DNA from: a virus
Taxonomy: Duplodnaviria; Caudoviricetes
Direction: 5' to 3' (one strand)
IMG/VR virus record: IMGVR_UViG_3300020045_003121
Span: 1-36,749 of that record
Length of the DNA: 36,749 nucleotides
Position 1 is the first letter of the stretch. Each line of letters opens with the position of its first letter. Positions 1 through 36,749 of the stretch are shown here, piece after piece. Position numbers and translations under genes: made by a program. The notes beneath the pieces are model-generated. The model was not told the DNA's origin. It worked only from the letters and a program-made list of their open reading frames with translations, and did not search any database.

Positions 1-2
1 AT

Positions 3-1190
3 GTGCTTAACCAACTTTATGCAGCTAGAGAGCAGTGTAAGCAGGTTATTTATGAAGTAACCGGCATAAGCGATATTATCCGAGGTTCAACCGTAGCCAG
101 CGAGACAGCGACAGCGCAAAGCATAAAAAGCCAATGGGGAACCATGCGCCTCAAACGCACACAGGGCGAGGTGCAGCGATATTGCCGTGATTTGCTTAGG
201 CTAATGCTTGAGATTGCGGCGACTAAGTTTAGTGAACAGACCTGGGTTGAAATGACCAGCCTGCCCTATGCAACAGAGCAAGAGACAGCACAGGCGCAAA
301 TGGTATTGCAGGCCGCACAAGCCCAGGCCATGCAATTTCAAGCGGCACAGCAGCCGCTACCGCCACAGGTTCAGCAAGCCATGCAGCAAGCGCAAGCCAC
401 TATGCAGAAGCCGCAATGGTCGCAAGTGTTGGAATTGCTCAAAAACGACATGCAGCGCAGCTACCAGATAGACATTGAAACAAACTCTACAGTACTGCCA
501 GAAGCCATCGAAGATCAGAAAAACATTGCTGAGGTTATGACGGCTTTGGGCCAGTACTTGCAAGGCGTAACGCCATTAATTCAAGAAGGCGCGTTCCCTT
601 TCGAGGCTGCTAAAGCGATGATGACGGCAGTAGTTAGGCGATACCAGTTCGGCGATGAAATCGAGCAGTATATTAACGAAATGAAAGCGCCGCCTCCACC
701 GCAACAGCCAGCAGAAAAGCCGGATAATTCCATGCAGGTTAAGCAAATGGAATTGCAAGCTAGCCAGGTCAGCGAGCAAGCGGCAGGACAGCTTGAATTG
801 CAGAAGATTGAAGCCAATAGAGTGATCGAGCAAGGTCGGGCGGCTACGCAGATGAAGATCAAGCAGATGGAAATAGACGCTCAGCAAGCAATCGAAGCCA
901 TGAGGATTCAGTCACAGCAAGAGCTAGAATCTAGCAAGATTGCAGCGCAACAGGCGCTAGAGTCGGCAAAAATCGAGTCACAACAGGCGATTGAAGCAGC
1001 AAAAATACAGTCTAGCGAGTCGTTAGAAATGTACAAAGCTAATTTGCAGGCTGAATCGGCAGCGGTAGAGCCGACAGAGAAAGAGGATAATTCCAAGGTC
1101 ATGGAAGTCATGGAGAAGTTGTTAGAGGCTATATCCAAGCCAAAACAAATACAGCGCGGCGCAGATGGCCGTATATCATCAATACATTAA
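3..1190 (+). CDS. Portal protein, C-terminal part (5'-truncated by window edge)
   Basis: Motif 'IYEVTGISDIIRG...ETATAQSIKSQWG' is typical of podovirus portals, followed by a long Q/E/A coiled-coil tail. terL lies at the other end of the window. Confidence 0.85.
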   Translation: MLNQLYAAREQCKQVIYEVTGISDIIRGSTVASETATAQSIKSQWGTMRLKRTQGEVQRYCRDLLRLMLEIAATKFSEQTWVEMTSLPYATEQETAQAQMVLQAAQAQAMQFQAAQQPLPPQVQQAMQQAQATMQKPQWSQVLELLKNDMQRSYQIDIETNSTVLPEAIEDQKNIAEVMTALGQYLQGVTPLIQEGAFPFEAAKAMMTAVVRRYQFGDEIEQYINEMKAPPPPQQPAEKPDNSMQVKQMELQASQVSEQAAGQLELQKIEANRVIEQGRAATQMKIKQMEIDAQQAIEAMRIQSQQELESSKIAAQQALESAKIESQQAIEAAKIQSSESLEMYKANLQAESAAVEPTEKEDNSKVMEVMEKLLEAISKPKQIQRGADGRISSIH

Positions 1191-1199
1191 GGTAAAACC

Positions 1200-1598
1200 A
1201 TGGCTAACGCGCTCTATCCAAAATGGAAAGAATCATTAATCCAGCTTACCGCTAACAACAGCTTAACTGGCACGGTCAAGGCGGCGCTGGTTGATACTGG
1301 CACGTATACTTATTCGGCGGCGCACCAGTTTCTGTCTAGTTTATCCGGTGTCGTCGGCACTGCGGCCACACTTGGCACAAAGAGCTACACAAACGGCGTA
1401 TTTGATGCGGCTGACGTTACTTATACGGCGGTTTCTGGCTCAAGTGCCGAGGCTATCGTGTTGTATATCGATACCGGCGTGGCGGGCACTTCGCCATTGG
1501 TAGCGTATATCGATACTGGTGCGACTGGTTTGCCGGTTACGCCAAACGGTAGCGACATATCAATCGCCTGGAATGCGTCTGGAATCTTTGCGCTATGA
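1200..1598 (+). CDS. Putative virion structural protein (minor tail-like beta protein)
   Basis: T/G/A/S-rich, with 'GVFDAADVTY...LVAYID...LPVTPNGSDISIAW' resembling a recurrent small phage structural family. SD-like AAGG upstream. Confidence 0.55.
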   Translation: MANALYPKWKESLIQLTANNSLTGTVKAALVDTGTYTYSAAHQFLSSLSGVVGTAATLGTKSYTNGVFDAADVTYTAVSGSSAEAIVLYIDTGVAGTSPLVAYIDTGATGLPVTPNGSDISIAWNASGIFAL

Positions 1599-3805
1599 CT
1601 ACTTATGTAAATGACACATTTACAGGTTCAGACGGCACGTTAATAAACGCGCACACGGGCGAAACTGGCGCGACGTGGGCGGCTGGTATTGGGTTTACAG
1701 ACCCTAATGTACCGAGGATTTTTAGCAATAGACTGCGCGGCGGCACAACTGCTGGATCAAATATTTTCTTTGCCTCTGGTGTAGCAACGGCGGACGGCGA
1801 ATATGCAGAGGCTGTTGTTCAGACAATAACAACGGCGGCCAGTTTTGGTATTTTTGCGCGTGGTTTTGCTAACTCAGGCGGAAACGCTCGCGGATATATG
1901 GCGTTTTATTCATCGTCTGCTGGTGTTTGGAAGATTTTACGTCTTGACAATACATCTACTTTTACGCAGATAGGAAGCGACGCCACGCAAGCATTATCAG
2001 TTGCCAGTCATACGATCAGAGTAACTGTTACAGGCACTGGTGCAAGCGTAGCAATTGAGCTAAAAATTGACGGATCGACTGTTATATCAACAACAGATTC
2101 AACGGCCGGCCGCATAACATCTTTCGGATCGCCCGGTATCTATTTCGATTCAACGGCAAGCGACACCGCCGGAACGCACATTGATAGCATTACTGCTGTT
2201 GATACAGCGGTTAGCGCTTCGATAGCAATCACAACACCAGTTGCTGGTAGGATTCATCAGCGCAGCGGCACAACCGGCACGGTAACTGTGACTGGCACAT
2301 ACACTGGCACAGCACCAGCGACTATCGAAGCTAGATTGGTTCAAGACAGCACAAATACTGCTGTTAGTGGTTTCGATTGGTCAACTAAAGTTGCGAGCCC
2401 AAGCGGTGGTGCTTATTCGTTCTCTTTTACAAGTGTTCCACAAGGCGGCTGGTATAACGTCCAGGTGAGGTATTCTGATAATACGGCAATCAATGCGACA
2501 TCGGGTAAGGTTGGTGTAGGCGCATTAGTAGCGCTCACAGGCCAGAGCCAGGCATGGTTGTGGTTTAGGAATAGATCAACATCACTAACACCAAATACCT
2601 TAGTTAGATCATTCGGAAATATTGGCACTTGGGCTGTGCCTGATGTAGCTAATATGTCGGCAGCGGTGGCGTTTGGTAATGCGCTGGCAACAGCTTTAAG
2701 TATTCCAGTTGGTGTGCTTGACTATGCAGCAGATGCAAGCTACCTGCACAACTATAGCGCTAACTCGTGGCTGCCTACAACTAACTCACCCTATACCACG
2801 TTCAAAAATGGCGCTATTACCGGGCTTGATGGAAAGCTGGAGGCTGTGGTCTGGGTGCAAGGCGAGGGCGATGCAGGCTCTAGCGCAACACAAGCACAGT
2901 ATTATGCTGATCTAGGCACACTAATAAGTGCTATGCGCACAGATACTGGCCAATCCACCCTGCCGATAGTTTTAGTCACGTTGGCGCGTATTTTGAGCGG
3001 AACTGTTACCGACGCACAAGGGCAAGCGGTTAGGCTGGCTCAGGCTCAAAAATGTGCTGATGCTAATGTTTATCGTGTTGACCGTATGGACTTGGCGCTA
3101 GATACGGACAATATCCATCATACAGCGGCAGCTTTTGAAATACTCGGCACTCGTTGCGCTCAGGCTATCAAGTATGTTTTAGGTGCGGCGTCTTATTATC
3201 GAGGTCCACAGATAGCAAGCGTGTCAAAAAAAGACGCCACAAACTTTTACGTCAATTTGACGCACAACGGCGGCACAGACTTTACACCGACTAGCGGCGT
3301 AACTGGCTGGCGTGTGCTAGATGGATCAACGCCTATCAGTGTCACGACAGCGGTTAGAATATCTGCGACAAAGGTGCAGCTAACACTAGCATCAGCGCCT
3401 AGCGCTTTACCATCTGTTCAATATTTGTGGGGTGTAACACCGACAGTTACAGGTGTTTTAAAAGACAATTCAGCACTGGCATTGCCGCTTGAGTTTACAG
3501 ATGGCGTTACAGCGCAGCAATTATCCGCAACTGTCAATCTGGTTAATGCTTCAAATGCCGCGCAGGTGAGTTTGACCGGGCTTAAATGGGCCTGGTTCGA
3601 TCAAGTAACGCCTGATTTGTTTGTCGCACCGACAGACCAGGGATCAACGGAAACAACGGACGGCAGCGGAAGCTTGTCTGTGCTTATACCAAACTCGGCG
3701 AAAACAAGCGGCCAAATAGGCTGGTTAGTCGTTACAAACAGCGACGGCACAACGACACAAAGCCCGGCGCATAAAGCGTTTTCCGGCCCGGCGGCGGTTG
3801 ACTGA
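1595..3805 (+). CDS. Virion-associated SASA/DUF303-type (SGNH) carbohydrate O-acetylesterase with flanking beta-rich domains
   Basis: Motifs LTGQSQA, VVWVQGEGDA and DNIHH match the GQSN / QGExD / DxxH blocks of SASA esterases. The N-terminus is T/S/G-rich and lectin-like. Confidence 0.75.
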   Translation: MTTYVNDTFTGSDGTLINAHTGETGATWAAGIGFTDPNVPRIFSNRLRGGTTAGSNIFFASGVATADGEYAEAVVQTITTAASFGIFARGFANSGGNARGYMAFYSSSAGVWKILRLDNTSTFTQIGSDATQALSVASHTIRVTVTGTGASVAIELKIDGSTVISTTDSTAGRITSFGSPGIYFDSTASDTAGTHIDSITAVDTAVSASIAITTPVAGRIHQRSGTTGTVTVTGTYTGTAPATIEARLVQDSTNTAVSGFDWSTKVASPSGGAYSFSFTSVPQGGWYNVQVRYSDNTAINATSGKVGVGALVALTGQSQAWLWFRNRSTSLTPNTLVRSFGNIGTWAVPDVANMSAAVAFGNALATALSIPVGVLDYAADASYLHNYSANSWLPTTNSPYTTFKNGAITGLDGKLEAVVWVQGEGDAGSSATQAQYYADLGTLISAMRTDTGQSTLPIVLVTLARILSGTVTDAQGQAVRLAQAQKCADANVYRVDRMDLALDTDNIHHTAAAFEILGTRCAQAIKYVLGAASYYRGPQIASVSKKDATNFYVNLTHNGGTDFTPTSGVTGWRVLDGSTPISVTTAVRISATKVQLTLASAPSALPSVQYLWGVTPTVTGVLKDNSALALPLEFTDGVTAQQLSATVNLVNASNAAQVSLTGLKWAWFDQVTPDLFVAPTDQGSTETTDGSGSLSVLIPNSAKTSGQIGWLVVTNSDGTTTQSPAHKAFSGPAAVD

Positions 3806-4407
3806 TGGCACTCTATGACAGCCAGCGGTTAAGCGGCAATGCGGTTTATGACTCGCAGCAATACGAGGCTGGCTCTGGATTGCAAACGCTATCGCCTGGA
3901 CTGTTTACTAATGACAATGCGTTCTATGCGCCGATTGTTTCTCTGGCAGGCGGCAGTCAATCGCTTACGCAGTCAAGCCGCTTTGATAATGCAAACAGTT
4001 TTTACCCTGCGAGTGTTAGCGGTGGAGCGGTATCTCTACCGGCATCAACTGGCGGGGGTGGCGGTGGCATCTATTACCAAGACCAGCCAAAACGAAAGAT
4101 AAAGAAAAACAGAGTAAGGCAGATTATTGATGATGCTGTTGACGAGTATTTGGAAGATAAGAAGCCAAAAGCATCGATTAAAAAATCGCTGAAAGAAGCG
4201 GTTAAGACTGACATTGTTGGTGCGCCAATATCACAGGCTGTTGAGGTTATCGATTTACAAGCAGAGAAAGCGTTACTACATGATATTATCCAGGCGCATG
4301 AAGAAGAAGACTTAAACGATATAGCGACGTATTTAGAGCTGGAAAAGAATTTTGTTATAGAACTTCTAATCAAGATAAGGGGGATTATTGCCAAGGTATC
4401 AATATAA
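3805..4407 (+). CDS. Hypothetical protein (beta-rich repeat N-half, Gly linker, charged C-half)
   Basis: ORF coupled to the upstream gene (TGATG). Internal repeat FTNDNAFYAP / FDNANSFYPA. Confidence 0.6.
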   Translation: MALYDSQRLSGNAVYDSQQYEAGSGLQTLSPGLFTNDNAFYAPIVSLAGGSQSLTQSSRFDNANSFYPASVSGGAVSLPASTGGGGGGIYYQDQPKRKIKKNRVRQIIDDAVDEYLEDKKPKASIKKSLKEAVKTDIVGAPISQAVEVIDLQAEKALLHDIIQAHEEEDLNDIATYLELEKNFVIELLIKIRGIIAKVSI

Positions 4408-4816
4408 CTGCCATAGATGCGGCGATTTTGACCGCATTCTAAGAGTGGCAGACCATGTAAGAGAATTGCCGTGTATGTGCGGCGAAACAGCCAGGCAGGT
4501 AATCACAGCGCCGACTGTTGTTATACCAGCTCATATGAGCGCTACAGGCCAAACAGCCTACGAGTCGCCAGCTACCGGCAACATCATCACAAGCGAACGA
4601 GAGCGTAAGAACGATTTGGCTGCGAGCGGCTGTATTGAATACGAGCCAGGCATGAAGCAAGACGCAGATCGTCGCAAGGCAGCTGAAGAAAAGGCGCTTG
4701 ATGCCGCGGTAGATGAAACCGTGGAGCGTGAATTTGCCACTATGCCAACCGCTAAACTGGAACAGCTTACTAATGAGCTATCCAGTGGTGCAGAAGTTGA
4801 AACCGTAAGAATTTAA
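4388..4816 (+). CDS. FmdB-like zinc-ribbon protein
   Basis: MPRYQYNCHRCG...CMCGE...VITAP pattern. TTG start with GGGG SD. A common position before the scaffold gene. Confidence 0.7.
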   Translation: MPRYQYNCHRCGDFDRILRVADHVRELPCMCGETARQVITAPTVVIPAHMSATGQTAYESPATGNIITSERERKNDLAASGCIEYEPGMKQDADRRKAAEEKALDAAVDETVEREFATMPTAKLEQLTNELSSGAEVETVRI

Positions 4817-4831
4817 ACAAGGGGAATATAA

Positions 4832-5776
4832 ATGGATGAAGATTTTGACATTGATGCAGGTGTTGACGCGATTGCTTCTGATATGGGCTGGGAGTCTGAA
4901 GAAGCAGACACAGAAATTATTGACGAGCCAGAGGAAGAAATAGATGAGCTGCAAGAAGCCGAAACCGAAACCGCCGAAGAAGTAGATGTGCCAGAAGTAA
5001 CAGCGAAATCGCCGCCAGCGTCTTGGGCTAAAGACAAGCACGATCTTTGGAGCACTTTGTCGGCAGATGTGCAGGAGTACATCGAAATGCGAGAAAAGCA
5101 AGCTGCTGATGGCATGAATGGATTCAAGGAGGCAAGGGAATACAGCAACGCTATTCAGCAAACAATAGCCCCATTCAGGGAAATGCTGCAAACGCACGGC
5201 GTTAATGAAGTCGAAGCCATTGGTAATTTGTTTCAATGGAATCAGGCTTTGCAGTCTGGCACGTTAGAACAGAGGCAGCAGGCATTGATAGCGCTGGGCA
5301 ATGATTTAGGCTTAATTCCACGCGAAGGACAGCCACAAGTAGACCCACGCACTCAAGAGCTACAGCAAAGGCTTGATCGTATCGAGCGCCAGGAAAAGCA
5401 GCGTGAGCAGTACACCTATCGGCAGAATTATCAGAAAGTAGCGGCAGAGGTAGAAGCGTTTGCGGCCGATCCTGCGCATGAGCATTTTGAAGATGTGGCC
5501 GACGATGTGATTTTGCTGCTAAAGACCGGCATAGACTTGAAAGACGCTTATGACAAGGCAGTCTGGGCTAACCCGATTACAAGAGCCAAAGAGCAAGCAA
5601 GATTGCTTGAGTCTGAAACTAAGAAATTGGCAGGCAAAAACACCCTGGAAGCCAAGAACGCTATCAAGGCAAAATCTACCAACGTCAAGCCTGTACGCAG
5701 CAATAAAGCATCTGAATCGCCATTGGGCTCAATGGAGGATACGATGTTGGAAACTCTAAAGGCTTTACGTGGTTAA
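4832..5776 (+). CDS. Capsid scaffolding protein
   Basis: Very acidic N-terminus, 'PPASW', helical body and 'LKDAYDKAVWANP'. Lies directly upstream of the major capsid gene. Confidence 0.75.
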   Translation: MDEDFDIDAGVDAIASDMGWESEEADTEIIDEPEEEIDELQEAETETAEEVDVPEVTAKSPPASWAKDKHDLWSTLSADVQEYIEMREKQAADGMNGFKEAREYSNAIQQTIAPFREMLQTHGVNEVEAIGNLFQWNQALQSGTLEQRQQALIALGNDLGLIPREGQPQVDPRTQELQQRLDRIERQEKQREQYTYRQNYQKVAAEVEAFAADPAHEHFEDVADDVILLLKTGIDLKDAYDKAVWANPITRAKEQARLLESETKKLAGKNTLEAKNAIKAKSTNVKPVRSNKASESPLGSMEDTMLETLKALRG

Positions 5777-5778
5777 TC

Positions 5779-5807
5779 TTGACTATTAGATTGTTATAAT
5801 ATAACAT
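5779..5807 (+). promoter_or_regulatory. Sigma70-type promoter for the major capsid gene
   Basis: TTGACT(5779)-17 nt-TAACAT(5802), plus an overlapping extended -10 TGnTATAAT (5792-5800). Confidence 0.6.
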
Positions 5808-5926
5808 CACGTCAACCTTACAGGTTTGCATTAAATCTTCACGCAAGCCAAAAAAGCCCCTTACAGGGCAACTTTTGAAAGCGAAGTGATTAACATCATT
5901 TTTAACTTTTATAGGAGTTGCCCGTC

Positions 5927-6889
5927 ATGGCATCCGCAAATAGCACATTTACCGAATTGGTCAGCACGACCTTTCGTAAACATCGCAAAGAGATTAAAGA
6001 CAACTTAAGCAACCGTAACGCGCTTCTGAAATACATGAAGCAGCGTGGCAACTATATTACCGAAGATGGCGGCTTAACTATTGCCACCCCATTGGATTAC
6101 GCGGCTAACGGTACTTACCAGCGTTATTCAGATTGGGATACCCTAAACATCAGCCAAAGTGATGTTTTAAGCGCCGCTGAATATGAATGGAGACAAATCG
6201 CTATCAACGTGGTTGCCTCCGGTCGTGAGCTGCGCATTAACTCAGGTGATTCACGCATTATCAATCTGGCTAAAGCGAGAATGAAAAATGCTATCAGAAC
6301 ATTCAACAACAACTTTTCAAGTGACTTGTACAGTTCTGGTTCGCTAGGAAATCAGATTAACGGATTGCAAAAAATTGTTGCTGACTCCGGCGCTGGTACT
6401 GTTGGAGGTATTGATGCTGCCACATGGTCATTCTGGCAAAACAAAGTATTCGACTTGTCCGTCAACTCTGTAACAATTTCAGCTTCAACCATCGAGGGAT
6501 CTGCTATGTTGCCTTTGTGGCTGCAATTGGATCGCGGCCCGGATGATTGCCCGGACTTGATCGTAGCTGATAACAACTATTACAGTTATTTTGAAAACAG
6601 CCAAACTAGCTTAAAACGCTATGCCGACGCAGGCAAAGCACAAGCCGGTTTCGTTACGCTGAAATACAAAACTGCTGATGTTATCTATGACGGCAACAGC
6701 GGCATCCCTGCTAACCGTATGTATTTCTTGAACACCGAGTATTTGAAACTGGTTGTGCATAAAGATGCTGATTTGACCGAGGTTCCAGAACAACGTCCGG
6801 TCAACCAGGATGGTAGCGTTATTCCGATCTTGTGGATGGGTAATCTAACTTGCAGTAACCGCGCACAACAAGGCGTCATCATCCCGTAA
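5927..6889 (+). CDS. Major capsid protein
   Basis: About 320 aa after the scaffold gene, with 'TELVSTTFRKHRKEIKDN...NALL...GLQKIVAD...GGIDAATWSFWQN...GNLTCSNRAQQG' typical of podovirus-type MCPs. AGGAG at 5913-5917 favours ATG 5927 over TTG 5918. Confidence 0.9.
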   Translation: MASANSTFTELVSTTFRKHRKEIKDNLSNRNALLKYMKQRGNYITEDGGLTIATPLDYAANGTYQRYSDWDTLNISQSDVLSAAEYEWRQIAINVVASGRELRINSGDSRIINLAKARMKNAIRTFNNNFSSDLYSSGSLGNQINGLQKIVADSGAGTVGGIDAATWSFWQNKVFDLSVNSVTISASTIEGSAMLPLWLQLDRGPDDCPDLIVADNNYYSYFENSQTSLKRYADAGKAQAGFVTLKYKTADVIYDGNSGIPANRMYFLNTEYLKLVVHKDADLTEVPEQRPVNQDGSVIPILWMGNLTCSNRAQQGVIIP

Positions 6890-6892
6890 GCC

Positions 6893-6923
6893 GATAGCCC
6901 GGTGAAATATCCGGGCATCTTTT
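6893..6923 (+). terminator. Probable intrinsic terminator after the MCP gene
   Basis: GCCCGG/CCGGGC stem (extended by GAT/ATC) followed by a short T-run. Confidence 0.6.
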
Positions 6924-6944
6924 AACGAATTCGAGGAACTAAAA

Positions 6945-7673
6945 ATGTTTGCACCAATTACCCCATACGCAGGAGTCCAGCCATTTAATGACTGGTTCGA
7001 CTGCGATACTACACAGCGCGCCCCATTGGGCACTGCTGTTGATGCTGTTGACCCTTTCTGGGGCCAAGGCAGATTTATTTATTTGAAGTCCAATGACGCA
7101 ATCCTTAAAGGCTCTGCGGTTTTTTGGGATGAGTCACACAATGCGGCTTTGTTGCCTAGCGCCACTCTGCAAGGCTTCCCGTTTGCTATTAGCATGACGA
7201 CAGCACCCAGCGGTGAATACTTTTGGGCGCAGACTCAAGGTCGGGCTGTTTACAAAACTAACGCAACAGTTGCCGCTGATGGCATCTTAGCAATTGCCGC
7301 TGCTGGAATCTTAGGCGCAACTGCTACGGGTAAGCAGGTATTAGGCATTAGAAACCGCAAATCAGCAACCGGAACCGAAACACTGACAAACGGAAATATT
7401 ATTACCGGACAAGCTCAGATATTTTTCCCGGGTGGTTACGATGGCGCTTTCTTGGGTGCCGCAATTACTGGCTCAGTTACTGGCATTCCAGCTAGCTCTA
7501 TTGTTGTTAAATTGGGGTCAGATGGTAAAACCGTTTATCTTGGCGATACAGTAGGTGCCACTCCAAACAAATTGGCTACAGCAACGACCACAATCCCAAC
7601 TGTAACAATTACTTATACCGGCTACGGATCAGGAATTTTGCAAAATCCATCTTGCATGGTTCCAGTCGCTTAA
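6945..7673 (+). CDS. Putative capsid decoration/cement protein
   Basis: Immediately after the MCP gene, G/T/A-rich, GAGG SD. Assignment is positional. Confidence 0.5.
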   Translation: MFAPITPYAGVQPFNDWFDCDTTQRAPLGTAVDAVDPFWGQGRFIYLKSNDAILKGSAVFWDESHNAALLPSATLQGFPFAISMTTAPSGEYFWAQTQGRAVYKTNATVAADGILAIAAAGILGATATGKQVLGIRNRKSATGTETLTNGNIITGQAQIFFPGGYDGAFLGAAITGSVTGIPASSIVVKLGSDGKTVYLGDTVGATPNKLATATTTIPTVTITYTGYGSGILQNPSCMVPVA

Positions 7674-7717
7674 CTCCACTAGGCCAAGGATGGCCGCCCC
7701 TTTAATTTAGAGGCTTT

Positions 7718-8356
7718 ATGCAAATACAAGAAGAATCAACGATTATGCCTTATGTGAGATTCGAGCGGCGAGCGGTTGAGAATGTCGCTAAATCACGCGA
7801 AGAAGGGCGCTATGTTGGCGTAGATATTGATTTTGTCAATGTAACTCCACCAGGATCAAAAGATGTATGGACAAACAAGGTTAGCATCTGGCTTGACCAG
7901 TTAGACAAAGATAAACGGGATGGACGGATTCCTCCTGAATGGGTAGACAAATATAGTAAAGCGTACCAAGCATGGCAAAGCGGCCAGGAATTGCCGCTAG
8001 AAGGCACACCAATTAGAGGATGGGGTGTTATTTCCCCGGCACAACAAGAAGCACTAATTCGCCTTAACATCCTAACGGTTGAGGTTTTATCCAGCATCAA
8101 CGACGAAGGATTGCGCCGTATTGGCATGGGCGCTGTTGATATGCGCAACAAGGCCGACGCATGGCTTAAACAGTTGAGCAAGGCAGGCAAGCCAACGCTC
8201 GAAATTGCATCTTTGAAAAAAGAAAACTCCGAGCTGAGAACTACGGTTGAGACTCTGGAAAAACGCTTGGAAGAAATGGCTGTTGCTGTTAAGCAATTAA
8301 CAGCGCGGCCAATAACAGAATCGATTGACTCTGATGACTTGCTAGGCGACGACTAA
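7718..8356 (+). CDS. Conserved phage protein with C-terminal coiled coil
   Basis: Clean ORF with SD. 'EGTPIRGW...LNILTVEVL' followed by a coiled coil. Confidence 0.6.
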   Translation: MQIQEESTIMPYVRFERRAVENVAKSREEGRYVGVDIDFVNVTPPGSKDVWTNKVSIWLDQLDKDKRDGRIPPEWVDKYSKAYQAWQSGQELPLEGTPIRGWGVISPAQQEALIRLNILTVEVLSSINDEGLRRIGMGAVDMRNKADAWLKQLSKAGKPTLEIASLKKENSELRTTVETLEKRLEEMAVAVKQLTARPITESIDSDDLLGDD

Positions 8357-9066
8357 TGAACGTATTACAGCTAGTTCAGAAGTTTTGCCGAAGAACTGGC
8401 ATACCAGCACCATCGACAGCGGTTGGATCAACTGACAATCAGGTTTTACAAGCGCTGGCGATACTGGAAGAAGATGTAAACGACTTAGCCAAGCGCCACA
8501 CTTGGCAGGGGCTTATCCAGGCAGGAAGTCACACAACGATAGCGCTGGAAGATCAGGGCGATATTGCAACGCTAGACCCTGGTTTCCGCTATATCAGTAA
8601 CGATACTATGTGGGATGAGACAGACGGATTACCTGTGATTGGCCCATTAAGCGGCCAACAATGGCAGTCTTTAAAGGCTACGTTTGGCAATGGCCCACGC
8701 TATCAGTTCAGAATACGCGGCAATCACTTGCTGGTTAACCCTATCCCGGCGGCAGGTCATGCCTGGTCTTGGGAATATGCTAGCAAAAACGCAATTCTGG
8801 ACACAGACGGCACAACAACAAAAGAATTTTTCACGGCAGACACAGATACTTTTTTGCTGCCTGATGACTTGCACCTTTTGGGCTTGCGCTGGCGGTGGAT
8901 GCGCGAAAAAGGGCTAGATTACGCTGAGCTTTTCAATACTTACGAGTTCCAAGTCAAAGACGCTATGGGGCGAGATGGTGGCGCGGCTAGATTGTCTTTG
9001 GACGGTTGCAGAAATGAAATGCAGCCTGGTATTTTTGTTCCAAACGGAAATTGGACAATTCCATAA
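8356..9066 (+). CDS. Head-tail adaptor / tail tubular protein A-like
   Basis: Helical N- and C-termini with a beta middle, 236 aa, positioned before the nozzle gene. Confidence 0.65.
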   Translation: MNVLQLVQKFCRRTGIPAPSTAVGSTDNQVLQALAILEEDVNDLAKRHTWQGLIQAGSHTTIALEDQGDIATLDPGFRYISNDTMWDETDGLPVIGPLSGQQWQSLKATFGNGPRYQFRIRGNHLLVNPIPAAGHAWSWEYASKNAILDTDGTTTKEFFTADTDTFLLPDDLHLLGLRWRWMREKGLDYAELFNTYEFQVKDAMGRDGGAARLSLDGCRNEMQPGIFVPNGNWTIP

Positions 9067-10628
9067 TGCGTAGACCATCACGCAATAAGGCACAACAAAA
9101 GCAGCAAGTGAGCCAGTTTTTCAGCTATCAAGCTCCTGTTGGCGGCTGGAATGCTTACAATGCTTTGGCAGATATGAAGCCAAGCGAGGCGGTTTGGCTG
9201 GATAACTGGTACCCAAATCCAAGCTATGTAGAAATACGAGGCGGCAGCGCTTCACACGCAACAGGCATGACCGGCACCGGCAAGACGCTTGTTGTTTATA
9301 ACGGCATTGCCGGCACTAGCAAAATGTTTTGCTCCACGGCATCAGGTGTTTACGATGTTAGCTCGGCTGGCGCAGTAGGTGCTTCTGTAGCATCTAGAAC
9401 CAGCGGAAAGCATCAATCGTTAATGTTTGGTGACGGCACGAATAATTACTTAATCATGTGCAACGGCGTCGATAAACCTTTGTACTATGACGGATCAACC
9501 TGGTTAGCAGTAGACGGCGCAACAAGCCCGGCGCTAACTGGCGTAACAACGACTAAATTAATCAGCCCTATCTCTCACAAAGGTCGGTTAATGTTCATCG
9601 AAAAAGATACTTTGAAGTTTTGGTATCTAGCGGCAGGGGCGGCGGGTGGCGCATTAACGGCATTTGACTTGGCAGGCGTGGCGCAAAAAGGCGGTTTTTT
9701 GGTAGCGGCTGAGTCGTGGACGGTTGACGCTGGCAATGGGCCAGATGATCGAATGGTTTTCATCACTAGCGAAGGCGAAGTAATAGTCTACCAAGGTACA
9801 AATCCTTCAAGCTCTACCACCTGGAGCCTAGTCGGTGTTTACGCTATCAGCGAACCTTTGGGCTATAACTGTATTTTCCGTTATGGCTCTGAGCTGATGT
9901 TTTTGACTAAACAAGGCGCTTATCCTTTGTCTACTGTCTGGAATAGTTCAGGCATGGATTTTAGCAAAGCAGCCACGCACAAAATACAAAGCGCGTTTAA
10001 CGAATCTGCTACTACATATGGCAGCATTTACGGATGGAAGGCCATATCTTACCCGGCGCAATCTGCGGTTCTGGTAAATGTACCGCTAGCAGAAGATGGC
10101 AAACATTATCAGTACGTAATGAATACTATCAATAATTCTTGGTGTCGCTTCATTGGCTGGGATGCCGAGGACTTTGCCCTGTTCAATGGCGAGCTGTACT
10201 ATTGCCAAAGCACTAAAGTCATCAAGGCGTGGACAGGCACAAGTGACCAAGGGAGCAACATTGAGGCCTATGGCAAGCCAGCATTTTCTTATTTTGGCAG
10301 TCGAGGACAGCAAAAAGACTTCAAGATGTTTCGCCCTGTATTGTCGGTTAATGGCTCAATCAATTTCTTGATCGATTTGGATGTAGACTTCGAGGATCAG
10401 GAAATTATAGGTACTGCTACGTATAGCGTTTTATCATCCGGCACCTGGGACGTATCAAATTGGGATGAAGCCTCTTGGGAGTCTGGTTTAAGGATCGTCA
10501 AAGACTGGCAAACGCCTAATGCCTGGACTGGGTATGCAGCGACAGGAAAAATCAAGGTTGCGACTAACTCGCTTAATGTTCAATGGATGAGTTCTGATTA
10601 CGTGTTCGAGGCCGGAAATGGCTTATAA
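9066..10628 (+). CDS. Tail nozzle / tail tubular protein B (P22 gp10-like)
   Basis: About 520 aa, beta-propeller-like W/G-rich sequence ('APVGGWN...LDNWYP'). ATG 9066 overlaps the upstream stop (TAATG). Confidence 0.7.
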   Translation: MRRPSRNKAQQKQQVSQFFSYQAPVGGWNAYNALADMKPSEAVWLDNWYPNPSYVEIRGGSASHATGMTGTGKTLVVYNGIAGTSKMFCSTASGVYDVSSAGAVGASVASRTSGKHQSLMFGDGTNNYLIMCNGVDKPLYYDGSTWLAVDGATSPALTGVTTTKLISPISHKGRLMFIEKDTLKFWYLAAGAAGGALTAFDLAGVAQKGGFLVAAESWTVDAGNGPDDRMVFITSEGEVIVYQGTNPSSSTTWSLVGVYAISEPLGYNCIFRYGSELMFLTKQGAYPLSTVWNSSGMDFSKAATHKIQSAFNESATTYGSIYGWKAISYPAQSAVLVNVPLAEDGKHYQYVMNTINNSWCRFIGWDAEDFALFNGELYYCQSTKVIKAWTGTSDQGSNIEAYGKPAFSYFGSRGQQKDFKMFRPVLSVNGSINFLIDLDVDFEDQEIIGTATYSVLSSGTWDVSNWDEASWESGLRIVKDWQTPNAWTGYAATGKIKVATNSLNVQWMSSDYVFEAGNGL

Positions 10629-11034
10629 AATCATAGACCGAGACTTGGATCGCTGCCAAGACTGGCTTGGCGATAGAACTAACGGTGTCGGCTATGACAT
10701 GATCCAAGCGATTGGCCTTGAAAAAGACGGCGAACTAGTGGCGGTCACTGGCTATAACAATTTCACGACTAAGGCGTGTCATGTGCATTTTGCCATTGAT
10801 AAAGGGATTTATCCTACTCGTCAATTCATTTGGTTTGTGCATTACTACCCTTTTTTCCAGGCGGGAATTGATGTGTTAATTGGCATGGTTTCAACGGCTA
10901 ATAGCGCGATAGTCAACCTTACTAAGCGACTAGGCTACACAGAGCAATGCAGAATTGCTGATGCAGGCTTAATCGTAACGACACTTAACAAAACAGATTG
11001 CAGATTTTTGGAGTTAAAATATGGGCGGAAGTGA
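10618..11034 (+). CDS. GNAT-fold protein of the tail/ejectosome module
   Basis: 'NSAIVNLTKRLGYTEQCRI' fits the GNAT N...LG[FY] motif, in the usual position before ejection proteins. Confidence 0.6.
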   Translation: MAYKIIDRDLDRCQDWLGDRTNGVGYDMIQAIGLEKDGELVAVTGYNNFTTKACHVHFAIDKGIYPTRQFIWFVHYYPFFQAGIDVLIGMVSTANSAIVNLTKRLGYTEQCRIADAGLIVTTLNKTDCRFLELKYGRK

Positions 11035-11860
11035 TGCACCAGCAGCGCCGGATTATGTCGGCGCGGCTAACGCACAAGGGCAGGCTAATTTGCAAGCTGC
11101 ACAAGCAACGGGCCGGATTAATAACCCCAACGTAGTCAACCCATACGGCACACAAAACGTAACATGGGTTGGCGACCAGCCGACGATTACCCAAAAGCTT
11201 GACCCAGCGCAGCAGGCGATTTTAGACAGCCAGAACAAGGCTAAGCAACTAGGATCTGATGCGGCTATCAATTCAGCGAATCAGGTTAAAGCTGCAACGG
11301 GATCAGCACTAGACTTTTCTAATCTACCCGGTGCTCCACAATCATCAGGACAGCGCAGGGATGATGTTGTCAACGCCATGATGGCGCGTGTTGACAGTGA
11401 CACAGCAGGCCAGCGAGACGCCAAGAACAGCGAATTAATTGCGGCAGGGATTAGGCCGGGAACTGCGGCATATTCGACAGCCATGGGGCAGATTGATCGA
11501 CAATACAACGATGCAAGAAACAATGCGCTGTTGGCTGGTGGTCAAGAAGCGACGCGCGATTTCGGCATGGATCAATCTACACGGCAACAATCGATTGCAG
11601 AGATATTACAACAGCGTCAGACGCCGCTTAATGAGCTTAACGCCTTGGTGACTGGCTCGCAGGTTAGCAATCCGTTTGCCAGCGGCTTAGGTTATCAAGC
11701 TGGGGCCAATGTAGGCGCAGCGCCAATAGCTAACGCGATTACATCACAAGGCCAGGCGCAGCAAAACATTTATAACCAACAGCAGGCGCAGTACAACGGC
11801 AATATCAATGCCGGGGCTGGTTTGATTGGTTCGATTGGTAGCGCTGCATTGAGCCGATAA
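11021..11860 (+). CDS. Internal virion (DNA ejection) protein
   Basis: 'MGGSDAPAAPDY' start, Q/A/N-rich, Gly-rich hydrophobic C-terminus. Confidence 0.65.
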   Translation: MGGSDAPAAPDYVGAANAQGQANLQAAQATGRINNPNVVNPYGTQNVTWVGDQPTITQKLDPAQQAILDSQNKAKQLGSDAAINSANQVKAATGSALDFSNLPGAPQSSGQRRDDVVNAMMARVDSDTAGQRDAKNSELIAAGIRPGTAAYSTAMGQIDRQYNDARNNALLAGGQEATRDFGMDQSTRQQSIAEILQQRQTPLNELNALVTGSQVSNPFASGLGYQAGANVGAAPIANAITSQGQAQQNIYNQQQAQYNGNINAGAGLIGSIGSAALSR

Positions 11861-12756
11861 TGATTACTAAGCCAAAACAAATAAACTACGGTGACTGGCA
11901 GACAATGCCAGATTACCGGGAAGGCTGGGTTGATCCGCACGGTAGCGGTGTCGGTGCGCTATTAAAAGCGGTTGACGTTGGCGGCTATATTCCAGGCCTT
12001 AAAGTACTACATAACGCTGTTGATGATGCTACTACGCAGAATTTAAGCACGGCAAACGCGGCTTTATCGCCCGTTGTTAAAGGCATAAACGCGGGGCTTG
12101 ATGTAGTTGATCCCGCGGCGAAGTGGCTTAAAAAGAATACGTATGCTGGCGAGATTAACAACTTTGTCGAGAACAAACCGGCAGACACGCTAGGCATCAT
12201 AGCGGCAACATTTTTTACCGCGGGTGCAGCAGGTGGCGCGGCGGCTGGTGCTGGTGAAGGCGCTGGGGCTGCTACAGGTATCGGTGCGGGTAGTTCGGCG
12301 GCAGGATCGGCGGCAATTACTCCAGCATTTGGCAGTACGGCGGCGGGTGCTGGCGCAGGCGTTACGGCTGGTGCTGGTGCTGGTGCGATTACTCCGGCGT
12401 TTGGTGCTGCTGGCTTATCCATTGCGCCTGAAGTTGCTGCAGCTGGTGGCCTTGGTGCTGCGGGTACTGCTGCGGCTGGATCGATGCTAACGCCTGCTTT
12501 TGCTTCTTGGGGGGGCGCTGGCACGGGTAGCGGATTATTGAGCCAGGCTAAAGACCTATATGGCAAATACAAAAAGATCGACCAATACAGAAGCAACATA
12601 GATACCTTTGCCAAAAACCAACCAAACGAGCAGGCCAGAATGGATGCACAAGCAGGGCAACTAGCTGAGCGTATCATCCAGCAAGAACCAGCAAGCGACT
12701 ACAAAAAGAAAGTAGCCAATCAAATTATGATGAACAAGTTCGGGATGCGTAAATGA
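11860..12756 (+). CDS. Internal virion protein with long Gly/Ala membrane-active region
   Basis: About 110-aa uncharged G/A stretch, located within the ejection cluster. Confidence 0.55.
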   Translation: MITKPKQINYGDWQTMPDYREGWVDPHGSGVGALLKAVDVGGYIPGLKVLHNAVDDATTQNLSTANAALSPVVKGINAGLDVVDPAAKWLKKNTYAGEINNFVENKPADTLGIIAATFFTAGAAGGAAAGAGEGAGAATGIGAGSSAAGSAAITPAFGSTAAGAGAGVTAGAGAGAITPAFGAAGLSIAPEVAAAGGLGAAGTAAAGSMLTPAFASWGGAGTGSGLLSQAKDLYGKYKKIDQYRSNIDTFAKNQPNEQARMDAQAGQLAERIIQQEPASDYKKKVANQIMMNKFGMRK

Positions 12757-13934
12757 GCTTAGATGAAGAACAAGCAGCAATACAACGCAGACAGCGAATA
12801 GCCGAAGCGCTGATGCAACAAGGACAAATGCCGCTAGAGACTAATCAAGTCGCGGGTGGCTATGTTGTGCCGGTGTCGCCTTTGGCTGGTGTGGCTAAGG
12901 TAGCGCAATCTTTGGCCGGGGCTTATATGAATAAACAGGCAGACCAAGAGCAATCAAGTCTAAGGGATAAGAAGTTGGCAAAGCTTGTTGAAGCCACTCA
13001 GGGCGGCAATCTTGATTATGGAAAGCTTGCTGAATCTGGCGTAGACACTGGATCTATTGCAAAAATAATTGTTGATCGACAAAGTAAGGCTAATGACTTA
13101 GAAAACAAGCTAAACGAGAAAAAGCTTGAATTATCATTGCCAACAAATGACATGCGAAACGCCACCTGGGCTGCAAACGGCGACGAAGCGCGGGCCAGGG
13201 ATATAATCGCCAATAAACTGCAAAACCCTATACCTATGCTTAGTTATCAGCTACAAGCCAATAACGCAGCGGCAAATCAAGACATTCAAAAGCAGCAGCT
13301 TGATATTCGGCGGCAAGAAATTGCTCAAAAATCCGGGCCAAGTGAGTGGCAGCAATTCCAGATTCAGCAGCAAGAAGATAAGAAAGCGCTTGCTGATGCT
13401 GAAAAGCAAAAATTAATAAAAAATCAGTCTTTAGACGCCCAAAAGGTTTTGGATCAAGCGGAAAAACTATACAACCATCCAGGCAGAAAAATAGGCACAG
13501 GCGCTTCAAGCTGGACTGGAATTATTCCAGGCACAGAAGCCAAAGGTTTTCAGGCTAATTTAGACACATTTAAAGCTGAAACTTTTGTACCTATGGTATC
13601 GGCATTAAAAGGGATGGGGGCTTTATCTGATGCAGAAGGTAAAAAGCTGACTGAATCGGTAGGCGCTTTAAATCCTGCAATGCCTGAAAAAGATTTTGAA
13701 AACTCTTTGAAAGAAATAACCAATTACTTATATCGCAAGGCTGCAATTAATGGATTAAATGTTAGTTTGCCAAGTTTTGCCGGAAACAACGTCAATATTG
13801 ATATTCAGCATCCAGAGAATCTAACGGAAGAAGATAAAGCAAAAATAGAGTCAGAACTATCAAAAGATCAAGGGCTAAGCCCACAAGAGCAGCAAGAACT
13901 TGAAGCGCTCCGCGCAAGGTTCGGTAAAAAATGA
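12753..13934 (+). CDS. Internal virion (ejection) protein, gp20-like
   Basis: Helical Q/K/E-rich sequence with 'LKGMGALSDAEGKKL'. Position in the ejection cluster. Confidence 0.6.
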   Translation: MSLDEEQAAIQRRQRIAEALMQQGQMPLETNQVAGGYVVPVSPLAGVAKVAQSLAGAYMNKQADQEQSSLRDKKLAKLVEATQGGNLDYGKLAESGVDTGSIAKIIVDRQSKANDLENKLNEKKLELSLPTNDMRNATWAANGDEARARDIIANKLQNPIPMLSYQLQANNAAANQDIQKQQLDIRRQEIAQKSGPSEWQQFQIQQQEDKKALADAEKQKLIKNQSLDAQKVLDQAEKLYNHPGRKIGTGASSWTGIIPGTEAKGFQANLDTFKAETFVPMVSALKGMGALSDAEGKKLTESVGALNPAMPEKDFENSLKEITNYLYRKAAINGLNVSLPSFAGNNVNIDIQHPENLTEEDKAKIESELSKDQGLSPQEQQELEALRARFGKK

Positions 13935-15529
13935 CGCCACAAGAAGAATTGGCAGCGCTTAGAAGATTGGCAGAGCTTGAAGCCAAGGCAGGCAGGCAGC
14001 AGCAAGAAATAGCTACGCCACAAGACGAAGGCAATCCAGTTTTAAACGCATTACGAGGATTTTCAGCGCGTGGTAATCAAGCCATGAACGCATTAAACCC
14101 ACTAGCAAGCGACGAAAGCAATCAACGCATTGCAGCGGAACAAGAGTGGGTAAAACAGAATAAAGGCGCTGAGACTGGATCTATTTTGGCGGATATGTTA
14201 ATCACGGCACCTGCTGGTGGTATATCTGGCGCAATCCCTAGAATATTAGCCACAGGTTACACCGAAGGTTTAACGCATAACGGAAACCTAGAGGAGAAAC
14301 TGTCTGAAATGGGCTATGGCTCGTTAGGCGCTGGTCTTGGCGAGGGAGCAGCCAAGGTTATAGGCTATTTAGCGCAGCCATTCAAAAAACCAGTTGGAAG
14401 CGCAGTGGATGCGGTTACAGAATCTTTGCGTACAAAAGCTAAAAGTATCGGCATACCGCTAAGCGCAGCACAGGAAACCGGCAATAAAACGCTGATGGCC
14501 GTTGATAAACAACTTGGAGTATTGCCTTCATCATCAGAATTTCAAGGCGCACAGAAAGAATTGCAGCGTCTTAAATGGCAAGAAGCGTTATTCAAGCAAG
14601 GTGGCGAAGATGCGAACATGGCAACGCCTGAAGTAATGGGTAATATGTCAAAGCGTATCAGTGACGTTTATAAAGACGTTGCAGGCAGGAATAGCATTGT
14701 TGTTGACGGTCAGTTGAAAACAGAATTGGCTGATATTGAAAACAAGTATCTGGAAGTAATACCAACTAACCAAAAAGGCATTATTAAAAAGTATTTAAAA
14801 GATTTTGGAACTGCACCAGAAAATGCACAGATTAAAGGCGAAACTTATCAAAGTATTCGTTCAATGTTAGACAGGCAAGCGAAAGGATTTAAAAATTCAG
14901 ATCCAGCCACGTCAGACGCATTGAAAGAAATTAGAAAATCTGTTGATTCAGCGATGGAGCGTAGCCTAGTTGGGCCAAATCCTAATGCACTGCCAAACGC
15001 TAACGGCGCAGATGATTTAGCAGCATGGAAGAAAGCCAATAATGATTGGGCCGTGATGAAATCGATTGAAAAAGGCGTAGACCCAGAAACAGCGACTATT
15101 AAGCCTAATTTATTACTTAACGGGTTGAAGATGCGCGACCCAGCCAGAGTTATTTATGGCAGAGGCGACCAAGAATTAAATCAACTCGCAAAAGTAGGTA
15201 AGGCATTTATCCCAGAAAAAGCAGCTGATTCTGGAACAGCGATTAACTCGGCCATTATAAAGGCTTTGACGGGTAGTGGGATTGTTGGCCTATCTGGCGC
15301 TGATTATGCGGCCAATAAAGACCCGCTAGAATCTTTAGCACTAGGCGGCGCTAGTCTAGGATTAGCAACACTAGGCCCAAAGGCAGCAGCAAAAGCCATG
15401 TGGAAGAATAATGGATACTTGTCGAAAGGATTAGCAGACCTATCCACAGAAGTAATTCCCGGATTGACCAGACAAAAAATAATATCCGAGATATTGCGGA
15501 ACGCGGGTACGCAAATTTCACAGGATTAA
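13931..15529 (+). CDS. Internal virion (ejection) protein, gp16-like
   Basis: Largest helical ORF of the cluster, with 'DSGTA' and Gly-rich hydrophobic segments. Confidence 0.6.
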   Translation: MTPQEELAALRRLAELEAKAGRQQQEIATPQDEGNPVLNALRGFSARGNQAMNALNPLASDESNQRIAAEQEWVKQNKGAETGSILADMLITAPAGGISGAIPRILATGYTEGLTHNGNLEEKLSEMGYGSLGAGLGEGAAKVIGYLAQPFKKPVGSAVDAVTESLRTKAKSIGIPLSAAQETGNKTLMAVDKQLGVLPSSSEFQGAQKELQRLKWQEALFKQGGEDANMATPEVMGNMSKRISDVYKDVAGRNSIVVDGQLKTELADIENKYLEVIPTNQKGIIKKYLKDFGTAPENAQIKGETYQSIRSMLDRQAKGFKNSDPATSDALKEIRKSVDSAMERSLVGPNPNALPNANGADDLAAWKKANNDWAVMKSIEKGVDPETATIKPNLLLNGLKMRDPARVIYGRGDQELNQLAKVGKAFIPEKAADSGTAINSAIIKALTGSGIVGLSGADYAANKDPLESLALGGASLGLATLGPKAAAKAMWKNNGYLSKGLADLSTEVIPGLTRQKIISEILRNAGTQISQD

Positions 15530-15547
15530 TATATTAATTGTATGCAA

Positions 15548-15562
15548 TGTTATAATGTAACA
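15548..15562 (+). promoter_or_regulatory. Extended -10 promoter / palindromic site upstream of the tail fibre gene
   Basis: TGTTATAATGTAACA, 14/15 identical to 5792-5806. Confidence 0.55.
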
Positions 15563-15581
15563 ACTCAACAGGATTGATGAT

Positions 15582-16379
15582 ATGGCTAGAAACGGTTCAG
15601 GCACATTCACGCCGCCAGGCTCAAGTTTTCCAGCGGTGGCGAGTACTTTAATTGAAAGCGCTAAGTTTAACAATGTCATAAACGATATTAGCTCGGCTGT
15701 TACTGCTTCTATTGCCAATGACGGGCAAACGCCGATACTAGCCAATTTGCCCATGAACGGCTTTAAGCATACAGGTGTGGCGGCTGCTTCGGCTTCTGGT
15801 CAATATGTCGAGTACGCTCAAAACGTGGCGTTATTAGCGGCAAAGGCCGACTCATCTGCTTTATCGGCAAAAGCTAATGCTGGCGCGAATACGGACATTA
15901 CCAGCTTACAAAGCACTTGCACGGTAACGACACAAGCGGCAGGCAATAACAGCACTCGCATAGCATCAACGGCTTTTGTGGCAACCAGCTTTGCACCTTT
16001 AGCAAGTCCGGCATTAACCGGCAATCCTACCGCGCCAACGCCAGCGGCAACCGATAATGATACTTCGATAGCCACAACTGCCTTTGTCAACAATTTTGAA
16101 AACGATCAGGCGTGGACTGACTTAACCGGCACAAGGCTAAACAATACTACCTACACCAACAGCACAGGCAGGCCAATCACTATCCGCGTTGGATCATCAT
16201 CAGTTGCGCTGAGCGTTATTAGCATTATATTTACCCTGGATGGGGTCGCAATGCCAGGCTCAGTAGTTTACGCGCACGGTACAGGCTACACGCATATTGA
16301 TACGCTGATAGTGCCAAACGGCTCGACTTACAAAGCTGTTGCGACGCTGGGCATTTCTAGCTGGTGGGAGTACAGCTAA
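15582..16379 (+). CDS. Tail fibre protein
   Basis: 'MARNGSGTF...' N-terminal anchor, 'GANTDITSL', and the fibre repeats 'FAPLASPALTGNPTAPT' and 'IATTAFV'. Confidence 0.8.
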   Translation: MARNGSGTFTPPGSSFPAVASTLIESAKFNNVINDISSAVTASIANDGQTPILANLPMNGFKHTGVAAASASGQYVEYAQNVALLAAKADSSALSAKANAGANTDITSLQSTCTVTTQAAGNNSTRIASTAFVATSFAPLASPALTGNPTAPTPAATDNDTSIATTAFVNNFENDQAWTDLTGTRLNNTTYTNSTGRPITIRVGSSSVALSVISIIFTLDGVAMPGSVVYAHGTGYTHIDTLIVPNGSTYKAVATLGISSWWEYS

Positions 16380-16648
16380 TGGCTGAAATTTTACCTAAAC
16401 TAACCAATTACCTTGCCGCTCAGAAATGGATAAGCATGGGCGCTGCTGACTTGGATGCTGAGTACGCCAAGTTATCAGACCAAGAAAAGCTAACCATAGT
16501 CAGTTCGTTGATTAACAACGACGACAGGGCTAAAGAGCTGATTAAACAAAAACTAGACCCACCGGTACAAGCGTGGGCCGCGCAACAAGCGCAAGCATAC
16601 ATCGATGCTGACTCTATCCCCGTCAGTGTAATAGCAAACATTTTTTAA
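16379..16648 (+). CDS. Hypothetical protein (possible fibre chaperone)
   Basis: ATG overlaps the tail fibre stop (TAATG). Confidence 0.5.
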   Translation: MAEILPKLTNYLAAQKWISMGAADLDAEYAKLSDQEKLTIVSSLINNDDRAKELIKQKLDPPVQAWAAQQAQAYIDADSIPVSVIANIF

Positions 16649-16658
16649 GGTTAAAGAC

Positions 16659-17993
16659 ATGACAGGATACAGAGATACAGTAACTGCGGCTAATGAGTCA
16701 AAAAAAGACTCACCAAGTCTTATGAATCAATTAGTTACTATCGCCATTGGTAACAGCATCACTAATACGTCACGCTATGATTCTGCTGGGGCAAACCTTG
16801 GCATAACATCACGATCAGAAATACACCGCTCTAATGCACTTTGCGGCGGCACAGTGCCTATGCGTTTCAAAATTGTCACCCCGGTTGACGGCTCGCCATC
16901 TGGGCATTGCGATAAGTACAGCATTTATGGTTATTCAAGCAAACGCTCTGATGAGATGTGGGCAGACTTAGCGACTACATTACTCGCACCAATGGACGCT
17001 GCAGGTGTTGTTCCTGATTTAGTTGTACTTCATTCTCTGTTTGAAAATGATTTGATGCAGGTCAATGGCACGACAATTACATCAGAAACAATCATTGCAA
17101 CGCTTGAAAAGTTCATCCGACTGACAAAAAACAAGTGGCCTGGTGCGATTATTCACTTGGTTTGTCCAAGGCCGAATAACAGTTATACAGACTACGGCGC
17201 TTATTTTGCGGTTAGAGATTATTGTTTAAGCCTTGACGATGGCTATTCTATTTTTGTTAGTAGGGCAGATGTTTACGAAGATAAGAAAAAGCCAGGCAAA
17301 GTAGCTGGCGGTTCTCCAGCATGGTCTGCTGACGGGGTTCACCCTTCAACTAGGGGCGCGATGGCACTTGCAAGGGTTCAAGCGTTAACATTGCTCAGAA
17401 TATCATCAGCATTTAAAGCGCTAGGAAAAACGGTATCAACTAACTTTACAATGGATGGCACCGCCACAATTACATCCGGCACAAACCAAAGCGGCACAAT
17501 GCCGACATCTGTAACGTATTCTGCACCAGGTTCTAACATCACGCTATCTACTAGAGTTGGCTCCGCTAATCAGCCAGGATTCCAGCTTGATTTCAATGTG
17601 CAAGGACAGGCGGGGCCAGCATCGATTGACATTGGTAACGCGAATATGAGCGCGGCAGACATTACCGGAGCAACACAGATAAGCGTATTTGCAACTATCA
17701 AGGTGTTATCTGGCGGCGCTAACTTGCGCGATATTGTAATGAAGCCACGTATTATAGACGGCGGTGGAACTCAGGCTATCGGAGCTGCTGGTACGCTGGG
17801 AATGTCGTCTACCACGGCAGATTTAGAGCCAGATTGGATTGATGGTGACATTTACATGATTAAGCATCCTCCTATCGTAGCTGTATCTGGCGCGTTGACG
17901 GGTGCGACTTGCTACATTTACCCGACAGTTAAAGCTGCTGGCGGCACTTGTTCGATTGAAATAGTTAGCTGGGGTGTCGAGGTGGTGTCGTGA
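16659..17993 (+). CDS. SGNH/GDSL-type esterase, probable tailspike-like protein
   Basis: IAIGNSIT (block I), LFENDL (block III) and DGVHP (block V), with a beta-rich C-terminal domain. Confidence 0.7.
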   Translation: MTGYRDTVTAANESKKDSPSLMNQLVTIAIGNSITNTSRYDSAGANLGITSRSEIHRSNALCGGTVPMRFKIVTPVDGSPSGHCDKYSIYGYSSKRSDEMWADLATTLLAPMDAAGVVPDLVVLHSLFENDLMQVNGTTITSETIIATLEKFIRLTKNKWPGAIIHLVCPRPNNSYTDYGAYFAVRDYCLSLDDGYSIFVSRADVYEDKKKPGKVAGGSPAWSADGVHPSTRGAMALARVQALTLLRISSAFKALGKTVSTNFTMDGTATITSGTNQSGTMPTSVTYSAPGSNITLSTRVGSANQPGFQLDFNVQGQAGPASIDIGNANMSAADITGATQISVFATIKVLSGGANLRDIVMKPRIIDGGGTQAIGAAGTLGMSSTTADLEPDWIDGDIYMIKHPPIVAVSGALTGATCYIYPTVKAAGGTCSIEIVSWGVEVVS

Positions 17994-18190
17994 TCGAATC
18001 AATCACAAACGTACTCAACCAGCTAACCGCCTTTAATATCGCAGCGGCGGCATACATTCCCAGCTTAATCGGCGTTTGTTCTGTTGTTGCCTCAATCTTG
18101 CCAAAGCAGGACGGCAACGGCTGGCTGTCAAAGGTTCACTGGATCATAAACCGGCTGGCGTTTAACGTCGGTCAAGCAGCAAACAAATAA
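17990..18190 (+). CDS. Small membrane protein (holin-like)
   Basis: Hydrophobic segment and 'INRLAFNVGQAANK' C-terminus, at the start of the lysis region. Confidence 0.45.
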   Translation: MIESITNVLNQLTAFNIAAAAYIPSLIGVCSVVASILPKQDGNGWLSKVHWIINRLAFNVGQAANK

Positions 18191-18191
18191 A

Positions 18192-18455
18192 ATGGAATTT
18201 AACGTGGATCAAAACCTGTTTAACGTCGGCGTTAGTGTGATTGGCGCTTTGGGTGGAATCATACTAAAAGCGGTATGGGATGCTGTCAAAGAGCTTCAAC
18301 AAGCCGACAAAGACTTAACTGAGAAGGTTCACAACTTGGACAAGATTGTCGCCGGTGATTATGTTCGCCGTGATTATCTTGACGCAAAAATGGACGCGCT
18401 ATTTAAAAAAATAGATTCGCTAGCAGAAAAGCTAGATCGGAAAGCAGACAAATGA
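18192..18455 (+). CDS. Single-TM coiled-coil protein (holin/antiholin-like)
   Basis: N-terminal TM helix and charged tail 'YVRRD...KLDRKADK'. Confidence 0.45.
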   Translation: MEFNVDQNLFNVGVSVIGALGGIILKAVWDAVKELQQADKDLTEKVHNLDKIVAGDYVRRDYLDAKMDALFKKIDSLAEKLDRKADK

Positions 18456-18534
18456 TAGACGCTATCAACGCACTCGCTGCAATGATAGCTATCTGTATGT
18501 TTTATTTATTGATCGTCTACTGTGGTTTTGGAGT

Positions 18535-19029
18535 GTGTCCGATATGATGTTTTTACGCTGGTTTTGCTGCTTACTTGTCCACATTGTCGCAATTGTCGCA
18601 AGGTATCCACTGGCGCCGATTGCGGTGATATTTTTCACGACTAACGATAAACGCGAATTGATTTTCCCGTTTCGCTGGCTTGGCACAATAGACAATGATT
18701 TGTCTGGCGATGCAGGCTGGCGTACTGAGCATATAACCGGCGACCCACTAAGTACATGGAACCGCATTAAGTGGCTGTGGCGCAACGGGGGCAATTCTCT
18801 TAACTTTGGATTACTGGGCGTTGAATATGACGCTTGGTTTTCTTTGAAAAATTGCAGAAAAGAAAATCAGGACGGATTCATCAAGCGCGGCGATGGCGCT
18901 TGGCAGTACCGGGCAAGAGTGTCTGTATTCGGCCGTGTGTGGACGCCTTACATTGGATGGGGGCTGTTTGGCCCGGTCAATGGCCGCTGTAAATTTACGG
19001 CAACCGTGCTGAGGTTTAATAAGCCATGA
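18535..19029 (+). CDS. Trp-rich membrane-associated hypothetical protein
   Basis: N-terminal TM helix, 'WLGTIDNDLSGDAGW...WLWRN'. Start codon uncertain. Confidence 0.55.
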   Translation: MSDMMFLRWFCCLLVHIVAIVARYPLAPIAVIFFTTNDKRELIFPFRWLGTIDNDLSGDAGWRTEHITGDPLSTWNRIKWLWRNGGNSLNFGLLGVEYDAWFSLKNCRKENQDGFIKRGDGAWQYRARVSVFGRVWTPYIGWGLFGPVNGRCKFTATVLRFNKP

Positions 19030-19463
19030 TTTACGCTTATGTGGCTTTATCCTTAGCGATATTCGGCGTGGGCTTTACATCTGGATACCGTTTCGAGTTA
19101 TCGAACACACAGCGCTTAGAATTGGCTATACAGCGCAGCAATAGCGAGGCAGAACAAGTGCTGCAAGCTGCCAAGCTAAAGGTGGCTGATGCCGATATGC
19201 AAGCAGAGAAACGCAACCAACAAATAGAGATTATCCATGTTCAAAACCTTTCTACTGTTAATTCCCTTGTTGACCGGGTGCGCTCTGCCAGTCTCCAAGA
19301 CTGTTCAGACTCCGTGCCAGCAGCCGAATATACCCGAGTTCTTGCTGAAAAAGCCGCCGACAATTCAAGACTTGCAAGATTCTCTAAACTAGCCGGTGAC
19401 ACAGCGGTTTACGCCGAATCATGCTGGAAAGAATTAACAAATAACTGCGGGATAGCTAAATGA
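19026..19463 (+). CDS. Rz: Inner-membrane spanin (Rz-like)
   Basis: N-terminal TM helix followed by a coiled coil. Contains a nested lipoprotein ORF. Confidence 0.75.
   Translation: MIYAYVALSLAIFGVGFTSGYRFELSNTQRLELAIQRSNSEAEQVLQAAKLKVADADMQAEKRNQQIEIIHVQNLSTVNSLVDRVRSASLQDCSDSVPAAEYTRVLAEKAADNSRLARFSKLAGDTAVYAESCWKELTNNCGIAK
19237..19392 (+). CDS. Rz1: Outer-membrane spanin lipoprotein (Rz1-like), nested in Rz in the +1 frame
   Basis: Manual translation gives MFKTFLLLIPLLTGCALPVSKTVQTPCQQPNIPEFLLKKPPTIQDLQDSLN, with lipobox LTGC and Pro-rich content. Not in the ORF track. Confidence 0.8.
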   Translation: MFKTFLLLIPLLTGCALPVSKTVQTPCQQPNIPEFLLKKPPTIQDLQDSLN

Positions 19464-20185
19464 TTAAACTCATGCACGGTGACTGCTTGGAATTGATGAG
19501 GCAAATACCAGATGGATCGATTGACGCTGTTATTGCAGACCCACCTTATGGCACAACAGCTTGTAAATGGGATTCGATTATCCCGCTTGACGCTATGTGG
19601 GCAGAATTGAAGCGGATAGTGAAGCCTAATGCGGCAATCGTGATGACCGCCAGCCAGCCTTTTACTACTTCTCTAATTAGTTCAAACATAAAAATGTTTA
19701 GATATGATTTGAAGTGGATTAAAAAGCAAGCAACAGGATTTTATAACGCTAATAAAATGCCACTAAGAGCGCATGAAGATATTGTGGTTTTTTATGACAA
19801 GTTGCCAAAATATAATCCTCAAAAAAGTAAAGGCAAGCCATATAAATGCACAAGAGGATCAGCATCTGATGTTTATCAAGGCAAAGACTTGTGCGTAACA
19901 GATAACTCCAGCGGTGACAGACATCCATTGTCTTGGATTGAATTTAAACGAGATAAGGTTAAATTTCACCCAACACAAAAGCCAGTCACGCTAATGGAGT
20001 ACATGATTAAAACTTACACCAACGAGGGCGAAACTGTTTTAGATTTCACAATGGGCAGCGGTACAACTGGAGTTGCATCGGTCAACACAGGCCGAAACTT
20101 CATAGGCATAGAGCTAGACGAAAACTATTTTAATATCGCACAACAGAGAATCAAGGACGCTCAACAATGCTTATTGAACAATTAA
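19460..20185 (+). CDS. DNA N4-cytosine/N6-adenine methyltransferase (beta class)
   Basis: GDCLE, DPPY, HPTQKP and DFTMGSGTTG, with the catalytic motif preceding the SAM-binding motif. Confidence 0.92.
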   Translation: MIKLMHGDCLELMRQIPDGSIDAVIADPPYGTTACKWDSIIPLDAMWAELKRIVKPNAAIVMTASQPFTTSLISSNIKMFRYDLKWIKKQATGFYNANKMPLRAHEDIVVFYDKLPKYNPQKSKGKPYKCTRGSASDVYQGKDLCVTDNSSGDRHPLSWIEFKRDKVKFHPTQKPVTLMEYMIKTYTNEGETVLDFTMGSGTTGVASVNTGRNFIGIELDENYFNIAQQRIKDAQQCLLNN

Positions 20186-20619
20186 AATTTGAAGAAGGGC
20201 TGCGACTCAAAGCCTACCTTTGCACAGCAGGTAAAAAAACTATAGGTTATGGCAGAAATCTTGACGCAAATCCTTATTTTGAGGGTAACAAAATACCGGA
20301 TGAAATAACCAAGGATGAGGCAGAGGCTATTTTGGCGCACGATATTGACGACATTACCAAGCAACTGGTTCATCGGTGGACAGGGTTTACTTTGCTTGAT
20401 CAAGTTAGGCGCGATGCTTTAATCAATATGGCTTTTCAAATGGGTGTTGATGGACTGCTTGGCTTTAAGATGATGCACAAGGCATTGCTGCAAGGTGACT
20501 GGCGAAAGGCATGCAATGAAGCGCTTGATAGTCAGTGGGGGAAAACTAAAGAGCTTAGGTCTCGATCATTGAGGGTGGCCGGACAATTCTTAACCGGGTT
20601 ACACTACAAAGTGCCATGA
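20167..20619 (+). CDS. Endolysin, GH24 (T4-like) lysozyme
   Basis: 'EEGLRLKAYLCTAGKKTIGYGRNL' (E-x8-C-x5-T), 'LINMAFQMG' and 'LDSQW'. Confidence 0.9.
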   Translation: MLIEQLKFEEGLRLKAYLCTAGKKTIGYGRNLDANPYFEGNKIPDEITKDEAEAILAHDIDDITKQLVHRWTGFTLLDQVRRDALINMAFQMGVDGLLGFKMMHKALLQGDWRKACNEALDSQWGKTKELRSRSLRVAGQFLTGLHYKVP

Positions 20620-20885
20620 TTTCAGCAAAAGCCGAACTACTAAAAGGCGACCAGAAAATCATCGTCAGGTTTTATGCTGACGGTGTAGAGCCGGTCGAGC
20701 CTAATCATTTTGAAACGACTGTGACAGTTGATTGTTTTGGGCCTGTCGGTATCGTTAAAGGAGCCATTAAGTTGGATGACGCTTTAGAAAAGATACTAAT
20801 AGGCGGCAGAGAATTAAAACCTTTCGGTATTGAGCTATTAAATTACCATCACAACGGGCGATGGAAAGTGCTAGAAGTGGCTTGA
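20616..20885 (+). CDS. Hypothetical protein
   Basis: ORF coupled to the endolysin gene (ATGA overlap). Confidence 0.55.
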   Translation: MISAKAELLKGDQKIIVRFYADGVEPVEPNHFETTVTVDCFGPVGIVKGAIKLDDALEKILIGGRELKPFGIELLNYHHNGRWKVLEVA

Positions 20886-21020
20886 TACGGCTTTCGCAAC
20901 CTGCCGCTAGTTTCTATGCGACTGCCAGCCTATTTATGCAACCAGCCTAAGCCGGTATAGGGTTCGTCACCTTGAGTCTTTTCGGGTTCCACATCTGTTA
21001 ATCCAGACCGCGTATCAGGG
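20883..21020 (-). ncRNA. Candidate ~135-nt structured ncRNA with its own promoter
   Basis: Closing stem UGAUACG/CGUAUCA, with four inner hairpins whose G-U pairs form only on the minus strand. Promoter TTGAGA(21056-21051)-17-TACTAT(21033-21028). Confidence 0.5.
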
Positions 21021-21102
21021 TTAAATTATAGTAGTTTTTAAGGCTTAGCGTCTCAAATTTGTTGATGCTACCAGCCTAAGCCTTTGCTGGCGCGGCTTGT
21101 GA

Positions 21103-21252
21103 TCCCATCAAGCAAGACATTCAGCCGTAACTCGTATGGCTAAGGTATTGCAGCCGTTTGACTTGGCTAAAATAGCCGGACATAGAAACATGAGCCAGAC
21201 GCTTCAATATTACAAAGCGTCTGCGAGTGATTTGGCTAAACTGCTTGGCTAG
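21103..21252 (+). pseudogene. int: Tyrosine integrase C-terminal remnant
   Basis: Translates HQARHSAVTRMAKVLQPFDLAKIAGHRNMSQTLQYYKASASDLAKLLG* (HxxRH, GH, catalytic Y). An in-frame TGA at 21100 precedes it and no N-terminal part is present. Confidence 0.85.
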
Positions 21253-21995
21253 GAAGCTTCAAATAAATCAAAGGTTTCAGAGTGCGGGACATAAACTGCA
21301 GATGAATTATGTTGCTCGATACGTTCGGCAATTACCGCAGCTCGTTGCGATGATGTTGGTGGAGTGTACATTCCGAACCGCGCAATGCTGCCGCTATTGA
21401 CTGCCGCATTGGTGCTATCTGCGCTTGCCAGCGGCAGTTTTGAAAAAACCGCAGGATCAAGCATCCGCAATCCATGCAATTTGCATTTTGGACGGCCCTT
21501 TTCGTCGCATATAACCCGCATTGCATCGTGTATACGTTTCCACCATGACGATGTTCCTGGTGTAGACCATGCTCCAGAGCTGCCGATTGCGACGGTAGAG
21601 AATGAATTAACTAGCCACTCCAGCCAGTCTAAAGATTCGTGCAAATGCCAAACTGGTACGCCTTTAGCTTTTCCGCCTATGCGAACCCACTTCATCACCC
21701 AATCGACGTTATCTTGTTCTGTACCGTCGATAATGTCGGGTATCAGGCACCAATCGAACCCAGGGTGTTGATATAGCGAGTGGCACCATGCCCAGTAAGC
21801 ATCAAAATCAATTTCGCCCTTGCCTTGTTTCCAGTGCGTAAAAGCTCCGTTATCCAAAACAAACGACTGGCAAACATCTAAAACCGCTCCAGTATCATCT
21901 TGACGACCAAACGGTATTAGCGCATGGCGACCAACTAAAAATCGCGCTGTATCTTGTCTTGTTCCGCCTATTGGTGTTCCGTGGTAGTGAATCAT
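21249..21995 (-). CDS. TGT/DpdA-like base-exchange (transglycosylase-fold) protein
   Basis: Motifs LDNGAF, IPDII, VPVWH, AIGS, KLHGL and SADST parallel the TGT barrel motifs DSG, D, PVxH, xHxxG and SxDS. Confidence 0.6.
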   Translation of the reverse strand: MIHYHGTPIGGTRQDTARFLVGRHALIPFGRQDDTGAVLDVCQSFVLDNGAFTHWKQGKGEIDFDAYWAWCHSLYQHPGFDWCLIPDIIDGTEQDNVDWVMKWVRIGGKAKGVPVWHLHESLDWLEWLVNSFSTVAIGSSGAWSTPGTSSWWKRIHDAMRVICDEKGRPKCKLHGLRMLDPAVFSKLPLASADSTNAAVNSGSIARFGMYTPPTSSQRAAVIAERIEQHNSSAVYVPHSETFDLFEAS

Positions 21996-22174
21996 ACAGA
22001 GCTATTACGCCACCATTGCACCAACTCATCCGGTATAAACTGCATAGGCCCACGGGCTTTACGCCGGTATGCCGGGAAGCCTTTTGTGGTCGATACTTTG
22101 TAAATCGTCGAGACTGGCACGTTCAAAAGCTCGGCAGCTTGCTCTGTGTTGATAAACGCTGGCTGTATTTTCAC
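21992..22174 (-). CDS. Excisionase-like HTH protein
   Basis: 'INTEQAAELLNVPVSTIYK...GFP...F...ELVQW', close to the integrase remnant. Confidence 0.75.
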   Translation of the reverse strand: MKIQPAFINTEQAAELLNVPVSTIYKVSTTKGFPAYRRKARGPMQFIPDELVQWWRNSSV

Positions 22175-22332
22175 GGCTTATCCTCGTTTTCGTGTTTTTT
22201 GATAAACTCAATTACAGCGTCAAGCTGCTCGGCTATAAACATCGCTTGATCTAAAGTAAGGCAGTAAAAGTTATTTTTAGTGGACAAAACAACTGGCTCA
22301 TTCTCGTTTCCGCTTAGGCCTATGGCTATCAT
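22171..22332 (-). CDS. Small hypothetical protein (53 aa)
   Basis: Manual ORF MIAIGLSGNENEPV..., overlapping both neighbours by 4 nt. Confidence 0.45.
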   Translation of the reverse strand: MIAIGLSGNENEPVVLSTKNNFYCLTLDQAMFIAEQLDAVIEFIKKHENEDKP

Positions 22333-22742
22333 TGTTTATCCTTTAATGCTCTGATTTTATCGCCAATTAATTCGCAGCTAACGTACTGATCTGATATTTT
22401 CGCGGCTTCTTCCAGCGCGTCCTTTCTTGACATTTCGGCAATATAAAAGGCTTCACAGTTATTTGTTTTATTGCAATACTTACAATTCCAAGCGTCACTA
22501 TTTGTACATTCTGGTTTAGCTGGTGGGTGAGCGAATATCGGTATCCATCCGTGGTCTGGATCACCTGAGTTTTCAAATACTACGCCTGTACTATCTTTAT
22601 ACATCCAAACTACTGGCTCAACAGGGCGCGAAAGCTCGGCTTCAATTTCCTTTATTAATTCACTTCTATCGTCTTTTGTAAATTCATTGGTACTATTTGA
22701 ATTTAAGACAAGCCGTCTACATTTTTCTAATAACTCTCTCAT
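22329..22742 (-). CDS. Eaa-like accessory protein
   Basis: Mosaic motifs 'EPVVWMY...GWIPIFAHPP' and 'DALEEAAKI' are typical of early-left accessory genes. Confidence 0.55.
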   Translation of the reverse strand: MRELLEKCRRLVLNSNSTNEFTKDDRSELIKEIEAELSRPVEPVVWMYKDSTGVVFENSGDPDHGWIPIFAHPPAKPECTNSDAWNCKYCNKTNNCEAFYIAEMSRKDALEEAAKISDQYVSCELIGDKIRALKDKQ

Positions 22743-23024
22743 TTCATCCCCTTATTTAATTTAGCCTTGTAACAAGCCCTGTGCCATGTTTGTTTTTCTC
22801 CGCACAGACAGGCTTCAGCAGAAACTTTTTTAGGCCAGGTTTCGGGTTTACCGATAATTCCTTTTTTTGCGTTCATCTCATCACCTTTTTATCAAGTACC
22901 AATCGCGTAATACGCTGGCGCTGACATGTTTTATGATATTTCTGATTATGCCGGTTACTGCTCAGCATTTCGCCACAATACCCGCAAACATAATGCCTAT
23001 CCGCTATCAGTTCCAGAAGTTGCA

Positions 23025-23546
23025 TTACCATTGACTCTCAACCTGAACCACTAGCCCTCGCTTTGCAGTGCCTTGCCTGGTGCGTGTTCTGCGCTGCATA
23101 TCAAGAAATGGGTTATAGCTTTCAATGCTGTACTTTGTTTCAGCCTTGCGTTTAAATGACGTTCTGCTTTTTGTCGGCGCGTTTCTATCGCGCTTTGGTT
23201 TCTTTTTAAGAAACTCGGCCATGTCGTCTATTTTGTAATACTCCGTTTCTTTCCAGTTAGCGCCGATAAAAGTACCGGATGGATAAGGAAAATTAATATT
23301 ATTTCTTAGACGATAAATAACGCTACTACATACACCAAACAATTCCCTTGATTCAAACAGGGTACAGCAACCGTCCGGGTAAGTTGAGCGCTGTCTTTTT
23401 CTATATGCCTCAAGTACTGCGTCTTCTTCATACACTGGCGAGCGCCCAGCAAAAAAAGCAGGCTGAATGTCTTTCATCGCATTGCGTAAAGTCTGGCGAG
23501 GAATATCATTATCACGAGACATTTCTGTAAGTGTTTTAAGTGACAT
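23025..23546 (-). CDS. Putative DNA-binding protein with tandem winged-HTH (Xis/AlpA-like) domains
   Basis: Two HTH-like segments ('LTEMSRDNDIPRQTLRN' and 'ESRELFGVCSSVIYRL...FPYP'). Confidence 0.45.
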   Translation of the reverse strand: MSLKTLTEMSRDNDIPRQTLRNAMKDIQPAFFAGRSPVYEEDAVLEAYRKRQRSTYPDGCCTLFESRELFGVCSSVIYRLRNNINFPYPSGTFIGANWKETEYYKIDDMAEFLKKKPKRDRNAPTKSRTSFKRKAETKYSIESYNPFLDMQRRTRTRQGTAKRGLVVQVESQW

Positions 23547-23548
23547 GG

Positions 23549-23989
23549 CTAACTCCCTGTACTACCAAAGCCGCCATTGCCGCGCTCTGTTTCGTTGAGT
23601 TCTTCAACTTCAATGAAGTTTACCTTTTCGACTGGTATAACTAATGCCTGGGCAATTCTTGATTTATTGACGCACCTAAGCGGCCTTGCGAACGCCCTTC
23701 CATCGTGGAAAAGTTTTACTTTAATTTCGCCGCGATAATCTGAATCAATAACGCCAACGCAATTTGATAATCTAACATCGTCTTTAAATCCATGCCCAGA
23801 CCGGCTAAAAATAAGCATTACATGATTTTCAGGAACTGATACAGCGATACCTGTTGAGAATATTTCCGCGCCACCTGGGTATACATCGATGTGTTTACCA
23901 TCGCTATACAAATCAAAACACCCGCTTCCGTCTGTCGCATAGGTTGGAATAGTCGCTGTTTTGGTCAGTCTTTTTATTTTAATGTCCAT
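23549..23989 (-). CDS. dut: Trimeric dUTPase
   Basis: GSGCFDL, SRSG, GVIDSDYRGEI, RIAQ and RGNGGFGSTG are all present. Confidence 0.96.
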   Translation of the reverse strand: MDIKIKRLTKTATIPTYATDGSGCFDLYSDGKHIDVYPGGAEIFSTGIAVSVPENHVMLIFSRSGHGFKDDVRLSNCVGVIDSDYRGEIKVKLFHDGRAFARPLRCVNKSRIAQALVIPVEKVNFIEVEELNETERGNGGFGSTGS

Positions 23990-24285
23990 TATTCGCCTCT
24001 CGCTTTCTTAATTGCTGCCTTTACTTTTTCAGGAAGGTTTATCGGTATGCAATACTCGCTCATATATTCCATTGCCTCATCGCAAGCTATTAGCGCCTCT
24101 AGCATTTCGGGTGCGGCAGCGATTAGCCTGGCGTTTGCCTCGTCCTCGGCCTTTGGCCTTTCAAAACAGGAATAAATCGAGCAGACGGCGATTTGTGCCC
24201 CTTTATGTTCAACTGGGAACACATTAAATTGCTTATAACCTTTTTGGTAAAAAAGTTCCCAAGGGCCTGTCGTGTGCTTAGTCAT
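23989..24285 (-). CDS. Phage accessory protein (HTxGPW...ANARLIAAAP family)
   Basis: Characteristic N-terminal and C-terminal motifs. Confidence 0.7.
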   Translation of the reverse strand: MTKHTTGPWELFYQKGYKQFNVFPVEHKGAQIAVCSIYSCFERPKAEDEANARLIAAAPEMLEALIACDEAMEYMSEYCIPINLPEKVKAAIKKARGE

Positions 24286-24426
24286 TTTTAATTTTCCTGG
24301 TATCTTTTATCTGTTTATTTATCGCAGCCAAGCGTGATTGATGCTTGGCTTTGTATAGTTCAAAGCAGGCTTTTTCATTAGCGCGTAATACTTTTAACTC
24401 GGCTAGTGTAAAGCCAGCGTAAATTG

Positions 24427-25041
24427 TCATTTAATCGCCTCGACTGTATCGCTAACCAGCTTTAGAAACTGTGCGCGGCGAAGTCTTAGCGACATAATTT
24501 CGTCTGATACTTCGTCTCGGTGGACTCGGTAAGTGATTAACTGTTTTTGAGTTGGAAACTCAGAACAATAACTAACAAAATCTGCCCACTTCCGACCTGT
24601 GCAGTCCAAATGCCCTATAACCTGCCACTTATACGCCGGATCGATTGCGCCTCGTCTTAGCGTGGCATAGTGCGTTTTTGGCAGCACTGACTTGATTTCT
24701 ATCAATCCATCTTCTCCCACTAGCCCGTCTGGTGAGGTTCCGTAATCGCCCAAATCAAAAAAGCCTCCGTTTGATACGCTGACAAAGTTTTCATCTTCGT
24801 AAAGCATACGTGCGACCGGCTCTTGTTCGTGGCCGCGCTCCATGTTTGCATTACTGAAGCCAAAATCTGATTTTTTTCCGGTAACGATTTCTAAGGCAAT
24901 TTGCAAGGCGTAATCTTTTGCAGGATCACCAAACGCCTTGCCATCATTAGCCATGAATGTTCCGGCTTTTGACATAGTGACTCGGCCAGTGCGTAGCTCT
25001 TGCCAAGCGTCAGTGTTTTGTTCAACGTCATGGAATATCAT
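24427..25041 (-). CDS. YqaJ/lambda-exonuclease family recombination nuclease
   Basis: 'EQNTDAWQELRTGRVTMS', 'MERGHEQEP', 'SPDGL' and 'IEIK'. ATG 25041 overlaps the upstream stop. Confidence 0.92.
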   Translation of the reverse strand: MIFHDVEQNTDAWQELRTGRVTMSKAGTFMANDGKAFGDPAKDYALQIALEIVTGKKSDFGFSNANMERGHEQEPVARMLYEDENFVSVSNGGFFDLGDYGTSPDGLVGEDGLIEIKSVLPKTHYATLRRGAIDPAYKWQVIGHLDCTGRKWADFVSYCSEFPTQKQLITYRVHRDEVSDEIMSLRLRRAQFLKLVSDTVEAIK

Positions 25042-25571
25042 GCCAAAACCTCGCCAGTTTCCTCGTCGATAACTTTCGGCAAACACTCTTCAATGAGTTG
25101 CGCCTGGTGTTCGCTAGTCATTGCTGCCCTAGCCAACACAGCATCGAGGTTGCCATCGCGCAAATAAGCGGCCTTGGCGTTATCCCAAGCCTTTGAACCT
25201 GGGATAATAAAGTGTTGAACTTTTGGCGCTACCGGGCTAATCCGCAAGCCTTCCATTGTTTCTTTGCCAAACTTTACGTTTTGATCGACATACACGGTAA
25301 TTTTAAAATTAACCCAATCTTCCAGAAACGCCGATCCGGTTAAGCCTTTCAGCGTCTTGCTGTTAGTGGCGTTTAAAATCATTGGCTTCAGCGGTTCACC
25401 TTTGCGTATTTCTTTTTCTGCAAAATAAGCTGTATTAAAAACATCCTTTGTTTTTTTAGTTTTATCTGTATCAAGCGTTACCCGTAAAACCGTTAATACT
25501 GTTGGCTCGGTAATATCCGCACTGGACAGGTAAGGCGAATTAAACGCCTTGCGATAATGCGTTTTTTCCAT
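25038..25571 (-). CDS. Putative ssDNA-binding/annealing partner of the exonuclease
   Basis: Directly upstream of the YqaJ gene. Beta-rich, 'KPMILNATN', acidic tail 'IDEETGEV'. Confidence 0.5.
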   Translation of the reverse strand: MEKTHYRKAFNSPYLSSADITEPTVLTVLRVTLDTDKTKKTKDVFNTAYFAEKEIRKGEPLKPMILNATNSKTLKGLTGSAFLEDWVNFKITVYVDQNVKFGKETMEGLRISPVAPKVQHFIIPGSKAWDNAKAAYLRDGNLDAVLARAAMTSEHQAQLIEECLPKVIDEETGEVLA

Positions 25572-25694
25572 TTCGTCTGCTCCGGTTTATTATGCTTTTT
25601 TTATGTATTCTTGCGTGTCGTTTTGCCATGTTTTTATCCGCAATAGACCAAGCAATGTCTAATAACAGCGAGTCTGCTATGTCTGCGGCGGCAA

Positions 25695-25853
25695 TCATTT
25701 CGGCCTCGCAACAACGCTGACAATCTTGCGGCCATAGGCTTGGCGTCTCGCGTCTCGTGCAGCCTCAGCTTGCGCGACTTGTTTGCAGTTGGCGTGGACT
25801 TCGTTACGAATAACGTCTTTGTTGTGGTAATGCGCTTCTGTTAAGAAAATCAT
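25695..25853 (-). CDS. Small hypothetical protein
   Basis: Track ORF 25695-25886. The internal ATG at 25853 overlaps the upstream stop and is the more likely start. Confidence 0.4.
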   Translation of the reverse strand: MIFLTEAHYHNKDVIRNEVHANCKQVAQAEAARDARRQAYGRKIVSVVARPK

Positions 25854-26080
25854 TTCCGCACCATTTCGCTTTTTGCAGTAATGCAACCATCATGCGCTGG
25901 TACGCTTCCAAACTCGCCGTACAAATAAACCAAGCTGGTAGCGATAGCTGCTGAAATAATAAAAGCCCCTAACGCAAGTCCACGATAAAAGTCTTTGTCG
26001 CTGTCATCATCTCTGTATGCAGTAGAGCAGCCAGTTTCAGCCACACGCTTTTCAAATTCTTCCAGGTTATTTATTGCCAT
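25850..26080 (-). CDS. Small membrane protein
   Basis: ATG 26080 has a GGAG SD. One TM helix. Confidence 0.55.
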   Translation of the reverse strand: MAINNLEEFEKRVAETGCSTAYRDDDSDKDFYRGLALGAFIISAAIATSLVYLYGEFGSVPAHDGCITAKSEMVRK

Positions 26081-26102
26081 TTTTTTGCTCCGATAAATTA
26101 AG

Positions 26103-26286
26103 TTGATAGCCGCCAAACGCATTAACCTTTTACTTAAATGCGCGGACAAGGTTTCCACAGCTTGTTCCACTGATACTTCCGACTCTTTTTAACCAGGGCC
26201 AGAACTCCTGGTGGCGGCTATCAATTCTGCCTACTGCAATACTGCGGCTCACGTAACGCAACCCGGTTCAAACAATAGACAGAATT
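26103..26286 (-). ncRNA. Two adjacent multibranch RNA structures in the early-left transcript
   Basis: 13-bp perfect inverted repeat 26103-26115/26212-26224 enclosing inner hairpins, and a 14-bp stem 26223-26236/26273-26286 with G-U pairs on the minus strand. Confidence 0.55.
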
Positions 26287-26329
26287 CATAACCCTAAAAA
26301 ATGCCAGCATCCTTGCTGGCAATATGTTT

Positions 26330-27040
26330 CTAAGAGTCGCTTAAATCTTTTAATCTTTCGTCGATTATTGCGAATAGAGGGTATTTCCAGCGTTTCCACC
26401 ATGCCAGTGCGTTTGAGTCCATTTTTGAAATAACGTCATCTGTAAATTCTCGCCATTCTTCAATCTTGAAACGCTTGCATCCTATTTGCATAACGTCTTT
26501 TGTGAACCCGACTTGCCAGTTATCTAACTGCAAGGTAAATATTATTTTCATATCTCCAAAACAACGCAGGTCGGCATTGCTCAGGTCGGCATTTCTCAGG
26601 TCGGCACAGCGCAGGTTGGCATCTCCCAGGTTGGCACTGCTCAGGTCGGCATTTCTCAGGTCGGCACAGCGCAGGTCGTCATTTCTCAGGTCGGCACAGC
26701 GCAGGTTGGCACTGCTCAGGTTGGCATTGCTCAGGTCGGCATTTCTCAGGTCGGCACAGCGCAGGTTGGCACTGCTCAGGTTGGCACTGCTCAGGTCGGC
26801 ATTTCTCAGGTCGGCACAGCGCAGGTCGGCATTTCTCAGGTCGGCACAGCGCAGGTTGGCACTGCTCAGGTTGGCATTGCTCAGGTCGGCATTTCTCAGG
26901 TCGGCACAGCGCAGGTTGGCATTGCTCAGGTTGGAACCGCTTTCAAAAGCCAATTTAAGCGTAAGCTTTATCGAGTTATCTTCGCAGTCATGCTCAAAAA
27001 TAACCGCTCCTGAAAATCTGTTTTTAATTTGTATTAGCAT
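26330..27040 (-). CDS. Pentapeptide repeat protein
   Basis: About 25 A[DN]L[RS]x repeats between 'IQIKNRFSG' and a 'MQIGCK...W' C-terminal domain. Start taken at ATG 27040. Confidence 0.92.
   Translation of the reverse strand: MLIQIKNRFSGAVIFEHDCEDNSIKLTLKLAFESGSNLSNANLRCADLRNADLSNANLSSANLRCADLRNADLRCADLRNADLSSANLSSANLRCADLRNADLSNANLSSANLRCADLRNDDLRCADLRNADLSSANLGDANLRCADLRNADLSNADLRCFGDMKIIFTLQLDNWQVGFTKDVMQIGCKRFKIEEWREFTDDVISKMDSNALAWWKRWKYPLFAIIDERLKDLSDS
26566..26933. repeat. 15-bp-unit tandem repeat encoding the pentapeptides
   Basis: Recurring units such as tcggcatttctcagg, tcggcacagcgcagg and ttggcactgctcagg. Confidence 0.9.
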
Positions 27041-27103
27041 TTCTCTCTCTGAAAAAATGCCGCCATCCATAGCGGCTAGTCGCTTCTTTAGGTGGTGCGT
27101 AAA

Positions 27104-27205
27104 CTATTTTTGCGTTTCGTCTTTTCCGTCTTTATCAATCATTGCGAATCTCCAGCCAACAGTGATTCCGTTTATGTAAATCGTTATTTTCTTTTTTGAT
27201 TTCAT
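27104..27205 (-). CDS. Small hypothetical protein (33 aa)
   Basis: Manual ORF MKSKKKITIYINGITVGWRFAMIDKDGKDETQK, preceded by AAGAG. Confidence 0.35.
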   Translation of the reverse strand: MKSKKKITIYINGITVGWRFAMIDKDGKDETQK

Positions 27206-27226
27206 GCTTATCTCTTGTGATGTTCA

Positions 27227-27307
27227 TAAAAAGTGCCGAAGTCTCACCGGCTCCCATTTCATTTCTGGCGGCTTTTGCTGGCCTTCGGTAATGGGTAAGA
27301 TCGTTTA
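27227..27307 (-). ncRNA. Structured RNA element, copy 1 (boxA-like sequence plus hairpins and U-tract)
   Basis: Imperfect repeat of 27584-27668 with compensatory base changes. Confidence 0.6.
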
Positions 27308-27583
27308 GCTCGTTATTTCTCGGCTTGCGTACCGCTAATAACTAAGCCAAGGCATTGCCAATCGTTGCCGGTCTTTCCCGACTGTCACCGCAGAGGCTTC
27401 GGTTCTCGCCACGTTCACTTTTCGCCTACTTGGTTTGCCAACTTTTTCAGCAAATTTGCTTACTTTTGGGGACTTCGTTCGGGTACTCGGTTTCAGTTCT
27501 TAAAATCTTTGTAAAAGCCACTCAGAAAATGACTTTTAAAAAGACCCGGCTAACTTCGCCGGGGAAGGTCTTTAGGTGGTGCG

Positions 27584-27668
27584 TAAAAAGTGCCAAGGCT
27601 CTCACTTGGCTCACATTTCGTTTCTGCGGGGCTTAGCCCAGGCTTCGGGAATGTGTAAGATCGGTTTA
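27584..27668 (-). ncRNA. Structured RNA element, copy 2 (boxA-like sequence plus hairpins and U-tract)
   Basis: Starts at the stop of 27666-27851 and contains CGATCTTACACATTCC. Covaries with copy 1. Confidence 0.6.
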
Positions 27669-27851
27669 AGCGGTTACTTCAATTCCAAAAAATTCTTTAA
27701 TCAAACGTGGTGACATTGCGTTTGCTACTGACTGCCACCTGTCGCCAATCATTGACCAAACATCGAACACAACCGTCTCTGTGCCTTTGTATTCAACGAT
27801 TCTTTTGTTTACTGCGATTTGTCTGCTGTAGTTTTTGCTGTATGTGCTCAT
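27666..27851 (-). CDS. Hypothetical protein, first gene of the leftward operon
   Basis: 61 aa, GGA SD, downstream of PL. No HTH visible. Confidence 0.6.
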   Translation of the reverse strand: MSTYSKNYSRQIAVNKRIVEYKGTETVVFDVWSMIGDRWQSVANAMSPRLIKEFFGIEVTA

Positions 27852-27895
27852 TTCGCTATCCAGGTTAGTTTCGGCGTGTTGCCGTGTTGGAATGC

Positions 27896-27924
27896 ATTAA
27901 AGCACCGCTTTACAATCGCGTCAA
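27896..27924 (-). promoter_or_regulatory. Leftward early promoter (PL-like)
   Basis: TTGACG(27924-27919)-17-TTTAAT(27901-27896), overlapped by operator 1. Confidence 0.75.
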
Positions 27925-28002
27925 GTTTTATTTAAAGCTCAGCTTTACTTTATTTTGTAAGCACAAAAAAATCGCTTTCGCTTAAGGTAAAGCCATGCTT
28001 TA
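27898..28002. promoter_or_regulatory. Three palindromic operators TAAAGC-N3-GCTTTA
   Basis: Perfect-arm copies at 27898-27912, 27933-27947 and 27988-28002. Confidence 0.85.
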
Positions 28003-28004
28003 AT
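27996..28004 (+). promoter_or_regulatory. Rightward early promoter (PR-like), extended -10
   Basis: TG-C-TTTAAT ends 6 nt before ATG 28011 and overlaps operator 3. Confidence 0.55.
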
Positions 28005-28010
28005 AGCAAC

Positions 28011-28247
28011 ATGTTAGAAGAAATCATAAGCACCTATCCTTCTGAGGCTGAGTTTTGCAGAGCTGTTGGATTAAAACACCAGCAGTACTTAACGCAGATA
28101 AAGAACAAAACAAGGCCGATCCCGCCAAAGATGGCTATTGCCTTGCTTAATCTGCATGGGGTGCCTTTGCACGAAAGCAGACCGGAAATATACCCAGCCA
28201 GTGTCTATCCTATGTCACCGGAGACTGTACGGAAGGGCAATAGGTAA
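28011..28247 (+). CDS. Cro/YdaS-like HTH regulator
   Basis: 'SEAEFCRAVGLKHQQYLTQI...IPPKMAIAL...RPEIY'. First rightward gene. Confidence 0.8.
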   Translation: MLEEIISTYPSEAEFCRAVGLKHQQYLTQIKNKTRPIPPKMAIALLNLHGVPLHESRPEIYPASVYPMSPETVRKGNR

Positions 28248-28264
28248 ATGTTTAAACAGTTTGC

Positions 28265-28325
28265 GCGTCTAGGGTAGCTCCCGAACACCCGTTACCTTGC
28301 CGGGCTGACGCCAATTTTTGCAAGG
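28265..28325 (+). ncRNA. Three-way-junction cis RNA element upstream of the replication gene
   Basis: GCGTC/GACGC closing stem with GGG-TAGCT-CCC and CCCG/CGGG hairpins. Loop CCTTGC is complementary to GCAAGG at 28320. Confidence 0.55.
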
Positions 28326-28399
28326 GTTATTGAAGGAATGACGATGAGCGATGAATTTTATATCAGGGAAGAAATAGAAAAAGGCAAGCGGTATTAGCT

Positions 28400-29176
28400 A
28401 TGTCAAACCAATGGTTTCGCATGTATCACGAGTTCGCCACCGACCCAAAAGTGCAGATGCTTTCGGAGGAAAATCAGCGGCGTTACATCATGTTGCTTTG
28501 CCTTAAATGCAGTAACGGCGATGTAACGTTACATGATGAAGAAATATCGTTTCAGTTACGGATTAGTAACGACGCATGGTTACAAACAAAAGCAATATTA
28601 CTGGCAAAAAAACTAATAAACGATGACGCAACACCATCCGCATGGGATCGCAGGCAGTTCGCATCAGACTCAAGCGCACCAAGGGTTGCAAAGCATAGAG
28701 CGTTAAAAAAACAAGCATGTAACGTTACAGTAACGCCACCAGATACAGATACAGATACAGATACAGATACAGATACAGATACAGATATAACAACTACATA
28801 CGTCGAAACGGAAACCGTTTCTGGTGAAGTCGAGGCGGAAAAGGTTGTTGATATTTCAACCAAGCGCAAAGAATCAATTCCGTATCAGGAAATCGTAGAC
28901 AGCTATCACGAGATTTTGCCGAGATTGGCTCAGGTCTACAAGCTAACCAACACTCGAAAATCCAGAATTAAAAACCTTTGGCTAGATGAGCTTGATTGCG
29001 TCGAGTCATGGAGCAACTACTTCAAGCATATTGGCAGGTCTGATTTTTTAATGGGCAGATCAAGGCCTGGGCCAGACGGAAGGATATTCACGGCAGACTT
29101 CGATTTCATTATCAATCCGGCTAACTTCGTAAAAATCGCAGAGGAAAAATATCATGGCAAGAAAGTTCAAAGATGA
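28400..29176 (+). CDS. Replication initiator / replisome organiser
   Basis: 'WFRMYHEFATDPKVQML', 'WDRRQFASDSSAPRVAKHR', DT-repeat linker and C-terminal 'ADFDFIINPANFVKI'. Confidence 0.85.
   Translation: MSNQWFRMYHEFATDPKVQMLSEENQRRYIMLLCLKCSNGDVTLHDEEISFQLRISNDAWLQTKAILLAKKLINDDATPSAWDRRQFASDSSAPRVAKHRALKKQACNVTVTPPDTDTDTDTDTDTDTDITTTYVETETVSGEVEAEKVVDISTKRKESIPYQEIVDSYHEILPRLAQVYKLTNTRKSRIKNLWLDELDCVESWSNYFKHIGRSDFLMGRSRPGPDGRIFTADFDFIINPANFVKIAEEKYHGKKVQR
28741..28788 (+). repeat. (AGATAC)x7 + AGATAT microsatellite encoding (DT)n
   Basis: Read directly from the sequence. Confidence 0.95.
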
Positions 29177-29615
29177 TTTGCCCACAGGCGAAACAAGTTT
29201 AACGCTTAGCTCAACCCTATTCGATTACGTCTCTCAGTTTGCGCCAGATGTTTTAGATGCTTTGCCCTGCATGAAAAGCCGATTGCCTTTGGAATACTGG
29301 CAAGCGCTGTTTGAAAAAGAAAAGCACATAGAGTCTAAAAAGCCCGGAAAGAATAACGGCCTCGAATGGGATTATGCGAAGCGTCTTGTTTACCTTGCTA
29401 GAAAATTCAAATCGTTTTCAGATAAGCATCAAAACGAGATTATTGGCGCAAGAAAAGAAAAGATATTTTGGCGCGGCGATGAGCCTGATTTTTTTAATAC
29501 CGTAATCACTGAAACTATTTTGTTTCGCGATTTAGAGCCGGTTGAAAAAGAGAATTATAAAAAGCGATTGATGGTAGTTTCAAAAAGCCTTGGTGCGCGT
29601 CATGCAATGTTCTAA
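29154..29615 (+). CDS. Hypothetical protein in the helicase-loader position
   Basis: GAGG SD, overlaps the initiator gene. No Walker motif. Confidence 0.55.
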   Translation: MARKFKDDLPTGETSLTLSSTLFDYVSQFAPDVLDALPCMKSRLPLEYWQALFEKEKHIESKKPGKNNGLEWDYAKRLVYLARKFKSFSDKHQNEIIGARKEKIFWRGDEPDFFNTVITETILFRDLEPVEKENYKKRLMVVSKSLGARHAMF

Positions 29616-29868
29616 CAAATTGCTTGAATTGCGCCTTGCCAAAAAATCAGCAGAAGAAAAGCAAATCAAGCTCGACCAATGGAAACACATTCAAGCCGAC
29701 TGCCCATTGCTGGCAGAATTTATGCAGGGCATGAGCGCCAAAACAGCAGAGATATTCGGCCAAGGCAAAAAAGCGTTTGCAGCAGTGCAGACTTTTGAGG
29801 GTGGCGCGGAAGTTGTTACCGGGGAATTTGCACCGGCTCGGCGTGGCGTAAGCGGGGTGTTTAGATGA
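29602..29868 (+). CDS. Hypothetical protein
   Basis: Track ORF 29590-29868. ATG 29602 is the likely start. Confidence 0.5.
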   Translation: MQCSNKLLELRLAKKSAEEKQIKLDQWKHIQADCPLLAEFMQGMSAKTAEIFGQGKKAFAAVQTFEGGAEVVTGEFAPARRGVSGVFR

Positions 29869-30722
29869 ATCTTTCAATTTCATTCAGCGGAGGGAGAACA
29901 TCCGCTTATATGACTAACTGGTTGTTAGAAAACAAACGAAACGATTTTGAAAATATCGTAATCACGTTTGCCAACACAGGCCAAGAAAACGAGGAAACGC
30001 TTGAATTTGTTGATAGGTGCGACAAGGAATGGAATTTAGGCGTTGTGTGGCTTGAGGCGGTTGTGCATGAGAAGGGCAAAGGCAATACGCACAAAATAGT
30101 GGATTTTGAAACCGCCGATAGATCGGGCAAGCATTTTGAAGATTTCATAAAAAAACACGGAATCCCTAATGCAGCGGCTCCCAAATGTACCGACGAGCTG
30201 AAGCTTGCGCCGATGCGCTCCTATTTACGCTCAATCGGCTGGAAAAACGGCACATATAAAACCGCTGTTGGCATCCGAGTTGATGAAATGGACAGAATCA
30301 GCTCGCGCATGGTTGAGCAGAATTTAATTTACCCGCTATGCGAGTACACCAAAGTCACTAAACAAATGGTAACGCTGTGGTGGGAACGTCAACCGTTCAA
30401 CTTAGATTTAAAAGAGCATCAAGGCAATTGCAAGTGGTGCTGGAAAAAATCAAAACGAAAGCTTTTGACCATCGCAAAAGAAACGCCGGAAGCTTTTGAG
30501 TTCCCGATTCGCATGGAAGCTAAGCATCGATTTGCTGGTCCTTGGAAAGATCCTAACGGTTTTGGTCGTGTGTTTTTTAGAAATCATCAAACCGCATTAG
30601 ACATCATTGAAGAATCAAAACAGCCATTCATCCCATTTACAGAAGCCCCGATAAATTTCGATTTGTTTGACGACGAAATGGATTCCGCTGGCGCTTGCTC
30701 TGAATCTTGCGAGGTTTATTAA
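29865..30722 (+). CDS. PAPS-reductase-like (PP-loop, Cys-rich) protein
   Basis: SFSGGRTS, FANTG, CTDELK, GIRVDE, NCKWC and C-terminal CSESC. Confidence 0.85.
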   Translation: MNLSISFSGGRTSAYMTNWLLENKRNDFENIVITFANTGQENEETLEFVDRCDKEWNLGVVWLEAVVHEKGKGNTHKIVDFETADRSGKHFEDFIKKHGIPNAAAPKCTDELKLAPMRSYLRSIGWKNGTYKTAVGIRVDEMDRISSRMVEQNLIYPLCEYTKVTKQMVTLWWERQPFNLDLKEHQGNCKWCWKKSKRKLLTIAKETPEAFEFPIRMEAKHRFAGPWKDPNGFGRVFFRNHQTALDIIEESKQPFIPFTEAPINFDLFDDEMDSAGACSESCEVY

Positions 30723-30830
30723 ATGCAAGTAATCCGCATAGCCAACGAAGCCGCGCGTAAGTCGGTATTGATGCAGATTCAGGCGCTTAGTCTTGATACG
30801 GTCAAATCTATGCGGATGAGGACTGTTTGA
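30723..30830 (+). pseudogene. Truncated duplicate of the ninB 5' end (35 aa)
   Basis: MQVIRIANEAARKSVLMQIQALSLD... versus MQVIRIANEAARNSALMQIQALSLE at 31678. Confidence 0.8.
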
Positions 30831-31678
30831 TGGCCGCGTATTACAATGAATGGGATAAGAAGTCAGCATCATGGCTTAGGGAATTGATTAAAGCAGGCTT
30901 GATAGCCGATGGGGAAGTAGATGAACGCAGTATTGCCGATGTTCAAGCAGGAGACATTAGAGGATTTAATCAATGCCATTGGTTTGCTGGAATCGGCGGC
31001 TGGTCGTATGCGCTTAGACTTGCAGGAGTTACGGACGACTATCCCGTGTGGACAGGATCATGCCCTTGCCAGCCTTTCAGCACTGCCGGAAAAAATAACG
31101 GGAAGTCCGACGAGCGTCACTTGTGGCCCGAGTTCGCAAGACTTATTGCCGAAGTTAGACCTGTCACAGTCTTTGGCGAACAGGTTGAGGGCGCGGTTAA
31201 GCACGGGTGGCTCGATGATCTACAAGCAGACATGGAAAGAGAAAACTACACCGTTGGGGCTGCGGTATTGGGCGCACACAGCGTCCAGGCGTACCACCAA
31301 AGACAACGACTTTACTGGGTGGCAGACAGCAACGACAAGAGACTGGAAGAACGGCAAGGAGCAGAACGTACCAATCAACTGCCTATTAGGGCGAACGGTT
31401 TGGTTGACGGCTTGGGCAACTCCAACAGTGACAGACGCCCAGCGGGGTGTGAAACCGCCGAGGCCGCACGATACCGGAATACCGCTGACTCAGCAGGTTG
31501 GGCAAATCCTGACTGGATCGAATGTCGAGACAACAGGCTCAGGCCAATTAAACCCGGCATTAAGTGCATGGCTGATGGGGTTCCCGCAAGAGTGGTGCGA
31601 TTGCGCGGTTACGGCAATGCAATAGTTCCGCAAGTAGCTGCGGAGTTTATCAGCGCCTTTTATGAGGTTTTTTCGTAA
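30830..31678 (+). CDS. C5 cytosine DNA methyltransferase, alpha (catalytic) polypeptide
   Basis: WFAGIGG (motif I), GSCPCQPFS (IV), GEQV (VI), QRQRLY (VIII) and GYGNAIVP (X). No motif IX in this frame. Confidence 0.9.
   Translation: MAAYYNEWDKKSASWLRELIKAGLIADGEVDERSIADVQAGDIRGFNQCHWFAGIGGWSYALRLAGVTDDYPVWTGSCPCQPFSTAGKNNGKSDERHLWPEFARLIAEVRPVTVFGEQVEGAVKHGWLDDLQADMERENYTVGAAVLGAHSVQAYHQRQRLYWVADSNDKRLEERQGAERTNQLPIRANGLVDGLGNSNSDRRPAGCETAEAARYRNTADSAGWANPDWIECRDNRLRPIKPGIKCMADGVPARVVRLRGYGNAIVPQVAAEFISAFYEVFS
30921..31625 (+). CDS. Nested +1-frame ORF: putative beta subunit of the C5 MTase (true start uncertain, possibly ATG 31215)
   Basis: Ends in GQLNPALSAWLMGFPQEW (motif IX) and carries W-x-T-[PA] repeats. 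Confidence 0.75.
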   Translation: MNAVLPMFKQETLEDLINAIGLLESAAGRMRLDLQELRTTIPCGQDHALASLSALPEKITGSPTSVTCGPSSQDLLPKLDLSQSLANRLRARLSTGGSMIYKQTWKEKTTPLGLRYWAHTASRRTTKDNDFTGWQTATTRDWKNGKEQNVPINCLLGRTVWLTAWATPTVTDAQRGVKPPRPHDTGIPLTQQVGQILTGSNVETTGSGQLNPALSAWLMGFPQEWCDCAVTAMQ

Positions 31679-32115
31679 TGCAAGTAATCCGCATAGCCAA
31701 CGAAGCCGCGCGCAACTCGGCGCTGATGCAAATCCAGGCGCTTAGTCTTGAGCCTGTAATGCAAGTTGAGATTAAGAAATACGTCAAGAAAAGAAGCGGC
31801 GGCCAGAACAGCTTTCAATGGGTTGGCATGTTGGCTGACTTTAGCGAACAGGGCGTTATCGATGGGAGAATTTTCAGCGTCAAGGTATGGCATGACTATC
31901 TGAAAGAGCTGTTTTTACCTGAGCAGCACGAGGAAGGCGTCACGCTGAAAGGCTATGTGAAATGGCAAGCCATGCCGGACGGTTCAATGCGCTGTGTTGG
32001 CTCGACTACAAAGCTAACCACAAAAGGATTTTCAGAATATATGGAGCGCTGTTACAGTTACGGAGCGCAAGAGCTTGAAATCAGATTTACCGCATCAACC
32101 AATCAATTTTCATAA
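31678..32115 (+). CDS. ninB: NinB/Orf-family recombination protein
   Basis: 'KKRSGGQNS', 'WHDYLK' and 'STTKLTTKGFSEYME...YGA'. Confidence 0.8.
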   Translation: MQVIRIANEAARNSALMQIQALSLEPVMQVEIKKYVKKRSGGQNSFQWVGMLADFSEQGVIDGRIFSVKVWHDYLKELFLPEQHEEGVTLKGYVKWQAMPDGSMRCVGSTTKLTTKGFSEYMERCYSYGAQELEIRFTASTNQFS

Positions 32116-32132
32116 CCAAAAGAGGAAACGAA

Positions 32133-32360
32133 GTGGATAACGTAAACGAAAATCAAAACGACACAGATCAGCAAAACGACTTGGTAAGCGTAAGCATATT
32201 TACCGGCGAAGAAGTCATCAGCGAAACAATCGACGCCATTCATCGCACTGTCGATGAAATGCTGGATTACGCAGATCATTTGTTTGAAGTCAGGGAAGAA
32301 CTGCTTAGAAGGGAAGCTGCATTTTTACACTACTGCTTCACCGGCAAGTTTCCAGAGTAA
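32133..32360 (+). CDS. Hypothetical acidic protein
   Basis: GTG start with GAGG SD. Confidence 0.55.
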   Translation: MDNVNENQNDTDQQNDLVSVSIFTGEEVISETIDAIHRTVDEMLDYADHLFEVREELLRREAAFLHYCFTGKFPE

Positions 32361-32371
32361 GGGGGGCAGAC

Positions 32372-32941
32372 ATGAAAACAATCATTTTCATCATCGCGCT
32401 GGCAGTTACTGTTTTTGGGTGTGCGTCCGAGCAGGAGCAAATCAAGGGCAAGCAAATTGCGACATGCAAAGAGCAAATCAAAGCAGGCCAAGAGCCTACC
32501 GAGTTTTGTTTGAATTTGTTGCCTGAATATCGCCAGGTGGCGCAAGCACAGCAGCAGCCGCTACAGCAATACGAGCCGCAGCAATACGCGCCACAAGCAG
32601 CACCGACTCCTGTCATTGTGCAGCAGCCAGCAGCGCAGTCGAGCAATAACGGCATGACGGATATGTTAGTTGGCGGTCTGATCGGTCACGCTATCGGTTC
32701 ATCTGGAAACAATAACGGCAGTTCAAATTACACGCCACCGTCTACTCGGGTAATCGAGCGAAACACCACGATTATCAGACAAGCACCTAAACCGTCCACT
32801 GGATTTGTTACGCCAGCGACACCGAAAACCAACTACATGGACACATCGAAACTTAGCGGCTTTGGCGCAAGGCCATCATCGCCGGTTAAATCCAGTTCGA
32901 TGAATATGTCAAAGCTGGGCACATACGGTAAGCGCAAGTAA
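32372..32941 (+). CDS. Lipoprotein with glycine-zipper-like segment and disordered tail
   Basis: Signal peptide MKTIIFIIALAVTVFG|C, and 'MLVGGLIGHAIG'. Confidence 0.7.
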   Translation: MKTIIFIIALAVTVFGCASEQEQIKGKQIATCKEQIKAGQEPTEFCLNLLPEYRQVAQAQQQPLQQYEPQQYAPQAAPTPVIVQQPAAQSSNNGMTDMLVGGLIGHAIGSSGNNNGSSNYTPPSTRVIERNTTIIRQAPKPSTGFVTPATPKTNYMDTSKLSGFGARPSSPVKSSSMNMSKLGTYGKRK

Positions 32942-33225
32942 TGAGCAAGTTAAGAAAAAGCGCAAGAGGCCAAAACTGCTTAGTCCGTATTCCCGGCGTA
33001 TGCAACCACAACAACGAGACTGTTGTTTTGGCGCATTTAAATGGCGGCGGTATGGGTATGAAGCATCACGACTTATTCGGGGCTTTCGCATGTTCTTCCT
33101 GTCACGATGAAATTGACAGACGAACAAGAAAACACGCTAAAGACTTGGTGGATTTATGTTTTTTCCACGGCATCCAGCGTACACAACAATACTGGCTAGA
33201 TACTGGTCTTGTTATAACTAAATAG
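32941..33225 (+). CDS. DUF1364/YbcO-like Zn-binding nuclease-domain protein
   Basis: 'LRKSARGQNCLVRIPGVCNHNNETVVLAH...GMGMK...ACSSCHDEID'. Confidence 0.85.
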   Translation: MSKLRKSARGQNCLVRIPGVCNHNNETVVLAHLNGGGMGMKHHDLFGAFACSSCHDEIDRRTRKHAKDLVDLCFFHGIQRTQQYWLDTGLVITK

Positions 33226-33233
33226 GGGATTAA

Positions 33234-33473
33234 ATGAGCAACCATGATAACGCAGGTTTTAACGAGCAGCCAAAACCAACCCATAACGAACACCCGGCCG
33301 CATGGAGCCTTGTAATAAGCGATATGGCTAACAGAGACATTATCGGCGCGGATAAGTACGGCACTCGATTACAGCCAAACAACGGGCGAGATAGCTTGCG
33401 GGATGCTTACGAGGAGGCGCTAGATTTGGCTGTTTACTTGCGTAATGCGATTTACGAGAGGGATAGCAAATGA
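33234..33473 (+). CDS. Small helical protein, possible nucleotide pyrophosphohydrolase-like fold
   Basis: 'GADKYG...AYEEALDLAVYL', containing an EExxD motif. Confidence 0.45.
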   Translation: MSNHDNAGFNEQPKPTHNEHPAAWSLVISDMANRDIIGADKYGTRLQPNNGRDSLRDAYEEALDLAVYLRNAIYERDSK

Positions 33474-33826
33474 TCGAGTTTATGTATCAGCTACCATACC
33501 CGCCAACGGTTAACCACATTTACCGACGCACTAAAAAAGGACAGGTGTTTTTGGACGATCGAGCAAGCGGCTATCGTGACGATGTTATCCACCTGATCGG
33601 GAAAGGCCACACAACGCTACAGGGGCAAATAAGGGTAAAGGTAGATGCTTACATGCCAGACAAAAGAAAACGCGACCTAGACAATCTATGCAAGGCGCTG
33701 TTTGATGCAATGACACATGCTGGTGTGTGGCTGGATGATAGCCAGATTACCAGCCTGCTAATAAACCGGGCAGGTGTAGAAAAGAATGGGCGAGTGGTGG
33801 TAACAGTTCAGCAGGTGGCGGCATGA
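33470..33826 (+). CDS. rusA: RusA Holliday junction resolvase
   Basis: 'LPYPPTVN', 'PDKRKRDLDNLCKALFDAM' and 'DDSQI'. Confidence 0.93.
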   Translation: MIEFMYQLPYPPTVNHIYRRTKKGQVFLDDRASGYRDDVIHLIGKGHTTLQGQIRVKVDAYMPDKRKRDLDNLCKALFDAMTHAGVWLDDSQITSLLINRAGVEKNGRVVVTVQQVAA

Positions 33827-34005
33827 GCATTTGCAGCAATTATATGCGTAGATATAGGACATATTCTGTAAAAATGGCGAAATACGGATTTATTCGCAAT
33901 ATTCACAGCACAAAAGAAAGGGTTGATAAATTAATTGATAGCAGGGCTTGCAACGATTCTCTATTACAAAAAATAAGGATAAAATTTCACATGGATAGCG
34001 CATGA
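33823..34005 (+). CDS. Hypothetical protein
   Basis: ATGA-coupled at both ends. Confidence 0.45.
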   Translation: MSICSNYMRRYRTYSVKMAKYGFIRNIHSTKERVDKLIDSRACNDSLLQKIRIKFHMDSA

Positions 34006-34196
34006 CCGAAACAATATACCGCTGCACTCATCCTGGATGCTTTGCGGAAACAAACAAGCCAGGCCAGAGACATAGACATGTAACAGAAAGGGGCTTGGAG
34101 AGCTTTGTCGAAATGCGTAAGTACATCGCTAGGCCCGGTTCACGCTGCGACAATTTAGCGAAGGGCGCGGCTTTTCAATCGAAGAATTTGGAGTAA
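34002..34196 (+). CDS. Hypothetical protein (Cys/His-containing)
   Basis: Coupled ORF with 'YRCTHPGC'. Confidence 0.5.
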   Translation: MTETIYRCTHPGCFAETNKPGQRHRHVTERGLESFVEMRKYIARPGSRCDNLAKGAAFQSKNLE

Positions 34197-34198
34197 AA

Positions 34199-34612
34199 AT
34201 GTTAAATAAAGTGCAGTTAATTGGACGTTTAGGGGCTGATCCTACTATTCGATACATGCCGAGCGGTGACGCTATAGCAGAGTTAAGCGTGGCTACTGAG
34301 CGCAGATGGAAAGACAAGCAGTCCGGCGAGCGTAAGAGCGAGAGCGAATGGCACCGCGTAACATTTTTTGGCCCGGTGGCCAAAGTCTGCGGAGAATATC
34401 TGAAAAAAGGCAGCCAGGTTTACGTAGAAGGCCGGATTAAAACCGACAAATATCAAAAAGACGGTGTAGATGTTTACCGGACCGGCATTGTTGGCGAGCA
34501 GATGAATATGCTGGATGGCAAGCAGGAAAGCACAGGGCAAGCGGCGCAACCAAGGCAGCAAGTGCCAGCGCAGCAGGCCGACGAAGATTATGATGAAGAT
34601 TTGCCTTTTTAA
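34199..34612 (+). CDS. ssb: Single-stranded DNA-binding protein
   Basis: 'NKVQLIGRLGADP', 'EWHRV', 'YLKKGSQVYVEG' and C-terminal DEDLPF. Confidence 0.97.
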   Translation: MLNKVQLIGRLGADPTIRYMPSGDAIAELSVATERRWKDKQSGERKSESEWHRVTFFGPVAKVCGEYLKKGSQVYVEGRIKTDKYQKDGVDVYRTGIVGEQMNMLDGKQESTGQAAQPRQQVPAQQADEDYDEDLPF

Positions 34613-34647
34613 AACAACAACTTAACAACAAAAGAGAGTATAATATT

Positions 34648-34911
34648 ATGAACTTTGGACAAGCATTAGACGCGTTAAAAGATGGCAAAAAGGTTTCCCG
34701 TGAAGGCTGGAACGGGAAAGGGATGTTTTTATTCTTAGTTGCAGGCTCTACTTTTCAAGTGAATAGGCCGCCGTTGCTTGGAATTTATCCAGAAGGAACG
34801 ACAATAAACTATTGTCCACATATCGATATGAAAACAGCAGATGACAAAATTGTTCCTTGGCTAGCTAGTCAAACAGACGTATTAGCCGACGATTGGGGCA
34901 TAGTTGAGTAA
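34648..34911 (+). CDS. DUF2829 / Tad2-like anti-defence nucleotide-sponge family protein
   Basis: 'MNFGQALDALKDGKKVSREGWNGKGMF...VPWLASQTDVLADDW'. Confidence 0.85.
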   Translation: MNFGQALDALKDGKKVSREGWNGKGMFLFLVAGSTFQVNRPPLLGIYPEGTTINYCPHIDMKTADDKIVPWLASQTDVLADDWGIVE

Positions 34912-35071
34912 TCAGCTTGAAAACTGGGAACGGGATCGCAACTGGCTGCTATCGCAGCGGCCAGACGCTACCGAGGATCAGCAAGAACATTTTTGCGAGT
35001 CGGTGGCTAAGCATTGGCAGTATTTCGGCGACGACTTAACGGCTCGTAATAGAGCGCTGGAGGATTTATGA
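34904..35071 (+). CDS. Small hypothetical protein (55 aa)
   Basis: Manual ORF from a TTG start with GGGG SD: MSNQLENWERDRNWLL... Confidence 0.45.
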   Translation: MSNQLENWERDRNWLLSQRPDATEDQQEHFCESVAKHWQYFGDDLTARNRALEDL

Positions 35072-35226
35072 CAACACAAAGCCAACTATTTACCACAACA
35101 GCGGCCATAGCTGCGGGTATTATCGGCGTAGTATGGGGGATGGCGTGGTTTATAGGCGTGTTCGTGATGTGGTGTCGTAATCTTGATACTGCGGTGGATA
35201 ACTTGATTAGATGGATAGGCGAATGA
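35068..35226 (+). CDS. Small membrane protein
   Basis: GGAGG SD. MTTQSQLFTTTAAIAAGIIGVVWGMAWFIGVFVMW... Confidence 0.5.
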   Translation: MTTQSQLFTTTAAIAAGIIGVVWGMAWFIGVFVMWCRNLDTAVDNLIRWIGE

Positions 35227-35301
35227 ATAAACCACACTGGCGAGCATTAGTTACAGACCACGCTGTAATCTGGTACGAGGGCTATATTGAGCGGCACAGG
35301 G

Positions 35302-35451
35302 TTAAGCTGAGTCGTTATGCTGTTGCAAAGTAGCGATGTATTCCAGCAACTCACGTTTGCGAGATGCTGGAATCTTAACGGTGACTTCAATCAAGCCAGC
35401 GTCTCTATCGCGCTGGCGTTGTTGTTGTTTTCTTACGGCTTCTGGTGTCAT
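35302..35451 (-). CDS. Small ribbon-helix-type DNA-binding protein (49 aa)
   Basis: Manual translation gives MTPEAVRKQQQRQRDRDAGLIEVTVKIPASRKRELLEYIATLQQHNDSA: a basic helix, an alternating beta strand, then a helix. Confidence 0.6.
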   Translation of the reverse strand: MTPEAVRKQQQRQRDRDAGLIEVTVKIPASRKRELLEYIATLQQHNDSA

Positions 35452-35454
35452 TTT

Positions 35455-35709
35455 TTATATGCCTGGAATGTATTTTATTGATGCTTGACCTGCAACATTG
35501 CAAAGTCTGGCTGAACATTCTTGTATATCAGAAAAATCGCCGAATCTTTGTTGATACCAGTTTAAAAAATTAGCCATTTTTGTGGCTGCTTTTTTGTTAG
35601 TGAAACTGCCAAGGCACCATTTTGGATCATCTATTGTTCCATTGCCTGCCCAAATTACTGCATGTTTATATTTTGTAGAGTTTATGTTTGTTTCGATTGA
35701 TACTTTCAT
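35455..35709 (-). CDS. Hypothetical protein in an antisense moron
   Basis: GGAG SD, AT-rich, with its own promoter. Confidence 0.6.
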   Translation of the reverse strand: MKVSIETNINSTKYKHAVIWAGNGTIDDPKWCLGSFTNKKAATKMANFLNWYQQRFGDFSDIQECSARLCNVAGQASIKYIPGI

Positions 35710-35748
35710 AGCGTTTGCTCCGGTAGGTGTTTTTGTTAATGTGGGTAT

Positions 35749-35777
35749 AGTATTGCACGTGACTGGTCACAAGTCAA
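35749..35777 (-). promoter_or_regulatory. Moron promoter with palindromic operator
   Basis: TTGACT(35777-35772)-17-AATACT(35754-35749), with GTGAC-TG-GTCAC at 35759-35770. Confidence 0.6.
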
Positions 35778-35914
35778 GAGGGGAGGGAAAATAAATTTAT
35801 GCGCGCAAACTGGCATGATTACCATCTACCGCCGATTAGCTTACGAGTCATGCCGCCAGCTACTTGTAAGCCTAAGTTGTGGCTACGTGGTAGTTATTGG
35901 CGTAAAATAAAAAC

Positions 35915-36433
35915 ATGAATAAAAAGCAGACCCGCTTTGTTGAAGAATATCTAATCGACTTGAACGCAACTCAAGCGGCGATAAGGGCTGGATATTCTAA
36001 AAACAGGGCTGGAGAAATAGGCTGGCAGTTGCTACAAAAAACTACAATTCAAGAGGCTATTAGCGCAGCGCAGGCTAGAAGATCAGAAAGGACTGAAATC
36101 ACGCAGGATATGGTTTTAGCTGAACTAGCAAAAATTGCATTTTCCGACATGCGCCGGGCTGTCAAGTGGAGTTCGTCTTTGGGCGAGGTTATGGATGGCG
36201 ATAATTTGGTGCAAACCAACGGCGTTATGCTAGTAGACAGTGACAACTTAGACGACAGCACGGCGGCTGCTGTTTCTGAAATATCACAAACGGCGCAAGG
36301 CATAAAGATAAAGCTACACGATAAACGGGCGGCTTTGGTAGATATTGGTAGGCACTTAGGCATGTTTAACGACAAGCTTAATTTAACCGGCGATGCCACA
36401 CTTAATATTATTCTAAATAAGCCAGGTGATTAA
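35915..36433 (+). CDS. terS: Terminase small subunit
   Basis: 'KQTRFVEEYLIDLNATQAAIRAGYS' and 'KIKLHDKRAALVDIGRHLGMF'. Confidence 0.95.
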   Translation: MNKKQTRFVEEYLIDLNATQAAIRAGYSKNRAGEIGWQLLQKTTIQEAISAAQARRSERTEITQDMVLAELAKIAFSDMRRAVKWSSSLGEVMDGDNLVQTNGVMLVDSDNLDDSTAAAVSEISQTAQGIKIKLHDKRAALVDIGRHLGMFNDKLNLTGDATLNIILNKPGD

Positions 36434-36502
36434 CGTGGAAATAGCAGAATTAGTTTTAACAGTGATTAATTTCATTATGAACATTTTCACAATTACGCCT
36501 TA

Positions 36503-36749
36503 ATGGATATAGGCCTGCCAAACAACTGGACGCCTAGACCGTACCAAGAGCCGGTATGGAAGTATCTGCACAAAGGCGGAAAGAGGGCCGTTACACGGTG
36601 GCATAGGCGTGCGGGTAAAGATGATCTGTTCCTGAATTGGGCTGTTATGTCCGCGCACGAACGAAAAGGTAACTATTGGTACATGTTGCCGGAGTATGCC
36701 CAGGCTAGAAAGTCAATGTGGGACGCTGTAAACCCACACACGGGCGTTA
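36503..36749 (+). CDS. terL: Terminase large subunit, N-terminus (runs off the window)
   Basis: Manual translation MDIGLPNNWTPRPYQ...RWHRRAGKDD...YMLPEYAQARKSMWD shows the adenine-binding YQ motif and a Walker A variant. Confidence 0.9.
   Translation, partial: MDIGLPNNWTPRPYQEPVWKYLHKGGKRAVTRWHRRAGKDDLFLNWAVMSAHERKGNYWYMLPEYAQARKSMWDAVNPHTGV

Follow-up and report, generated by a model that had tools for sequence, protein, structure and literature searches.

A duplicated boxA-headed RNA motif in a phage leftward early operon resembles a nut site carrying an extra RNA arm

How could a phage with no recognizable N gene make use of a lambda-like boxA in its early leader, and what would be the role of the RNA that follows this boxA and stands twice in the same operon? 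We address this question for a virus record that was analyzed over its whole length of 36,749 nt, hereafter the window, to which all coordinates refer.

The early region of the phage

The virion genes of the phage are P22-like and its early region is lambda-like. The leftward operon contains a 61-aa gene, a pentapeptide-repeat gene, a recombination exonuclease, a dUTPase and an xis-like gene, while the rightward operon carries a Cro-like HTH gene, an O-like replication protein and nin-type genes. Among the 64 ORFs scanned, none matched cI, integrase or N, in a record whose ends may be missing since it begins inside the portal gene and none of its ORFs matches a large terminase. The absence of an Arg-rich N protein, already remarked in the original prediction, holds at this level too, as no N-like gene lies ahead of the terminators described below. 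The 61-aa and Cro-like proteins reach at most 2 arginines per 12 residues, against 5 in lambda N; two downstream ORFs, 25695-25856 and 23025-23546, reach 4-5. No DNA match to the phage was found in two AMO-bearing orders (15 + 3 genomes), and an SSB search for the host was unspecific.

The divergent early genes are 160 nt apart, and the gap between them is occupied by three operator-like palindromes, which occur nowhere else in the window, together with a candidate leftward promoter:

27898..28002: three operator-like palindromes TAAAGC-N3-GCTTTA (at 27898, 27933 and 27988), between the divergent early genes
27896..27924, minus strand: putative leftward promoter, TTGACG-17-TTTAAT with an upstream TG, missed by our consensus-scan rule
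27666..27851, minus strand: 61-aa gene, first of the leftward operon; no known family, predicted three-stranded sheet and C-terminal helix, not arginine-rich

On the rightward side, the Cro-like gene starts 6 nt past a TG-N-TTTAAT within the third operator (27975-28011, plus strand), and its transcript is probably leaderless and autoregulated. An int-alpA RNA (Rfam RF02996, 42 bits, above gathering) lies at 28262-28326 on the plus strand, between the Cro-like and replication genes; we take it to resemble the P4 CI and P1 C4-type RNAs, and a search for its antisense target returned chance 8-mers only. Since neither cI nor integrase was matched among the 64 ORFs, early control of this phage may rest on one HTH protein and RNAs. 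Elsewhere in the window, we noted a Tad2-like anti-Thoeris protein (34648-34911, plus strand; PF11195, E 3e-29), and a queuine tRNA-ribosyltransferase-like gene (21249-21995, minus strand) which sits behind the xis-like gene, at the place expected for the integrase. Together with a PAPS-reductase-like gene (29865-30722, plus strand), the latter may point to a modification of DNA bases. The frames 30827-31678 and 30921-31625 overlap on the same plus strand and each matches DNA methyltransferase families.

The 61-aa protein has 11 homolog records, some of them probably the same protein, and matches no Pfam or PHROG family, with Atlas matches not exceeding 0.80. Its predicted fold gave no clear match either (best E 0.56 in the PDB, best Z 3.4 in VIA, best E 0.09 among viral structures), and a longer form of the protein was not found, in what is a weak test. 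The motif is absent behind the homologous gene in L110, the one homolog for which DNA was examined.

Two copies of one RNA fold

The leader that follows the 61-aa gene contains two copies of the motif, both read leftward:

27584..27663, minus strand: upstream copy (copy 2 of the original prediction), 80 nt, made of a boxA-like octamer, P1, an internal loop, P2, a single A, P3 and a ACUUUUUA tail
27656..27663, minus strand: boxA-like octamer CGAUCUUA of the upstream copy, 7/8 to lambda boxA, with A at position 3, predicted unpaired
27612..27655, minus strand: inserted arm of the upstream copy, with P1 (27655-27650 with 27617-27612) around the internal loop and P2 (27643-27626)
27584..27611, minus strand: linker A, P3 hairpin (27610-27592) and tail of the upstream copy, a boxB-like frame and weak terminator-like site
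27227..27303, minus strand: downstream copy, 77 nt, with boxA-like octamer (27303-27296), P1 (27295-27290 with 27258-27253), P2 (27283-27267), P3 (27251-27235) and tail (27234-27227)

The duplication of this RNA motif is real. The two copies align with a score of 70, whereas no other place in the window exceeds 27 and 60 shuffled queries score 24.9 +/- 2.7 (maximum 38), which bears out the duplication originally proposed, for a unit a little shorter than the ~85 nt then claimed. No third copy was found in the window with a model built from both copies, the next match having 13.6 bits and E 0.11. The shared ACUUUUUA end that had also been described is indeed the tail of both copies.

Folded singly, each copy gives the same helices, with pair probabilities of 0.57-0.96 for the 6 bp of P1 and of 0.82-1.0 for P2 and P3. 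The 5' strand of P1 reads CACAUU in the upstream copy and is nut-spacer-like, the internal loop of the arm is purine-rich (CCCGAA / AGAAACGA), the P2 hairpin is variable, and the P3 loop has 7 nt and begins with UGAGA in both copies. Over 13 paired columns, the copies show 7 differences, namely 3 double changes (6) and 1 G-U change, and no pair is broken. The helices quoted in the original prediction are thus present and keep their pairing as the sequence changes, an outcome with a null probability of 0.0003 under uniform and 0.003 under transition-biased substitution. P1 and P3 were both retained in 48 of 1500 random mutants, and when the registers were slid, at most 48% of cells paired, compared with 100% in the true register. 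A two-row shuffle control (121/500) was uninformative, and neither copy has an unusual folding energy (z -0.26 and -0.42). The unpaired octamer, AGAAA and UGAGA are constant between the copies while P2 drifts.

As for known RNAs, neither at the gathering threshold nor at E <= 10 did Rfam give anything on the two copies, except for a chance match to Vault of 17 bits on the other strand which touches 27658-27663, so that the claim of an RNA without description stands as far as Rfam families are concerned. No tRNA or tmRNA was found either. The hammerhead ribozyme was rejected, its core letters being missing from the motif and Rfam being silent. The motif is an uncatalogued RNA with a lambda-type boxA octamer at its head.

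Two features of the fold suggest another possibility, namely that a protein or a ligand, bound in a pocket made by the internal loop together with the UGAGA loop, controls termination at P3, the boxA match being due to chance. The internal loop has a 3-nt bulge followed by G.A and A.G, as in the definition of a k-turn given in the available part of PMC5061560, and fits a k-turn by letters in both copies. It differs from the standard kink-turn in that AGAAA interrupts the helix after the G.A pairs, and in that a close relative of the phage, described below, has changed the first G (27646), which a k-turn requires. The P3 loops, for their part, consist of UGAGA plus 2 nt, and can be compared with the geometry of a T-loop, a pentanucleotide U-turn loop with 1-3 extruded bases according to the portion of PMC4810234 at hand. 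The conserved purine-rich loop and the terminator-like end of the motif would suit such an attenuator, and by consensus letters UGAGA plus 2 nt is T-loop-like. Against it, Rfam is without match, P3 has a high pair probability and the copies have no competing helix in common, the downstream genes offer no metabolic theme, and a boxA followed by AUU is rare by chance, as detailed in the next section. We consider such a sensing device quite improbable.

The boxA-like octamer and known antitermination sites

Against the boxA and spacer of lambda nutR, taken from the lambda record and from Table 1 of PMC2724277, the upstream copy is identical at 15/16 positions and the downstream copy at 13/16. The 15/16 identity had been part of the original prediction and is confirmed by these two sources; so is the place of the site right after the stop of the first gene, since it begins 2 nt past the stop codon of the 61-aa gene (7 nt past cro in lambda). 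No other site in the window comes within 2 mismatches of the lambda sequence. When boxA plus AUU was used as a pattern, the two sites of the motif were the only ones in the window, and other phage DNA contained 10 in 948,482 nt.

The octamer departs from lambda boxA at position 3, which is A. According to the part of PMC3177189 available, mutation of boxA G2, C5 or U6 blocks NusB-NusE binding, and an A8 of the lambda type means weaker binding; the octamer of the motif retains G2, C5 and U6 and carries this A8. Position 3 itself is a naturally variable boxA position. In the 16S leaders of 30 gammaproteobacteria, strict boxA matches have C in 12, T in 7 and A in 2 of 21 cases, while a looser pattern finds A in 4/27, with 3 leaders lacking a site. 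Of 15 YGATCTTT sites hand-picked from 341 matches, 6, from 3 genomes, lie just before 16S or 23S, and the boxA consensus of B. subtilis, as it appears in the consulted portion of PMC13753749, has A at position 3 and binds NusB. The octamer misses the gammaproteobacterial consensus GYTCTTTAANA (PMC5725501, seen in part) by its A at position 3 and its lambda-type A8; variants of this consensus exist in other lineages. In genome G183 (L285-L288), four identical CGATCTTTAACAA sites have a 40-nt downstream sequence in common, with no rRNA match within the 700 nt examined; they could possibly be boxA sites ahead of another repeated RNA.

The end of the octamer is the exact start of P1. The octamer is predicted to be unpaired with a probability of 0.92-1.0 in the upstream copy after P1 has formed, and of 0.90-0.97 in the downstream copy taken alone; with 60 upstream nt added to the latter, boxA positions 2-5 are predicted to be ~45% unpaired. 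In lambda, NusA requires the AUU of the spacer (PMC2724277), and these letters are constant in both copies and in the relative. The spacer is predicted to be free early, until P1 closes when ~40 more nt have been made, and to be paired afterwards (unpaired probability 0.0-0.17), in agreement with the sequestration in a stem that had been proposed at the outset.

How does the motif compare with antitermination sites already described? Lambda nutR and nutL consist of boxA, a spacer and boxB, and direct N-dependent processive antitermination with NusA, B, E and G. The motif shares with them a 7/8 boxA, the near-identity of boxA plus spacer with nutR, an AUU at positions 12-14, a place just past the first early gene's stop codon as in nutR, and a hairpin framed by AGCC..UGA..GGCA which follows. 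However, boxA and this hairpin are separated by 44 nt in the upstream copy and 41 in the downstream one, compared with 8 in lambda; the spacer is paired in P1; the 7-nt P3 loop is not a GAAAA/GAAGA pentaloop and the P2 loops are not conserved; a U run follows the hairpin, which is not the case in lambda; and no N-like gene precedes the terminators. Both copies are leftward, whereas lambda has one site per early operon, and the two-copy model found no match behind the Cro-like gene or in the rightward operon. Without an adjacent boxB pentaloop, an N or a right-operon copy, we rejected a plain membership in the lambda nut family.

The boxA of rrn operons and CRISPR arrays works without N, the Nus complex shielding untranslated RNA from Rho. 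Like these sites, the boxA of the motif heads a long untranslated RNA and is used twice, its A at position 3 has counterparts among natural rrn boxA, and no phage protein would be needed. CRISPR arrays as boxA carriers are mentioned in passing in PMC13753749. The motif differs from this group by its lambda-type A8 in place of the extra U of the consensus, by an octamer that is part of a conserved fold ending in a terminator-like hairpin, and by its location in the early operon of a phage, among terminators of the intrinsic type.

On the other hand, the outline of the motif recalls the HK022 put sites, which, in the accessible sections of PMC9378689, are RNAs of ~65-70 nt with two stem-loop arms joined by one nt, found in the early operons of a phage devoid of N. 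The motif could then be a factor-free antiterminator, a two-armed RNA binding RNA polymerase directly. We found no similarity to HK022 putL or to the putR region; the model has no match at putL, and its best HK022 match (E 3.2) falls inside gene O. From the same sections of PMC9378689, put has a conserved sequence and a triplex stem I, which the motif does not have, and a pause 21 nt after stem II, whereas the U run of the motif comes 2 nt after P3, which is the geometry of a terminator. There is one put per early operon, compared with two motif copies in the leftward operon, and no boxA-like octamer stands directly before putL or within the putR region. The model result, the pause spacing and the presence of both copies in one operon led us to reject the motif as an HK022 put RNA, and we regard a put-like action more generally as very improbable. 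Altogether, these comparisons suggest that the motif, if it functions at all, would work like a nut/boxA site.

The leader and the possible function of the motif

An alignment of the model with lambda nutL skips the arm and places boxB on P3, at 7.3 bits and E 3.5. The frame AGCC-N1-3-TGA-N4-8-GGCA, a pattern drawn after the sequences were known, fits the P3 of each copy as well as the two boxB of lambda; 948,482 nt of other phage DNA contain it 9 times, in no case jointly with boxA plus AUU. The upstream copy can thus be read as boxA, spacer, a 36-nt insert pairing back on the spacer, a single A and a boxB-framed hairpin, and the motif looks like a nut site with an arm of 33-36 nt inserted, ending in a weak terminator-like hairpin. 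The hairpin that follows the capsid gene (6896), itself terminator-like, has this frame too, which may be just the terminator style of this phage. Both P3 pass the terminator scan. The five U are preceded by AC, with which weak termination is expected. Because the frame recurs in the capsid-gene terminator, because the loop is not an N-binding pentaloop and because a U run follows, unlike in lambda, a weak terminator is at least as likely a role for P3 as a boxB-like one.

The P3 of the upstream copy is followed in the leftward operon by these elements:

27569..27587, minus strand: first copy of a 19-nt C-rich exact repeat, overlapping the motif tail and preceding the 27545-27563 terminator-like hairpin
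27545..27563, minus strand: terminator-like hairpin and U tract, directly behind the upstream copy
27085..27103, minus strand: second copy of the 19-nt exact repeat, preceding the terminator-like hairpin 27076-27059
27059..27076, minus strand: terminator-like hairpin ahead of the pentapeptide-repeat gene
26302..26321, minus strand: terminator-like hairpin past the pentapeptide-repeat gene, with the recombination genes downstream

From 27610 to 26302 on the minus strand, there are five terminator-like sites, all intergenic, which the 61-aa gene alone precedes. Six such sites in 2.5 kb are not far above the 3.1 +/- 1.8 expected by chance. None was found on the minus strand over 26300-22300, and no promoter-like site was found in the non-coding gaps among these terminators. 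After the stop of the 61-aa gene, ~460 nt pass before an ATG ORF preceded by a plausible ribosome site begins (27205), and one short GTG ORF is all that lies in between.

Several other elements lie in this leader. A hairpin with UGACA, a 5-bp stem and a GAAAGA loop (27366-27388, minus strand), absent from Rfam, is found ~60 nt before the downstream copy; its 20-mer is found without change in 88 viral stretches, several of which adjoin tRNA-like sequence. It is followed by a 54-nt hairpin element (27313-27366, minus strand) directly ahead of the downstream copy, with 0 differences in the relative. The 140-nt segment 27366-27505 has 87% identity with another contig of the relative's study, at 1679 nt from a replication gene start, with a deletion and an insertion that cancel out; it could be RNA, or else a frame of 53 codons for a basic product, starting at CTG and lacking a ribosome site. 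A near-perfect 12-bp A/U-rich hairpin (27510-27540, minus strand) comes next after the first terminator-like site and is a possible second terminator or RNase III site. The 19-nt repeat has 1 match in viral sequences, located at a gene junction in a phage that is unrelated. The non-coding stretch 26085-26295 (minus strand), which comes right after the terminator-like site at 26321, folds strongly (z -3.8, 0/200 shuffles) into a long hairpin and a multibranch domain, for which no Rfam match was obtained.

The relative mentioned above is a phage present in four freshwater runs of one study. A piece of its contigs spans 27584-27890 with 14 differences, and within 27584-27720, 10 of the 11 substitutions and a 2-nt gap are concentrated in 27620-27654. 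At 27620, 27642, 27649 and 27654 it takes the letter of the downstream copy, and 27642 with 27627 forms the same compensatory pair as between the copies. In the relative, the motif thus seems to be a hybrid between the two copies, and for that reason it is not independent evidence. Octamer, AUU and AGAAA are unchanged in it, and P3 with the tail has at most 1 difference, the one that is not listed by position; with the change at 27654 a P1 pair is lost, except if this difference falls on the partner position, 27613. The contigs of the relative have 355 other letters in place of 27104-27583, and the 27506-27567 terminator is there joined to 27313-27366, behind the pentapeptide gene. Such arrangements show the leader to be a patchwork of shuffled RNA modules.

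The known range of the motif is narrow, and the covariation evidence likewise comes from two copies and one close relative. Pattern scans of viral contigs gave 0 matches in one case and 35, 17 and 55 stretches in the others, all judged to be chance; the best-looking sets of the 55-stretch scan (L328; L337 with the same-sequence L311 and L352) were discarded as lying inside ORFs. A scan of genome contigs gave 64 stretches, none of which continues the motif, and one of metagenomes 13, none real. The 0-match and 35-stretch viral scans and the genome-contig scan demanded a G at 27646, so that the relative would escape them. The two-copy model, of low sensitivity because it is made from two sequences, found nothing below E 0.12 in 91 and 86 loci and no match in 4, 5 and 151 genomes or records. 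Searches by blastn returned nothing meaningful in phages, plasmids and E. coli genomes, and the motif is missing from ten loci of relatives of the replication protein. The search of phage sequences with a model of both copies, which had been suggested at the outset as a check, thus brought no wider family and no distant homolog. No description of the motif was found in the literature at the level of titles and abstract starts. Its letters were not found in the supplements of PMC10690425, alignment archives mmc2, mmc4 and mmc5 aside, and it may be among the 10,000 candidates of that study.

Would an ordinary terminator or mRNA-stability cassette, duplicated and spread by recombination, suffice to explain these data? 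The shuffling of modules in this leader, the hybrid-like copy of the relative, the average folding energy, the similar hairpin frame at the end of the capsid gene and the failure to find distant homologs in the viral, genome and metagenome scans all go in this direction. Pairing is however kept in P1 and P2 and not in P3 alone, the octamer, AGAAA and UGAGA stay constant as P2 drifts, and a plain terminator has no need of a 50-nt upstream arm. We believe such a cassette with no special mechanism to be very unlikely. One could also assume that the two copies are small RNA genes, or processing units freed from the early transcript, which act in trans, for instance as decoys that bind NusB-S10 or some other protein of the host. 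The patchwork of RNA modules would accommodate it, as would the widespread hairpin ahead of the downstream copy, the 3' end that P3 and the U run would define, and the use of structured RNAs by this phage, of which the int-alpA RNA is an example. Yet no promoter-like site precedes the downstream copy, neither the leader nor the surroundings of any start codon contain a complement of at least 10 nt, those of 10-13 nt being inside unrelated coding regions, and the nutR-like place behind the first stop codon fits a role in cis. A small RNA is thus unlikely in our opinion, while deserving serious consideration.

We propose instead that the two copies are nut-like modules which likely load host Nus factors and likely help the polymerase, in the absence of N, to pass a leader that is rich in terminators and for the most part untranslated. 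We give this reading a probability of about 45%. Once the ribosome leaves the 61-aa gene, NusB-S10 would bind the single-stranded boxA, and NusA could contact the AUU spacer as long as it is free. P1 would then close over the spacer, bringing boxA beside P3 and looping out the arm; a dsRNA site of NusB-NusE adjoins its boxA site, according to the available part of PMC3177189. P3 and ACUUUUUA would act as a weak terminator or a pause that checks the loading of the complex, and a loaded polymerase would resist Rho on untranslated RNA and read through more frequently. The second copy would reload the complex after ~280 untranslated nt. The action would resemble that of an rrn-type boxA against Rho, possibly strengthened by the arm.

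Since Nus factors without N are reported to suppress Rho-dependent termination only (PMC2724277), read-through of the intrinsic-type terminators at 27563, 27076 and 26321 would need more than boxA. A bolder hypothesis is that the inserted arm stands in for N: boxA would recruit NusB-S10, and the folded RNA would make the polymerase resist intrinsic terminators without any phage protein, the AGAAA loop of the P1/P2 arm docking on the UGAGA loop of P3. Both loops lie ~6 bp from their shared junction. We hold this extension of the nut-like reading to be rather improbable. The arm might otherwise bind a protein, for example the 61-aa product.

Two forms of early antitermination are known in phages, one based on nut together with the N protein and the other on the put RNA, which needs no factor. 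If the arm replaces N, the motif would represent a third route, midway between the N/nut system of lambda and the put of HK022. The fusion of boxA with a conserved RNA arm and a terminator-like hairpin, where no N gene was matched, would amount to an intermediate design. Should the motif be a small RNA or a decoy instead, it would still be an uncatalogued phage RNA. As a nut-like site, it would extend the rules of boxA recognition, with A at position 3, to phages outside enterobacteria.
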